Source: Pseudomonadota bacterium
Lineage (GTDB): Bacteria > Pseudomonadota > Gammaproteobacteria > Pseudomonadales > Oleiphilaceae
Assembly (NCBI GenBank): GCA_002747395.1
Contig: PDPE01000031.1
Span: forward strand, 37,812-101,811
Length of the DNA: 64,000 nt
Direction: 5' to 3'
Made by a program: the position numbers and the translations under genes. The notes beneath the pieces are model-generated. The model was not told where the DNA came from. It was given only the letters and a program-made list of their open reading frames with translations, and searched no databases. This document shows, piece by piece, positions 1 through 64,000 of the stretch. Each line of letters starts with the position of its first letter. Position 1 is the stretch's first letter.

Positions 1-2402
1 CAACCCTGCCCTCTTATTTGAATGCAATCACCGGAAACGGTGTGCACGTCATTACGGTTAACGATTATCTCGCCCGCCGGGATTCCCAATGGATGACGCC
101 ACTTTTCGAATACCTGGGAATGACAGTGGGTGTGATCCTGTCCGGTCAGCAAGGCGAAGAAAAGAAACAGGCATACCAGGCTGATATCACCTACGGTACC
201 AACAACGAATTCGGTTTTGACTATCTGCGCGATAACATGGCTTTCAGCAAAGAAATGAAGGTACAGCGGGGTCTTCATTACGCTATCGTCGATGAGGTTG
301 ACTCGATATTGATCGACGAGGCCCGTACCCCTCTGGTGATTTCCGGTGCGGTTGAGGACAGTTCCAGGCTGTACAAGCAAACCAATAAACTGATTGCCTC
401 ACTGAAACAGGCTGAAGTCAATGAAGAGGGTGAACCCGGTGAAGGGCACTATACCCTCGACGAGAAGAGCAAGAATGTCGAGTTGACTGAAGAAGGTCAC
501 AGCTTTGTTGAAGAGCTGCTTATCGAAAAGGGAATGCTGAACGAAGGTGACAGCCTCTACAATGCTGCAAATCTGAGTCTGTTGCATCATATTCACTCTG
601 CACTGCGTGCGCACAAGCTGTTCCAGCGAGATGTTGACTATATCGTGCAAAATGGTCAGATAGTCATTGTTGACGAGCACACAGGCCGAACCATGGCAGG
701 CCGTCGCTGGGGTGACGGTTTGCACCAGGCCATTGAAGCGAAGGAAAATGTTCAGATTCAGGCTGAAAGCCAGACGCTGGCCTCCACGACCTTCCAGAAT
801 TATTTCAGAATTTACGAAAAACTGTCGGGGATGACGGGAACCGCAGATACCGAAGCCTACGAGTTCAGACAGATATACGGTCTTGATGTGGTTGTGATAC
901 CGACCAATCAGCCGGTAAAAAGAACAGATTTCAATGATCTGGTTTACCTGACCCAGGAAGAGAAATTCCAGGCCATCATTGACGAAATCAGGGATACAGT
1001 AGCAGATCAGCGTCCGGTTCTGGTTGGTACAGCCTCCATCGAAGCGTCGGAATACTTGTCAAAACTGCTTAAAAAGGTCGGTATCAAACACAACGTTCTG
1101 AATGCCAAGCATCATGCCCAGGAGGCTCAGATTGTTGCCCAGGCGGGTGTTCCGGGGGCCGTGACCATCGCAACCAATATGGCCGGTCGGGGAACGGATA
1201 TTGTTCTTGGTGGCAACTGGGAAGCCGAGATCAGGGCGCTTGAAACACCGGATGAAGAAAAAATAGCAGCGATAAAGCAAGAATGGCAGCAGCACCATGA
1301 TACGGTTATTCAAAATGGCGGGTTGCACATTATAGGTACAGAGCGCCATGAATCCCGTCGTATTGACAATCAGTTGCGAGGCCGTTCGGGCAGACAGGGT
1401 GATCCGGGGTCGAGTCGTTTCTTCCTGTCCCTGGAAGATGACCTGATGCGAATTTTTGCATCGGATCGGGTGAAGAATCTTATGCAGGCTCTGGGCATGG
1501 AAAAAGGTGAAGCCATAGAGCATCGAATGGTCAGCAATGCGATTGAAAAGGCACAGCGTAAAGTCGAGGGTAGAAACTTCGATATTCGCAAGAGCCTGCT
1601 GGAATATGATGATGTCGCCAATGACCAGCGTAAGGTGGTATACGAACAGCGTAATGAGGTCATGGAGTCTGACGATGTGTCCGACATGTTCAAGGTAATC
1701 AGGGAAGATGTGGTTAACGATCTCATTTCCCGATCCATTCCGCCTCAAAGCCTGGAGGAACAGTGGGACATTCCCGGCCTTGAGCGAGCCCTGGAGACCG
1801 AGTGTGCGATTACACTGCCGGTTCAGCAATGGCTGGATGAAGATGACAGCCTGCATGAAGAAACGCTGAGGCAGAAAATTCTATCGCATATTGTCGAAGC
1901 CTATGAACAAAAAGAAGCTGTAGCGGGTGCTGAAACCATGCGTCGCTTTGAGAAAGAAGTGTTTCTTCAGGTGCTGGATACACTTTGGAAAGAGCACCTT
2001 GCAGCGATGGATCATTTGAGGCGGGGCATTCACCTTAGAGGCTATGCTCAGAAAAACCCCAAACAGGAATATAAACGGGAAGCGTTTAACCTGTTTGAAA
2101 CCATGCTGGAATCGCTAAAGTCTGATGTTATCAGGATATCCTGCCATATTCAGGTTCAGCAGCCGGAGCAGTTGGAAGAAATGGAGCGCCGACGCAAGGA
2201 GGAACTGGAGCAGCAGATGGCCAGTGCGAAAACAGTTCACGACCAGGGGACACCCCTGGACGAACAGGGAGAGTCGGGAGAGGAGGAAGGGAGCCCCCAG
2301 CAAACGCCCTTTACTCGCGAGGGAAGAAAAATCGGGCGTAATGAACCTTGCCCCTGCGGTTCAGGTAAAAAATACAAGCAATGTCATGGAAAGGCCAGCT
2401 GA
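1..2402 (+). CDS. secA: Preprotein translocase ATPase SecA (5' end upstream of window)
   Basis: The frame is open from base 3 ([27 protein letters not shown]). [19 protein letters not shown] motif present. C-terminal zinc finger [14 protein letters not shown] just before the stop at 2402. Confidence 0.97.
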
Positions 2403-2476
2403 CCGGGGTCAGCCGGATCGTGATATTGATGATTCGCACTTGTTATCAAAGTGTACGATTGGCAAATAGGTGATAT

Positions 2477-3706
2477 GTGGCTATAGGTGAAGAGGTGTTG
2501 CCGGAGTTTAACCAGGTGTCCGGTGTCAGGGTCGGGGTGGCGTGTGCCGGTATCAAGGTGGCTGGCCGGAAAGACCTCGTTATTTTTGAGCTGGCCGAAG
2601 GCTCCAATACTGCCGGGGTGTTTACTCAAAACCGGTTCTGTGCGGCACCTGTTACGGTCGCCAAAAACCACCTTGCAAGCTGTTCGCCCCGGTATCTTGT
2701 TATCAATACCGGTAACGCCAATGCAGGAACGGGTGAGCAGGGAATGAATGATGCCCTGGTGTGCTGCGCCCGGGTAGCCGAAAGTGCAAATGCATTGGCG
2801 GCAAAGGTGGTAAAAGAGCAGGTGCTGCCTTTCTCCACCGGTGTCATTGGTGAGCCCTTGCCCGTCAATAAATTGCTTGCCGCTATCCCCGGTTGTATGG
2901 AAAATCTGGCTGACAACCAGTGGGCTTCGGCTGCCGAAGGCATTATGACCACCGATACCCGACCCAAGGGCGCAACCCGAAAGGTGATGGTGAACGGGGT
3001 ACCGTTGAGCCTGTCGGGCATCAGCAAGGGCGCAGGAATGATTTGTCCTGATATGGCCACCATGCTGGCATTTGTCGCTACGGATGCAATCATTTCGGTT
3101 CACGCCCTCAATGGCTTGCTGGCCCGCGCTGTAGACAAATCGTTTAATCGGATCTCGGTGGATGGCGATACATCGACCAATGATGCCTGTATCTTGACGG
3201 CCACCGGCCAGACCGGACATGAGCTGATCGAGGGTACGCCGGAATTTGCGGAATTCGAGCGGGTTTTTACCGGGTTGATGATCGAACTGGCCCAGGCCAT
3301 TGTAAAAGATGGCGAAGGTGCTACAAAATTTGTCGAGGTAAATGTGGTTCAGTCCAATTCTGCCGACTCGGCATTAAAGATTGCCTACGCCATTGCCCAC
3401 TCCCCCCTGGTCAAGACGGCCCTGTTTGCCAGTGATCCGAACTGGGGAAGGATTCTTGCCGTGGTGGGCAGGGCCGGAGTTGCTGATTTGCAAATTGATA
3501 AAGTGAATATTTACCTTGGAGAACTCTGTATCGTATCCGATGGAGCGAGATGCCCTGACTATACCGAGGAGTCCGGCGTGAAGGCCATGTCGGATGACTG
3601 CCTGACAATACGTGTCGAGCTGGGGTTGGGGGATATGGCCGAGTCAGTATGGACAACCGATTTGTCCCATGATTATGTTACCATCAATGCCGAATATCGA
3701 ACCTGA
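2477..3706 (+). CDS. argJ: Bifunctional ornithine acetyltransferase / N-acetylglutamate synthase ArgJ
   Basis: 409-aa ORF with a GTG start. The N-terminus GVRVGVACAGIKVAGRKDL and the autoprocessing site PDMATMLAFVATDA are typical of the ArgJ family. Confidence 0.93.
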   Translation: MAIGEEVLPEFNQVSGVRVGVACAGIKVAGRKDLVIFELAEGSNTAGVFTQNRFCAAPVTVAKNHLASCSPRYLVINTGNANAGTGEQGMNDALVCCARVAESANALAAKVVKEQVLPFSTGVIGEPLPVNKLLAAIPGCMENLADNQWASAAEGIMTTDTRPKGATRKVMVNGVPLSLSGISKGAGMICPDMATMLAFVATDAIISVHALNGLLARAVDKSFNRISVDGDTSTNDACILTATGQTGHELIEGTPEFAEFERVFTGLMIELAQAIVKDGEGATKFVEVNVVQSNSADSALKIAYAIAHSPLVKTALFASDPNWGRILAVVGRAGVADLQIDKVNIYLGELCIVSDGARCPDYTEESGVKAMSDDCLTIRVELGLGDMAESVWTTDLSHDYVTINAEYRT

Positions 3707-3765
3707 TGGTTTTCAGGTCTGCCAGGGTTTTCAGGCCAGAATATTCATAGCCAGAGGTTTTTTGT

Positions 3766-4188
3766 TTGAAAATCATTCATGTGGCCGTAGCCGTGATTTG
3801 TCAGGGTCATGGTCGAGAGCAATCTGAAAAAGTGCTTGTCGCGAAGCGCCCCGACAATGTTCATCAGGGAGGGCTTTGGGAGTTTCCTGGTGGCAAGATT
3901 GAGCCTGGCGAGACGGTTCAGCTTGCGCTAATAAGAGAAATCGAGGAAGAGATCGGTATTCTTTGTGATGAGTCTGGCCTGACTCCGTTAACCAGAATAC
4001 GGCACGATTATGCAGACAAGGCGGTTCTCCTCGATGTCTGGCAAGTGGCTGCATTTTCCGGAAAGCCCTTTGGTAAGGAAGGGCAAACCGTTCGCTGGAT
4101 AGCTGTTTCGGATCTGGCCAACTATCGCTTTCCTGAAGCGAACCGGCAGATTGTTGCCTTGTTGCAATCAGGTATCCATCACAATTGA
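3766..4188 (+). CDS. mutT: Nudix hydrolase, MutT-type 8-oxo-dGTP diphosphatase
   Basis: 140 aa with a TTG start. Nudix box GGLWEFPGGKIEPGETVQLALIREIEEEIG. Lies near secA as in enterics. Confidence 0.85.
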   Translation: MKIIHVAVAVICQGHGREQSEKVLVAKRPDNVHQGGLWEFPGGKIEPGETVQLALIREIEEEIGILCDESGLTPLTRIRHDYADKAVLLDVWQVAAFSGKPFGKEGQTVRWIAVSDLANYRFPEANRQIVALLQSGIHHN

Positions 4189-4359
4189 CCTGTAACGGAA
4201 CGAGCAACCCGGTTGACCTGCGCCACAGGCCTCACAAGCGCTTTGCATTTGTACCGATGATGTCATTTTGACCCGGTTTCCCGCTACCCTAAATGCCTCG
4301 TTTCTGTTAGAATTTCGGCCCCCTTCAATGAGGATTGCCTCCACCAACCAGGATTAACC

Positions 4360-4974
4360 GTGTCCGAGATACAGTTTATTGCCAGTTGTAAATTGCCAAC
4401 CCCGTTTGGCGAGTTTGATATGTATGGTTTCGAAGATGAGTCCGGTAAAGAGCATATTGCGTTGGCGCTGGGTGAACTGGATGATGATTCACCGGTATTG
4501 ATGCGTACCCATTCGGAATGTCTGACCGGAGATGCGCTTTATAGTATGCGTTGTGACTGTGGCTTTCAGTTAAATCAGGCGCTGAAGTCGATTGCGGAAG
4601 AAGGTCGGGGTGTCATTCTTTACCTCAGGCAGGAAGGTCGTGGTATCGGTCTGCTGAATAAAATTCGAGCCTATCGTTTGCAGGATGAGGGCGCGGATAC
4701 GGTAGAGGCCAATGTACAACTCGGATTTGCTCCTGACCTTCGAGATTACCGGGTCTGCAAGGGAATGCTGAGGCATCTGGGGGTCACGTCGATTCGCTTG
4801 ATGACCAATAATCCAAAAAAAGTCAATGCGTTGAAAGAGTGCGGTATCGATGTTGTGGAACGGGTGAGTATCGAAGTGGGGCGCAACCCGCACAATGAGT
4901 TTTACCTCAATACCAAGGCGACCAAAATGGGCCATTACCTGGTGACGCACCAGGACGATGAGCCGGTTTCCTGA
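4360..4974 (+). CDS. ribA: GTP cyclohydrolase II
   Basis: 204 aa with a GTG start. Carries the [21 protein letters not shown] zinc/catalytic motif and the [17 protein letters not shown] motif. Confidence 0.93.
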
Positions 4975-5002
4975 TATTGACCTGTAAACCTGATTTGACT
5001 TC

Positions 5003-5007
5003 TTGTA
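5003..5007. repeat. Left copy of the 5-bp direct duplication TTGTA (candidate target-site duplication)
   Basis: TTGTA lies immediately outside the left inverted repeat. An identical pentamer lies immediately outside the right inverted repeat at 6713-6717. Confidence 0.7.
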
Positions 5008-5046
5008 GGCCCGGTTACCGCATAGCTGCATAAAGTGCCAACTTTT
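5008..5046. repeat. Left terminal inverted repeat (39 bp)
   Basis: GGCCCGGTTACCGCATAGCTGCATAAAGTGCCAACTTTT. The reverse complement of 6674-6712 is GGCCTGGTTACCGCATAGCTGTATAAAGTGCCAACTTTT, which differs at 2 positions. Confidence 0.85.
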
Positions 5047-5074
5047 GAAATAACATTGATTTTCCAGAAGGGAT

Positions 5075-5725
5075 ATGAGCAAGGCTATGGATAACGAACA
5101 AAAACAGGAACTGGCCGAACACTGGGCAAAAATGAAAGCATCTTATCGAACGGTCATTTTAATCTTTGTCATTTTGCTCGTCACTTCTTGTGGGAATGAA
5201 ACCAATGATCTGATTGTTCCCCAAAATACAATAAAGGAGTATGTTTGCAAACATACTGATAACATAAGAGAAGGTAGTGCAATTTATCGTAAAACAGATG
5301 AGCATGGTCAAGCTTTCGATTTTAAGATAATTTCGGTCATACGAGATAATCTTTATACGATCATTATGGAAAGCATTAACGATGTAAGTGTGCGACAGGA
5401 ATGGACTTATAGCTCATGTGAAGAGCCCTTACCGAGTAATCTGGACTCTTTGATTCAACAGGTTGTCTTGCATAATTTTAGCGTTGATAACGATTTTCCT
5501 CAAAGTGCTGACTGGATTCAAGAATGTGAGAGTTCTGTATCTGCTCAACTTAAAACTGACTATACACAATTCTGTAGAGTTTCCGATGCCAATTCACCCT
5601 GTTATTACGAAATTGAGACCGTCACAGATATCAACCAGGATTATCCGATAACAGGTCTAATTAACTACAGATCATACAATCCTGACTTCACACAAAGCAT
5701 AGAGCTTATTTCGTGGAGCCATTAG
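5075..5725 (+). CDS. Hypothetical Cys-rich lipoprotein (element cargo)
   Basis: 216-aa ORF. The internal Met at 5132 gives a classic lipoprotein signal MKASYRTVILIFVILLVTSC (lipobox VTSC). The mature part has 7 Cys and no family I recognise. The true start (5075 or 5132) is unresolved. Confidence 0.6.
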   Translation: MSKAMDNEQKQELAEHWAKMKASYRTVILIFVILLVTSCGNETNDLIVPQNTIKEYVCKHTDNIREGSAIYRKTDEHGQAFDFKIISVIRDNLYTIIMESINDVSVRQEWTYSSCEEPLPSNLDSLIQQVVLHNFSVDNDFPQSADWIQECESSVSAQLKTDYTQFCRVSDANSPCYYEIETVTDINQDYPITGLINYRSYNPDFTQSIELISWSH

Positions 5726-5791
5726 CCGGTTTTGAAAAGTAGATCGCAGGTCTCTGTGTGACATGATCTCGATAGATGAGATAGCTACGTA

Positions 5792-6007
5792 CTATATTTT
5801 ACATCTCTCAGATGCTGGCAACCATCTGTATAAAGTGGGTACCGAAACGCCCAAATCCCGGGCGACATCCTTTGGCGGAACCCCATCAGCGAAAAGACGC
5901 TTTGCTGACTTCAACTTTGACTCTGTCTTCGCTCTTTTACGACCTCCGATCCTTCCTCTTTTTCTTGCAGCATCAAGCCCTGCATTGGTTCGTTTCAATA
6001 ATAGCTC
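5792..6007 (-). pseudogene. Serine recombinase (resolvase/invertase) remnant: C-terminal HTH domain only
   Basis: KRTNAGLDAARKRGRIGGRKRA...GVPPKDVARDLGVSVPTLYRWL matches the linker plus HTH end of Hin/Tn3-type resolvases. An in-frame stop lies 4 codons upstream of the TTG at 5998. The roughly 120-aa catalytic domain is absent. Confidence 0.75.
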
Positions 6008-6016
6008 TCTATAACC

Positions 6017-6295
6017 TCACTCCTTGACAAGCGAAGTAAAATCAGACCATTGTTCGACCCTGAATGCACGAATGTCTCTCACGGAGTTCGGGAACCAGGA
6101 AAAACTTTTTAGCGCAGTGATTGCCCGGAACAGATTTGCCATGTCTTCATCATCGGTCACATACAAACTGTCTTGAACTCGATTGAAGCCAAAATTACTC
6201 AGCGAACTCCCGATATCGTTGTATGCCTGTGTCACCCCTTCAGGATGATGCTTTTCTGTTTCTGCGACAACCAGGTCAAATGCGATTGCAAACAT
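6017..6295 (-). CDS. vapD: VapD-family endoribonuclease (Cas2-fold toxin)
   Basis: 92 aa. MFAIAFDLVVAETEKHHPEGVTQAYNDIG...DMANLFRAITALK...VRDIRAFRVEQWSDFT closely follows the VapD sequence pattern (MYAIAFDL...HP.G..QAY.DI...DIRAFR.EQWSDFT). Confidence 0.85.
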   Translation of the reverse strand: MFAIAFDLVVAETEKHHPEGVTQAYNDIGSSLSNFGFNRVQDSLYVTDDEDMANLFRAITALKSFSWFPNSVRDIRAFRVEQWSDFTSLVKE

Positions 6296-6301
6296 AATGC
6301 T

Positions 6302-6502
6302 TTAATGAGCAACAGGATCATTTTGGACTTTGGAGAACTTGTACTCGATCTCTTCGCCAGTTTCAGCAATCCGTATAAGAACCAACCAGTCGTTGTCATC
6401 CAATTTTCGAACAGGGGAGCAAATCTTGTAGGTCGGCCCAAATTCACCGAACTGGCGAAATTGTCCAAGCAATTCAGGTGACGGGAATAAACTGTCCGGC
6501 AT
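6302..6502 (-). CDS. Small protein upstream of vapD (candidate antitoxin / VapX-like partner)
   Basis: 66 aa. A GAGGT SD lies 5 nt before the ATG. Its stop is 6 nt before the vapD ATG, which suggests a bicistronic TA-like arrangement. I recognise no family by eye. Confidence 0.55.
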   Translation of the reverse strand: MPDSLFPSPELLGQFRQFGEFGPTYKICSPVRKLDDNDWLVLIRIAETGEEIEYKFSKVQNDPVAH

Positions 6503-6673
6503 AGTAACCTCGAAATGCTATCAAAACCCGTGAAAGCGTATACAATTTATAATCTGGAATCAAGAGAGGTTTTTGATAACCAAATACAGTCTTTATGGCC
6601 ATTTTTCTGCCCCATCAGTAATGGCTCTTGAAAACGCTCGTTTTTGAGAATGCGGAATATCGAACTGAAATGT

Positions 6674-6712
6674 AAAAGTTGGCACTTTATACAGCTATGC
6701 GGTAACCAGGCC
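6674..6712. repeat. Right terminal inverted repeat (39 bp)
   Basis: AAAAGTTGGCACTTTATACAGCTATGCGGTAACCAGGCC is the inverted copy of 5008-5046, matching at 37/39. Confidence 0.85.
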
Positions 6713-6717
6713 TTGTA
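6713..6717. repeat. Right copy of the 5-bp direct duplication TTGTA
   Basis: Identical to 5003-5007 and directly abuts the right inverted repeat. Confidence 0.7.
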
Positions 6718-6742
6718 GAAGGGCAGGCCAATCCGTCTGCCT

Positions 6743-8587
6743 TTAACCCGCCGCTCCTGTGTCATTTCTCCGAGTCGCTCTGGTGCGAACCCGTTGCAAG
6801 TTCTCTCTGGCAGTTTTTTCGATAGACTGCCAGTCCAGTCCGCATAGCGAACGTAATTCAGCCTGCTTTCCGTGGGGCATAAACCGGTCGGGAATGCCCA
6901 GAATTTGCAATGGAGTGGAAACCCCCTGTTGACAGAGAAACTCGGCTACACCGCTGCCGGCTCCTCCCATCGCCGAGCCTTCTTCAATGCTTAGCAACAG
7001 TTCATGGTGTGCCTGTAAAGAAAGAATCAGGGAGCCATCCAGAGGTTTGACAAAGCGCATATCCACCACAGTGGCATCCAGTTTTTCAGCCGCTTTAAGT
7101 GCCTCGTGCAGCACAGTGCCGAAGCAAAGCATGGCGACGGATTTCCCCTCTCGAAGGATTCGGCCTTTGCCTGTTGGTAATGCCTTCATTTGCTGCTTTA
7201 TTTCTGCTCCATAGCCGACTCCCCTCGGGTACCTGACGGCCGCCGGCCCATTGTGGTGATAGCCGGTAAACAGCATTTGGCGGGTTTCATTTTCATCGCT
7301 TGGCGCCATGATAACCAAATTGGGAATGCAGCGCAGAAAAGCCAGGTCAAATGTGCCCGAATGAGTGGCGCCATCTTCTCCAACCAACCCGGCCCGGTCT
7401 ATGGCAAACAATACATCCAGGCCCTGAATGGCAACGTCATGGATCAGTTGGTCATAAGCGCGTTGCAGAAAGGTTGAATACATCGCGACAACCGGTTTGA
7501 CACCGTCACAGGCCATACCGGCTGCCAGTGTCACGGCATGCTGTTCGGCGATGGCAACATCGTGATAGCGGTCAGGAAAACGTTGGGCAAAGGCAACCAG
7601 ATCCGAGCCTTCTTTCATGGCAGGAGTGATTCCGACCAGCCTCTTGTCCTGTTCGGCCATATCGCAGATCCATTGACCGAAGACACCGGAAAATGTCGGG
7701 TGTGAGGGTGTTTTTCGGGTTATGGCTGTTCGGGTTGTGATGGTATCAGCAGATTTGGCCTCGATTTTGTTAATGGCATGGTAACCAATCGGATCTGCTT
7801 CCGCAGGGGCGAAACCTTTACCCTTTTTGGTAATGATGTGTACAAACTGCGGGCCACCTGATTCCGAAGCCGTTTGCAAACTGGCAATCATGGCGTGAAT
7901 ATCATGTCCGTCTATGGGGCCAGTGTAGTGGAAACCCAATTCTTCAAACAGGATGCCTGGATTCGTGGAATTGCAGTAATTGGACAGGCCGCCCACATTG
8001 TTGGAAATCGACATGTCGTTATCGTTCAGTATGACCAGCAAATCTGCCTGTTTGTCTCCGGCATGGTTTAACGCTTCAAAGGCCATTCCCGCAGTGATGG
8101 CACCGTCACCAATGACGGCAACCGCCTTCCTTTTTTCTCTGGTGATTTCTGATGCAAGTGCCATTCCAAGTGCTGCACTGATTGATGTGCTGGAATGGCC
8201 GGTTCCGAAACAGTCGAAGATGCTCTCGTCACGTTTCGGAAAGCCGGACAAGCCTTCGATATGTCGGATATGCTGCATTTGCTCCCGGCGCCCGGTCAAA
8301 ATTTTATGCGGGTAGGCCTGATGCCCGACATCCCAGATGATTCGATCAACAGGCGTATTGAATACATAATGCAGTGCTATGGTCATCTCGATAACGCCAA
8401 GCCCTGCACCAAAATGCCCACCGGACTTACCGACGCAATAAAGCAGGTAAGCTCGCAACTCGCAGGCCAGACTGTCCAGTTGATTCGCTGAAAGCAGGCG
8501 AAGTTGTGCCGGAGAGTCAATACGATTCAACAGGGGGGTATCGGGTCTCTGATCGGGTATTTCGTGAAACAGTTGTGTATAAGACAT
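6743..8587 (-). CDS. dxs: 1-deoxy-D-xylulose-5-phosphate synthase
   Basis: ThDP motif [18 protein letters not shown]; also [20 protein letters not shown] prefer the ATG at 8587 ([11 protein letters not shown]) over the TTG at 8602 from the ORF track, but the start is uncertain. Sits in the xseB-ispA-dxs order. Confidence 0.95.
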
Positions 8588-8640
8588 TGGTGCTCGGGTC
8601 AAGGGAAGCTCGGCTGGAAGCCACTACCATGCTACAAAAA

Positions 8641-8700
8641 AGTTGGTTAAACGAGTCTTTGGTTAACTGGCTGTTGGTTGAAAGAGTCGCTGGTTCAGTG
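8641..8700. repeat. Four (T/C)TGGTT cores at about 15-16-bp spacing in the ispA-dxs spacer
   Basis: TTGGTT occurs at 8643, 8659 and 8674, and CTGGTT at 8690. Confidence 0.5.
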
Positions 8701-8742
8701 CATAAGTCTATGCGTGTTCTATCTCCGGTTCAGTGGTTCGGA

Positions 8743-9633
8743 CTAATGGTTACGGTTGATAATGTAATTGCTGATTGCTTGCAGAAGTGTGAAATCCACA
8801 TCCTTCAGAGTGCCCAGGGCCTCCAGAGCGAGTTGATGCAGTTGACTGCATCTTTCCCTGGCTGCATCAAGCCCGAGGATGGCCGGGTAGGTGGCCTTGC
8901 TCAATGCGTGGTCTGCCCCTTGTTGCTTGCCCAGGGTTCGAGTGTCACCTTCCACATCAAGAATATCGTCCCTGACTTGAAACGCGAGTCCGGTGCATCG
9001 GGCAAAAACGCGCAGGGTGGATAGCGTTTGCTCATTGTTGACACCGGCGGACAAGGCACCCAGCACTACGCTGGCCTCGATCAATGCTCCGGTTTTGAAC
9101 AAATGCATGCTTTCCAGTTCGCTGATACCTGGCGTTTTTCCTTCGGATGCCAGGTCAATAGCCTGTCCGCCAACCATCCCCTGACTGCCACTGGCTACTG
9201 CCAGCGTGCGGATCATTTCAAGCTTGATCTTGTCGCTTAACGAGGGGGCTTCGCCAAGCAGTTGAAAAGCCATCGCCTGCAGCGCATCTCCTGTCAGTAT
9301 GGCGGTGGCTTCACTGAACTGAATATGGCAGGTGGGCTTGCCCCTTCGGAGTGCGTCATTGTCCATGGCGGGCAGGTCGTCGTGTACCAGGGAATAGGCG
9401 TGTATCAGTTCTACCGCACAGGCCGGCGCGGTGGCGATATCGGCATTCCCCCCCATTGCTTGCGCAGTGGCAAACACCAGGCAGGGTCTGATGCGCTTGC
9501 CGCCGTCAATGGTGCTGTAGCGAATGGCCTGGTGCAGCGTGCCGGGCAGTGTCGATTCCTGTGGCAGCCATTCCATTAATGCCGAATCGGTGCGCTGCTT
9601 GCATTGCTGAATATAAACTTCGATGTCAGTCAT
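8743..9633 (-). CDS. ispA: (2E,6E)-farnesyl diphosphate synthase
   Basis: First Asp-rich motif LVHDDLPAMDNDALRRG and second motif FQVRDDILD. The start is trimmed to the ATG at 9633 (MTDIEVYIQQ), which overlaps the xseB stop by 8 nt. Confidence 0.93.
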   Translation of the reverse strand: MTDIEVYIQQCKQRTDSALMEWLPQESTLPGTLHQAIRYSTIDGGKRIRPCLVFATAQAMGGNADIATAPACAVELIHAYSLVHDDLPAMDNDALRRGKPTCHIQFSEATAILTGDALQAMAFQLLGEAPSLSDKIKLEMIRTLAVASGSQGMVGGQAIDLASEGKTPGISELESMHLFKTGALIEASVVLGALSAGVNNEQTLSTLRVFARCTGLAFQVRDDILDVEGDTRTLGKQQGADHALSKATYPAILGLDAARERCSQLHQLALEALGTLKDVDFTLLQAISNYIINRNH

Positions 9634-9904
9634 CTGCGCCGTTACCTGCAGTAGATGGATCAACAGCAGATGACTCAACTGCAAATGGCTCAAATGTCAT
9701 TTTTTCGTCCGCACCAACAAGCCGGTTTACCTTCTGTTGGGCATTTTTCAAAGTCTGTTGACAGTGATTGCTGAGCCTGACGCCTCGCTCGAATGCAAGG
9801 AGCGAGTTATCCAGTGTCATATCGCCTTTTTCCATTTGCCGAACAATGTCTTCCAGCTCCGCCAGGGAGGACTCAAAATCGGGTGGTTGGTTTTTGTCAG
9901 ACAT
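9626..9904 (-). CDS. xseB: Exodeoxyribonuclease VII small subunit
   Basis: Contains FESSLAELEDIVRQMEKGDMTLDNSLLAFERGVRLSNHCQ. The start is trimmed to MSDKNQ at 9904. Confidence 0.9.
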   Translation of the reverse strand: MSDKNQPPDFESSLAELEDIVRQMEKGDMTLDNSLLAFERGVRLSNHCQQTLKNAQQKVNRLVGADEKMTFEPFAVESSAVDPSTAGNGADD

Positions 9905-10050
9905 AACGTATTTCGGTTCCTGTTTCGAGTTTGGTTGTTGGTCGATCATGTTGGTCGATCACTATTACTGTGTCAATTCACCAACTTGCTGTGCAAGTTG
10001 ATTATTCCAGCGCACCAGTTCACTATTCGTTTGCCGATTCAAGGTGTTAT

Positions 10051-10072
10051 CCGGCATATAACCGGCATATAA
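10051..10072. repeat. Perfect 11-bp tandem duplication CCGGCATATAA x2
   Basis: Read directly in the xseB/pomA divergent spacer. Confidence 0.8.
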
Positions 10073-10241
10073 AATGCTCGCCAGTCAGTAGAACATATCC
10101 ATGATTTTTATTTAAATACGACTACACTATATAAAAACAGAAACCCATTATAACAATTTGCAGAATATTTGGTGGATCATGCAGAAAATATTGCCTGTTT
10201 GCACTCGATTTCTGCCCTGTTTATTGATTGTCTGGTTGGTT

Positions 10242-10274
10242 GTCGGTTGATCGTCGGTTGATCGTCGGTTGCGA
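10242..10274. repeat. 11-bp tandem repeat GTCGGTTGATC x3 (third copy diverged)
   Basis: GTCGGTTGATC GTCGGTTGATC GTCGGTTGCGA, about 70 bp upstream of the pomA start. Confidence 0.8.
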
Positions 10275-10341
10275 TTTGGGCTGTTCCGGCGGTATGAAAT
10301 GGGCTGAAACATACAACTGGCGGCAAGATGAGGAGTAAAGA

Positions 10342-11100
10342 GTGGATTTAGCTACCATTATCGGGATGGTCGGTGGTTTTGGAATTGTGGTCGCGGCCAT
10401 GGTGCTTGGCGGGGGGATCGGCATGTTTGTCGATGTACCTTCGACCCTTATTGTATTCGGGGGGGCGATTATGGTAACCATGTCGAAATACCCGCTTGGC
10501 AGTTTCCTGGGCGCGGGAAAAACGGTCGCGAAAGTGTTTATGTTCAAACTGGACAAGCCCGAAGACCTGATTGGACAAATTGTCGAGCTTGCCGATGCTG
10601 CACGTAAAGGCGGACTGCTATCGCTGGAAGGCAAGGAAATCAGCAACGACTTCCTGGCCAGGGGAATTCAGCTCCTGGTGGACGGCCATGATGCCGATGT
10701 GGTTAAAACGTTGCTGACCAAAGACAAGAGTCTTGCGGTGGAGCGGCATAGTCAGGGAAGTGGTGTCTGGGCCACGATGGGGGATGTGGCACCGGCCATG
10801 GGGATGATTGGTACCCTGGTTGGTCTGGTGGCCATGCTGTCAAATATGGATGACCCGAAATCCATCGGGCCTGCCATGGCGGTCGCCCTGCTTACCACTT
10901 TGTATGGTGCGGTAATAGGGAACATGATTGCATTTCCGTTTGCAGACAAACTGAAAGTACGCGCGGGGGAAGAAGAAATGATCAAAAGTATGATTATCGA
11001 TGCCTTGCTGGCGATTCAGGCCGGGCAAAATCCCCGCGTTGTTGAAAGCATGTTGCGAACTTATTTGCCTGAGGGCAAACGGGAAGCGGCAGAGTTATGA
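10342..11100 (+). CDS. pomA: Flagellar stator protein PomA (MotA family, Na+-type)
   Basis: 252 aa with a GTG start and an AGGAG SD. MDLATIIGMVGGFGIVVAAMVLGGGIGMFVDV and VAPAMGMIGTLVGLVAMLSNMDDPKSIGPAMAVALLTTLYG are near-identical in pattern to Vibrio PomA. Lies beside xseB-ispA-dxs as in Vibrio. Confidence 0.93.
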   Translation: MDLATIIGMVGGFGIVVAAMVLGGGIGMFVDVPSTLIVFGGAIMVTMSKYPLGSFLGAGKTVAKVFMFKLDKPEDLIGQIVELADAARKGGLLSLEGKEISNDFLARGIQLLVDGHDADVVKTLLTKDKSLAVERHSQGSGVWATMGDVAPAMGMIGTLVGLVAMLSNMDDPKSIGPAMAVALLTTLYGAVIGNMIAFPFADKLKVRAGEEEMIKSMIIDALLAIQAGQNPRVVESMLRTYLPEGKREAAEL

Positions 11101-12092
11101 GTGGCGAAGAAGAGCAAAAATGTGAATGTCCGGCGGGACTGCCTGGCTGGTTGGCAACCTTCGCCGATTTGATGTCGCTGTTGATGTGTTTTTTCGTTCT
11201 GTTGCTGTCTTTCGCTGAAATGGATGTACTCAAGTTCAAGCGCCTCGCCGGGTCAATGAGGAGCGCATTTGGTGTGCAGAACCAGGTGAATGTCAATGAC
11301 ATCCCGAAAGGCACCAGTATTATTGCCCAGGAGTTTTCGCCCGGCAAGCCGGAACCTGCTCCCCTGAAAGTTGTGATGCAGCAAACTGCAGATCCGGACA
11401 AGCAGTCCCTGGAGTTGCTTTGTGAAGCGGAGGTCGAAAAGGCACTGGAAGAACAGTGCGACCAGACGGAGGGAGAGGAAAACAAGGAGCATGAAGCTGT
11501 TGTGCAAAAGCTTCAGAAAATGATTGAAGAAACAGAAGAGAACGCGATGGATCTGGCCGCCAGGCTTGAGTCGGAAATTCGCAACGAACAGGTTGAAATT
11601 GAAACCGAGGGGCGGAAAATTGTCATCCGGGTACACGAAAAAGGCTCGTTTGCTTCCGGCTCGGCGGAGCTTCAGGATGACTTTATTCCCATTCTGGAGA
11701 AACTGATTTCCAGCCTGAAGGAGATCGAGGGTAGTATCTCTGTAGAAGGGCATACGGACAGCATTCCGATCAAGACCGCTGCGTTTCCTTCCAATTGGGA
11801 TTTGTCTATTGCCCGGGCACTGGAGGTGGCCAGAGGGTTGTTTGATGATGGTGGCCTGGACCAATCCCGTTTTCGGATTCTGGGGTTTGCGGACACAAGA
11901 CCTCTCGTGCCGAATAATACGGCGGCCAATCGCGCCATCAATCGTCGTGTCGAAATTGTTTTACAGCAACCGACGGGAGAGGAAAGAAAAGAGGAGTTGA
12001 AAAGAATGCGTGAGTATCAGTCTGATTCTTCCTCTGAGAGTGAACCGGCGGAAGATGATATTTTTGATCTGGACAGTAATGAAATTTTCTAG
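11097..12092 (+). CDS. pomB: Flagellar stator protein PomB (MotB family, OmpA-like C-terminus)
   Basis: Has the PomB-type N-terminus KCECPAGLPGWLATFADLMSLLMCFFVLLLSF with the essential Asp. The C-terminal OmpA-like region is GHTDSIPI...NWDLSIARALEV...NRRVEIV. ATGA overlap with pomA. Confidence 0.93.
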   Translation: MSGEEEQKCECPAGLPGWLATFADLMSLLMCFFVLLLSFAEMDVLKFKRLAGSMRSAFGVQNQVNVNDIPKGTSIIAQEFSPGKPEPAPLKVVMQQTADPDKQSLELLCEAEVEKALEEQCDQTEGEENKEHEAVVQKLQKMIEETEENAMDLAARLESEIRNEQVEIETEGRKIVIRVHEKGSFASGSAELQDDFIPILEKLISSLKEIEGSISVEGHTDSIPIKTAAFPSNWDLSIARALEVARGLFDDGGLDQSRFRILGFADTRPLVPNNTAANRAINRRVEIVLQQPTGEERKEELKRMREYQSDSSSESEPAEDDIFDLDSNEIF

Positions 12093-12101
12093 GATACAGG
12101 C

Positions 12102-12743
12102 ATGGCACAGCAAGAACGGCGTCGCTTTTTTAGAATTACTGACAAGGTGCTGATGAGTTACCGTGTTGTTGGTGATAAGAGCAACGACAGTAACGAGAGT
12201 AACGAAAGTGAGCAGAGTGAGCAATCCGGCGTGGCCGGGGTATCCACCGGGGGAATCCGGCACGAACTAAATGTCCTGGAGGAAAAACTGAATAAAAAAA
12301 TGACCAGGCTAAGAGGTGACGAGCCTCTGATAGCGGAAGTGCTTGAGTTGTTTAATCAAAAGATAAACCTGCTTGTTGGCGAGGATGGCAAGGCAATCTC
12401 CGACTCGGGCGAGGACGATAAACAGGTAATGGAAGTGAATATGAGTGCTTGCGGTATTGCTTTTCCGTCAAGCGAAAAAATATCGGTCGGGGCCTTGCTG
12501 GTACTCAACCTGACACTGACGCTTTCCTTTGTCAATTTGTGTCTGTCAGCGCAAGTGGTAGGAGTGGAAGAGCGCTGCATCGACAGTGATGACGAGGCTG
12601 GTGGCCTCTCCCGCCAGCCCTGGGTGATTCGCGCGGATTTTGTAGATATCTCCGAGGTTGACCAGGAACTGCTGATACAAAATGTTATCAAGCGGCAGTC
12701 CGAGCAGTTAAAGGCTCTGCGAGAAGCAAGAGAAAAGGCCTGA
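12102..12743 (+). CDS. PilZ-domain protein with a long insertion between the RxxxR and NxSxxG motifs
   Basis: ERRRFFRI (RxxxR at residues 7-11) and NMSACG (D/NxSxxG at residues 113-118). Starts 9 nt after the pomB stop. Confidence 0.75.
   Translation: MAQQERRRFFRITDKVLMSYRVVGDKSNDSNESNESEQSEQSGVAGVSTGGIRHELNVLEEKLNKKMTRLRGDEPLIAEVLELFNQKINLLVGEDGKAISDSGEDDKQVMEVNMSACGIAFPSSEKISVGALLVLNLTLTLSFVNLCLSAQVVGVEERCIDSDDEAGGLSRQPWVIRADFVDISEVDQELLIQNVIKRQSEQLKALREAREKA
12189..12224 (+). repeat. In-frame 9-bp tandem repeat inside the PilZ gene
   Basis: AGTAACGAG AGTAACGAA AGTGAGCAG AGTGAGCAA, encoding SNESNESEQSEQ. Confidence 0.8.
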
Positions 12744-12758
12744 ATTGCAGGGTGGATG

Positions 12759-13568
12759 TCAGGGAGCTCTGTCAAAATGCTGTTCAGTGAAATTGTCGGG
12801 TTGCCCTCCGGGTGCGTAACTTTGCTCAAAAAAACTGATTTTACCCTTGTAGCTGACAGTGACCAGAGTCGTCGCCCGCGTGCCGTAGTAGTGCCCTTTT
12901 ATAAAAATCGGAGACAGCAAGAGTTCTATGTCTCGGGGAACCCCGGTTTGCGGGAGCTGCGCTTTCGGCGCGGGCTGGCTGTCAGTAAAGAGTTGTGCAA
13001 TTTCTGTCCAGATTGTTTGCACCCCTTTCTCTTCCTGAATTGACGTATCGACTATCCGGGAAAAGCGCAGCCTGCTTTTTTCAACCTTGGGCCAGGGTGT
13101 ATCCAGCAAGTGATTGCTCAACCCGTAAATACCCGGTTTGAGTTCAATGGCGCCCGGGGTACGATCTTCAGTATTCTCCGGGTCGCAGAGTCGGTTGCTC
13201 AGGTAGTACATGCCGTGCGCGTCTTTCAGGACAAGGTTGAAACCCGCGTAGTCTTGCATGGTGAGGCCTTGTGTGTAGGTCGGGCAACGGGTGTTTGCGT
13301 CAAGAAAGTCTGATACGAGGTGGCCGCGAGAGCAGGGGTAGTCTTTCTCTCCCGGTTTCCGGTAGTTGGTGACGGCTGAAACATGGCCGCTTTTATTGAC
13401 GCCAAACCAGGTGCCGCCCTGTTCTTCGTCCCTGCCGGCATATATCCGATTGTCTTTCCCCCAGAAAAAGGCCGACCGGCTTGGGCGATGAAAAAATTCA
13501 TCCCGGTTGCCAGCCATGATCAGCTCGAACTCCGGGTGGTAGCGATAGGCAAATACGATCAGGCACAT
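12759..13568 (-). CDS. NRDE-family protein (TANGO2/DUF833-like)
   Basis: N-terminal MCLIVFAYRYHPEFELIMAGNRDEF carries the Cys2 and the eponymous NRDE motif. 269 aa. Confidence 0.85.
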   Translation of the reverse strand: MCLIVFAYRYHPEFELIMAGNRDEFFHRPSRSAFFWGKDNRIYAGRDEEQGGTWFGVNKSGHVSAVTNYRKPGEKDYPCSRGHLVSDFLDANTRCPTYTQGLTMQDYAGFNLVLKDAHGMYYLSNRLCDPENTEDRTPGAIELKPGIYGLSNHLLDTPWPKVEKSRLRFSRIVDTSIQEEKGVQTIWTEIAQLFTDSQPAPKAQLPQTGVPRDIELLLSPIFIKGHYYGTRATTLVTVSYKGKISFFEQSYAPGGQPDNFTEQHFDRAP

Positions 13569-13663
13569 GCCATCATGGTATTGGAAAAAAATAAAAAGTG
13601 CCAGAAAAGTGAAATTCGAGTGTCAGGGAAAACTGATGTATGATAGCGCTCCCTGATCCTGTG

Positions 13664-13746
13664 CGTCAGGAAAAGGCTATTGTCAGGAAAGTGCTACTGT
13701 CAGGAAAGAGCAACTGTCAGGAAAGTGTTACCGTTAGAAAGGGAAA
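13664..13746 (+). repeat. 17-bp tandem array (5 copies) of (U/C)GUCAGGAAAG-type GGA motifs, ending 4 nt before the tauE-like ATG
   Basis: Motif starts fall at 13664, 13681, 13698, 13715 and 13732, an exact 17-bp period. The three central copies are identical (TGTCAGGAAAG). A further copy, TGTCAGGGAAA, lies at 13621. Confidence 0.85.
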
Positions 13747-13750
13747 ATAG

Positions 13751-14548
13751 ATGGAATTTGTTGTCACACTCATGGCCTATCTGGGGCTCGGCGCGTTTGC
13801 GGGCACTCTGGCTGGCCTTTTTGGTATTGGTGGTGGTCTGGTGATTGTGCCGGCGCTGGTGTTCGGGTTTCAGTTTCAGGGTGTCGATCAACAGGTGTTG
13901 ACCCATCTTGCTGTGGGCACCTCTCTGACCACCATCATTATTACTTCAATGAGTTCGGTGCGTACACATCACCAAAAAGGTGCGGTAAACTGGGCCATAT
14001 TCAAGCCGCTTGCTGTCGGTATTGTGCTTGGGGCATGTCTTGGAGCCAATACGGCCTCCAATATAAAAGGGCCGGTTTTGCAAACGATTATTGGCGTGTT
14101 TGCCATTGTCATTGCAATCCAGATGCTACTGGCACTGGCGCCCAAACCAACGCGGTCACTGCCCAATGACGGCACCCTGTTTGCGACAGGCGGAGTATTT
14201 GGCTGGGCATCCGCGATCTTCGGTATTGGTGGAGGCAGCCTGATTGTTCCCTATTTGTCCTGGTGTAACGTGAAAATGCAGGAAGCGGTGGGTACGTCTT
14301 CTGCCTGCGGCTTTCCCATTGCGGTGTCGGGCGCGGTGACCTATATCTATCTGGGTTGGAATAATCCGCTGTTGCCGGATTATTCCACCGGGTTTGTCTA
14401 CTGGCCCGCCTTTGTGGGTATTACCCTGACCAGTGTATTGTTTGCGCGTTTGGGAGCCAAACTGGCGCACAGCCTGTCTTCTGTTATGTTAAAACGAATC
14501 TTTGGAGTGTTGTTGTTATGTGTGGGAACGCGTTTCTTGCTGGGATGA
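13751..14548 (+). CDS. TauE/SafE (DUF81) family anion permease
   Basis: 265 aa, polytopic. The N-terminal GAFAGTLAGLFGIGGGLVIVPALVF and the internal FGIGGGSLIVPYL repeat are typical of the family. Confidence 0.85.
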   Translation: MEFVVTLMAYLGLGAFAGTLAGLFGIGGGLVIVPALVFGFQFQGVDQQVLTHLAVGTSLTTIIITSMSSVRTHHQKGAVNWAIFKPLAVGIVLGACLGANTASNIKGPVLQTIIGVFAIVIAIQMLLALAPKPTRSLPNDGTLFATGGVFGWASAIFGIGGGSLIVPYLSWCNVKMQEAVGTSSACGFPIAVSGAVTYIYLGWNNPLLPDYSTGFVYWPAFVGITLTSVLFARLGAKLAHSLSSVMLKRIFGVLLLCVGTRFLLG

Positions 14549-14557
14549 TGGATTGAT

Positions 14558-15343
14558 ATGTTGAAATACCCTCAGATCGACCCCGTTGCCCTGTCTCTCG
14601 GGCCAGTCAAAATCCATTGGTATGGTTTGACCTATCTTGTCGGCTTTGCCGGAGCCTGGTATCTGGGAACCCGGCGGGCTGCGAGGGCAACCTCCCCGAT
14701 CAGGCCGGAGCAAATGGGAGACCTGATCTTTTACAGTGCCCTGGGTGTTGTCCTGGGTGGACGTTTTGGCTATGTGTTCTTTTATAATTTTGACAGGTTT
14801 CTGGCGGATCCGGCCTGGGCACTGAAAGTGTGGGAGGGGGGGATGTCCTTCCACGGTGGCCTGCTCGGGGTGATTCTTGCCATGCTCTGGTATGCCAGAA
14901 AGCTGAATACCACCTTTTTCCAGTTGACCGACTTTGTTGCCCCTCTGGTTCCGATCGGTTTGGGGATGGGGCGAATAGGTAACTTTATTGGTGGCGAACT
15001 CTGGGGCAGGGCGACAGATGTGCCCTGGGCAATGGTGTTCCCCCGTGCCGACGACCTGGCGCGGCACCCCTCGCAGCTTTATCAGTTTGCCCTGGAAGGG
15101 GTGGCGCTGTTTTGCATTCTGTGGTGGTACTCTGCCAAAGACCGGCCCAAAATGGCAGTCTCGGGCATGTTCCTCCTGTGGTATGGTATTTTCCGGTTTG
15201 TTGTAGAGTTTGTCCGGGAGCCGGATGCCCATTTGAGCTTTATCGCATTTGAGTGGTTGACCATGGGGCAACTGCTATCATTGCCGATGATTTTCGCAGG
15301 CATCGGTTTTATTCTTTATGCACACAGAAAAGAGCACAAGTAA
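14558..15343 (+). CDS. lgt: Prolipoprotein diacylglyceryl transferase
   Basis: Motifs [23 protein letters not shown] and [14 protein letters not shown]. Forms an lgt-thyA pair. Confidence 0.95.
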
Positions 15344-15349
15344 GACGAT

Positions 15350-16189
15350 ATGCAGCAATATCTGGATTTACTCAAGGATGTCGTGGACAACGGCACGGAC
15401 AAGGGGGATCGCACTGGCGTTGGCACCCGATCTGTATTCGGGCGGCAATTACGTTTTGATTTGCAACAGGGCTTTCCTCTACTGACCACCAAAAAGATTC
15501 ACCTGAAAAGTGTCATTTATGAACTGTTATGGTTCCTGAAAGGATCGACAGATAATACCTGGTTGCAGGAACGCGGTGTGTCTATCTGGGATGAGTGGGC
15601 AACAGAGAGTGGCGATCTCGGGCCCATTTACGGCAAGCAGTGGCGAAGCTGGGCCTGCCCCGATGGTACAGCGATAGATCAGATAGCAGAGGTGGTGCAG
15701 CAAATAAAGGTGAACCCGAATTCACGCAGGCTGATTGTCAGTGCATGGAATCCGGCCGAATTGCCGGATGAGTCGCGTTCACCCAGGGACAATGCGCGGG
15801 CGGGAAAAATGGCACTTGCACCCTGTCATTGCCTGTTTCAGTTTTATGTCAATGATGGCAGGTTATCCTGTCAGTTGTACCAGCGCAGTGCGGATGTGTT
15901 TCTCGGGGTTCCCTTCAACATTGCCAGTTACGCATTGCTCACCCATATGATCGCCCAGCAATGTGATTTACAGGTGGGAGAATTTGTCCACAGTTTTGGT
16001 GATTGCCATTTGTACCTTAACCACCTTACAGACGAAATTGTGTTCAAACAGTTGAAACGAACTCCCGGCTCGCCTCCTGTTCTGAAGATCAGGCGCAGAC
16101 CGGACTCTGTGTTTGACTATGAGTTTGATGATTTCGAATTTTGTCACTATCACCCCCAGCCGACCATAAAGGCTCCTATCGCAATCTGA
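15350..16189 (+). CDS. thyA: Thymidylate synthase
   Basis: Motifs [12 protein letters not shown] and [10 protein letters not shown], with the catalytic Cys in [12 protein letters not shown]. Confidence 0.96.
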
Positions 16190-16192
16190 ATT

Positions 16193-16220
16193 AAAAATGG
16201 TGCCCGGGAGCACCGTTTTT
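16193..16220. terminator. Bidirectional intrinsic terminator between convergent thyA and smpB
   Basis: AAAAATGGTGC-CCGGGA-GCACCGTTTTT: a GC stem flanked by an A-run and a T-run. Confidence 0.7.
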
Positions 16221-16328
16221 AATTGGCTTCTTTGGAAAAACTGTCCGGGTGCGCAGTTTCGGCAAGTGGTTGCGGTGAGCAGACGCTATTTTAAAACCTG
16301 CGAGCTGCGGGGGAGGTGCGATAAAGGT

Positions 16329-16811
16329 CTAACCGGCATGATCCCGCACGATGCGCTGCTTCTGGCGACTCCAGTCGCGCTCCTTCTCCGTAGCGCGTTT
16401 ATCAAACTCTTTTTTACCCTTAACCAGTGCTATCTCCACTTTTACCTTGTTACCTTTCCAATACATGGCCAAAGCGACACAGCTATGGCCTGTCTGATTC
16501 ATTTTGCCCATCAGTCTGTCAAGTTCCTTTCGGTGCAGTAACAGTTTCCGGTTTCTGGTCGGCTCGGCAATGATATGGGTTGAGGCCGAGATGAGAGGGC
16601 TGATATGAGCCCCAAAAAGCCAGGCCTCATCTTTTTTGAATTGAATAAACGAGTCCCTGAACTGGCATTTCCCGGCCCGGATACTTTTTAACTCCCAGCC
16701 CATCAATGCGATGCCAGCCTCATATTTATCCAGAATATGGTAGTCATGTCGCGCTTTTTTGTTGAGTGCGATGGTGCCACTATCTGCGCCGGTATTTTTC
16801 TTTTTGCTCAT
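16329..16811 (-). CDS. smpB: SsrA-binding protein
   Basis: 160 aa. Contains [32 protein letters not shown] and [11 protein letters not shown]. Confidence 0.95.
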
Positions 16812-16948
16812 GGTGTTATCTTACCTTGACTTCTGCGGTTATTCCCGGGATGGTCTGGCCGGATTTGTTATCGGTTTACTGACAGACGCTTTTTTTACAG
16901 TCCGATTCCCTGCTCAAGTGCCGGGCATTGGTGAAACAGGGTTCAGAC

Positions 16949-17070
16949 AGTATTGGTTTTTGCTGTTTGTGTTAGTATTGGTCTTTTAGTGCTAGTGTTG
17001 ATTGTTAGTATTGGTGATGTTTTCAGAATTGGTAGTGTCTTCAGAATCAATCGTGTTTTCGGAATTTGCC
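16949..17070. repeat. Degenerate tandem repeats in the smpB / NSS-transporter spacer
   Basis: AGTATTGGT occurs three times (16949, 16974, 17007). Three roughly 18-bp units follow: GTTTTCAGAATTGGTA / GTGTCTTCAGAATCAATC / GTGTTTTCGGAATTTGCC. Confidence 0.65.
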
Positions 17071-17165
17071 ATGTACCCGGAATTACAATACAAATGCCGT
17101 GCCCGGTTTCCCGGGGCAGGTATTGTACAGCATATGAACGAAGCAATGGAGAGCTTTCGCTCAGA

Positions 17166-18608
17166 ATGAGTAACAAATATGATCCCCTGAGTGCGACAAT
17201 CATTCGCAGCAGTACTTTTTTCCTGGTTGCAACCGGTACGGTCATCGGTTTTAGCAATATCTGGAAGTTTCCCAGCCTGATGCTGGAGAATGGAGGGCTG
17301 TTATTCCTTCTCGCATATATTGGTTGTCTGCTACTGCTGTCTGTTCCGCTGCTCTGCCTGGAGCTTGGTCTGGGGCGCATTGCCCGATGCAACCCCGTCA
17401 GTGCGGTAGTCCTGTTGGCGAGCAAGTCCAATGCAAGCCACAGTTGGCAGGTTTTTGCCTGGTTTGGCATGTTGGCCGGGCTAATCGTTCTTGCGTTTTA
17501 TGCTGTAATCGGAGGCATGGGGTTATCCTATGTGTTCAGCACTGCTTTCGGTTTTTTTAATGACCTGTCCCGGTCAGAGGTGAGAGGCTGGCTTGGCCAA
17601 TTGCAGCAGGACCCGGCCTCCCTCATGGCCTGGCACAGCCTGTTTATACTCATGGTTGTTACTATTGTTGCACGTGGTGTCCGGGACGGGCTTGGTCGAG
17701 CCGCACGCCTGCTGGTGCCCATACTGTTTTTCAGCCTCTATGTCTTCATGCTGAAAGACTATGTGTCAGGGAATCTCCCTGCTGCCGTTGAACTCTTGTT
17801 CAGAATCGAGCCTGAACATTTTTCCTGGAGCTCTTTTTTCGAAGCGTTGAGTCATGCCTTTTTTTCATTCGGTTTTGGCCTGGCTGTCATGTTTGTTCTT
17901 GGTTCCTACATGCCGGAAAAAATGTCCATTGGCAAGACCGCGCTTGGCATTGTCACTGCGGATACCGTGTTTGCCGTTGCCGCAGGTGTCGTGCTGATTC
18001 CGCTGGTTTCAAGCCATGATGACCTGCCACAATACGGCTTTGGCCTGGTCTTCGAGACCTTGCCCTGGGTATTTGGTCATATGAGCTTTGGCCAGTTCTG
18101 GGGAGCCGCTTTCTTTGTCGTGCTCGCACTTGCCGGGTGGAGTTCTGCAGTGGCATTGGCAGAGCCGTCCGTATCCTGGTTGATCGAGTTTTTCAGGCTG
18201 ACTCGTCGAACAGCAGTGATGCTGTTGCTGATTGTTGTATGGGGGCTTGCCACCTGTCTGGTTTATTCGTTCAGTGCCTGGCAAGACCTGCGTTTTGCCG
18301 GATTGAGCGTGTTCGGCTTGCTTGATTTCCTGTCGTCCAGGTTTCTGATTCCAACCGGCGGATTGCTCATGGTGCTGTTTGCCGGGCGCAGGTTGAACGC
18401 CGGTTTGCTGCAGCAACGGCTCGGTTTTCGTTACTCCTGGCTGTTTTCCCTGATATACGGATATCTTCGCTGGGTTGCTCCGTTTGCCCTGCTTGTCATT
18501 TTTCTTTTCGGCCTGCAAAAGCTTACTGTTTCCACCTGCATGAACAGAGTTGAACAGGATTTGCTATTCTGTTCAATGTTGGATCTTCGTGGCCTGGTGG
18601 AGTCGTAA
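17166..18608 (+). CDS. Sodium-dependent transporter, NSS/SNF family
   Basis: NSS signature GTVIGFSNIWKFPSL near the N-terminus; polytopic. The start is trimmed from 16953 to the ATG at 17166 (MSNKYDPLS). The upstream part of the track ORF is translated repeat DNA. Confidence 0.85.
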   Translation: MSNKYDPLSATIIRSSTFFLVATGTVIGFSNIWKFPSLMLENGGLLFLLAYIGCLLLLSVPLLCLELGLGRIARCNPVSAVVLLASKSNASHSWQVFAWFGMLAGLIVLAFYAVIGGMGLSYVFSTAFGFFNDLSRSEVRGWLGQLQQDPASLMAWHSLFILMVVTIVARGVRDGLGRAARLLVPILFFSLYVFMLKDYVSGNLPAAVELLFRIEPEHFSWSSFFEALSHAFFSFGFGLAVMFVLGSYMPEKMSIGKTALGIVTADTVFAVAAGVVLIPLVSSHDDLPQYGFGLVFETLPWVFGHMSFGQFWGAAFFVVLALAGWSSAVALAEPSVSWLIEFFRLTRRTAVMLLLIVVWGLATCLVYSFSAWQDLRFAGLSVFGLLDFLSSRFLIPTGGLLMVLFAGRRLNAGLLQQRLGFRYSWLFSLIYGYLRWVAPFALLVIFLFGLQKLTVSTCMNRVEQDLLFCSMLDLRGLVES

Positions 18609-18725
18609 GCCGTGTTATTATCAGCCAGTGTAATTGATACTGCTTTCATTGGGGCAGATTTCCTGATTGGTGCTGTCTTTGATTTGCGCACGACGGGTCT
18701 TTGGAGAGACGGTTTGAGCTGACAT

Positions 18726-19019
18726 ATGAAGGTAAATACCATAGGGATAGAAGTCGCTTTCGCTTTGCCCGGGAAACAATTGATTCTGCCGGTTAACGTG
18801 GAAAATGGAACAACCATGCTGGAGGCTGTTCGCTTGTCCGGTATTCTTGACGAGTTTCCCCGGATTGATCCTGAAACGGCCAAAATGGGGGTGTTTGGCA
18901 AGGTGGTCAAGTCGCCGAAAGAGTATATTGTAAGGGAAGGAGATCGGGTGGAAATCTACCGCCCCCTTAATATTGACCCCAGGCAGGCCCGCCTGAATCG
19001 CGCAAGAAAATCGGGTTGA
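18726..19019 (+). CDS. rnfH: RnfH-family ubiquitin-like protein (RatB/YfjF)
   Basis: 97 aa. Contains IEVAFALPGKQ...REGDRVEIYRPL. Lies near smpB and bamE as in enterics. Confidence 0.88.
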   Translation: MKVNTIGIEVAFALPGKQLILPVNVENGTTMLEAVRLSGILDEFPRIDPETAKMGVFGKVVKSPKEYIVREGDRVEIYRPLNIDPRQARLNRARKSG

Positions 19020-19061
19020 TTCTGCGTTTTTCCGGTCGAGCCGGGAGGCCGGTCGATGGTA

Positions 19062-19451
19062 TCAATAGGCGGGCGTGTGTTCGAGCAAATCAGCAGTATA
19101 GTGGGATAGCCTGTTGTTTTCATCATAATGTATCGCCACCGTTTGCCGGTGAATTTCCCCTCCTGCCTTCTGGAATGTGTACGCGTAGATTTCGCTCTGT
19201 GAATCAAAGGTGTCGATCAGAGAGGGAGTGCCCAGCACAAAATGTACCTGGCGCCTTGTCATTCCGGTTTTCAACTTGTCCAGATCGGCCTGCTCGACGA
19301 TGGTTCCCTGTTGCACGTTGATTTTATATACGCCCGGGAATGAGCAGGCCTGAATAAACAGGGTTGCTGTCAGCAGCAACCAGAAGAAAAGAGTATGGAC
19401 GGGGAGTGACCGGGCCAGGGGGGAGAACGGATTTTGTCTTGATGGCGTCAT
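19062..19451 (-). CDS. bamE: Outer membrane protein assembly factor BamE
   Basis: Lipobox FIQAC followed by YKINVQQGTIVEQADLDKLKTGMTRRQVHFVLGTP. Confidence 0.9.
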   Translation of the reverse strand: MTPSRQNPFSPLARSLPVHTLFFWLLLTATLFIQACSFPGVYKINVQQGTIVEQADLDKLKTGMTRRQVHFVLGTPSLIDTFDSQSEIYAYTFQKAGGEIHRQTVAIHYDENNRLSHYTADLLEHTPAY

Positions 19452-19540
19452 ATTGAACCTGTTTCTTCCTGTGTGTCTGAATGGAGTGTCGGATGATTTT
19501 TCGTGCTGCAGCCACTGCTTTGCAGCGCAAAATATGTCGG

Positions 19541-19558
19541 GAAATTATTATCGATAAC
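19541..19558 (+). promoter_or_regulatory. Possible Fur box (autoregulation)
   Basis: GAAATT ATTATC GATAAC: three GATAAT-like hexamers (4/6, 6/6 inverted, 5/6), about 110 nt upstream of the fur ATG. Confidence 0.35.
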
Positions 19559-19670
19559 TGGTATGATTTTGCACGGATTGAACCAGCAGGTAAAGAAAGT
19601 CGGGATAATACAGGATTTCTTTACTCAGTGTTACTTATTAATCAGTGTCACCAAGTTTGGATTATTTCGT

Positions 19671-20081
19671 ATGGCAGATGGAAACCTGGAACTAAAAAAA
19701 GCAGGGCTTAAAGTTACGTTACCCCGGATCAAAATCCTGTCGATTCTCGAAAACGCACAGGATCACCACCTGAGCGCCGAGGATGTGTACAAAACACTGT
19801 TGGATTCAGGAGATGATGTCGGCCTGGCCACGGTTTATCGTGTGCTGACCCAATTTGAAACAGCCGGTTTGGTGGAGCGGCACAACTTTGAAAGTGGTCA
19901 CGCTGTTTTTGAGTTGGCCGGAGAAGATCATCACGATCATATGGTCTGTACGCAAACAGGCAAGGTGGTGGAGTTTTGTGATCCTGTCATCGAGCAAAGA
20001 AAACGGGAAATAGCGAAAGAACATGGCTATGATATTGTTGACCACAGTTTGACGCTCTATGTAAAACCCTCAAAGACATAG
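19671..20081 (+). CDS. fur: Ferric uptake regulator
   Basis: The start is trimmed to MADGNLELKKAGLKVTLPRIKIL. Metal sites HHDHMVC and CxxC-type Cys pairs are present. 136 aa. Confidence 0.95.
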   Translation: MADGNLELKKAGLKVTLPRIKILSILENAQDHHLSAEDVYKTLLDSGDDVGLATVYRVLTQFETAGLVERHNFESGHAVFELAGEDHHDHMVCTQTGKVVEFCDPVIEQRKREIAKEHGYDIVDHSLTLYVKPSKT

Positions 20082-20171
20082 CTATGTAAAGCTCTCGAAG
20101 GCATAGCTGAAAAGGCGAAGGTTATAGCTAAAGGTGAAAGGCACGGTTGGCAGGGATTGCCGTTTTCCGGC

Positions 20172-21848
20172 TTACTCTTTTGCCTGACCAGCCCCGGCTC
20201 TCAGCATTTCCCTGGCGTGAGCCAGGGATTTTTCCGTTATTTCTATTCCGCCCAGCATTCTGGCTACTTCCCCGGTGCGCTCCTGCTCATTCAGGTAATC
20301 GAGCGATGATGCGGTTTCTTCACCATTGACAGACTTGCTGACTTTCAAATGGTGTTCTCCAATCGAGGCGACCTGGGGTAAATGGGTGACACAGAAAATC
20401 TGGCCCTGATCACCAAGTTGTCGAAGCAGGCGGCCAACCACTTCTGCTGTTGCTCCCCCGATGCCGACGTCTACCTCGTCAAATACAAGGGTCGGTATGG
20501 TTGCCGAGTTGGCGATGATGACCTGAATGGCAAGGCTGATACGGGACAGCTCGCCTCCTGATGCAACTTTGGCCAATGATTTCGGAGGTTGTCCGGGGTT
20601 CATGGATACGGTGAATTCGGCAGACTCCAATCCGTTTGCGGTAAATTTGCTACCGGGTTCAATGCGGGTCTGAAAGGTGACTGACGGCATGTGAAGCTCT
20701 TTCAGTTGCCGCGTGATTGCCTTGTCGAGCCTGTCTGCCTGCTTTCGCCTTGCCTTGCCCAGCTTCTCCGCATGCTCCCGGTACTGGCTGTCAAGCTCCT
20801 GCGTTAACCGGGTCAGCTTCTCGATATTCTCGTCGCTGTTTTCGTACTGTTCAATCTGTTCTCGCAGTTGTTTGTGTACGTCTGACAGTTGCTCCGGGTG
20901 AACCTTGTGCTTCCGTGACAGTTGGTAAACAGTAGAAAGTCGATTTTCTATTTCTTCCAGCCTGCCCGGGTCAATCTCCAGGCTGTCTGAAAAATGTCTG
21001 AGTGAAGCACTGGCCTCTTCGATCTGAATCTGTGCCTCGGTTAACAGTGAAACGGCTTCGTTGACCGGTTCACTGTCGGAATTCATGCCCGTCAGAACAC
21101 TCAGTGTGTGGGCCAGTTGACTGCTGATGGATTCATCATTTTCAGTGCACATCTGTACCGCTTGCCGGCTGGACTGAATCAGTTGTCCCGCATTGGCTTG
21201 CAATGCCTGTTCTTTTTCAAGCGATTCGATTTCGCCCGGCTGCAAATTCAGTTGATCAAATTCCTGTAACTGGTATTTAATGAGTTGAATTCTGGCTTCT
21301 TTTTCATCCGAGTCGCTTTGCAGTGCTGCCAGTTTTCCTGCGGCCTCTGACCAGGCTTTATAAGCCGCGCTGACCGACCTGGCCAGAGGCTCGGCGTGGG
21401 CGAATGAATCAAGCAATTTCAGATGATTTTCCTTGCGCAGTAGCGATTGGTGTTCGTGTTGGCTGTGAATATCGATCAGCATTTCGCCGACGAGGCGAAG
21501 GTGCTGCATCGGGGTTGGACGGCCATTGATGTAGCCGCGGGATCGACCTTCCCTGGTGATAACTCTGCGCAGTATGCACTCATCCCCGTCATTCAGATCA
21601 TGTTCTGTGAGCCAGGACTTTGTCTCACTCAGTCCGCTTACATCGAAAGTGGCAGAAATATCGGCTCGACTTTCACCGTATCTGACTACTCCTGCATCCG
21701 CCCGGTCGCCCAGGGCAAGTCCCAGGGCTCCCAGAATGATGGATTTGCCAGCGCCGGTTTCACCTGTAATTACCGTCATGCCTTGCTGAAATGTCAGTTC
21801 GATTTGTTTCGCGATGGCAAAGTTGGTGATAGTCAAATTGGTTAACAA
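20172..21848 (-). CDS. recN: DNA repair protein RecN
   Basis: Walker A GETGAGKSI, signature ASGGELSRISLA and Walker B LVFDEVDVGIGG. Long coiled-coil middle region. TTG start (MLTNLTITNFAI). Confidence 0.95.
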   Translation of the reverse strand: MLTNLTITNFAIAKQIELTFQQGMTVITGETGAGKSIILGALGLALGDRADAGVVRYGESRADISATFDVSGLSETKSWLTEHDLNDGDECILRRVITREGRSRGYINGRPTPMQHLRLVGEMLIDIHSQHEHQSLLRKENHLKLLDSFAHAEPLARSVSAAYKAWSEAAGKLAALQSDSDEKEARIQLIKYQLQEFDQLNLQPGEIESLEKEQALQANAGQLIQSSRQAVQMCTENDESISSQLAHTLSVLTGMNSDSEPVNEAVSLLTEAQIQIEEASASLRHFSDSLEIDPGRLEEIENRLSTVYQLSRKHKVHPEQLSDVHKQLREQIEQYENSDENIEKLTRLTQELDSQYREHAEKLGKARRKQADRLDKAITRQLKELHMPSVTFQTRIEPGSKFTANGLESAEFTVSMNPGQPPKSLAKVASGGELSRISLAIQVIIANSATIPTLVFDEVDVGIGGATAEVVGRLLRQLGDQGQIFCVTHLPQVASIGEHHLKVSKSVNGEETASSLDYLNEQERTGEVARMLGGIEITEKSLAHAREMLRAGAGQAKE

Positions 21849-22056
21849 GGCAGGCTCCAGGCTTCTCGGGCAAGAATTTTACAAGTGCGAAAAATCTTGC
21901 AGGCGTGTATTCAAAATGTCTTTTTGACAGCAGGTTTTTCGCAAAAATCATACGCTGTATACCTGATCCGGGTGTTTTTGGCAACCTGGCTGATGGGCGT
22001 TCGGGTTCATTGTGTCCCTTGCCTGGCCTTTTGGTCGGGTGCCAGACAGGCAGATA

Positions 22057-22085
22057 CTTGAAAAAAACCGGTTTGACCCCATTAT
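22057..22085 (+). promoter_or_regulatory. Sigma-32 heat-shock promoter for grpE
   Basis: CTTGAAA - 13 nt - CCCCATTAT matches the consensus CTTGAAA-N13/14-CCCCATnT. Confidence 0.7.
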
Positions 22086-22227
22086 AGTGCGTACTTTAGA
22101 GCGAACCCGCTCTTAACAGGTTTTAACAAGGTTATCTGGTTGAAGCACGCAATTTGAACCATACGGTTTGTTTGGGCCAAAAGGTGATCAACCAGACGAT
22201 GTAAACTATTCCCGGGGGAACGATTTG

Positions 22228-22839
22228 ATGAGTTCGGATGAAAATAAAACAGTGGATGAAGTGCACCAGGAGGCAGAGCAGCTACCAGAAGAATTGTCGC
22301 CTGAAGAAAAGGGAGATGAGTCTGAAGATGGTGCGCCGGAGCAGGCCTCTGAGCCTTCTGTTGATGCTGAGCTGCAAGCCGAAGTGGCGAAATACAAGGA
22401 TCAGATGATTCGATTGCGGGCTGAAATGGAGAATGTGCGTCGCCGTTCTGAACTGGATGTGGAAAAAGCACACAAGTTTGCTTTGGAAAAGTTCGTCAAA
22501 GAGCTTTTGCCTGTTGTAGACAGTCTGGAAAAAGCGATAGAGGCGGTGGCGGGTGAAGATGAAGCTCTGGCCAGTATGCGTCAGGGGATAGACCTGACCC
22601 TCACTATGTTTGTTTCTGCTTTGGGTAAATACAAGGTGGAACAGATTGACCCGATCGGGGAGCCGTTTGATCCGCAATTCCATGAGGCGATGTCTGTGGT
22701 GGATGCGCCAAATGCGGAGCCTAACTCGGTTATTGCTGTTGTTCAAAAAGGCTATTGTCTGAATGGTCGACTGGTTCGCCCTGCCATGGTCATGGTGTCG
22801 AAAGCACCTTCAGGCTCAAAGGTCGATGAGAGTGCATGA
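22228..22839 (+). CDS. grpE: Nucleotide exchange factor GrpE
   Basis: The start is trimmed to MSSDENK. Acidic N-terminus followed by RLRAEMENVRRR and ...VVQKGYCLNGRLVRPAMV. Confidence 0.93.
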   Translation: MSSDENKTVDEVHQEAEQLPEELSPEEKGDESEDGAPEQASEPSVDAELQAEVAKYKDQMIRLRAEMENVRRRSELDVEKAHKFALEKFVKELLPVVDSLEKAIEAVAGEDEALASMRQGIDLTLTMFVSALGKYKVEQIDPIGEPFDPQFHEAMSVVDAPNAEPNSVIAVVQKGYCLNGRLVRPAMVMVSKAPSGSKVDESA

Positions 22840-22852
22840 GCGCAGATCAAGG

Positions 22853-22880
22853 CTTGAATTTAAAAAAAACGGGCCAATAT
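22853..22880 (+). promoter_or_regulatory. Sigma-32-like promoter for dnaK
   Basis: CTTGAAT - 13 nt - GCCAATAT: a good -35 element but an imperfect -10. Confidence 0.4.
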
Positions 22881-23014
22881 ATGCAGGTAAGCAAAATCGG
22901 GTCACGTTCATCGAGTTGATACGCGGCAACTGAACCGAATTGGATTGAATTGAAGCAAAGTAAAACGAATTGACAGGTTTCGGGGTTGTCCCCGGCAGTT
23001 TTGGAGCAGATTAT

Positions 23015-24949
23015 ATGAGCAAGATTATTGGAATGGATCTGGGCACCACAAACTCTTGTGTTGCAATTATGGATGGTGGCAAAACCAGGGTAATCGAAAA
23101 CGCGGAAGGGGATCGTACCACTCCGTCCATTGTCGCCTTTACTGATGACAATGAAATTCTGGTAGGTCAGTCGGCCAAGCGTCAGGCGGTTACCAATCCG
23201 GCGAATACACTGTTTGCCATCAAACGATTGATTGGCAGAAAATTCAAGGATGAGGTGGTTCAGAAAGATATCAAGATGGTGCCCTACGCCATTGCCGCTG
23301 CAGATAACGGGGATGCCTGGGTAGAGGTTAAGGGCGACAAGAAGGCGCCCCCCCAGATATCTGCAGAAATTCTTAAAAAGATGAAGAAAACAGCGGAAGA
23401 CTACCTGGGTGAGCCCGTGACGGAAGCGGTAATCACTGTGCCAGCCTACTTTAACGATTCGCAGCGTCAGGCAACCAAGGACGCGGGCAGGATTGCCGGT
23501 CTGGAAGTCAAGCGGATTATCAATGAGCCTACGGCAGCGGCACTGGCCTATGGTATGGACAAGAGTACGGGTGATTCCACCATCGCTGTGTATGATCTGG
23601 GTGGTGGCACGTTTGATATCTCTATCATAGAGATCGCGGATGTAGACGGAGAAAAGCAGTTTGAGGTTCTGGCTACCAATGGAGACACCTTCCTGGGCGG
23701 CGAAGATTTCGATTTGCGTGTCATTGACTATCTGGCTGCAGAGTTCAGGAAAGAGAGTGGTATTGACCTGAAAGGTGATCCGCTTGCCATGCAGCGCCTG
23801 AAAGAAGCGGCTGAAAAAGCCAAGGTGGAGCTGTCTTCCAGTCATCAGACCGATGTCAATCTGCCTTATATTACGGCAGACCAGACTGGCCCCAAACACC
23901 TGAATGTGAAGCTGACCAGAGCCAAGCTGGAATCACTGGTTGAGGATCTGGTTGTGAACAGTCTGGAGCCATGCAAGATCGCGCTTAAAGATGCGGGTCT
24001 GAGTGCATCTGAAGTCGATGAGATTATTCTGGTCGGTGGCCAGACCCGGATGCCTTTGGTGCAGGAAAAGGTGAAAGGCTTTTTCAACAAGGAGCCACGA
24101 AAAGACGTCAATCCGGATGAAGCGGTGGCAATCGGTGCTGCGGTTCAGGCTGCGGTGTTGTCTGGTGATGTGAAAGACGTACTGTTGCTTGATGTGACCC
24201 CGCTGACTCTCGGAATCGAAACCATGGGAGGAGTTGCAACTCCTCTGATTGAGAAGAATACGACTATTCCGACCAAGAAGTCGCAGATATTCTCGACCGC
24301 CGATGATAACCAGACTGCAGTGACCATTCATGTGGTGCAGGGTGAGCGGAAGCAGGCGGCGCAGAATAAGTCTCTGGGCCGGTTTGATCTGGCAGATATT
24401 CCTCCTGCGCCAAGAGGTATGCCGCAGATTGAGGTTACGTTTGACATTGATGCCAACGGTATTTTGAATGTTGGCGCGAAGGACAAGGCGACAGGCAAGG
24501 AGCAGTCGATTGTGATCAAGGCGTCGTCCGGGTTATCGGATGAAGAAATTGAAGGCATGGTGCGTGATGCAGAAGCCAATGCCGAAGACGATCGCAGGTT
24601 TGAAGAGTTGGTTACGGCCCGAAATCAGGCTGACGGCATGATTCACGCGGTGAGAAAAACCCTGGCAGAAGCAGGCGACAAGGCAACAGATGATGAAAAG
24701 CAGAAAATAGAAGCCGCCATTTCGGATCTGGAAGAGGCCGTAAAAGGGGATAACAGGGACGATATCGAGGCGAAAACCAAAGTGTTGACTGACGCTTCTG
24801 GTGAGCTGGCTCAAAAACTCTACGCCGGGCAGGGTGGTGCCGATGCGGCAGCTGCTGCCGCAGCCGCAGCCGGTGCAGCGGAGGCGGGTTCTGGCCCGGA
24901 TGATGCGGTAGATGCCGAGTTTGAGGAAGTGAAAGACGACAACAAGTAA
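23015..24949 (+). CDS. dnaK: Chaperone DnaK (Hsp70)
   Basis: Start at [17 protein letters not shown]. Motifs [11 protein letters not shown] and VGGQTRMP. 644 aa. Confidence 0.98.
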
Positions 24950-24981
24950 CCTGCCCTTCGGGTTATTCAGTTAAACCGTAA

Positions 24982-25010
24982 CGTGGGGGTGCTTGCTCCC
25001 GCGTTTTTTT
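24982..25010 (+). terminator. Hairpin plus T7 run between dnaK and dnaJ (partial terminator)
   Basis: CGTGGGGGT-GCTT-GCTCCCGCG followed by TTTTTTT. Confidence 0.55.
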
Positions 25011-25032
25011 GTTTTCAGATTGTAGAACAATT

Positions 25033-26169
25033 ATGTCAAAACGAGACTACTACGAAATACTTGGTGTCGCCAGGCAGGCGAGTGCCAAAGAAATCAAATC
25101 AGCCTATCGCAAGTTGGCAATGAAATATCACCCGGACAGGAATCCGGATGATGCTGGCGCTGAAGAGAAGTTCAAGGAGGCGAGCGAAGCTTACGAGGTG
25201 CTTTCCAGTGAGGAGAAGCGTGCCGCATATGACCAATACGGCCATGCCGGTGTTGATCCAAACATGGGCGGGGGTGGCTTTGGTGGTGGCGGGTCCAGCT
25301 TTTCCGATATTTTCGGTGATGTGTTCGGAGATATTTTCAGCGGTGGAGCTGGCGGCGGTCGATCACGTGCTACCAAGGGAGCCGATTTGCGTTACAACCT
25401 TGAGCTGGACCTGGAAGATGCAGTCAGGGGAAGAACGGTAAAAATTAAAGTGCCGTCTCATGTTGACTGCAAGAATTGTGGTGGTAGTGGTGCCGAGAAG
25501 GGTACTCAACCGGAAAACTGTGGTACCTGTCATGGTGCTGGCCAGGTTCGCATGCAGCAGGGATTTTTCTCTGTTCAGCAGACTTGTCCCCATTGTCGTG
25601 GCCGTGGCAAGGTGATAAAAAATCCGTGTCGAAGCTGCCATGGCTCGGGTATCCAGGAAGAGATGAAAACCTTGTCTGTCAAGGTTCCGCCAGGGGTTGA
25701 TACCGGGGACAGGATTCGCTTGTCGGGAGAAGGGGAGTCTGGTGGTCGAGGTGGCCCCGCCGGTGATCTGTATGTGCAGGTTGTGGTCAAGGAGCACCCC
25801 ATATTTGTTCGGGACGGCAAAAACCTGTATTGCGATGTGCCGATAGCCTTCACCGATGCGGCGCTCGGAGGTGAACTTGAAGTGCCCACGCTTGATGGTC
25901 GACTCAAACTGAAGATCCCACCCGAAACCCAAACCGGCAAGCTGTTTCGTTTGCGCGGAAAGGGGGTGGTTCCGGTTCGTGGCGGAGCGCCAGGTGATCT
26001 GCTTTGCCGTGTCAACGTTGAGACGCCCGTAAACCTGACGAAAAAGCAAAAAGAAATACTCAAGGAATTTCAGGCCTCCCTTGATGGTGGAAATGCCAGC
26101 CAGCATGCGCCCAAAAAGCATTCATGGTTTGAGGGGGTTAAAAACTTTTTCGAGGATATGAAGTTCTAA
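25033..26169 (+). CDS. dnaJ: Co-chaperone DnaJ
   Basis: J domain with KYHPDRN, a G/F-rich linker and four CxxCxGxG zinc motifs ([32 protein letters not shown]). Confidence 0.97.
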
Positions 26170-26262
26170 TTGTGTCCGCTCGCTCCTGCACAGATTGCTC
26201 GCGGAGGTTTGTGTCGGGCAGGCAGGCTGCAGCTTTCAGGTGAAGCGTTACTTTTAATTTAA

Positions 26263-27114
<852 letters not shown>

Positions 27115-27303
27115 AACTGATGGAGGTTCAGCTTTATTGCTGTCATGTGAGCGAGTAATCGTTGGACAAAATGTCCCTGGTTGCGTAAAATGCGCGCGTC
27201 TACCCGCTTGATTTTATGGCGGTGGGATGAGTAGATGAGTATTCTGTGCGCTGGCCTGTCGCCGTTTTGATCCGGTCTGGCTGTTAACAAGCGACAAATT
27301 TCG

Positions 27304-27343
27304 AAAAAAGCGGGATGGAGCCTGAGTTTCATCTCGCTTTTTT
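27304..27343 (+). terminator. Leader hairpin with flanking A- and T-runs upstream of carA (candidate attenuator)
   Basis: AAAAAAGCGGGATG-12 nt-CATCTCGCTTTTTT, 55 nt before the carA ATG. Confidence 0.5.
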
Positions 27344-27397
27344 GCAAGTTGAAGAAACCTCATTAATTTCCCCTGGTCCTTAGTCTGCAAAGAGGAG

Positions 27398-28540
27398 ATG
27401 GTGTTGAGAAAACCTGCAATTCTGGCACTGGAAGACGGAACCCTGTTTCACGGAATAGCAATCGGTGCGGAAGGTCATTCTGTTGGTGAAGTCGTATTTA
27501 ATACATCTATGACGGGCTATCAGGAAATTCTGACTGACCCCTCGTATGCACGTCAAATCGTAACGTTAACCTGTCCCCATATCGGAAATACCGGAATCAA
27601 TGAAGAGGACGTGGAGTCTGCAAGGCTTTGGACAGCCGGCCTGATTATTCGGGACTTACCCCTGCTGATGAGTAACTGGCGGGCGGAAAAGCCGCTGGAT
27701 CTGTACTTGCAGCAAAATGATATCGTCGGTATCTCGGAGATTGACACGCGAAAGCTGACGCGAATTTTGCGCGAAAAAGGTGCCCAAAACGGTTGCATCA
27801 TGGCCACTGATGACATTGATGAGGCAAGGGCAGTTGAGCTGGCCAGGCAGTTTCCCGGCTTGAAGGGTATGGACCTTGCGAAAGAAGTCACTGCCCCCGG
27901 AGTCAAAGTCGATAGTTGGACTCAGTCAACCTGGGATATTGTCGAAGGGTATCGAGCGGCGCCAGAAGCACAATATCATGTGGTGGCTTACGACTTTGGC
28001 GTCAAGTTTACCATCTTGAGAATGTTTGTCGAAAGGGGTTGCAAACTCACCCTGGTACCTGCGACCACACCGGCGGAAGAGGTGCTGGCCATGAATCCGG
28101 ATGGAGTCTTTTTATCCAACGGGCCGGGGGATCCGGAGCCTTGCGATTATGCCATCTCCGCCATCCGGACAATACTGTCCCGGAAAGTTCCCGTATTTGG
28201 TATCTGTCTGGGGCATCAACTGCTGGCGCTGGCCAGTGGCGCGAAAACCGTGAAAATGAAATTTGGCCATCATGGTGCCAACCATCCCGTGCAATGCCTG
28301 AATGACTCAACGGTCATGATTACCAGTCAGAATCACGGTTTTGCAGTGGATGAAGAGAGCCTGCCGGAATGTTTGCGAGCCACTCACCGGTCTTTGTTTG
28401 ACGGTTCGTTACAGGGCATAGAGAGAACGGATACCCCTGCCTTCGGTTTTCAGGGGCATCCGGAGGCCAGTCCGGGGCCTCATGATGTGGCTCCCCTGTT
28501 TGATCGGTTTATTGCTTCGATGGAAGCTGCGACCAATTAG
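27398..28540 (+). CDS. carA: Carbamoyl-phosphate synthase small (glutaminase) subunit
   Basis: Amidotransferase Cys in GICLGHQLL; also HHGANHPV and [13 protein letters not shown]. Confidence 0.97.
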
Positions 28541-28622
28541 TGGTAGCCCTGGTGTACGTAGCTGCCAGGTATTTATTTGTACTGGATAACATCGAAAGTT
28601 AAACGAGTGGATAAGTAAAAAT

Positions 28623-31600
28623 ATGCCAAAACGTACTGATCTGAACAGTATACTGATTATTGGTGCAGGCCCGATTGTAATTGGTCAGGCCTGTGAGTTT
28701 GATTATTCCGGTGCGCAAGCCTGCAAGGCGCTCCGTGAAGAGGGTTGCCGGGTGATACTGGTCAACTCCAATCCCGCAACGATCATGACAGATCCCGCCA
28801 TGGCCGATGCCACCTATATCGAGCCGATTACCTGGCAAACGGTAGAAAAAATTATTGAGCAGGAACGCCCGGATGCCCTGCTTCCCACAATGGGGGGGCA
28901 GACTGCGCTCAATTGTGCGCTTGACCTCCAAAGGGAGGGTGTGCTGGAAAAATATGGCGTGGAAATGATTGGTGCCGATGCAGATACGATAGATAAAGCC
29001 GAAGATCGTGAGCGATTTGACAAGGCAATGAAGGCAATCGGCCTCGAAACGCCAAAATCAGACATGGCACACAGCATGGAAGAGGCACTCCAGGTGCTTG
29101 ATTATCTGGGCTTTCCGTGCATTATCCGTCCTTCATTTACCATGGGCGGTTCGGGTGGCGGTATTGCCTATAACCGGGACGAGTTCGAAGAAATCTGTGA
29201 ACGGGGGCTGGATCTGTCTCCAACCAACGAGCTTTTGATTGATGAGTCACTGATCGGTTGGAAAGAGTATGAAATGGAGGTGGTGCGAGACAGAAAAGAC
29301 AATTGCATCATCATCTGTTCGATTGAAAATTTTGACCCCATGGGAGTTCACACCGGTGACTCTATCACAGTCGCCCCGGCACTAACCCTGACTGATAAGG
29401 AATATCAGATCATGCGCAACGCCTCGCTGGCCGTGTTGAGAGAAATCGGTGTGGAAACCGGTGGCTCCAATGTCCAGTTTGGTATTTGTCCGAATACAGG
29501 GCGAATGGTTGTCATCGAGATGAATCCCCGTGTTTCCAGGTCTTCTGCTCTGGCGTCCAAGGCAACGGGGTTCCCGATTGCCAAAGTGGCAGCCAAGCTG
29601 GCAATTGGCTATACGCTTGATGAGTTGCAAAACGATATAACAGGGGGAGCGACTCCGGCGTCGTTTGAGCCATCAATTGATTATGTGGTGACGAAAGTCC
29701 CCCGGTTTGCCTTTGAAAAGTTTCCTCAGGCAGACGAGAGACTGACCACCCAGATGAAGTCTGTTGGTGAAGTCATGGCTTTTGGTCGCACTTTCCAGGA
29801 ATCGCTTCAGAAGGCCTTGCGAGGCCTTGAAGTCGGGGCCACAGGGCTTGACCCGAAACTCGATGTTCAGGAAGAGGACATCAAAGATACGCTGAACAGA
29901 ATGCTGAGAACACCGACAGCCGAGCGAATCTGGTATGTCGGTGATGCTTTCCGGGCTGGTCTGAGTGTTGAGAAAGTATTCGAGCTAACCGGAATCGACC
30001 CCTGGTATCTGGTTCAAATCAAGGACCTGATCGATGATGAGGTCGCAGTGGCCAGGATGGGCCTGAAAGACTTGACCCGCGATATCATGCGTTCGCTGAA
30101 AAGGAAAGGGTTTTCGGATGCGCGCCTTTCCACTTTGCTGGGTGTCACCGAAAAGTCCTTGCGTGTGAAGCGCCAGGAGCTTGGTGTACGCCCGGTTTAC
30201 AAGCGTGTCGATACCTGTGCCGCAGAATTTGCATCCTCAACCGCCTATATGTATTCCAGTTATGAGGAGGAGTGCGAGTCGGCTCCCTCCGATCGACAAA
30301 AGATTGTTGTCATTGGTGGTGGCCCGAACCGCATCGGTCAAGGTATCGAGTTCGATTATTGCTGTGTGCACGCCGCTCTGGCAATGCGTGAAGATGGTTA
30401 TGAAACTATTATGATCAACTGTAATCCGGAAACGGTATCGACAGACTATGATACCTCTGACCGGCTCTATTTTGAGCCGATAACACTGGAAGATGTGTTG
30501 GAGGTGATCGATAAAGAGAAGCCGGAAGGTGTCATTGTTCATTATGGTGGCCAGACGCCCCTGAAACTGGCCAGGGGGCTGGAGGCAGCCGGCGTGCCCA
30601 TTATCGGCACCAGTCCGGAAGCCATTGATCGTGCCGAAGATCGGGAGCGCTTCCAGAAAATGATTCAGCGTCTCGGGCTTTTGCAGCCTGAAAATGCGAC
30701 GGTTCGCAGTCTTCAGGAAGGGGTGGCGTGCGCCAGGGAAATCGGCTACCCGCTGGTGGTGAGGCCATCCTATGTGCTGGGCGGCAGAGCGATGGAAATT
30801 GTTTACAAGGAAGAAGAACTGACCCGGTATATGCGAGATGCCGTACTGGTGTCGAACGACAGTCCGGTGCTGCTTGATCGCTTCCTGAACAGTGCAATCG
30901 AGGTGGATATAGACGCAGTCAGCGATGGTACTCATGTGGTGATCGGTGCCATCATGCAGCACATTGAGCAGGCAGGTGTTCATTCCGGCGATTCGGCGTG
31001 TTCATTGCCACCGTACAGCCTCGCTGCCGATATTCAGGATAAAATGCGGGAAACAGTCAGGCAGATGGCGTTGGAATTGGGTGTGGTAGGCCTGATGAAT
31101 GTTCAGTTGGCCTGGCAGGATGGAGAGGTCTATGTTATCGAAGTCAATCCCAGAGCCTCCAGAACCGTGCCCTTTGTGTCCAAGGCGATTGGAGTTTCAC
31201 TGGCCAGAATAGCGGCTCGCTGTATGGCTGGCGTCAGTCTTGAAGATCAGGGCTTTATGGAGGAAGTGATACCGCCCCATTTTTCTGTCAAGGAGTCGGT
31301 GTTTCCTTTCAACAAGTTTCCGGGTGTTGATCCTATTCTGGGGCCGGAAATGAAGTCTACCGGGGAAGTAATGGGGGTGGGTGACAGCTTCGACGAGGCT
31401 TTTGCCAAGGGTGCGATGGGGGCTGGTGAGCGGCTGCCGAGCGAAGGCACCGCCTTTATCAGTGTCAGAGAAGCGGACAAACCCTCCTGTGTGGCATTGG
31501 CGAAAGACCTGCTTGACGCCGGTTTTACGTTGATCGCGACCGGGGGAACTGCCGAAATTATTTCTGATGCCGGTTTGCCTGTGGAGCGGGTAAACAAAGT

Positions 31601-31829
31601 GAGAGAGGGGCGTCCGCATATAGTGGATAAAATTAAAAATGGCGAAATCAGTTTGATTATCAATACTACCGAAGGCAGAAGGGCGATTGCCGATTCCGCT
31701 CAAATACGTCAGTCGGCGTTGCAGCGCAAGGTATCTTATACGACAACGCTTGCTGGTGGTGAAGCCTTTTGCAGAGCCATTCAGTTCGGCGTGGAAAGAC
31801 GGGTTCGCCGGTTACAGGATTTACATTAG
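28623..31829 (+). CDS. carB: Carbamoyl-phosphate synthase large subunit
   Basis: 1068 aa. Duplicated ATP-grasp halves ([19 protein letters not shown] and [18 protein letters not shown]) and a C-terminal MGS-like domain. Confidence 0.98.
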
Positions 31830-31841
31830 GGAATGGCTGGA

Positions 31842-32318
31842 ATGAATAAAATACCAATGACGGTTTTGGGCGAAAAGGCGCTCCGGGATGAATTGAACGT
31901 TCTTAAAACAGAAAGTCGACCAGGAGTGATTGCTGCTATCGCAGAAGCGAGAGAACATGGTGATTTGAAGGAGAACGCCGAGTATCACGCCGCGCGCGAA
32001 CAGCAAAGCTTTATCGAAGGGCGCATTCAGGAGATAGAAGGGAAATTGTCTCATTCCCAGGTCATTGATGTCGCCGGGATGGATAACAATGGCAAGGTGA
32101 TTTTTGGCTCCACAGTGACCATTCTTCATCTGGAGAACGAAGACGAAGTGACCTATCAAATCGTCGGTGAAGATGAAGCGGATATCAAAGCCGGCAAAAT
32201 CTCGGTCTCCTCTCCAATCGCCCGGGCTCTGATTGGCAAGGAAGAAGGTGACGTTGTCACGGTTCAGGTGCCCAGCGGGTTGGTGGAATACGAGATAGCC
32301 GAGGTCGAATACAAATAG
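31842..32318 (+). CDS. greA: Transcript cleavage factor GreA
   Basis: [18 protein letters not shown] aligns with the E. coli N-terminus MQAIPMT. The track start at 31833 is an alternative. Confidence 0.93.
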
Positions 32319-32466
32319 CCGGGGTGAATACAGGGCGCAAGTCTTTTTTGCTGCCCGTTATTCGTACCTGTCGTTCGGTGAGGCTTCTCGTTCGTGAGTC
32401 AGGGGAGCCGAGAGAGTTGGCCCGGTAAAGGTCAGCTCTCTTTATTACGGGTGTGAACTTCGGCTG

Positions 32467-32790
32467 TTAGCCGGATTTCGGCTGGATGTTGCGAAGAATG
32501 TTTGACAGCCCGGGGTCGGGTTTGTCGGCCTTCCTGAACAGAACGACGGTTTTTCCGATAGACTGGACGAGCTCTGCGCCACTTTTGCAGATGATGTCGT
32601 CGATGATGCGTTTTCTGTCGTCTCTGTCACCCGGGTTGATTTTTATCTTGATCAGTTCATGGTCATGCAGGGCTCTGTCGAGTTCTGTTACCAGCGACTC
32701 GCTGACGCCTTTATCGCCAATCAGTAAAACGGGCTTTAAATTGTGGGCTATGGCGCGATAGTGTTTTTTCTTGTCCGAGGTAAGGCTCAT
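32467..32790 (-). CDS. yhbY: Ribosome assembly RNA-binding protein YhbY (CRM domain)
   Basis: Contains LRAIAHNLKPVLLIGDKGVSESLVTELDRALHDHELIKIKI-type sequence. Divergent from rlmE as in E. coli. Confidence 0.9.
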   Translation of the reverse strand: MSLTSDKKKHYRAIAHNLKPVLLIGDKGVSESLVTELDRALHDHELIKIKINPGDRDDRKRIIDDIICKSGAELVQSIGKTVVLFRKADKPDPGLSNILRNIQPKSG

Positions 32791-32862
32791 TTCGTTTTTC
32801 TCGATACAGTGAATAATGGAATGGAATCAATGACCAGTTTACCATAATTTTGGAGGCAGCTT

Positions 32863-33489
32863 GTGGCCCGATCAAAAACCAGCTCCGGTTGGCTCCGTGA
32901 ACATTTTGATGACCGGTACGTGAAGATGTCCCGGCAGGACGGTTACCGTTCCAGAGCAAGTTACAAGTTGCTCGAAATCGACAGCAAGGATCACCTGTTT
33001 CGCCCCGGTTCCGTTGTCATCGATCTGGGAGCCGCCCCCGGAGGCTGGACTCAGGTCGCTGTTGAAAAGGTGGGGCCGGGCGGAATTGTTATCGCCAGCG
33101 ATATTTTACCCATGGATGCTCTCGCAGATGTGGAGTTCATTCAGGGCGACTTTACCGAACAGGAAGTTCTCGATCGGATACTCTCGGTGGCGGGTGATAA
33201 AAAAGCCGACCTTGTAATCTCGGATATGGCCCCAAATATGAGTGGTATGCCGTCGGTCGATATTCCCAAAGCCATGTACCTTGTGGAGCTTGCGCTGGAT
33301 TTGGCGAAAACCGTCCTGAAACCCGGGGGAGCCTTTGTGACCAAGGTATTCCAGGGCGAGGGGTATAATGATTTGCTTGGCGATATGCGAACCTGTTTCT
33401 CAAAAGTTGTCAGCAGAAAGCCTGATGCTTCAAGGGCAAGATCCAGGGAAATGTATCAGGTCTGTAAAGGCTTCAAGGGCAGGGTGTAA
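32863..33489 (+). CDS. rlmE: 23S rRNA (U2552-2'-O)-methyltransferase RlmE/FtsJ
   Basis: GTG start with a GGAGG SD. SAM motif [14 protein letters not shown]; also [10 protein letters not shown]. Confidence 0.94.
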
Positions 33490-33652
33490 CTGTTTGGTCA
33501 TAATTCTTACTATTATTAGAGCCTGCCCGTCTGGTTTGGCAGAGCATCTTGTAGTATGGTTTACGCCACACTTGCGAGTATTTGCGCGGTAAATTGTCTT
33601 GCTGGCTACTAACGGTTTGTTTGTACGACAGTTTGTTCGTTTAACTTTTAAA

Positions 33653-33698
33653 CAGTGAATTATTCAGTAGTGAATTTTTAAATAGTGAATTTTTTAAA
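33653..33698. repeat. 15-16-bp tandem repeat (T/C)AGTGAATT...: three copies just upstream of ftsH
   Basis: CAGTGAATTATTCAG / TAGTGAATTTTTAAA / TAGTGAATTTTTTAAA. Confidence 0.8.
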
Positions 33699-33725
33699 TA
33701 GAGAGTGGGGCATTCTTTGAACGAT

Positions 33726-35633
33726 ATGGCGAAAAATCTGGTTTTATGGTTGATCATAGCAGCCGTTTTACTGACCGTGTTCAACAACTTTAATCCCGGG
33801 AGACACACTCAGGTCTCGGATTATTCGACTTTTGTTGAAATGTATGAGTCCGGGCAGGTGAGCAAGGTAATAATTGACGGATTGCGAATCGAAGGGGTTC
33901 GCGTGGATGGCAGTCGTTTCGAGACAATTCGGCCAAGTGCCCCGGACGTCAATCTTATTGACGAGCTTTTGAAACATAAAGTGGTGATCGAAGGGCGAGA
34001 GCCTGAGCAACAAAGTATCTGGACGCAGCTTCTTGTGGCCTCTTTCCCGATTCTGGTCATTATCGCCGTGTTTATGTTTTTCATGCGGCAGATGCAGGGA
34101 GGTGCAGGCGGCAAAGGCCCCATGTCATTTGGTAAAAGCAAGGCTCGCCTGATGAGCGAGGATCAAATCAAAACAACATTTGCAGATGTTGCCGGTGTCG
34201 ACGAGGCAAAGGAAGATGTAAAGGAATTGGTCGAGTTTTTACGTGACCCGAGCAAATTTCAGCGTCTGGGTGGCAGGATTCCTCGTGGCGTGCTTATGGT
34301 TGGCTCCCCGGGAACCGGTAAAACCTTGCTTGCCAAGGCGATAGCAGGAGAGGCAAAGGTACCGTTTTTCTCCATTTCCGGTTCAGACTTTGTTGAAATG
34401 TTCGTTGGTGTGGGCGCCTCGCGTGTTCGGGATATGTTTGATCAGGCGAAAAAGCAGTCTCCCTGCATTATCTTTATTGATGAGATCGATGCCGTTGGCC
34501 GTCATCGGGGTGCCGGTCTGGGTGGCGGGCATGACGAGCGAGAGCAGACCCTGAATCAGTTGCTCGTTGAAATGGACGGGTTTGAAGGCAATGAAGGTGT
34601 CATCGTCATCGCCGCGACCAACCGACCGGATGTGCTCGACCCTGCCCTGTTGCGCCCCGGCAGGTTCGACAGGCAAGTGGTGGTCAGTTTGCCGGATATT
34701 GTGGGCAGAGAGCATATTCTGAAAGTGCACATGTCAAAGGTGCCTCTTGAGGAGGGCGTCAATGTTGCCCTTATCGCACGGGGAACACCAGGCTTTTCCG
34801 GAGCGGATCTGGCGAATCTGGTGAATGAGGCAGCATTGTTTGCGGCCCGATCGAATCTTCGACTGGTTGGTATGCGAGAGCTGGAATTGGCGAAGGACAA
34901 AATCATGATGGGCGCAGAGCGCAAATCCATGGTGATGTCGGAAAAAGAAAAGAGTAATACGGCCTTTCACGAAGCAGGCCACGCTATTGTAGGAAGGCTG
35001 ATGCCAGAACACGATCCGGTTTACAAGGTAAGTATTATTCCGCGGGGTCGCGCCCTGGGAGTCACCATGTTTCTGCCGGAAGAAGACCGTTACAGCCTGA
35101 GCAAGCGGCACTTGATCAGTCAGGTATGCAGTTTGTTTGGCGGGCGTATTGCGGAGGAGCTTACACTCGGCAAGGATGGCGTGACGACGGGTGCATCGAA
35201 TGATATCAAGCGAGCTACCGAGCTGGCGCGCAATATGGTTACCAAGTGGGGTTTGTCAGACAAGTTGGGGCCCCTGCTTTATGATGAGGCGGAAGAAGAA
35301 GTGTTTCTCGGTCGATCGGCCGGTCACTCACCGAAAGTGTACTCACCTGAAACAGCGCAAAGAATCGATGAAGAGGTAAGAACCATCATTGATGACTGCT
35401 ATGAAGTGGCAAAAAAAATACTGGTTGAGAACATGGACAAGTTGAACATGATGGCTGAGGCCCTGATGAAATACGAAACCATCGATTCCGACCAGATCGC
35501 ATCGATCATGGAAGGGCGGGAGCCCGGGCCGCCAAAAGGCTGGCTGGATGAGGATGAGGCACTGTTGGGTGATGGTGGTGAGGAGCTTGCTGACGAGAAC
35601 GATGATGCTGATGACAAGGGTAAGGCCGGTTAG
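33726..35633 (+). CDS. ftsH: ATP-dependent zinc metalloprotease FtsH
   Basis: Start at [11 protein letters not shown] as in E. coli (the track ORF starts at 33705). Walker A GSPGTGKT, Walker B IIFIDEID, zinc site HEAGHA. Confidence 0.97.
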
Positions 35634-35707
35634 CGTCAGCTTGTGTTTGGAAGTGGCTTGTTAATCAATTTATGGTCACCCCTGTTCGAGGGGTGTGTTG
35701 CACGGAT

Positions 35708-36544
35708 ATGATTGAATCTGACCCCTGGTGTGCCCTTTTCGATTCATCGTCCCCGACTGTCATGGGGGTGCTTAATGTCACTCCCGACTCTTTTTCTGAT
35801 GGTGGGCGCTTTTCTTCCCTGTCCGCAGCCTGCGATCAGGCATTGCAACTGTTTGAGGATGGCGCCGGTATTGTCGATATCGGCGGCGAGTCGACGCGCC
35901 CTGGCGCTTTGCCTGTGTCCTCGCAGGAGGAACTGGATCGGGTTATCCCTGTCATTGAGGCAGTTCGCAGGGAGAGTGATGGCTTTTTGTCTGTTGATAC
36001 AAGCAACCCTGTTGTGATGAGGGCGGCAGTGTCAGCCGGGGCAAATATGATCAATGACGTGCGGGCGCTTACCCGTCCGGGTGCACTGGCAGAGGCGGTT
36101 GATCTTTCAGTTCCGGTTTGCCTGATGCATATGCAGGGGAGCCCCGGGGATATGCAAGACGCTCCGAAATATGCTTCTGTGGTAGAAGAAGTTATGCAGT
36201 TTTTGAGTGAGCGCAAAAAGGAATGCGTAGAGGCAGGGCTGGCAGAGAGTAATATTATACTTGATCCCGGGTTCGGATTTGGCAAGACGCTTGAGCATAA
36301 TCTGGACTTGCTGGCCAATTTGTCACAGCTCCGTCAGTTAGGCTCTCCTGTTCTTGTGGGAGTCTCAAGAAAATCAATGTTTGGGCAATTGTTGGGAAGG
36401 CCTGTTGAAGAGAGACTGGCGGGAACCGTTGCTGCGACCGTTATCGCAGTGCAGCAGGGGTGCGCGGTGATCAGAGTGCATGATGTAAAGGAATCGGTAG
36501 ATGCGATAAAGCTGGTGTTGGCTACGAGGAGGGGATTGCAATGA
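35708..36544 (+). CDS. folP: Dihydropteroate synthase
   Basis: Motifs [16 protein letters not shown] and [10 protein letters not shown]. The start is trimmed to the ATG at 35708 and is uncertain. Confidence 0.93.
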
Positions 36545-37884
36545 CCAGGAAAAAATATTTTGGTACCGATGGCATAAGAGGAGAGGTGGGGCAGCATCCC
36601 ATTACGCCCGATTTTATGCTAAAGCTGGGTTGGGCAGCAGGCAGGGTGTTTGCTGAAAACTCCTCGCACGGCAAGGTATTGATCGGTAAGGATACGAGAA
36701 TCTCGGGCTATATGTTTGAATCTGCGCTTGAAGCCGGGTTGTCGGCAGCCGGCGTGGATGTCAGTTTGCTGGGGCCGATGCCAACTCCCGCTATCGCTTA
36801 CCTGACGCGTACTTTCAGAGCCAATGCCGGAATTGTCATTAGCGCCTCTCACAATCCGCATATGGATAACGGGATCAAGTTTTTTTCCTCTGCAGGAACC
36901 AAGCTCGATGATGATGTTGAGTTCAGCATAGAAAAGTATATTGACAGGGAAATGGATGTTGTCGAATCTCACTTGCTTGGCAAGGCAGTGCGAATTCAGG
37001 ATGCACCAGGGCGCTATGTGGAATTTTGTAAAAGCTCCGTTCCTTCATCGGTGAGTATGGAAGGAATGCGTATAGTGCTCGATTGCGCTCACGGGGCCAC
37101 CTATCATGTAGCACCGCTGGTGTTCGCAGAACTGGGCGCACAGGTGACCACAATAGGTACCTCGCCTGACGGTCTGAATATTAATAAAGAGTTTGGTTCT
37201 ACCAGTCCGGAAGCTTTGGTAAGGGAAGTGCTCGAACAAAAAGCGGATATGGGAATTGCCTTTGATGGTGATGGCGACCGGGTCATTATGGTTGACCACA
37301 AGGGAGAAGTGGTCGACGGGGATGAATTGTTGTTCATTATTGCAAAGGGACTCGACAAGGCGGGAAGATTGAAAGGTGGTGTGGTAGGTACCCTGATGAC
37401 CAACTTTGGCGCAGAGATGGCGTTTAGGGAGCTGGGTATACCGTTTGAGCGAGCAAAGGTGGGAGACCGCTATGTCATGGAGCGCCTGATCAGCAATGGC
37501 TGGATTCTTGGTGGAGAAGGGTCGGGTCACATTGTGTGCCGGGACAATACCACCACCGGTGATGCGATTATCTCTGCCTTGCAGGTTATTGTTGCCATTC
37601 AGGATAGCGGCAAATCGCTCAATGAAGTCAAATCCGGAATGACAAAGCTGCCGCAAAGGATGATTAATGTCAGGGTGGCCGAGAAAAAAGAGCCCATGAA
37701 AAACGATGAGATTTGCCAGGCGGTCGCCAGAGTTGAAGCTGAACTGGGTGGCCAGGGGCGGGTTTTATTGCGCGCATCTGGAACCGAGCCGGTAATCAGA
37801 GTGATGACCGAAGGGACAAATCCCCAGTTAATTGAGCGATTGGCTAAAGAGTTGGCTGGAATAGTGGAAAAAGCACTGGGTTAA
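36541..37884 (+). CDS. glmM: Phosphoglucosamine mutase
   Basis: Motif YFGTDGIRG, active-site ISASHNP and metal site FDGDGDR. ATGA overlap with folP. Confidence 0.96.
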
Positions 37885-37955
37885 TTCCTATTTATTACTT
37901 GTAAGTTATAAATAAGTCAGTTAGTATTTCGGCCTCCTGATTTGGGGGGATGATT

Positions 37956-38717
37956 ATGCGCAAAAAACTGGTTGCTGGTAACTGGAAAATGCACGGTGAA
38001 CTTGGCTTTTCCAAAGGGTTGGCTAAAGAGTTGTGTGACGGGTTGAGTCAATCCGGGATATCTTCGCAAGTTGCTGTGTTTCCTCCCTCAGTGGTTATGG
38101 GAGCAGTGATTTCGGTTGTTGATGAGTCGGGTGCATCTTTGGCTGTTGGCAGTCAAAATATCGCAACCCGGGTCGAAGGGGCTTATACCGGGGAAGTTTC
38201 TGCCGCCATGATCAAGAGTGTTGGTGGTAGTATGACTCTGATCGGGCATTCAGAGCGCAGAACGCTCTATGGTGAGACCGATGATGTTGTGGCAGAAAAA
38301 CTGCATCGTGCCCTGGATGCTGGTCTGACACCCGTTGTTTGTGTGGGTGAAACCCTGGAAGAGCGGGAATCCGGCGAAACTGAAAAGGTGGTCGAGAGGC
38401 AAGTGCTTGCTGCGCTGGAAGGCTTTTCAGCGAAACAGCTCGATGATCTTGTCATTGCCTACGAGCCGGTGTGGGCCATTGGTACGGGTAAAACTGCATC
38501 CCCTGATGAAGCGCAGCAGGTTCACGGGTTTATACGTGACTTGCTGGGTAAAAAAGACAAGGCCCTGGCTGCCGGAACGAGAGTTCTGTACGGGGGGAGT
38601 GTCAAGCCGGATAATGCTGGCGAATTGTTCGCTCGGGAAGATATTGACGGTGGTCTTATAGGTGGTGCATCGTTGTCAGCAGAAAGTTTTTTGCAAATTT
38701 GTCTGGCTGCAGGTTGA
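37956..38717 (+). CDS. tpiA: Triosephosphate isomerase
   Basis: Motifs VAGNWKMHG, IGHSERR and AYEPVWAIGTG. The ATG at 37956 has better spacing from the GGGGGG SD than the one at 37950. Confidence 0.95.
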   Translation: MRKKLVAGNWKMHGELGFSKGLAKELCDGLSQSGISSQVAVFPPSVVMGAVISVVDESGASLAVGSQNIATRVEGAYTGEVSAAMIKSVGGSMTLIGHSERRTLYGETDDVVAEKLHRALDAGLTPVVCVGETLEERESGETEKVVERQVLAALEGFSAKQLDDLVIAYEPVWAIGTGKTASPDEAQQVHGFIRDLLGKKDKALAAGTRVLYGGSVKPDNAGELFAREDIDGGLIGGASLSAESFLQICLAAG

Positions 38718-38775
38718 TCGGGTCAGGCGATCCAAACAGTTCGAAAGTCAGTTTTAAGTGGTGAGCGTTTAAATA

Positions 38776-39213
38776 ATGGAATGGATGGAAACGGTTGTAA
38801 GTGTGACGCATGTATTGGCCTCCATTGCCCTGGTTGCTCTGGTTCTGTTGCAGCAGGGAAAGGGTGCCGATGCTGGTGCTGCGTTTGGTAGTGGTGCGTC
38901 ACAAACTGTTTTTGGTTCCCAGGGTTCCGGGAACTTTTTAAGCAAAATGACAACATGGATTGCGGTGATATTTTTTGTCACCAGCTTTTCTCTGGCGGTA
39001 TTTGCAAAACAGCGTGCAACCTCGTTGCAAGCTGACGAAGGGATAGTGCCGGGGCTTGTTTCAGTGCCTGTAGAGCAAAGCGAAAGCGCTGCTGATGCCG
39101 GAGACGCTGATAGTGGAGCAGGTGATGTCGGAATCGGTGACGAAAGCAGGCCCGCTGCTTCTATAGATGAAGGCTCGGCACCGGTTGAGCCCGCAGTGCC
39201 CGAGTTGGAATAG
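38776..39213 (+). CDS. secG: Preprotein translocase subunit SecG (with an acidic/Ala-rich C-terminal tail)
   Basis: [34 protein letters not shown] core. Followed by tRNA-Leu(GAG), as with E. coli secG-leuU. Confidence 0.92.
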
Positions 39214-39263
39214 GTGACAAATCCCGGGGCAGGTAACAAGCCCTGGAGCAGGTAACAGGTTTT

Positions 39264-39348
39264 GCCGAAGTGGTGGAATTGGTAGACACGCTATCTTGAG
39301 GGGGTAGTGGCGTAAGCCGTGCCGGTTCAAGTCCGGCCTTCGGCACCA
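39264..39348 (+). tRNA. leuU: tRNA-Leu (anticodon GAG), class II with a long variable arm and encoded CCA
   Basis: GCCGAAGTGGTGGAATTGGTAGACACGCTATCTTGAGGGGGTAGTGGCGTAAGCCGTGCCGGTTCAAGTCCGGCCTTCGGCACCA. The acceptor stem GCCGAAG/CTTCGGC pairs, the anticodon loop is TTGAGGG, and a GGTTCAAGTCC T-arm is present. Confidence 0.95.
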
Positions 39349-39459
39349 TTTGTTGATCAGAGATCATTTTGCATGAGGCTCTGATGTGACCCGGAAGCGG
39401 GGGTCATATTGTCCGGTTGCAGGCTTTCCGTCTTTGGAGGGCAGGCTGCAGCCAATTTG

Positions 39460-39479
39460 GCCCCGTTATGGGGCTTTTT
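39460..39479 (+). terminator. Intrinsic terminator downstream of tRNA-Leu
   Basis: GCCCC-GTTAT-GGGGC followed by TTTTT. Confidence 0.6.
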
Positions 39480-39554
39480 ATTACCTGTTGTGGTGGTATG
39501 GATAACAGGTGGCACGAGTTGTTAATGGCAGGTGGCACGGGTTAATAGATAGTA

Positions 39555-39576
39555 ATGGGCTTAGTGCCCATTTTTT
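39555..39576 (+). terminator. Terminator-like hairpin 26 nt upstream of rimP (candidate NusA-responsive leader attenuator)
   Basis: ATGGGC-TTAGT-GCCCAT followed by TTTTT. Confidence 0.5.
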
Positions 39577-39602
39577 GTTTGTGACAGTTATCGAGGTATG
39601 GT

Positions 39603-40052
39603 TTGGCTTCAAAGCAGGTTTTACTGGAAGGTATGCTGAGTCCTGTAATCGAAAGCATGGGGTTCGAGTGTTGGGGGGTTGAGTATGTGTCCCAGGGAAG
39701 GCATTCGGTGCTTCGTGTCTATATCGACTGTGAGGCCGGAATCACCCTCGAAAATTGTGAATCGGTCAGCCGCCAGATTAGCGGTGTTCTGGATGTTGAG
39801 GATCCGATTTCATCCGAGTATACGCTCGAAGTGTCATCGCCCGGCATGGACAGGCCTCTGTTTACATTGTCTCAATTTGAACGGTTCGTAGGGAGTACCG
39901 TTGGTATAAAACTGAAAATGCCCTTTGAAGGAAAGAGAAAGTATCAGGGGGTGTTGAAAGGGGTTGAGCAGGATGAAGTGGTGCTTCTTGTCGAGCAACA
40001 TGAGTTGTTACTCCCTTATGAAATGATAGATAAAGCCAATGTGGTTGCGTAA
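39603..40052 (+). CDS. rimP: Ribosome maturation factor RimP
   Basis: TTG start with a GAGGT SD 5 nt upstream. Contains [50 protein letters not shown]. Confidence 0.92.
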
Positions 40053-40093
40053 GTCTAATTTGACGTTTTTCATCTGAAAGGCAGGTCGGCTGA

Positions 40094-41584
40094 ATGAATA
40101 AAGAAATATTACAAGTGGTAGAAACCGTATCGAACGAAAAAGGGGTTGATAAAAACGTCATTTTCGAAGCAATTGAGCTGGCTTTGGCCACGGCTACCAA
40201 AAAACGTTACGAAGATGAAGATGCCGATATTCGCGTTGTCATTGATAGAAAAACCGGCGAGTACGAGACGTTCAGGAGTTGGCTTATCGTCGATAATGAC
40301 GCTGTACCTGCGTTGGGTACAGAGCTGACGCTGCAGGAAGCAGAAGAGATAAGCGCAAAACTGCAGCCTGGAGACACTCACGAAGAACAGGTCGAGTCTC
40401 TGTCTTTCGGCCGAATTGGTGCTCAGGCAGCCAAACAGATTATTGTTCAAAAAGTCCGGGAAGCGGAGCGGGCCAAAATCGTAGAAGGGTTCCGGGACAA
40501 AATGGGCGACCTGGTATCGGGCACGGTCAAGAAGGTTACCCGGGACAACATTATTATTGATCTGGGTAACAATGCGGAAGCTGTTTTACCCAGAGACCAG
40601 GTTATCGGTCGTGAAACATTCAGAATGGGTGATCGGGTTCGAGCCTTGCTGAGAGAGATCAGGGAGGACACCCGGGGTGCCCAGTTGGTATTGAGCAGGA
40701 TCTGTCCGGAAATGCTGATCGAGTTGTTCCGGATAGAAGTGCCGGAAATATCCGAAGAGGTAATCGAAATTCGCGGGGCAGCAAGGGATCCCGGATCAAG
40801 GGCAAAGATTGCTGTTAAAACCAATGACGGTCGGATTGACCCTGTCGGTGCCTGCGTCGGTATGCGTGGTGCCAGGGTTCAGGCAGTGTCGAATGAGTTG
40901 GGAGGGGAACGTATTGATATTGTCCTTTGGGATGATAACCCGGCTCAACTGGTGATCAATGCCATGTCTCCGGCTGAAGTTGCCTCTATTGTTATTGATG
41001 AGGATACCAGCACCATGGAGGTCGCCGTCAGTGAAGAAAATCTGGCAATGGCAATTGGTAGAAACGGCCAGAATGTCAGGCTGGCCAGTGAACTGACGGG
41101 CTGGGAAATCAATGTGATGACTGTCGATGAAGCGAGTAAACGGAAGGAGCAGGAATTTGATCGTCTGGTGGGTTATTTTGTCGAGAATCTGGATGTGGAT
41201 GAAGACCTGGCAGGCGTGCTTGTCGAGGAAGGCTTTACCACAATAGAGGAAGTCGCTTACGTTCCATTGGAAGAAATCCTGGCTATTGATGACTTTGATG
41301 AAGAGCTGGTTACAGAGCTTAGAAAACGAGCCAGGGATGCGCTGCTTAACAAGGCAATAGCATCCGAAGAAGCACTGGAAGGGCAAGAGCCGGCAGAAGA
41401 TTTGCTCGGAATGGACGGAATGGATACCCATCTGGCCTTTATTCTTGCAAGCAAGGGTATTGTGACAATGGAAGACCTTGCCGAGCAGTCGGTTGACGAG
41501 TTGGTAGAAATTGAAGGTATCAATGAAGAGCGCGCGGGGCAGTTGATTATGACAGCTCGCGCACCCTGGTTTGAGAACCGGTAG
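40094..41584 (+). CDS. nusA: Transcription termination/antitermination factor NusA
   Basis: Starts [18 protein letters not shown]. Has S1 and KH domains ([26 protein letters not shown]) and C-terminal acidic repeats. Confidence 0.97.
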
Positions 41585-41606
41585 GAAACAGGAGGATTGA
41601 TAAACG

Positions 41607-44219
41607 ATGGCAAATGTTACTGTGAAACAACTTGCTGAAGATGTAGGAGCTCCTGTTGATCGCCTGTTGAAACAGATGCAGGATGCGGGAATCCCGAAAA
41701 ATACTGAAACGGATATGGTTTCAGATGATGAAAAGCAAACGCTTCTTGCTTTTTTGAAGAAAAGTCATGGGGAGTCTTCTACCGAGCCAAGAAAAATTAC
41801 TCTGAAGCGGAAAACAACGACAACGCTAAAAACATCCGGGGGCGCAGGCAAGGCGAAAACGGTGAATGTTGAGGTGCGAAAGAAGCGTACCTACATTAAA
41901 CGGGAGGAGCCCAGGCCTGAACCTGAAGATGCTGCGGTTGAAAAAGTCGAGGCAGAGTCTTCATTACCCGATGTTGAAAAACCGGTGATCAAAGCTGAAC
42001 AGGTTGAAATCTCGCCGGAAACTGCGGGTGACGCTGTGGCCACCGATACCGCTTCGGCTGATGCCGTTGTGGTTGCAGACACTCCTGTCGAAGACTCTTC
42101 TGCTGAAGGCACCGCGGTGGAGCCTGCGTCGGAAACCAGTCAGGAAGAACAGTCCAAAGAGCAGGAACAGCCCGGGCAAGCAGGCGAAGAGGTCAAAGCT
42201 GCGGCGGTAATCGCCCCGGAAGACAAGCCCAGGCATGACGGGAAAAAAACCAGAAAGAAACATAAGGAACATGCTTCCTCTGATGAAGAAGGCAAGCCGA
42301 AAGTCAAATCTGCCGGACATAGAGGGCCGCGTCAACGGGCTGCGGAAGATCCCCTGAAATTGTCGCGGCTGGCCGATGATGAAGCGGAGACCCAGGGCAG
42401 GCGTGCACGAAGGAGGAAAAAAGCAAGGGATCGGGTTCGGCCTGCAGAAATGCCGAAGCAGCCAATCGTCAGGGAGGTTGCCATACCTGAAAGTATTTCT
42501 GTGGCAGACCTTGCGAACAAAATGTCTATCAAGGCAACAGAGGTGATCAAATCGCTGATGGGGCTGGGCATTATGGCAACGATCAATCAGACAATCGACC
42601 AGGAAACTGCTGTACTGGTTGCAGAAGAAAAGGGGCATAAGATTAAATTGCTTAAAGAAGATGCAATAGAAGAGGAAGTTCTGGAATCGGTCAGCTACGA
42701 GGGAGAGGCGATTGCCCGGGCTCCCGTTGTGAGTGTGATGGGGCATGTTGACCATGGTAAGACATCCTTGCTTGACCATATTCGTCGCACCAGGGTGGCA
42801 GCCGGAGAGTCGGGAGGAATTACGCAGCATATAGGTGCCTATCATGTGGAGACCGGCCACGGCATGATCAGTTTCCTGGACACCCCGGGCCATGCCGCAT
42901 TCACCGCAATGCGGGCACGCGGCGCCAAATGCACGGATATTGTTATCCTGGTTGTTGCTGCTGATGATGGCGTGATGCCGCAAACAGAAGAAGCGGTACA
43001 GCACGCTCGCTCGGCAGGCGTACCTCTTGTTGTTGCGGTGAACAAAATTGATAAGGAAAGCGCCGATCCGGATCGGGTTAGAAACGAATTGTCGGCGCTC
43101 GAAGTAATTCCGGAAGATTGGGGGGGCGATGTGCAGTTTGTCAATGTGTCGGCGCACTCTGGCGAAGGTGTTGATGAATTGCTTGATGCTGTTCTTCTGC
43201 AGGCTGAAATACTCGAGTTGTCAGCCGTACCTGACGTGCCCGCCAAGGGAGTGGTTATTGAATCCAGGCTGGACAAGGGGCGGGGAGCCGTTTCGACTGT
43301 GTTGATCCAGAATGGTACCCTGCACCAGGGTGATATTGTTATCGCCGGCATGTTCTTTGGTAAAGTTCGGGCAATGGCCGATGAAAATGGCCAGAAAATC
43401 CATGATGCCGGCCCTTCTATTCCGGTTGAAATTCTCGGTTTGAATGGCACCCCTGATGCCGGTGACGAGTTCTTGGTGGTTGCGGACGAGAAAAAAGCCA
43501 GAGAACTAACGAATTTCCGGATGGGCAAGTACAGAACGGAGAAAATACAGCGACAACAATCTGCCAAACTGGAAAACCTTTTCCAGAATATGGGGCAGGA
43601 AGAAACCAAAACACTGAATCTGGTACTCAAAACAGATGTGCGTGGTTCATTGGAGGCCCTGACCAGTGCCCTGGCTGATATCGGTAATGATGAAGTGGCG
43701 GTTAACGTGGTGTCCAGCGGTGTAGGTGGCATTGCCGAGACGGATGCAAACCTTGCTTTGGCCACTCATGCCGTTATCTTTGGCTTTAATGTGCGTGCTG
43801 ACAGTTCTGCCAAAAAAATCATTGAGAAAGAGTCAATAGACCTTCGCTATTACAGTGTAATTTATGACATTATTGATGATGTCAAACGGGCATTGACCGG
43901 AATGCTGGCACCTGAGTATAAGGAAGAGATTGTCGGCGTTGCCGATGTAAGGGAAACCTTCAAATCACCGAAGTTTGGTCAAGTGGCCGGTTGTATGGTC
44001 GTTGAAGGGGCCGTGCACAGGAATAAGCCAATACGGGTATTGCGAGACAATATCGTCATTTTCGAGGGTGAACTGGAGTCTTTACGACGATTCAAGGATG
44101 ATGTTCCCGAAGTTCGCTCCGGTACGGAGTGCGGTATTGGTGTTAAAAACTATGATGTGAAGGTTGGAGATAAAATTGAAGTCTTCGACAAAATCAAGGT
44201 AGAGCGCAAGCTGGATTAA
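41607..44219 (+). CDS. infB: Translation initiation factor IF-2
   Basis: GTPase motifs [17 protein letters not shown] and NKID. 870 aa with a charged N-terminal region. Confidence 0.98.
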
Positions 44220-44292
44220 TGTGATTTCAATGATAGCGTTTGATAAATGATAGAACTTGATAACCCGTTGATATAAGTAAAGACAGGACGTT

Positions 44293-44706
44293 ATGCCTAA
44301 AGAATACAGCCGTGCCGAACGGCTTGCCGATCAAATTCAAAGGGAACTGGCGATGGTTATCCAGAGGGAGTTAAAAGACCCGCGGGTAGGCATGGTGAGT
44401 ATCAACGAAGTCAGGGTCAGCAAGGATCTCGGCTATGCAGAGGTGTATTTCACACTGGTTTCTGCCGAAGAGCTCACTGAAACGTCTGATCAGGTGAAAG
44501 AAACCGGTGACGTGCTTGGTCGGGCTGCCGGTTTTTTGAGAAGTCAGCTGGGGGCCCGTCTTAAATTGAGAACAGTTCCTCACCTGCGCTTCCATTTTGA
44601 TAGCAGCGTACTTCGCGGGCGACGGCTCTCCTCATTGATTGACAAGGCACTGGACGCTGATTTGAAAATGGCATCCAGAAGAGAAGATGGCGAGTTGTCT
44701 GATTAA
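44293..44706 (+). CDS. rbfA: Ribosome-binding factor A
   Basis: Contains RAERLADQIQRELAMVIQRELKDPRVGMVSINEVRVSKDL. Confidence 0.94.
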   Translation: MPKEYSRAERLADQIQRELAMVIQRELKDPRVGMVSINEVRVSKDLGYAEVYFTLVSAEELTETSDQVKETGDVLGRAAGFLRSQLGARLKLRTVPHLRFHFDSSVLRGRRLSSLIDKALDADLKMASRREDGELSD

Positions 44707-44769
44707 TGGGTTGTCCGATTAATACAGGTATCAGCGTGGACAGACACTTGCACGTGTGGTTGGTGGATT

Positions 44770-45723
44770 TTGGGGCGACGTAAATCCGGACGTAAAATTG
44801 ATGGCGTTATCCTGTTGGATAAGCCGACGGGGCTTACGTCGAACGACTGCCTTCAGCAGGTTCGTCGCCTGTTTAGTGCCAATCGAGCCGGCCATACCGG
44901 GAGTCTTGATCCTATGGCGACCGGGGTTTTACCTGTTTGCTTTGGTGAGGCGACAAAGTACGCCCGGTTTGGCCTGGATGCCGATAAGGCTTATGTGGCT
45001 CGTGCCAGGCTGGGGGTAACAACAGAGACCGGTGATGCAGAAGGTGCTGTGGTTGCGGAAAAAAGCGTGCCCACGCTGACTTCAGATTCCCTGAAACAGG
45101 TTTTTGCACAGTTTACCGGTGAGATTATCCAGGTTCCTTCCATGTATTCCGCGCTAAAGCATAAAGGGCGACCTTTGTACGAGTATGCTCGCAAAGGCAT
45201 TGTTGTGGATCGGCCCGGCAGACCAGTGAAAATATATCAACTGGATTTGATTGAGCTTTCCGGGCGCGACCTGGTTTTTTTCGTGAGGTGCAGCAAGGGA
45301 ACCTATATCCGAACACTGGCAGAAGATATTGGTAACCAGATAGGCTGTGGTGCTCATCTGATTGGCTTGCGCAGAACCGGGGTGGCAAATTTTGGCCTGG
45401 ACTCCTGTCATACCCTGGAGTCTTTAAGGGATTTCTCCCAAAAAGCTCGCACTCGGGAAATCGCTGACTATACAGAACTTGACAGATTGTTGTTACCCGT
45501 TGACCAACTGGTTAATTATTTACCAGAATACAGGCTAAATTCAGCCAATACCCGGTCGCTATTGCACGGACAAAAGGTTAGAATATCCGGCCTGACCGTG
45601 CCAAAAGGGCTTTGTCGCCTGTATTCCGACGATTCAAACCGCTTTCTTGGCATCGGGGAGACAGATAAATCTGATCCTGAATTGCTGTCTCCGGTGCGTT
45701 TGATCTCAACGGTGACCAATTGA
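44770..45723 (+). CDS. truB: tRNA pseudouridine-55 synthase
   Basis: Contains GVILLDKPTGLTSND, with the catalytic Asp in GHTGSLDPMATGVL. The TTG at 44770 is the first in-frame start after a stop. Confidence 0.94.
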   Translation: MGRRKSGRKIDGVILLDKPTGLTSNDCLQQVRRLFSANRAGHTGSLDPMATGVLPVCFGEATKYARFGLDADKAYVARARLGVTTETGDAEGAVVAEKSVPTLTSDSLKQVFAQFTGEIIQVPSMYSALKHKGRPLYEYARKGIVVDRPGRPVKIYQLDLIELSGRDLVFFVRCSKGTYIRTLAEDIGNQIGCGAHLIGLRRTGVANFGLDSCHTLESLRDFSQKARTREIADYTELDRLLLPVDQLVNYLPEYRLNSANTRSLLHGQKVRISGLTVPKGLCRLYSDDSNRFLGIGETDKSDPELLSPVRLISTVTN

Positions 45724-45852
45724 ACCTGATCCTTTCAGGCGTACGTGAAAAGGTTTCGGTTTTATTCCGAAAAACAGAAGACTAAAACGACAGCTGTAAA
45801 TATGCACGGATGTACGTTTTTTTGTTTAATGCATATTGAAGAGGTATAAGAG

Positions 45853-46122
45853 ATGGCTTTGAGCGCCGAAGAAAAAGCGAAAATTGTGAAAGATTATCAA
45901 CTGGCCGAGGGTGATACCGGCTCTCCTGAAGTTCAGGTTGCATTATTGAGTGCCAATATCAACAAGCTTCAAGATCACTTCAAGGCACACAAAAAAGATC
46001 ACCACAGCCGTAGAGGGTTAATCAGAATGGTTAACCACAGAAGAAAGCTTCTGGATTATTTGAAAAGAAAAAATACCCAGGGTTATGTTGAGTTGATCGG
46101 CCGTCTTGGATTGCGTCGCTAA
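45853..46122 (+). CDS. rpsO: 30S ribosomal protein S15
   Basis: 89 aa. Contains [37 protein letters not shown]. Confidence 0.98.
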
Positions 46123-46252
46123 ACACTTGCTTTTTGCAATATCGGAGTATCGGGCTTCACTTTCCAAAGGCTGAATGTCTGCAGGAAGCGTTCCCGGTAC
46201 TTTTTCTTTATTTGCAGAAGCAAAATTCGAGATTATTTTGGAAGGAAAAACA

Positions 46253-48340
46253 GTGAATCCTGTAAAAAAGACATTTAAATTTGGAAATTCGGAAGTCACT
46301 CTGGAGACAGGTCGAATAGCTCGACAAGCAACCGGAGCTGTGCTGGTAAGTATGGATGATACCTCTGTACTGGTTACTGTTGTTGCTGCAAAAGAGGCCA
46401 AAGACGGGCAGGATTTCTTTCCTTTATCCGTGCATTACCAGGAAAAGCAATACTCGGTGGGCAAAATCCCCGGAGGCTTTTTCAAGCGTGAAGGTCGTCC
46501 TACCGAGAAAGAGACTCTGACATCCCGACTGATTGACCGGCCCATTCGGCCCTTGTTCCCGGATGGATTTCTCAATGAGGTTCAGGTGGTGTGTAATGTG
46601 GTTTCAGCCAATAAGGAAGTTGATCCCGATATAGCAGCAATGATCGGCACGTCCGCCGCGCTGGCCATCTCGGGTATCCCCTTTAGTGGACCCATCGGTG
46701 CTGCGAGAGTGGGCTATGATGAAGAAGAAGGGTATGTCCTCAACCCGACATTCAGTCAGTTAAAAGACTCCTTGCTGGATATGGTTGTTGCCGGCACTCA
46801 GGATGCTGTACTAATGGTTGAATCTGAAGCGAAGGAACTGACTGAAGATGAAATGCTGGGTGCAGTGTTATTCGCTCACCAGGAAATGCAGACGGTAGTC
46901 AATGCGGTCAAAGAGTTCGCAGCAGAAACAGGTAAGGAAAAGTGGGAGTGGACGGCGCCGGAAGAAAATACAGCCCTGATTGAATCTGTCAGCGCTCAAT
47001 TTGGCGACCAGATCACCGCGGCTTATACCGTCAGTGACAAGATGCAGCGATACAGCAAGCTGGATGAAGTGAAATCATCAGCGGTTGAAACTCTGGCAAC
47101 TGACGATGAAAGCGGGCCGTCAGCTGATGAGGTAAAAGACGTTTTCAAGAAGATTGAGAAGAAAACCGTTCGCAGTCGAATTATTGACGGCCAGCCTCGA
47201 ATTGATGGTCGAGACAATAAAACGGTTCGCCCGATTCAGGTTGAAGTGGGCGTTTTGCCAAACAGTCATGGTTCGGCACTGTTTACCCGTGGCGAAACTC
47301 AGGCGCTGGTTGCGGCAACACTGGGCCCGATCAGGGATATGCAGATTATTGATGCGTTGGAAGGCGAACGTAAAGAGAACTTTATGCTGCATTATAATTT
47401 CCCGCCGTTTTCTGTTGGTGAGTGTGGCCGTATCGGTGCAACGGGTAGAAGGGAAGTGGGGCACGGCAGGTTGGCCAAGCGTGGCGTTCAGGCTGTCATG
47501 CCGACGGTGGAAGAATTTCCTTATGCCGTGCGTGTGGTTTCCGAGATTACCGAATCCAATGGTTCAAGCTCGATGGCGAGTGTCTGCGGCAGTTCACTGG
47601 CGCTGATGGACGCGGGTGTTCCTTTGGTTGCGCCTGTAGCCGGAATCGCAATGGGGCTTATCAAAGAGCAGGACAAATTTGCCGTATTGACCGATATTCT
47701 GGGTGATGAGGATCACCTGGGTGATATGGACTTCAAGGTTGCCGGAACCTCCGAGGGCATTACTGCACTGCAGATGGATATCAAGATTGAGGGTATCACC
47801 GAAGAGATTATGGAAATTGCCCTGGAGCAGGCACATGATGCACGAGTGCATATTCTGGGTGAGATGAACAAGGTTCTGGAAGTGTCCCGGGACTCGGTTG
47901 CCGACAACGCACCTAAAATGCATATGATGAAAATCGATGCGGATAAGATCCGTGACCTGATTGGTAAGGGTGGTGCAACGATTCGATCAATCTGCGACGA
48001 TACGGGTGCATCCATAGATATCGAAGACGATGGTCAGGTTCGAATTTATGCAGATGATAAAATCGCTGCCGATGCGGCAATCGAGCGCGTTATGGCAGTG
48101 ACTGCCGAAGTCGAGGTGGGTAAGATATACAAGGGCAAGGTAGAGCGTATCGTTGACTTCGGCGCCTTTGTTAACATACTCCCCGGAAAGGACGGCCTGG
48201 TTCATATCTCTCAGATCTCCGAGGAGCGGGTCAACAATGTCACCGATGTTTTGTCGGAAGGCGAGGAAGTGAACGTAAAAGTTCTGGATATCGACAACCG
48301 CGGTCGCATCAAGCTGACGATGAAAGCCCTGGCTGAATAA
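46253..48340 (+). CDS. pnp: Polyribonucleotide nucleotidyltransferase (PNPase)
   Basis: A GTG start at 46253 follows a GGAAGGA SD ([26 protein letters not shown]). The track ORF from 46175 is over-extended. Two RNase PH domains plus KH and S1 domains. Confidence 0.96.
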
Positions 48341-48435
48341 GCATAAAGACTACGGAGTGTTTTTGTGCTTGACTGTTAATTTGCGGGTATTTGTATTATG
48401 AATGCCCGTAAAGTCAGTGGAAAAGAGATTGTGAT

Positions 48436-48472
48436 GAAAAAAATTCTATTGAGCAAATAAGCTCAATAGAAT
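48436..48472 (-). terminator. Intrinsic terminator for the minus-strand lipoprotein gene
   Basis: A perfect 12-bp stem ATTCTATTGAGC / GCTCAATAGAAT with a 6-nt loop. It is followed on the minus strand by a T-run. Confidence 0.6.
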
Positions 48473-48538
48473 AAGGGTTACGCTATAAAACAGTCAGACT
48501 TGATGATTTTTTATAGCGTCTGCTGCGGGATAGTCCGA

Positions 48539-48850
48539 TTAGTCTCCGTACACGGTAGTTTCGTACTTTCCTATGATGCCCAAAATGTTATTTGCCTTCC
48601 AATCTACATGATATACTTTGGAAATCCCGCCATCTCTCTTGGCTGCTTCGATACTGCAGTCACCCTGAGCAAGCATGCCCAGTATGCTCTGGCAATGTGA
48701 AGTGCCCACCTTGGATGATTTGCCGATGCTGGATGTTGCAGAAATAGGTAATGTGACGTCTGTCATAAGGCCGCCAACCGGAATACTTGTTGCGCATCCT
48801 GTCAAAGCTGTGCTGGCAATAATAATACTTCCTAAAACAAGTTTTTTCAT
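48539..48850 (-). CDS. TRL-like family lipoprotein
   Basis: Signal MKKLVLGSIIIASTALTGC (lipobox LTGC). GGLMTDVTLP...ILGMLAQGDCSIEAAKRDGGISKVYHVDWK...TTVYGD follows the TRL-like pattern. The start is trimmed from 48889. Confidence 0.8.
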   Translation of the reverse strand: MKKLVLGSIIIASTALTGCATSIPVGGLMTDVTLPISATSSIGKSSKVGTSHCQSILGMLAQGDCSIEAAKRDGGISKVYHVDWKANNILGIIGKYETTVYGD

Positions 48851-49132
48851 AAATAAGTTCCTTGATAAATAAAATGTACCAAAGGCCAATATATCAATAT
48901 ATACAGCAAAACTGCAGGATGGCCCAAGGGAGCAGTGATTTAAGCTGTGTAAGTCTAACAGTTTTATCGATAAGTGTCATATTTGCCGATAACCTGAAAG
49001 TACTGGTAAATAACGCGAAGACCCGGCAATTGCCGGCCTCTGCATACTTCGTGCTTATTTCGATTTCAAGTATAGCCGCTTTCGGTAAAATGGAAAGATA
49101 TCATCTAAAAGTCCTGGAAGAGGAAAGGGGTA

Positions 49133-49834
49133 CTATCCCCCCAGGTAGGCTTTTCTGACATCCTCATTGACCAGGAGATTGCTCCCGGTGTCATGGAGGA
49201 CAATTTCTCCATTCTCCAGTACGTAGCCCCTGTCTGACAGCCTTAGTGCCTGGTTTGCATTCTGTTCCACGAGAAAAATGGTCATGCCTTCATCACGCAA
49301 ATGTTCAATGATGTCAAAAATCCGGGCGATAATAATGGGTGCAAGGCCAAGCGATGGTTCATCGAGAAACAGTAGTCGGGGTTTGCTCATAAGAGCGCGT
49401 CCGATGGCCAGCATTTGTTGCTCTCCACCGGACATGGTGCCGCTTCGCTGTGCTTCCCGCTCTTTGAGTCTTGGAAAAAGTGAATAGACTTTTTCCAGCA
49501 ACGGGTCAAAATCTTCCTTGTCGGTAAAGAAACCACCCATGTGCAGGTTTTCTTCAACGGTCAACCCGGGAAAAATGCGTCGTCCTTCAGGGACTATGGC
49601 GATGCCACTGCGCATGATGGTGGAGGTTTCTGCTTCGGTAATGTCTCTGTTTTCGAAGGTGACGTGACCCGAAGTCGCCCTGGGGTCTCCGCAAATAGTC
49701 ATCAGCAGTGTTGACTTGCCGGCGCCATTGGCGCCAATTAAAGAAACGATCTCTCCCTCGTTTACTTCCAGGGATACGCCACGCAGGGCTTCAATTTTAC
49801 CATAGTGGGTGTGTACGTTTTCCAATACCAGCAT
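49133..49834 (-). CDS. livF: Branched-chain amino acid ABC transporter ATP-binding protein LivF
   Basis: Walker A GANGAGKST, signature MSGGEQQML, Walker B LLFLDEPS. Last gene of the livJHMGF order. Confidence 0.93.
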   Translation of the reverse strand: MLVLENVHTHYGKIEALRGVSLEVNEGEIVSLIGANGAGKSTLLMTICGDPRATSGHVTFENRDITEAETSTIMRSGIAIVPEGRRIFPGLTVEENLHMGGFFTDKEDFDPLLEKVYSLFPRLKEREAQRSGTMSGGEQQMLAIGRALMSKPRLLFLDEPSLGLAPIIIARIFDIIEHLRDEGMTIFLVEQNANQALRLSDRGYVLENGEIVLHDTGSNLLVNEDVRKAYLGG

Positions 49835-50601
49835 TACTCTTCCCCCAGGTAAGCTTTGATGACATCTTGGTTGTTCTTGATTTCATCCGGTGTACCCGAG
49901 GCCAGATGTCTGCCCTGGTTGACGACGACAATTTTGTCGGATATGCCCATAACCAGGCTCATATCATGCTCGATCAGCAGAATGGAGACGTTATAATCAT
50001 TCTTGAGGCTGACTATCAGGCTGTCAAGATCCTGTGTTTCGTTCGGGTTAAGACCGGCGGCGGGCTCGTCAAGCATTAGCAATGCGGGTTTTGTCACCAT
50101 ACAGCGGGCAATTTCAAGGCGGCGCTGTTGGCCATAGGCCAGGTTGCCCGCCTCACGGTTGGCTACATCGATCAGGCCCACCTTGTCCAGCCAGTAAGCC
50201 GCATACTCCATTGCTTCGTTTTCCTGTTTGCGGTACGAGCGAGTGTTAAACAGCCCGGCAAACAGATTGGTGTTTACATGACGGTGCTGCGCAACCAGCA
50301 GATTTTCAATGACGCTCATATGGTTGAACAACCGGACATGCTGGAAGGTGCGAACCATTCCCAGCCTGGAAATTTTGTAGTCCGGCATGCCCTGGGTCGG
50401 GCGGCCCTTGAAATCAATGCGCCCCCCGGTCGGTCGGTAAAACCCGCTGATACAGTTAAATACCGTGGTTTTTCCCGCACCGTTTGGCCCGATGATAGAC
50501 ACAATCTGCTTGTCTGCAACGTCCAGGGAGACCCCGTCCACCGCCAAAAGCCCCCCAAACCGCATGGACAAGCCCGATACATCAAGAATTTTATCAGACA
50601 T
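49834..50601 (-). CDS. livG: Branched-chain amino acid ABC transporter ATP-binding protein LivG
   Basis: Walker [10 protein letters not shown], signature [13 protein letters not shown], Walker [11 protein letters not shown]. Confidence 0.93.
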
Positions 50602-51892
50602 TTTTCAACTCCAGATGAGGTCGTTTCATTGGCAACAGACCTTGAGGACGCCAGACCATCATAAATACCATCATCAATCCGAACATCAACATTCGATACT
50701 CCTGAAATTCCCGGGCCAGTTCAGGCAGGACTGTCATGGCGACGGCAGCGAGTATGATGCCAGGTTGTGACCCCATTCCGCCCAGTACCACGATCGCAAG
50801 AATAATTGCAGATTCAATGAAGGTGAAAGATTCAGGTGAGATAAAGCCTTGCCGGGCAGCGAAAAAAGAACCGGCGAGGCCGGCAAAGGAGGCCCCTATG
50901 GTGAATGCGGAGAGTTTGATAATTGTTCGGTTCAGGCCGAGAGAGCGGCAGGCAATTTCGTCTTCACGCAGCGCTTCCCAGGCTCGGCCGACCGGCATGC
51001 GCATCAACCTGCGAATGACGAACAATGTGGCGAGAACCAGCAGAACCGCAAGAATATAAAGGAAGATGACCTTATAGGAGCTGTCGTAAGCGATACCAAA
51101 ATACTCGTGAAAAGGGATGTTACCTTCTTCCTTGGCTCTTCGGGTAAACTCCAGTCCGACGACGGTAACTTCCGGATCCGTCTGGATTGCGGGCAGTGAG
51201 GGCTTGGGTATGCCACCGATACCATTTGGGCCACCGGTAAGCTCGGTTTGATTGTTGAGCAGGATACGAATAATTTCACCGAATCCAAGTGTTACAATGG
51301 CCAGGTAATCTCCCCTGAGTCGTAACACGGGGAAGCCCAGAATAAAGCCGAATGCAGCTGCCAGCAAGCCGGACAATGGCAGGCATTGCCAAAAACCCAG
51401 CCCGAAGTATTGTGAAAGCAGCGCATAGCTGTAGGCACCCACCGCATAAAAAGCGACGTAACCAAGATCAAGCAGCCCGGCCAGGCCGACGACGATGTTG
51501 AGTCCGAGGCCCAGGATGACGTAAATGAGTACCAGTGTCGCCAGGTCGATTGAGCCCCTGGATGCCATAAATGGCCATATCAGTGCAGCTACGACAATCA
51601 GAAAAATGGCGGCTTTTTCCATTCTGGATCTGGTTTCGGTTGAAACGGTTTTAAGGGGGGGCGCTTTGGGCAGGGGCAGCGATGACAGCCAACCGGAAAC
51701 CTGGCCTCTGAATAATTGAAAAAGGAACACGGTCAGACTGGCGAGAACAATGTAGAGCATGGTTTGCCCGGAGGCGCTTTTCAGTGTGGTGCTAATTCCC
51801 TCCGAGACCATATTGACACCGAGAAGAGGGAAAGAAAGTATAAAGGTTGCGACGCCGGCAATCAGTGCCTGATTAATATTCTGCTTGTTCAT
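50594..51892 (-). CDS. livM: Branched-chain amino acid ABC transporter permease LivM
   Basis: 432-aa polytopic protein. Contains the [14 protein letters not shown] motif. Start/stop overlaps with livH and livG. Confidence 0.9.
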
Positions 51893-52818
51893 TATATTTT
51901 TTCAACCTCCGGTTTACCCAACAATCCTGTGGGTCGAAAGAGCAGTATCACGACCAGCAGACCAAAGGAGACGACGTCTTTGTATTCCGAGCTGAAGTAG
52001 GCAGCAGTCATGCTCTCGGTAACCCCGAGCACCAGTCCGCCCAGCATGGCACCGGGTATGCTGCCTATTCCGCCCAGAACAGCCGCAGTGAATGCCTTTA
52101 ACCCGGCGATAAATCCGACAAAGGGGTTTGCTGTGCCATAGTGCAGGCCAAGCAGCAGTCCGGCAACCGCGGCCAGAGCGGCGCCAATGACAAAGGTGGT
52201 GGCGATGATTCGATTGGTATCGATTCCGAGCAGGCTGGCCATTTTCATATCTTCGGATACCGCCCGGCAAGCCCTGCCCGTTCGGGATTTTGCGATGAAA
52301 AGAGAGAGTGCTGTCATTGATACCAGGGTGGTAACCCAAATGAAAATCTGCATGACTGACAAGGTAACCTGGAAACCTTCCGGCGGGCCGAAGGACCAGT
52401 TGCCTTCGATGAGGCTGGGGATGGCAACATCCCTTGAGCCTTGTGCCAAACGGACATAATTCTGTAAAAAAATGGACATCCCGATCGCAGAAATGAGAGG
52501 GATCAGTCGATTCCCTCCTCGCAACGGCCGATAGGCGACGCGTTCGACGGCCCACCCGAACGTACTTGAAATAAACATTGCAACCATCAAGGCCACGAGG
52601 ATAATGATGGGCAAACAGGTAACTCCCCCCATCATCAGGCCGGTGATGACAATAAACGACACATACATGCCTATCATGTATATTTCACCATGGGCAAAGT
52701 TGATCATGCCGATGATCCCGTACACCATGGTGTAACCTATTGCGATCAGAGCATAGGTACTGCCGATGGTGAGCCCGTTCATCAGCTGTTGTAAAAAGTA
52801 GAGAGACCCTTCAACCAT
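51892..52818 (-). CDS. livH: Branched-chain amino acid ABC transporter permease LivH
   Basis: 308 aa. Contains [37 protein letters not shown]. Confidence 0.92.
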
Positions 52819-52913
52819 GTATCTTCTTCTCCGTTCGGGTACACCTAAAAAAGAAAAACACCTGCTCCCGAGGGAGCAAGTGCCTGGAGTCTGGCATTCA
52901 CAAAACTATTTCA

Positions 52914-54035
52914 CTATTTCGCGACAGTTTTGGTGCCATCCGAATGCCACTCATAGACGACGAAGTCAAAGGATTTCAGGTCGCCCTTGTCATCGAACCC
53001 GATTTTTCCGGTAGGTGTATCAAACTCCATGGAGCGCATCGCCTTTTGCATGGCTTCGGTGTCGGTTCCACCCGTTTTCTTCATCGCGTCTGCCATGACC
53101 TTTACTGCCGAGTAGGCAGTCATCACGAATGCGCCGGAAGGATCCTGTTTCTTGGCTTTGAAGGCTTCTACCAGGTCCTTGTTTTCGGGTAGCTGGTCAA
53201 AGCTGGGTGGCAAGGTCACCATGAGCCCTTCGGATGCTTCACCGGCGATGGTGCTGATATCCTTGTTACCCACGCCTTCCGGCCCCATGAAGCCGGCTTT
53301 CAGGCCTTGCTCTGATGCCTGGCGAAGAATCAGGCCGAGCTCGGGGTGGTAGCCACCATAATAAACAAAGTCAACGTTCGCTTTTTTCATTTTGGCGATC
53401 AGGGATGAAAAGTCTTTATCTCCTGCGGTTACCCCCTCGTACATCACCACATTGACGCCTTTGCTTTCAACGGTTTTCTTGACCGAGCTGGCGATGCCTT
53501 CACCGTATTGTTGCTTGTCGTGGATGATAGCGAGGTTTTCGGGTTTGATCTTGTCAGCAATGTAGTTGCCGGCGGTGGGGCCCTGATGGCTGTCCAGGCC
53601 GATGGTGCGGAAGATCATCTTGTAGCCGCGTGTGGTGATATCGGGGCTGGTTGAGGCCACTGTGATCATGATGATGCCTTCATCTTCGTAGACGTCCGAA
53701 GCAGGCTGGGTAGAGCTCGAACACAGGTGTCCCACGACAAATTGCACACCATCGTTGACAATTTTATTTGCAACAGCCACGGCCTGCTTGGGGTCGCAGG
53801 CATCATCATAGATAACACCTTTCAGTTTTTTGCCATTCACTCCGCCAGCTTCGTTAATTTTCTCGATAGCCATTTGGGCGCCAATCAGTTGCATGTCACC
53901 GTATTGGGCGACCGGCCCTGTTACCGGCCCTGCCAGGGCAATTTTGATATCCTCGGCATTGACTGCAGCGGCACCTGTTGCCAGCGCTATTGATGCGGTG
54001 ATTCCGAGCAGTCTCTTTTTCATAGTCTTCATCAT
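52914..54035 (-). CDS. livJ: Leu/Ile/Val-binding periplasmic protein (LivJ/LivK/BraC type)
   Basis: Signal peptide ending AAAVNA, then EDIKIALAGPVTGPVAQYGDMQ...VVGHLCSSST. Which of the three N-terminal Met codons is used is unresolved. Confidence 0.9.
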   Translation of the reverse strand: MMKTMKKRLLGITASIALATGAAAVNAEDIKIALAGPVTGPVAQYGDMQLIGAQMAIEKINEAGGVNGKKLKGVIYDDACDPKQAVAVANKIVNDGVQFVVGHLCSSSTQPASDVYEDEGIIMITVASTSPDITTRGYKMIFRTIGLDSHQGPTAGNYIADKIKPENLAIIHDKQQYGEGIASSVKKTVESKGVNVVMYEGVTAGDKDFSSLIAKMKKANVDFVYYGGYHPELGLILRQASEQGLKAGFMGPEGVGNKDISTIAGEASEGLMVTLPPSFDQLPENKDLVEAFKAKKQDPSGAFVMTAYSAVKVMADAMKKTGGTDTEAMQKAMRSMEFDTPTGKIGFDDKGDLKSFDFVVYEWHSDGTKTVAK

Positions 54036-54060
54036 TATGTATCCATTTAATCAGTGAACG

Positions 54061-54175
54061 GGGTTAACCCATGTGGACTTGAGTACTATCGTTTTTAACG
54101 ATTATTATTGTTAACGATTATCGTTATTAATCATTGTTGTTAACCGTTACTTACAACCGGTGTTTTTAACCACCA
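54061..54175. repeat. Cluster of (G/T)TTAAC cores and a 16-bp-spaced TAACGATTAT duplication upstream of livJ
   Basis: GTTAAC at 54063, 54110 and 54139; TTTAAC at 54094 and 54165; TAACGATTAT at 54096 and 54112; palindrome GGGTTAACCC at 54061. Confidence 0.7.
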
Positions 54176-54780
54176 GGCGCCTTTAGCCACTAGTGGGTCA
54201 GATTCGTCTGTTTGCCGATTTACAGTACCAGAATGACTTGTTGAGTGTTTCCGTACCACTAACCGGCATTGGTTGTGAATACTACAAAGATTATTCCAAA
54301 TTGAAAAGAGCCGTATCGGGAAAAGTGCGTGAGTGCGGACTTTACAAGTGATTTTGCCGTCTTATTGTGTGCTTTATTGGTGATATATCGGTTTGGTTGT
54401 GTGCTGATAAGCCTGCCTGGATCGACTCTAGTCCAAAAGGAGTGGGTTTTATTTATGATTAACCGTGGTAGACTGCAACGTAAAAGATAAAATCAATCTG
54501 CCTCACGATGTAAGGGCAGGAGCTGAAACCTGCAATATCAGCGACAAAATAAGAAAAATACAGCACACATAACCAACACACACATAGAAAATCAGGCAGG
54601 CATTTACTGTTTCCGGGAGATCGTATCCGAATTTCGGGGGATTGTACCCGAGGGGCTTTGTTTGAGATGCCTTGTTTGAAAGATAACTATCTCTGGTCGG
54701 GTCTTGCTGTTTACCAGGGTTCGGGTGGCGTGTGTCTGTGTCCAGGTTTGTCCAATCGGTATGACTTAAAGGAGAGTGAA

Positions 54781-57441
54781 ATGCGCGAGGATGTAGATCC
54801 TGTCGAAACCCGGGAATGGCTGGAAGCAATCGAGTCGGTTATTAAACATGAGGGGATTGAAAGAGCGGCTTATTTGCTGGGCCGTCTTTCTGAACGGGCA
54901 ACACGAGATGGTACCCGGTTACCGTATTCTGTGACGACTCCTTACAGAAACACCATTCCCGTTGCCAAAGAAGCCAGAATGCCTGGCGATCTTTTTATGG
55001 AGCGTCGAATCCGCTCCCTGATTCGCTGGAATGCGCTCGCAATGGTGTTACGGGCAAACAAGCGGCCCGGTGATCTGGGTGGTCACATCTCTTCCTTTGC
55101 TTCCATTGCCACAATTATTGATGTCGGATTTAACTATTTCTTCAAGGCCGGGCAGGATGGCGGTGAGCCTGACCTGGTGTATTTCCAGGGCCATTCCTCT
55201 CCCGGTATTTATGCGCGTTCCTTTCTGGAAGGGCGCTTGAATGAAGAGCAGCTCGACAGCTTTCGCAATGAAGTGGGCGGAGAAGGTTTGCCCTCCTATC
55301 CTCACCCCTGGTTAATGCCTGACTACTGGCAGTTCCCGACTGTTTCAATGGGGCTTGGCCCCCTGCAGGCAATTTACCAGGCGCATGTTATGAAGTACCT
55401 GCACAGCCGGGAACTCATTAACATGGGTAACAGAAAAGTCTGGTGCTTTGTCGGTGACGGGGAAACGGACGAGCCCGAGACACTCGGCTCCATTGCTCTT
55501 GCGGGGCGGGAAAAGCTGGATAATCTGGTGTTTGTGGTTAACTGTAATTTACAGAGACTGGATGGCCCCGTTCGAGGCAATGGCAAAATTATTCAGGAGC
55601 TGGAGGGTGTGTTTCGGGGAGCCGGCTGGAATGTAATCAAGGTGGTCTGGGGCCGCATGTGGGATCCGCTCTTTGACAAGGATACCTCGGGAGCGATGCA
55701 GCGAGCCATGGACGAGTTTGTCGATGGCGAGATGCAGAACTTCAAAAGTAACGGAGCTGCCTACACCCGCAAACACTTTTTTGGCAAATCCCCCGAGCTC
55801 GCCAAAATGGCCGAGCATCTGACCGATGATGACATTTCCAGATTGAACCGGGGCGGTCACGACCCCTACAAGGTGTATGCGGCTTTCCATGAGGCGGTGA
55901 ATCATACCGGCCAGCCAACAGTGGTATTGGCGCATACCATCAAGGGTTACGGGTTTGGGGATGCAGGAGAGGCGCAAAATGCCACGCATTCGCTTAAAAA
56001 ACTCGATATCGAAACACTGAAAGATTTCAGAGATCGGTTCGGTATTCCGTTGAATGATGACGAGCTGGAGGAGGCGCCTTACTATCGGCCGTCTCCGGAT
56101 AGTCCTGAAGCACTTTACATGAAGAAAAAGCGGGAAGAACTGGGTGGTTTTTACCCGAGACGCCGCAAGCACAGCCAGCCAATTCAGGTGCCCGAGCTGT
56201 CGGCATTTGACGCCCTGCTGCAAGGCTCGGGCGAACGGGAAATTTCAACGACCATGGCCTTTGTCCGGTTGCTTTCCGGTTTGACCAGGGACAAGCAGAT
56301 TGGCAAGCGAATTGTACCCATAGTGCCGGACGAGGCGAGAACCTTCGGGATGGAAGGTATGTTTCGCCAGTTGGGAATCTATACTGCCCAGGGGCAGAAA
56401 TATGTGCCCAATGACCGTAATCAGGTCATGTATTACCGGGAGGATAAAAACGGCCAGATTCTGGAAGAAGGAATTAACGAGGCGGGCGCCATGTCGGCCT
56501 GGATTGCCTGTGCCACCTCCTACAGCACCAATGATTATCCGATGATCCCGTTTTATGTGTTCTACTCCATGTTTGGTTTCCAGCGAGTCGGAGACCTTGC
56601 CTGGGCAGCCGGTGATATGCGAGCGAGAGGCTTCCTGATAGGTGGAACATCGGGCCGAACAACATTGAATGGAGAGGGTTTGCAGCACCAGGATGGTCAC
56701 AGTCACATTCTGGCTGGCACTGTGCCCAACTGCCTGTCTTATGATCCTGCCTACGGGTACGAGATTACCGTGATCGTGCAGGATGGCATGCGCCGTATGT
56801 ATCAGGAAAATGAGAGTGTTTACTATTACATTACCGTGATGAACGAAAACTACGTGCAGCCTGCCATGCCTGACGGGGTTACAGAGGGCATTCTGAAAGG
56901 GATGTATGAACTTGATCAGGTGCGTACTGAAAAACCGGATGAAAACCGGCATGTTCAGCTTCTTGGCAGTGGTGCCATTCTGAACGAGGTTCGCGCCGCT
57001 GCCGAACTGTTAAAAAATGATTATGACATTTCTTCTGATGTGTGGAGTGTAACCAGCTTTAATGAACTGGCCAGAAATGGTCAGCATGTCCGGAGGTGGA
57101 ATCTGTTGCATCCTGAAGAAACACCCAGGGAATCTTACATCACTGAATGTCTGAAATCCCGGCCCGGCCCGGTAATCGCGTCTACCGACTATGTGAAGCT
57201 TTACGGAGAACAGGTGAGAGCCTTTGTGCCCGCAGACTATACCGTATTGGGAACGGACGGGTTTGGTCGCAGCGACACCAGGGAGAAGCTGCGCAGCTTT
57301 TTTGAAATTGACCGTTACTATGTTGTGGTGGCCGCTTTGGAGGCGCTGGCAAACCGGGGTGAGCTGGAATCTTCAGTGGTCGTTGATGCATTGCGAAAAT
57401 ACGATATTGATCGCAATAAGCCTAACCCTGCAACCTGTTAA
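54781..57441 (+). CDS. aceE: Pyruvate dehydrogenase E1 component (homodimeric type)
   Basis: ATG at 54781 after an AAAGGAG SD (MREDVDPVETREWLEAIESV). ThDP motif GDGETDEPE. The track ORF from 54658 is over-extended. Confidence 0.96.
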   Translation: MREDVDPVETREWLEAIESVIKHEGIERAAYLLGRLSERATRDGTRLPYSVTTPYRNTIPVAKEARMPGDLFMERRIRSLIRWNALAMVLRANKRPGDLGGHISSFASIATIIDVGFNYFFKAGQDGGEPDLVYFQGHSSPGIYARSFLEGRLNEEQLDSFRNEVGGEGLPSYPHPWLMPDYWQFPTVSMGLGPLQAIYQAHVMKYLHSRELINMGNRKVWCFVGDGETDEPETLGSIALAGREKLDNLVFVVNCNLQRLDGPVRGNGKIIQELEGVFRGAGWNVIKVVWGRMWDPLFDKDTSGAMQRAMDEFVDGEMQNFKSNGAAYTRKHFFGKSPELAKMAEHLTDDDISRLNRGGHDPYKVYAAFHEAVNHTGQPTVVLAHTIKGYGFGDAGEAQNATHSLKKLDIETLKDFRDRFGIPLNDDELEEAPYYRPSPDSPEALYMKKKREELGGFYPRRRKHSQPIQVPELSAFDALLQGSGEREISTTMAFVRLLSGLTRDKQIGKRIVPIVPDEARTFGMEGMFRQLGIYTAQGQKYVPNDRNQVMYYREDKNGQILEEGINEAGAMSAWIACATSYSTNDYPMIPFYVFYSMFGFQRVGDLAWAAGDMRARGFLIGGTSGRTTLNGEGLQHQDGHSHILAGTVPNCLSYDPAYGYEITVIVQDGMRRMYQENESVYYYITVMNENYVQPAMPDGVTEGILKGMYELDQVRTEKPDENRHVQLLGSGAILNEVRAAAELLKNDYDISSDVWSVTSFNELARNGQHVRRWNLLHPEETPRESYITECLKSRPGPVIASTDYVKLYGEQVRAFVPADYTVLGTDGFGRSDTREKLRSFFEIDRYYVVVAALEALANRGELESSVVVDALRKYDIDRNKPNPATC

Positions 57442-57456
57442 TGTGAGGATCTGAAA

Positions 57457-59088
57457 ATGAGTAGCAAAGAAATCAGGGTTCCTGACATTGGTGGTTCCAG
57501 TGATGTTGAGGTCATCGAGTTATGTGTTTCGGTGGGAGACAGACTTGAAGTGGACGATCCCATTGTAGTGCTTGAATCGGATAAGGCGTCAATGGAGGTA
57601 CCGGCGCCCGAGTCCGGTACGGTTCTGGAAGTAACGGTGGCTGTTGGCGACAAGGTGGATGAAAACAGTCTGTTGCTGTTGATTGAGCCGGAAAATCAAA
57701 ATGATTCTGCTGCGCCGAAAGTGAGTGAATTGCCTCGGGCCGAGGGGGCATCGCAGGAGCCACTCGCTCCCGCTTCTGATGATGCCGCAGTGACTGCCGG
57801 AGGAGTAACCGGTTCCGAACCGGTTGTTGTGCCGGATATCGGCTCCGATTCTGCGGTAGTGGTTGAGCTGTCTGTCGCTGTGGGTGATGAAGTGAGTGTG
57901 GACGACCCGCTGATTGTACTCGAATCAGACAAGGCAACGATGGAGGTGCCGTCTCCGATACAGGGGACGGTCACCCGGATTCATCTGGCTGTCAATGACA
58001 AGGTTGGCATGGGGGATTTGATACTGGATGTTGAAACGACTGTCGAAGCAGAAGCAACCCCGGTCGGCGCAGAAAAAACTGAAAACGGCTCAGCCGGGGA
58101 AGCGACCACAATACCCGCAGCCGCCGGGGCGCCGAAATCGGATAAACCCGACACTCGGCCTGCCGACCTCACCGGAAGCGATACCAGTGTGCATGCAGGG
58201 CCGGCAGTCCGACGTTTGGCCAGAGAGTTTGGCGTTGACCTGGCCAGAGTGAAGGGGAGTGGCCCCAAACAGCGGATTCTCAAGGAGGATGTGCAACAGT
58301 TCGTCAAGGCGGCGCTGAAATCGACTGCGGTTGAGGGTGGTGCTGTCGGGTCTGGTATTCCTGCTGTCGCCCTGCCGGACTTCAGTCAGTTCGGCCCCGT
58401 GGTCAGAAGGCCAATGACCAGGATTCATAAACTGACAGCAGACAGTATGCATCGCTCCTGGTTGAATGTACCCCATGTGACCCAGTTCGACGAGGCTGAT
58501 ATTACTGACATGGAGTCTTTCAGAAAAGCCAACAAGGCAATGGCGGAGATCCGCGGGGTGAAACTGACCCCGATTCCCTTTTTGCTGAAAGCCTGTGCTC
58601 ACGTTCTCAAAGCAATGCCGCAATTCAATGTGTCGCTGGATATGGACAAAAAAGAGGTGATTGAAAAGTCCTATATTCATATTGGCCTCGCCGTGGATAC
58701 GCCGGATGGTCTGGTGGTGCCGGTGATTCGGGATGTTGATAAAAAAGGCATCTGGGAGCTGGGCAGTGACATGGCAATACTGGCTAAAAAAGCACAGGAG
58801 AAAAAACTGTTGCCCGCCGAGATGCAGGGTGGCTGCTTCACCATTTCCAGCCTGGGTGGTATAGGCGGAACCGCCTTTACGCCAATAGTGAATACGCCGG
58901 AAGTCGCCATACTGGGCGTATCGAAAGCGTCAATCAAGCCGGTCTGGAATGGCAGTGAATTTGCGCCCAGACTGATGCTGCCTCTGTCGCTGTCCTACGA
59001 TCATCGAGCCGTCAATGGTGCCGATGCGGCGCGTTTCACTGCCATGCTTGGTTCGTTACTGGGAGACTTGAGGAATCTCCTGTTGTAA
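57457..59088 (+). CDS. aceF: Dihydrolipoamide acetyltransferase E2 (two lipoyl domains)
   Basis: Two lipoyl motifs (LESDKASMEVPAP and LESDKATMEVPSP), an E3-binding domain (GPAVRRLAREFGVDL) and the catalytic DHRAVNGADAARF. Confidence 0.96.
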   Translation: MSSKEIRVPDIGGSSDVEVIELCVSVGDRLEVDDPIVVLESDKASMEVPAPESGTVLEVTVAVGDKVDENSLLLLIEPENQNDSAAPKVSELPRAEGASQEPLAPASDDAAVTAGGVTGSEPVVVPDIGSDSAVVVELSVAVGDEVSVDDPLIVLESDKATMEVPSPIQGTVTRIHLAVNDKVGMGDLILDVETTVEAEATPVGAEKTENGSAGEATTIPAAAGAPKSDKPDTRPADLTGSDTSVHAGPAVRRLAREFGVDLARVKGSGPKQRILKEDVQQFVKAALKSTAVEGGAVGSGIPAVALPDFSQFGPVVRRPMTRIHKLTADSMHRSWLNVPHVTQFDEADITDMESFRKANKAMAEIRGVKLTPIPFLLKACAHVLKAMPQFNVSLDMDKKEVIEKSYIHIGLAVDTPDGLVVPVIRDVDKKGIWELGSDMAILAKKAQEKKLLPAEMQGGCFTISSLGGIGGTAFTPIVNTPEVAILGVSKASIKPVWNGSEFAPRLMLPLSLSYDHRAVNGADAARFTAMLGSLLGDLRNLLL

Positions 59089-59142
59089 GTGGCGATATTA
59101 AGTGGCGTTGCAAGTGGCTGGTCCGGTTTGTCGAGAGCGCGT

Positions 59143-59167
59143 AAAACCCCGTACTTTCAGTGCGGGG
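59143..59167 (-). terminator. Hairpin plus short T-run downstream of menE (minus strand)
   Basis: CCCCGTACT-TTC-AGTGCGGGG. On the minus strand it is followed by TTTTA. Confidence 0.45.
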
Positions 59168-59240
59168 AGTATGCCTGAAAAAGACTGGAACTGAAAAAGA
59201 CTGAAACAGGGTGCCCGGAACCTGTAACGCCAGTGAGGCA

Positions 59241-60659
59241 TCAGCCAGCGGTTTTTGCCTGAGAGGCGGCGTGGCGTCGGCAGGCAGACCGATCGGGCTT
59301 GATGCCTGTTCCGTCCAGCCAGGGATAGATTGCAACGGGAATTTTAAAGCCGGGCAGTTGCTGTCTCAGCTCCTTTTGCAGTGCCCTGAGGCTGACAGCC
59401 TGTTCCGCCTCGATAAAAACCACCGGCCTGAATCCGTATGTCCGGTCTGGTTGTGGTACGACCAGGCTTCTTTTCACACCTTCCATCCGATTGATGAAGT
59501 ATTCAATTTCTTCAGGCTGGATGTTCTCCCCGCCACTGATAAACTGATTGTCTTTCCTGCCGGTAATGTCCAGCCGATCACCCTGCATAATGCCCAGGTC
59601 TCCCGTTGCGAACCAGCCGTCATTATCCAGTGGCAAATCAAGCTGGCCATTGTCCGTCAGGTAGCCCTGAAAAAGTGTATCGCCTTTTACCAGTATTTCG
59701 TTAGCCTGGTTCAGTTTCAGTTGTCGATGCGTGAGAAGGTGGCCGTGACCATCCGGGGAATGCGTATAAACCTGCGAACACATTTCGGTCAGGCCATAGG
59801 TGTGCCAGCAGTGCAGACCCGCCTTTCGGGCCCGATCAAGTAAGGTGCAGCTGACCGGGCCTCCGCCAATCAACAGGTGTTTCAGTGAGTGTGGTGCACC
59901 CTGATCAAGTAACCGGCCGAGTTGAACGGCAACCAGGGAAACATGGGATATCCCGAGCCGGTCAATATCCTCAAACAGACCATTGTGCTGGCTGAGTACC
60001 ACAGTGGCACCGGCCATCAGGCAGCGAAACAGGATGGAGAACCCGCCGATATGAAAAACCGGCAGAGACAGCAGATTGCGATCACCCTCGCCCAGTGGAA
60101 TCAGGGCGTTGGCACCGGAAGCACTGCAATAGTGCTGTCTGTAGCCGAGTGCTGCGGCTTTGGGCAGACCGGTCGAGCCGGAGGTGAGAATCAGGCTGCA
60201 TGGTATCAGGGGTGAAAACGCGGCAGGGGTCGGGGTTGTCCCGTATCGGGGTGTTGAACGATTCAGCAAGGCCTGCCGGATCATGTTTTCACTGATTTGT
60301 TGATGGTTATTGGCACTTTCTCCAACCAGCCAGGCGGCTCCTGTGGCAAGCCTGACTCTATTCTGTTGCCTGTCCGGAAATTTGGGGTTGATCGGGCTGA
60401 CGATTGCGCCCGTCCGCATCAGGCCGAGCAATGACAGAATCAGCGTCAGCGTATTGGGCAGCGCGAGCTGGACAACTTCACCGGGTCGTATGCCAATCTC
60501 TGCAAAATAATCGGCCAATAGCTGCACCTGCTTTTCAAGTTCCACAAAGGTGAGCTTCTGTTCTCCGGAGAGAATGGCCGTCCTGTCCGGGAACAGATTT
60601 GCTGCTCTGTGTACCAGGCAGGGAATGCTGTTGTCGTGCAAGTGACTAACTCCTTTCAA
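59241..60659 (-). CDS. menE: o-Succinylbenzoate-CoA ligase
   Basis: AMP-binding motif LILTSGSTGLPKAA. Position after menC. The TTG start at 60659 overlaps the menC stop; an alternative TTG at 60641 is possible. Confidence 0.85.
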   Translation of the reverse strand: MKGVSHLHDNSIPCLVHRAANLFPDRTAILSGEQKLTFVELEKQVQLLADYFAEIGIRPGEVVQLALPNTLTLILSLLGLMRTGAIVSPINPKFPDRQQNRVRLATGAAWLVGESANNHQQISENMIRQALLNRSTPRYGTTPTPAAFSPLIPCSLILTSGSTGLPKAAALGYRQHYCSASGANALIPLGEGDRNLLSLPVFHIGGFSILFRCLMAGATVVLSQHNGLFEDIDRLGISHVSLVAVQLGRLLDQGAPHSLKHLLIGGGPVSCTLLDRARKAGLHCWHTYGLTEMCSQVYTHSPDGHGHLLTHRQLKLNQANEILVKGDTLFQGYLTDNGQLDLPLDNDGWFATGDLGIMQGDRLDITGRKDNQFISGGENIQPEEIEYFINRMEGVKRSLVVPQPDRTYGFRPVVFIEAEQAVSLRALQKELRQQLPGFKIPVAIYPWLDGTGIKPDRSACRRHAASQAKTAG

Positions 60660-61701
60660 CGTCTGATTTTATCAGGCCATAGTCTGCCACTTTTTCCAGA
60701 TGAGAGGCATCTGCCAATGGTCTGGGTGGCAGGTTGGCGGGAAGTCGGCAGGGTTCGATCAGATCACAGGTATTGTCTTGGAAAGTACCCAGCCCGGGTG
60801 GTGAATCTGGTGTCAGTCGGGTGGCCATATCGTAAAGAAAGTTAAGCGTCAGGCTACTTTCATAGGAAGAACTGATAATCGCCCTGACACCGTTCTGGCG
60901 TGCCTGTCTGACTAAATCCAGGCTGCGGCCGAGCCCGATCAGCATGGGCTTGACCACGATGGCTGACAGGCCGGGGCAGGGCCTGATGGAAAAATCCGGG
61001 TGTTGTACCTGTTCATCAAAAGCAAAGCCGGGCCACTGCGCTGTCTGCCAGTGTCGGTAGCCGGATCTGTCTTTCAGGGGTTCTTCTATAAATTCAATCT
61101 GTTCACGAGGGACGAGAGAAAAAAAGTGACTGACCTGATCCAGTGTCCAGCACTGATTGGCATCCAGTCTAATGGTTTTTTCCGGGCCAGACTGCTCAAG
61201 TAACGAGCCAACCCGGTCAATATCCCCGTTTAGTGGCAGTCTGCCCACTTTGATTTTAACCACCGGATTCATCTGGTAGTTTTGTGGATGATCAATGGGC
61301 CCGGTGATCAGCCCGGCAACAGGTAAAACCGGAGCGGGAGGGCTGGCGGTGTCTGTGCTCAATTCCGTGCCGGAATCAAATAGCCGGAACAGACCCATTT
61401 CCAGCCCGAATTGAACGGAGGGATAGAGCCTGCCTATCACCAGTTTGTTTCTGTCTTCAAAGCCGGACAGTTTTGTCAGGTCTGTAACCCGGGTATCCAG
61501 AAACCCGACAAGCTGGTTTTGAGCCTCGCATAGCGACTCCCTGCTGAAACCGGGTAACGGGCAAACCTCGCTCCACAGCTCTCCCTTGCCGGTGTGCCAT
61601 TGCAATAGCAGTCCCTCCCGGTATGGCACCGAGCCGGCATCAGGAATGAGCGGGCGAGTGAGTGCAAAGCGGTAGCGAAAGAGTGTAACACCATCAAGCA
61701 T
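60646..61701 (-). CDS. menC: o-Succinylbenzoate synthase (enolase superfamily)
   Basis: Position between menB and menE. Contains IRLDANQCW and FIEEPL metal-ligand motifs. Confidence 0.85.
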   Translation of the reverse strand: MLDGVTLFRYRFALTRPLIPDAGSVPYREGLLLQWHTGKGELWSEVCPLPGFSRESLCEAQNQLVGFLDTRVTDLTKLSGFEDRNKLVIGRLYPSVQFGLEMGLFRLFDSGTELSTDTASPPAPVLPVAGLITGPIDHPQNYQMNPVVKIKVGRLPLNGDIDRVGSLLEQSGPEKTIRLDANQCWTLDQVSHFFSLVPREQIEFIEEPLKDRSGYRHWQTAQWPGFAFDEQVQHPDFSIRPCPGLSAIVVKPMLIGLGRSLDLVRQARQNGVRAIISSSYESSLTLNFLYDMATRLTPDSPPGLGTFQDNTCDLIEPCRLPANLPPRPLADASHLEKVADYGLIKSDVERS

Positions 61702-61768
61702 GATTAGTCTTTACCCTGTTAAAATCCGGCCCTGTTCTTTCAGGCAGGGAAGATGACCCGTGCGTACA

Positions 61769-62641
61769 TCAGGGTTGACGTTTGAACCTGCCAAAATCCG
61801 GCTTTCTTTTTTCCAGGTAGGCATCCCGGCCTTCCTGTCCTTCCTCTGTCATATAAAACAGCATGGTGGCATTCCCGGCGAGTTCCTGCAGCCCGGCCTG
61901 GCCGTCGGTGTCGGCATTGAATGCGGATTTCAGGCAGCGTAATGCAAGTGGCGAGTGTTGCAATATCTGCCGGCACCAGTCAACCGTTTCCTGTTCGAGC
62001 TCCTGCAGCGGAACCACTGTGTTGACCAGCCCCATATCAAGCGCCTGTTCTGCATTATACTGGCGGCACAGGAACCAGATTTCCCGGGCTTTTTTCTGTC
62101 CTACCACTCGCGCCATATAACTGGCACCGAAGCCACCGTCAAAGGAGCCGACTTTAGGCCCGGTCTGGCCAAAAACGGCATTATCGGCTGCAATGGTCAG
62201 ATCGCAGACCAGGTGCAGCACATGGCCACCACCGATAGCGTAACCGGCTACCATGGCAATAACCGGCTTCGCGCAGGAGCGGATTGCCTTTTGCAGATCC
62301 AGTACATTCAGGTGATGCGTGCCTTTGCTGTCCTTATAGCCGGCATCGCCGCGCACACGCTGGTCGCCCCCGGAGCAGAAGGCCTGATCGCCCTGTCCGG
62401 TAAACACAATCACGCCGATTTCTTCATCATATCTGGCATCCATAAAAGCCTGCTGCATTTCAATCACGGTTTGTGGGCGAAACGCATTACGCACCTCTGG
62501 CCGGTTGATGGTGATTTTGGCAATCCCCTGCGCTTTGTGGAAATAAATATCTTCGTAGCCGGAGGAGTGATCCGTCCAGTCCAGTGCCGGTCTGATGGTG
62601 GAAATAGATGGATCTGCTTTGCTGGTATCTGACGTGTTCAT
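61769..62641 (-). CDS. menB: 1,4-dihydroxy-2-naphthoyl-CoA synthase
   Basis: Crotonase fold. Contains [35 protein letters not shown] and [13 protein letters not shown]. Confidence 0.96.
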
Positions 62642-62655
62642 TCAGGTTTTCCTGG

Positions 62656-64000
62656 TTAAATTCTATCGACAAGGTGGAGGTTATCCAGCGCCCTGATCGC
62701 CCCGGTTGATTGGTCGCCGGGCACGTTGATTTCAATGAGTGTGCACCCGCGGTGCTCAAACGCCTGTTGATATCGGTGTGCAAACTCCCCGAGGCTGCGG
62801 GGCTGATGATAATGGATGGAGAACATGGCGCAGGCACCTTTGAATGTCAAGCCGTGAGGGCATTGAAAAAAGGTTTTCTTAACTTCAGGCAGGGAATCAA
62901 CGGGTAACAGATTGAAAATTGACCCGCCATCGTTATTCAATACCACAATAACCACAGGGGTTGTCAGCCTGCCGGTCATGGCCAGGGAGTTCAGATCGTG
63001 TAGCAGAGACAGGTCGCCAATTAACAGGGTCAGCCCTTCGGGGTGGTGAGCGGCGCAGCCCAGTGCCGAAGCCAGCAGGCCGTCAATACCGCTGGCACCC
63101 CGGTTACTGTACACCGGATTGCCGTGACCTGGCGTGGCCAGCATGTCTGCCAGCCGGATGGACAGGCTGTTACCGACAAACAGTGCCGAGTCTTCGGGTA
63201 TGGACTCCGAGAGTTTTTTTACCACTGTCAGCTCGTTGAATTTCTGTGCCAGGTGCCGGTTCAACAGCCTGCCTGTCGAGGCATTCATTTCAATCAGTGG
63301 TTGTGTGGTCGGGTAGTGATCCGCACCCTGAGTCGCGCAATAGTGGCTGATGGATGACCGGATTTGAGTCGCTTTGCGATGCGGATCCAGATAGCTGTTG
63401 TAAGGGCTGACAATAAGGTACTTACCCTTGAACCGGGCCAGCCACTGGTGTACCCGCTTGCTGGTGATACGGCCTCCGAACTGGATGACTTGTGTGAATT
63501 GATCAAACAGTCGGGTTGCGACCGGACTGGCCAGCAGCAAATCGGCAAAGTGCAGAATGTGGTCGTCGTCAGTCAGTCTTAACTGGCTGCTGATATCGGC
63601 GATAACCGGCCAGTTGGTGCGGTGAGAGAACGCAAGTACGGCCTGGCTTTCAGCCGGGGTGAGCCCTCCGGCGATGATAAGCCCGGGTTTGCACCATTCC
63701 ATAACCGAACCTGAAACCGGTGCTTGTGGTTCGGGTCTGTCAGTCCCTGATGCCATTTGCAGGCCGTCCAGGTAGCCTGAATGATTTTCCTGCCCCGAGG
63801 TGTTGTACAGGGGTTCCCGATAAGGGCAATTGATATGAACCGGGCCGGGGTCGCCTTCACCGATCAGGCCAAGCGCCTGTTTTACGGCCAGGCTGACGGT
63901 ATTGACCAGTTGTTGTGCCGGAATGGCTGTTGAGGGTAAATCCAGTTGTTGAGAGAAAACCGTGTTCAGGTCAAACAGTTTTTCCTGTTTAATGGCCTGG
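62656..64000 (-). CDS. menD: SEPHCHC synthase MenD (N-terminus beyond the window end)
   Basis: My manual translation shows the frame stays open from 63756 up to base 64000 (..GPVHINCPYREPLY..). ThDP motif LIGDLSLLHDLNSL...NNDGGSIF. The track lists only the part from the first Met. Confidence 0.92.
   Translation of the reverse strand, partial: QAIKQEKLFDLNTVFSQQLDLPSTAIPAQQLVNTVSLAVKQALGLIGEGDPGPVHINCPYREPLYNTSGQENHSGYLDGLQMASGTDRPEPQAPVSGSVMEWCKPGLIIAGGLTPAESQAVLAFSHRTNWPVIADISSQLRLTDDDHILHFADLLLASPVATRLFDQFTQVIQFGGRITSKRVHQWLARFKGKYLIVSPYNSYLDPHRKATQIRSSISHYCATQGADHYPTTQPLIEMNASTGRLLNRHLAQKFNELTVVKKLSESIPEDSALFVGNSLSIRLADMLATPGHGNPVYSNRGASGIDGLLASALGCAAHHPEGLTLLIGDLSLLHDLNSLAMTGRLTTPVVIVVLNNDGGSIFNLLPVDSLPEVKKTFFQCPHGLTFKGACAMFSIHYHQPRSLGEFAHRYQQAFEHRGCTLIEINVPGDQSTGAIRALDNLHLVDRI

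Follow-up and report, generated by a model that had tools for sequence, protein, structure and literature searches.

Between the convergent genes ribA and dxs lies an element of 1705 bp, with three intact open reading frames (ORFs) and one gene remnant (Table 1); positions are those of the window, by which we mean the whole stretch of 64,000 nucleotides that was analyzed. Along the direction in which the toxin-antitoxin genes are transcribed, its parts follow the order inverted repeat (IR), res-like region, vapX, vapD, truncated tnpR, an oppositely oriented lipoprotein gene, and IR. The ORFs and domain matches agree with the gene content listed in an earlier note on this DNA, namely a Cys-rich lipoprotein, a recombinase C-terminal fragment, and vapD with a small partner. 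The left 39-mer reads GGCCCGGTTACCGCATAGCTGCATAAAGTGCCAACTTTT, and the right one is its reverse complement apart from mismatches at positions 5 and 22. Matches to the 39-mer were found in 0 of 100 shuffles of the window, the 39-mer is present nowhere else in the window, and the pair is the sole long inverted repeat of such quality within the 64 kb. Immediately outside both IRs stands the exact direct repeat TTGTA, which is A+T-rich and of the Tn3-type length, since the target duplication of the Tn3 family is 5 bp. Direct comparison thus confirmed the repeats and the flanking pentamers that the earlier note had pointed out.

The same note had called the interior visibly A+T-rich and had proposed that its GC content be computed; this gave 0.418 for positions 5008-6712, in line with that impression, as the 2-kb flanks have 0.508 and 0.520 and the window as a whole has 0.51. 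The lowest-GC stretch of 1705 bp in the window (0.415, starting at 5001) overlaps the element, whose composition is foreign to its surroundings.

Table 1. Features of the element and of its boundaries, in window positions.
Feature	Position	Strand	Basis or remark
Left copy of the target-site duplication, TTGTA	5003..5007	.	Letters; identical to 6713-6717
Left 39-bp terminal inverted repeat, tip GGCCC, not the usual GGGGT	5008..5046	+	Repeat comparison
Passenger ORF, Cys-rich putative lipoprotein, 216 aa	5075..5725	+	ORF list; alternative starts 5087, 5132
tnpR remnant, end of the E-helix and HTH_7, ~73 codons	5792..6013	-	HTH_7, E 3.8e-8
vapD, Cas2-like endoribonuclease toxin, 92 aa, apparently intact	6017..6295	-	PDB 6ZN8_A
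VapX-like antitoxin gene (DUF5397), 66 aa, apparently intact	6302..6502	-	PF17375, E 1.5e-18
Putative res-like region, probably also vapXD promoter	6503..6650	-	Alignment with L011, L013, L081, L094
23-nt junction from right IR to res-like region, expected place of tnpA	6651..6673	-	Not homologous to L011 or L013
Right 39-bp terminal inverted repeat, tip GGCCT	6674..6712	-	37/39 against the left repeat
Right copy of the target-site duplication, TTGTA	6713..6717	.	Letters

Terminal repeats and their relatives

Compared with the ends of elements that have DUF4158 and DDE_Tnp_Tn3 transposases, the IRs of the element agree at 25-31 of 39 positions; over positions 8-39, the agreement reaches 28 of 32. 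The figure is 31/39 for L096 and L098 on Vibrio plasmids and 29/39 for both IRs around the intact tnpA (990 aa, PF13700 and PF01526) of L101, an intact 3.9-kb element on the Methylomonas sp. AM2-LC plasmid CP157006 (L101, 12001-15905). An end designated L074a, which adjoins a C-terminal remnant of TnpA (E 2e-6), also reaches 29/39, while L102, a derivative 2.3 kb long in the same IR family, without most of tnpA and with its own 5-bp duplication, ATGTA, reaches 28/39, and the element of Methyloglobulus morosus KoM1 (L081, 5751 onward) 25/39. The chance probability of 29 matches in 39 at one given position is about 1e-10. This homology to transposase-bearing elements, together with the colinear res-toxin-antitoxin-tnpR modules described below, upholds the assignment to the Tn3 family, which the earlier note had offered as an inference. 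Duplications of 5 bp are also made by families besides Tn3, among them Tn7, the IS2 group and IS1380. We rejected these families, since the ends are without TGT...ACA or TG...CA termini and the homology favors Tn3.

That note had also remarked, with some concern, that the repeat does not begin with GGGG, and the tip GGCC is indeed real at both ends. In place of GGCCC and GGCCT, the GGGGT of box A would be expected, which is highly conserved and is contacted by TnpA (PMC9579193). We treated this box as typical of the family and not as strictly defining it. Two ends of L074 share the tip GGCCC, whereas all remaining relatives of the IR have GGGG. The non-GGGG tip is a variant that arose within an IR family with GGGG tips, not the sign of another family. 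By its interior, the L074 IR falls into another sub-lineage, the Klebsiella type, whose element may be Tn5403. A literature search for a name of the IR family with the Klebsiella-type IR string gave nothing relevant, and the RefSeq annotation reads only 'Tn3 family transposase'.

The earlier note had suggested a search for further copies of the 39-mer and for a matching transposase, and neither was found in the genome, viral, metagenome and plasmid collections searched. The 23-mer core of the IR had no match in 185,579 species genomes and none in viral contigs, where a degenerate 25-mer based on the window and on L074 likewise had none, and PLSDB contained only diverged relatives. The sole match of the degenerate 25-mer in the JGI metagenomes, L089, lies inside a low-GC coding region without the outer 14 nucleotides and was set aside as a chance occurrence.

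Transposition module without a transposase

As the earlier note had claimed, the element has no tnpA: tblastn with 37 Tn3-family TnpA sequences found none in positions 4900-6800 at E values up to 10, and the same search found no Tn3-type transposase encoded in the whole window. DUF4158 and DDE_Tnp_Tn3 domains are also absent from the ORFs of the element. In the absence of a TnpA match in element or window, this is therefore not an autonomous member of the Tn3 family.

The resolvase gene is present only in part. Directly after the vapD stop codon, and in the same frame, follow the C-terminal 73 codons of tnpR without the catalytic domain; the largest ORF in this remnant starts with TTG at 5998 and encodes 68 aa. 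Homology to the tnpR of L011 begins at about codon 114 of 185, so that some 113 N-terminal codons are missing, which substantiates the previous description of a broken resolvase. The remnant is 64-78% identical to the C-termini of its relatives in genome loci; in 80 such loci, most of these relatives are part of full-length ORFs (185-190 aa or more) that include the catalytic Ser motif. These full-length relatives bear on the view that the 68-aa HTH protein is an unbroken member of a conserved family of stand-alone regulators made of resolvase C-termini. A protein search gave only short relatives (43-128 aa, 45-81% identity), and a single genome has two identical 77-aa copies 300 bp away from the 5′ ends of tnpA, as such a family would have it. 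On the other hand, L008, L011 and L013 have a full-length tnpR right after vapD, and the short matches begin at many positions, as is the case for truncations and for gene calls at internal Met codons. We consider a stand-alone family very unlikely and dropped it, the exclusively short matches (≤128 aa) being a bias of the word-indexed search toward short proteins. The element, now without tnpA and without the catalytic domain of TnpR, can therefore neither move nor resolve by itself.

The res-like region aligns with the region that separates tnpA from the toxin-antitoxin genes in L011 and L013, and also with L081 and L094, and is thus conserved in four elements. It contains repeated half-sites, T(C/A)TCAAAAAC / GTTTTGA, and its position and repeat structure suggest a putative resolvase-binding res site.

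Positions 6036-6487 and 5805-6010 match L013, L011 and L008, in which DUF5397, a colinear vapD and a full-length tnpR stand beside a Tn3-family tnpA. In L011, L013 and L094, complete Tn3-family transposition modules are colinear with the resolvase fragment, the VapX/VapD pair upstream of it and the sequence upstream of that pair. The unit of DUF5397, vapD and resolvase, with 150 bp upstream, is found beside Tn3-family transposases in Endozoicomonas, Sansalvadorimonas and Sulfuriferula; the annotation of the Sulfuriferula plasmid lists a Tn3 family transposase, DUF5397, a virulence factor and a recombinase. The ends, by contrast, are not shared. Those of L011 and L013, the closest relatives of the res-toxin-antitoxin-tnpR module, are of the canonical type (GGGG...ACGCTAAG), match the IR of the window at 8 of 39 positions and are unrelated to it, and none of the IRs beside the closest tnpR homologues (L003-L010) resembles it. 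The element is therefore a mosaic of modules, in which the res-toxin-antitoxin-tnpR module and the ends, being unrelated to those of L011 and L013, therefore differ in history.

The toxin gene product matches VapD in PDB 6ZN8_A over residues 1-91 (E 3.8e-35), and the NCBIfam VapD model with an E value of 1.4e-8 that falls under the cut-off of the model. Its DUF5397 partner matches VapX (6ZN8_C, E 5.8e-5), and the two genes lie on the same strand, 6 nt apart, in the VapXD arrangement, with the gene for a VapX-like antitoxin next to and upstream of that for a toxin of the VapD fold. This pair would probably act as a toxin-antitoxin system. The VapXD locus of Haemophilus influenzae (PDB 6ZN8; PMC3560280, PMC11980593) has the same small antitoxin gene upstream of the toxin gene, but it is a stand-alone locus of chromosome or plasmid, whereas the pair in the window is part of a transposition module and is known from its sequence. 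Lima-Mendez et al. (2020) reported that toxin-antitoxin pairs of the Tn3 family abut res upstream of tnpR, an arrangement seen in 33-37 of 39 cases (PMC7157771). The order is the same here, as the antitoxin and toxin genes immediately precede tnpR in the same orientation and abut the res-like region, but VapX/VapD (DUF5397 and a Cas2-like nuclease) is outside the types catalogued there (PMC7157771). No paper in the literature searched ties VapD to the slot between res and tnpR, and the VapXD-tnpR arrangement recurs in four other elements (L008, L011, L013 and L094).

The passenger ORF has a GC content of 0.379, and a lipoprotein-type signal with the lipobox VTSC can be read from its translation. 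It has no Pfam match, and a search for homologues among 5.8 billion proteins returned only the protein itself. A single-sequence AlphaFold2 model (pLDDT 44.9) was uninformative and too poor for a fold search.

Insertion site and history of the element

The ribA-dxs junction is uninterrupted in relatives. In the two nearest ones found, whose RibA proteins are 79% and 75% identical, ribA and dxs are separated by an empty spacer of 20 and 37 nt, respectively, in the same synteny, which agrees with the claim that the element was inserted between these genes. The only contigs matched by exact look-ups of VapD and RibA are those of this locus in a GenBank MAG and a Logan assembly of the same organism. 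The passenger ORF is codirectional with ribA and vapXD with dxs; read-through from the flanking genes may therefore express them.

The reconstructed empty site reads ...GATTTGACTTCTTGTAGAAGGGCAGGCC..., and the earlier note had placed the insertion in the loop of a hairpin shared by the two genes. This idea was not supported: the stem has 4-5 bp, folding of the reconstructed spacer is at the level of shuffles (z = -0.98), and the dominant hairpin is situated entirely in the right flank, near 6721-6742. A promoter and terminator scan found no signal that exceeded the shuffles. The folding result also bears on a reading without any transposon, in which the 39-mers would be a pair of REP-like or terminator-like palindromes and the genes an unrelated islet acquired by another route; the earlier note had named a REP-like repeat as a possible refutation. 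The site, an intergenic spacer of convergent genes where CTTC and GAAG around the duplication can pair, would suit such palindromes. However, the 39-mer forms a single pair in the window, shares homology with the ends of Tn3-family elements that have transposases and is flanked by an exact 5-bp direct repeat, and the interior contains a Tn3-type res-toxin-antitoxin-tnpR module; together with the folding at chance level, these findings make this reading wholly improbable.

We conclude that positions 5008-6712 are very likely a non-autonomous derivative, formed by deletion, of a replicative transposon of the Tn3 family. By the mechanism established for this family, TnpA would have bound the two 39-bp ends and joined them to staggered cuts 5 bp apart at the A+T-rich TTGTA in the short ribA-dxs spacer, and replication followed by cointegrate resolution would have left one copy between the duplicated TTGTA pentamers. 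Further movement could take place only with a matching transposase given in trans. Since the ends begin with GGCC(C/T) and not with the conserved, TnpA-contacted GGGGT, the present-day mobilizability of the element is therefore uncertain. The VapX/VapD pair may have preserved the remnant through addiction.

The deletions could have come after the insertion or before it. We give an even chance to the insertion of a complete transposon that then decayed in place by two internal deletions, one of tnpA and one of the 5′ two-thirds of tnpR. The element is a single copy in all collections searched, and its relatives often decay in place, with frameshifted or fragmented tnpA or tnpR in L007, L008 and L099. 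The deletion in tnpR, moreover, is useless for mobilization and looks like erosion. Against decay in place, no fragment of tnpA is left, and the two IRs, like the res-like region and the toxin-antitoxin ORFs, have stayed intact, which makes the element cleaner than its frameshift-ridden relatives. A quite conceivable, if not probable, course is that the element was already transposase-less when it arrived, as a mobile insertion cassette (MIC) or TIME-RES-like element moved in trans by a TnpA encoded elsewhere in the cell. Its layout of IR, res, toxin-antitoxin pair, tnpR and IR without tnpA is, but for the pair, that of the experimentally mobile TIME-RES (PMC4133298), the junction of IR and res-like region is clean, and the derivative L102 offers a precedent in the same IR family. 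Against such a course stand the lack of another copy or a partner transposase in the collections searched, and a truncated tnpR that would leave cointegrates unresolved, barring a related resolvase or RecA.

Relation to known Tn3-type elements and significance

Transposase-less Tn3-type elements with IRs of 38-40 bp and 5-bp duplications transpose in trans (PMC4133298), and one of them, TIME-RES, is made up of a res site and a resolvase gene between its IRs (Szuplewska et al. 2014, PMC4133298). The element has the homologous IRs of about 38 bp and the 5-bp duplication of a non-autonomous Tn3 derivative and, as the definitions of MICs and TIME-RES have it, a single IR at each end, passenger or resolution genes and no transposase (PMC4133298, PMC7157771). 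Strict TIMEs are miniature (262 bp in the founding examples) and without coding capacity, unlike this element with its 1705 bp and three intact ORFs, which is better filed with the TIME-RES or MIC-type derivatives. With TIME-RES, TIMEs and TIME-COMPs (PMC4133298) and the MICs of Xanthomonas (PMC7157771, PMC4337579), it shares the lack of a transposase gene, the 38-40-bp IRs related to those of autonomous Tn3-family elements and the 5-bp duplication in an A+T-rich target; with TIME-RES, a res site (here putative) and a resolvase gene (here a remnant) between single IRs; and with MICs, passenger genes. It differs from all of these in carrying a toxin-antitoxin pair, and from TIMEs, which have Tn5563-type IRs, in that its IRs are of a different subgroup with a GGCC tip. 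In TIME-RES, the resolvase gene is intact and mobility has been shown experimentally, whereas the copy described here is truncated and the element is known from sequence alone.

The autonomous elements of the same IR family, L101 and L081, have the IR blocks TAGCTGC and AAAGTGCC in common with the window but, unlike the present element, possess an intact TnpA of about 1000 aa, a full resolvase and the IR tips GGGGTAGT. L081 shares the res-like region and has a tnpR C-terminus 67% identical to that of the window, with a DUF433/PIN-like pair in place of VapXD, whereas the resolvase of L101 is only 32-36% identical.

The element is thus of an ordinary kind, with two mildly unusual details, the VapX/VapD type and the GGCC tips, neither of which alters the known mechanism. 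The GGCC is the same at both ends, the 5-bp duplication is normal, and the tip recurs at two L074 ends. These points lie behind a tentative reading, which we regard as rather doubtful, in which GGCC(C/T) would be a working alternative to the near-universal GGGGT of box A and not decay, a Tn3-family transposase lineage with altered tip recognition could still mobilize the cassette, and the Tn3 modules of several marine and freshwater proteobacteria would have recruited VapX/VapD, along with res-tnpR, as one more type of toxin-antitoxin pair. GGCC-tipped ends made a normal 5-bp duplication and, if functional, would bear on how TnpA reads box A.

For annotation, gene callers would list four unrelated small genes between two core genes, and once the ends are recognized, the low-GC islet, the 'partial resolvase' and the toxin-antitoxin pair beside ribA and dxs are accounted for. 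Finally, the presence of VapX/VapD in the res-proximal slot adds one more to the five toxin families listed in the literature and agrees with the view that toxin-antitoxin pairs are parts of the transposition module that may stabilize even dead copies.

Ends, composition and insertion site

The 1705-bp element between the convergent ribA and dxs genes is a real mobile-element insertion. The earlier note had claimed long inverted repeats, direct TTGTA flanks and an A+T-rich interior, and all three were borne out. The left 39-bp repeat, GGCCCGGTTACCGCATAGCTGCATAAAGTGCCAACTTTT, returns as its reverse complement at the right end with two mismatches only (positions 5 and 22), TTGTA lies immediately outside both arms, and the G+C content of the interior is 41.8%, compared with 50.8% and 52.0% in the 2-kb flanks and 51% in the window. 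No shuffled window contained a match to the 39-mer, and a scan of the whole window revealed neither a further inverted repeat of comparable quality nor a third copy. The lowest-GC stretch of 1705 bp in the 64 kb (41.5%) starts at 5001 and overlaps the element.

Features of the ribA-dxs region (window coordinates)
Feature	Position	Strand	Description
ribA	4360-4974	+	converges on element
Left IR	5008-5046		39-bp terminal inverted repeat
Passenger ORF	5075-5725	+	216 aa, lipoprotein-type signal
HTH_7 ORF	5792-5998	-	68 aa, resolvase C-terminal part
vapD	6017-6295	-	92 aa, full-length ORF
DUF5397 gene	6302-6502	-	66 aa, full-length ORF
Putative res site	6503-6650		res-like region
Right IR	6674-6712		39-bp terminal inverted repeat
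Hairpin	6721-6742		right flank, beside dxs stop
dxs	6743-8602	-	converges on element

The closest RibA proteins among 5.8 billion sequences are 79% and 75% identical to that of the window, and in both of these relatives ribA and dxs are likewise convergent, 20 and 37 nt apart, and followed by ispA-xseB-motA as in the window. Without the element and one of the TTGTA copies, the ribA-dxs spacer of the window would measure 58 nt, and this comparison of spacers argues that the 1.7 kb are a derived insertion. TTGTA fits the usual preference of the Tn3 family for A+T-rich targets (PMC4133298). It had also been suggested that a small hairpin (CTTC TTGTA GAAG) received the insertion in its loop, but this was not supported: the spacer folded at -14.8 kcal/mol against -12.2 ± 2.6 kcal/mol for its shuffles (z = -0.98), a separate hairpin beside dxs (GGCAGGC...GUCUGCC) supplied the greater part of the energy, and the small CTTC/GAAG stem is no evidence of a structured target. 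The insertion probably now separates ribA from the GGCAGGC...GUCUGCC hairpin; read-through from ribA would then run into the passenger ORF, which has the same orientation, and that from dxs into vapXD.

The window showed no difference from a contig of the MAG GCA_002754885.1 ('Proteobacteria bacterium') or from a Logan contig of SRR6011892, except for an N run in the GenBank contig. The GenBank MAG contig (L001 7935-7947) carries a 13-N scaffold gap within dxs in place of 127 nt of the window (8349-8475), and the shorter dxs gene call without a Pfam hit in that contig is due to this gap. Elsewhere in the window, a second low-GC patch (0.40-0.43) is intergenic, at 9800-10400, before a motA-like gene at 10342, and four tandem 17-nt units (GTCAGGAAA[A/G]NGCTAYT) at 13665-13732, immediately upstream of an ORF (13751-14548), might serve as an iterated binding site for a regulator.

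Interior genes and the Tn3 module

The gene content described before, a lipoprotein, a serine-recombinase C-terminal fragment, vapD and a small partner ORF, was confirmed throughout. For the VapD protein the match is the Haemophilus VapD of known structure (6ZN8_A, E 3.8e-35) and for the DUF5397 protein its antitoxin VapX (6ZN8_C, E 5.8e-5), and on the basis of these matches the two full-length ORFs appear to form a VapXD-type toxin-antitoxin module. The HTH ORF lies in the vapD frame, resumes right after the vapD stop (...LVKE*GYRELLLKRTNAGL...) and represents a serine resolvase reduced to its C-terminal 73 codons: in the alignment, homology to the 185-aa tnpR of L011, an Endozoicomonas locus, begins at about codon 114, and the start codon and about 113 codons, the catalytic domain among them, are gone. 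For the 73-aa query, the first protein search, which was word-indexed, gave no hit longer than 128 aa and prompted the idea of a stand-alone short HTH family; this was rejected because the relatives are mostly full length. At the 80 genome loci where relatives occur, the ORF in most cases reaches 185-190 aa or more and includes the catalytic serine motif; relatives of about 186 aa whose identity is similar were missed by the word-indexed search, whose length distributions can mislead. No Pfam or NCBIfam family reached its threshold with the passenger ORF, whose only homologue in the protein search was itself; its single-sequence structure model (pLDDT 45) was too poor for use, and its G+C content (37.9%) is the lowest within the element. 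It adjoins the inverted repeat distal to tnpR, where passenger genes of the Tn3 family usually sit (PMC7157771).

Tn3-family transposases (DUF4158 and DDE_Tnp_Tn3 domains) adjoin close relatives of the resolvase fragment; colinearity is stronger evidence for a Tn3 link than such proximity. Three loci, L011, L013 (Sansalvadorimonas) and L008 (in a gammaproteobacterial MAG), have a full-length tnpR right after consecutive DUF5397 and vapD genes, and their DNA matches that of 6036-6487 (vapX-vapD) and 5805-6010 (the 3' part of tnpR). In L011 a 973-aa tnpA is divergent from this operon, and a canonical 38-bp IR, GGGGTCACGCCATAGAAAGGAAAAAATCGTACGCTAAG, marks the point where the L011/L013 homology starts. 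The annotation of a Sulfuriferula plasmid gives the same order, with a Tn3 family transposase and then divergent DUF5397, 'virulence factor' and recombinase genes. The 150 bp upstream of vapX align with the stretch that separates tnpA from the toxin-antitoxin genes in L011, L013, L081 (Methyloglobulus) and L094, and contain repeated half-sites, such as TCTCAAAAACG...CGTTTTCAAGA, TTATCAAAAAC and GTTTTGATA; this position and structure suggest a putative res site. A toxin-antitoxin pair that abuts res directly upstream of tnpR is a typical Tn3-family layout (PMC7157771, Lima-Mendez et al.), and our literature search found no paper placing VapD in this slot.

Two of these loci showed further features. 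In the apparently intact Methyloglobulus transposon (L081 8991-9652), a DUF433 and DUF5615/PIN-like gene pair lies between the res-like region and tnpR and is a candidate for another toxin-antitoxin type of the Tn3 transposition module. In L008, direct repeats of about 120 nt (7190-7300 and 9890-10010) bracket a decayed Tn3-family element with a fragmented tnpA, truncated vapX and vapD and an intact tnpR, which may have inserted into, or been duplicated along with, a repeated element.

Relatives of the ends and the GGCC tips

L011 and L013 have IRs that bear no relation to the window IR (8/39). Related IRs were found in plasmids of Vibrio parahaemolyticus (L096, GGGGTAGTTACCTCATAGCAACGTAAAGTGCCAACTTTT; 31/39, and 28/32 over positions 8-39), Vibrio maritimus (L098, GGGGCAGTTACC...; 31/39), Methylomonas (L101, both IRs; 29/39) and Klebsiella (L102, both IRs, GGGGTAGTGACCGGGTAGCTGCGATAACTGCCAACTTTT; 28/39), and in Methyloglobulus (L081; 25/39). 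The L101 pair encloses a 3.9-kb element with a resolvase and an intact 990-aa TnpA (PF13700, PF01526). The L081 IR has an intact tnpA 45 nt away, and the element also has the res-like region of the window and a tnpR C-terminus 67% identical to the window fragment. Behind the L098 IR come a passenger gene, a tnpR with a frameshift and a decayed tnpA. L102 9001-11324 (NZ_CP040992.1) is a 2.3-kb derivative consisting of IR, tnpR, the C-terminal third of tnpA and IR, with two-thirds of tnpA lost. Two more related ends occur in L074 (29/39 and 22/39), one of them abutting a TnpA C-terminus remnant (E 2e-6). Since the TnpA proteins of L081, L101 and L102 share 63-78% mutual identity, the window-type IR family goes together with a single TnpA clade. 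In the window element, the ends of this clade are combined with a res-vapXD-tnpR module that occurs with other ends as well; modules are commonly shuffled in this way in the Tn3 family. With a Vibrio-type query IR, about 175 plasmid records matched at 79.5% identity, mostly from Klebsiella and other enterobacteria; both of the Klebsiella records that were examined matched through the L102 IR type, which in pKP048 is a solo IR (L100 6001-6039).

The non-GGGG tip noted earlier is present at both window ends, which start GGCCCGG and GGCCTGG; the L074 ends start GGCCCAA and GGCCCAG, and every GGGG-tipped relative starts GGGG(T/C)AGT. Box A, 5'-GGGGT, is reported to be highly conserved and in direct contact with TnpA (PMC9579193). 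The same variant at both window ends, together with a normal 5-bp duplication, is most simply read as acceptance of GGCC tips by a transposase; that both tips mutated in parallel after insertion is less likely. A search for a transposase matching GGCC tips found none. Because the IR interior of L074 is nearest the Klebsiella type (24/32) and that of the window nearest the Vibrio type (28/32), the GGCC tip occurs on two IR backgrounds. The L074 contig also carries an intact tnpA-only Tn3-family element (11610-14877; 1034-aa TnpA), whose 43-nt IRs show one more non-canonical tip, GGCT instead of GGGG.

Missing parts and classification

A tblastn search with 37 TnpA sequences detected no tnpA in the element or anywhere in the window, and just 23 unrelated nucleotides separate the right IR from the res-like region. 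With tnpA absent and the resolvase broken, as the earlier note had supposed, the element is non-autonomous for both transposition and resolution. The deletions may have followed insertion, the element decaying in place, and the finding of no further copies of the window ends in any collection searched favors this. Alternatively, they may have come first, an already transposase-less element having been mobilized in trans; this is favored by the clean IR, res, genes, IR layout, which is also that of TIME-RES, mobile in experiments (PMC4133298), and by the L102 derivative, which, too, has its own 5-bp duplication (ATGTA).

The homology of both ends and interior to Tn3-family elements upholds the classification as a decayed or non-autonomous Tn3-family derivative. 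The element differs from autonomous members of the family, since TnpA is absent, and from TIMEs in the strict sense, since it is not miniature; it belongs with the transposase-less Tn3 derivatives of the MIC (mobile insertion cassette) and TIME-RES type. Its novelty is modest and lies in the GGCC end tips and in the VapX/VapD pair occupying the res-proximal toxin-antitoxin slot, found here in five elements.
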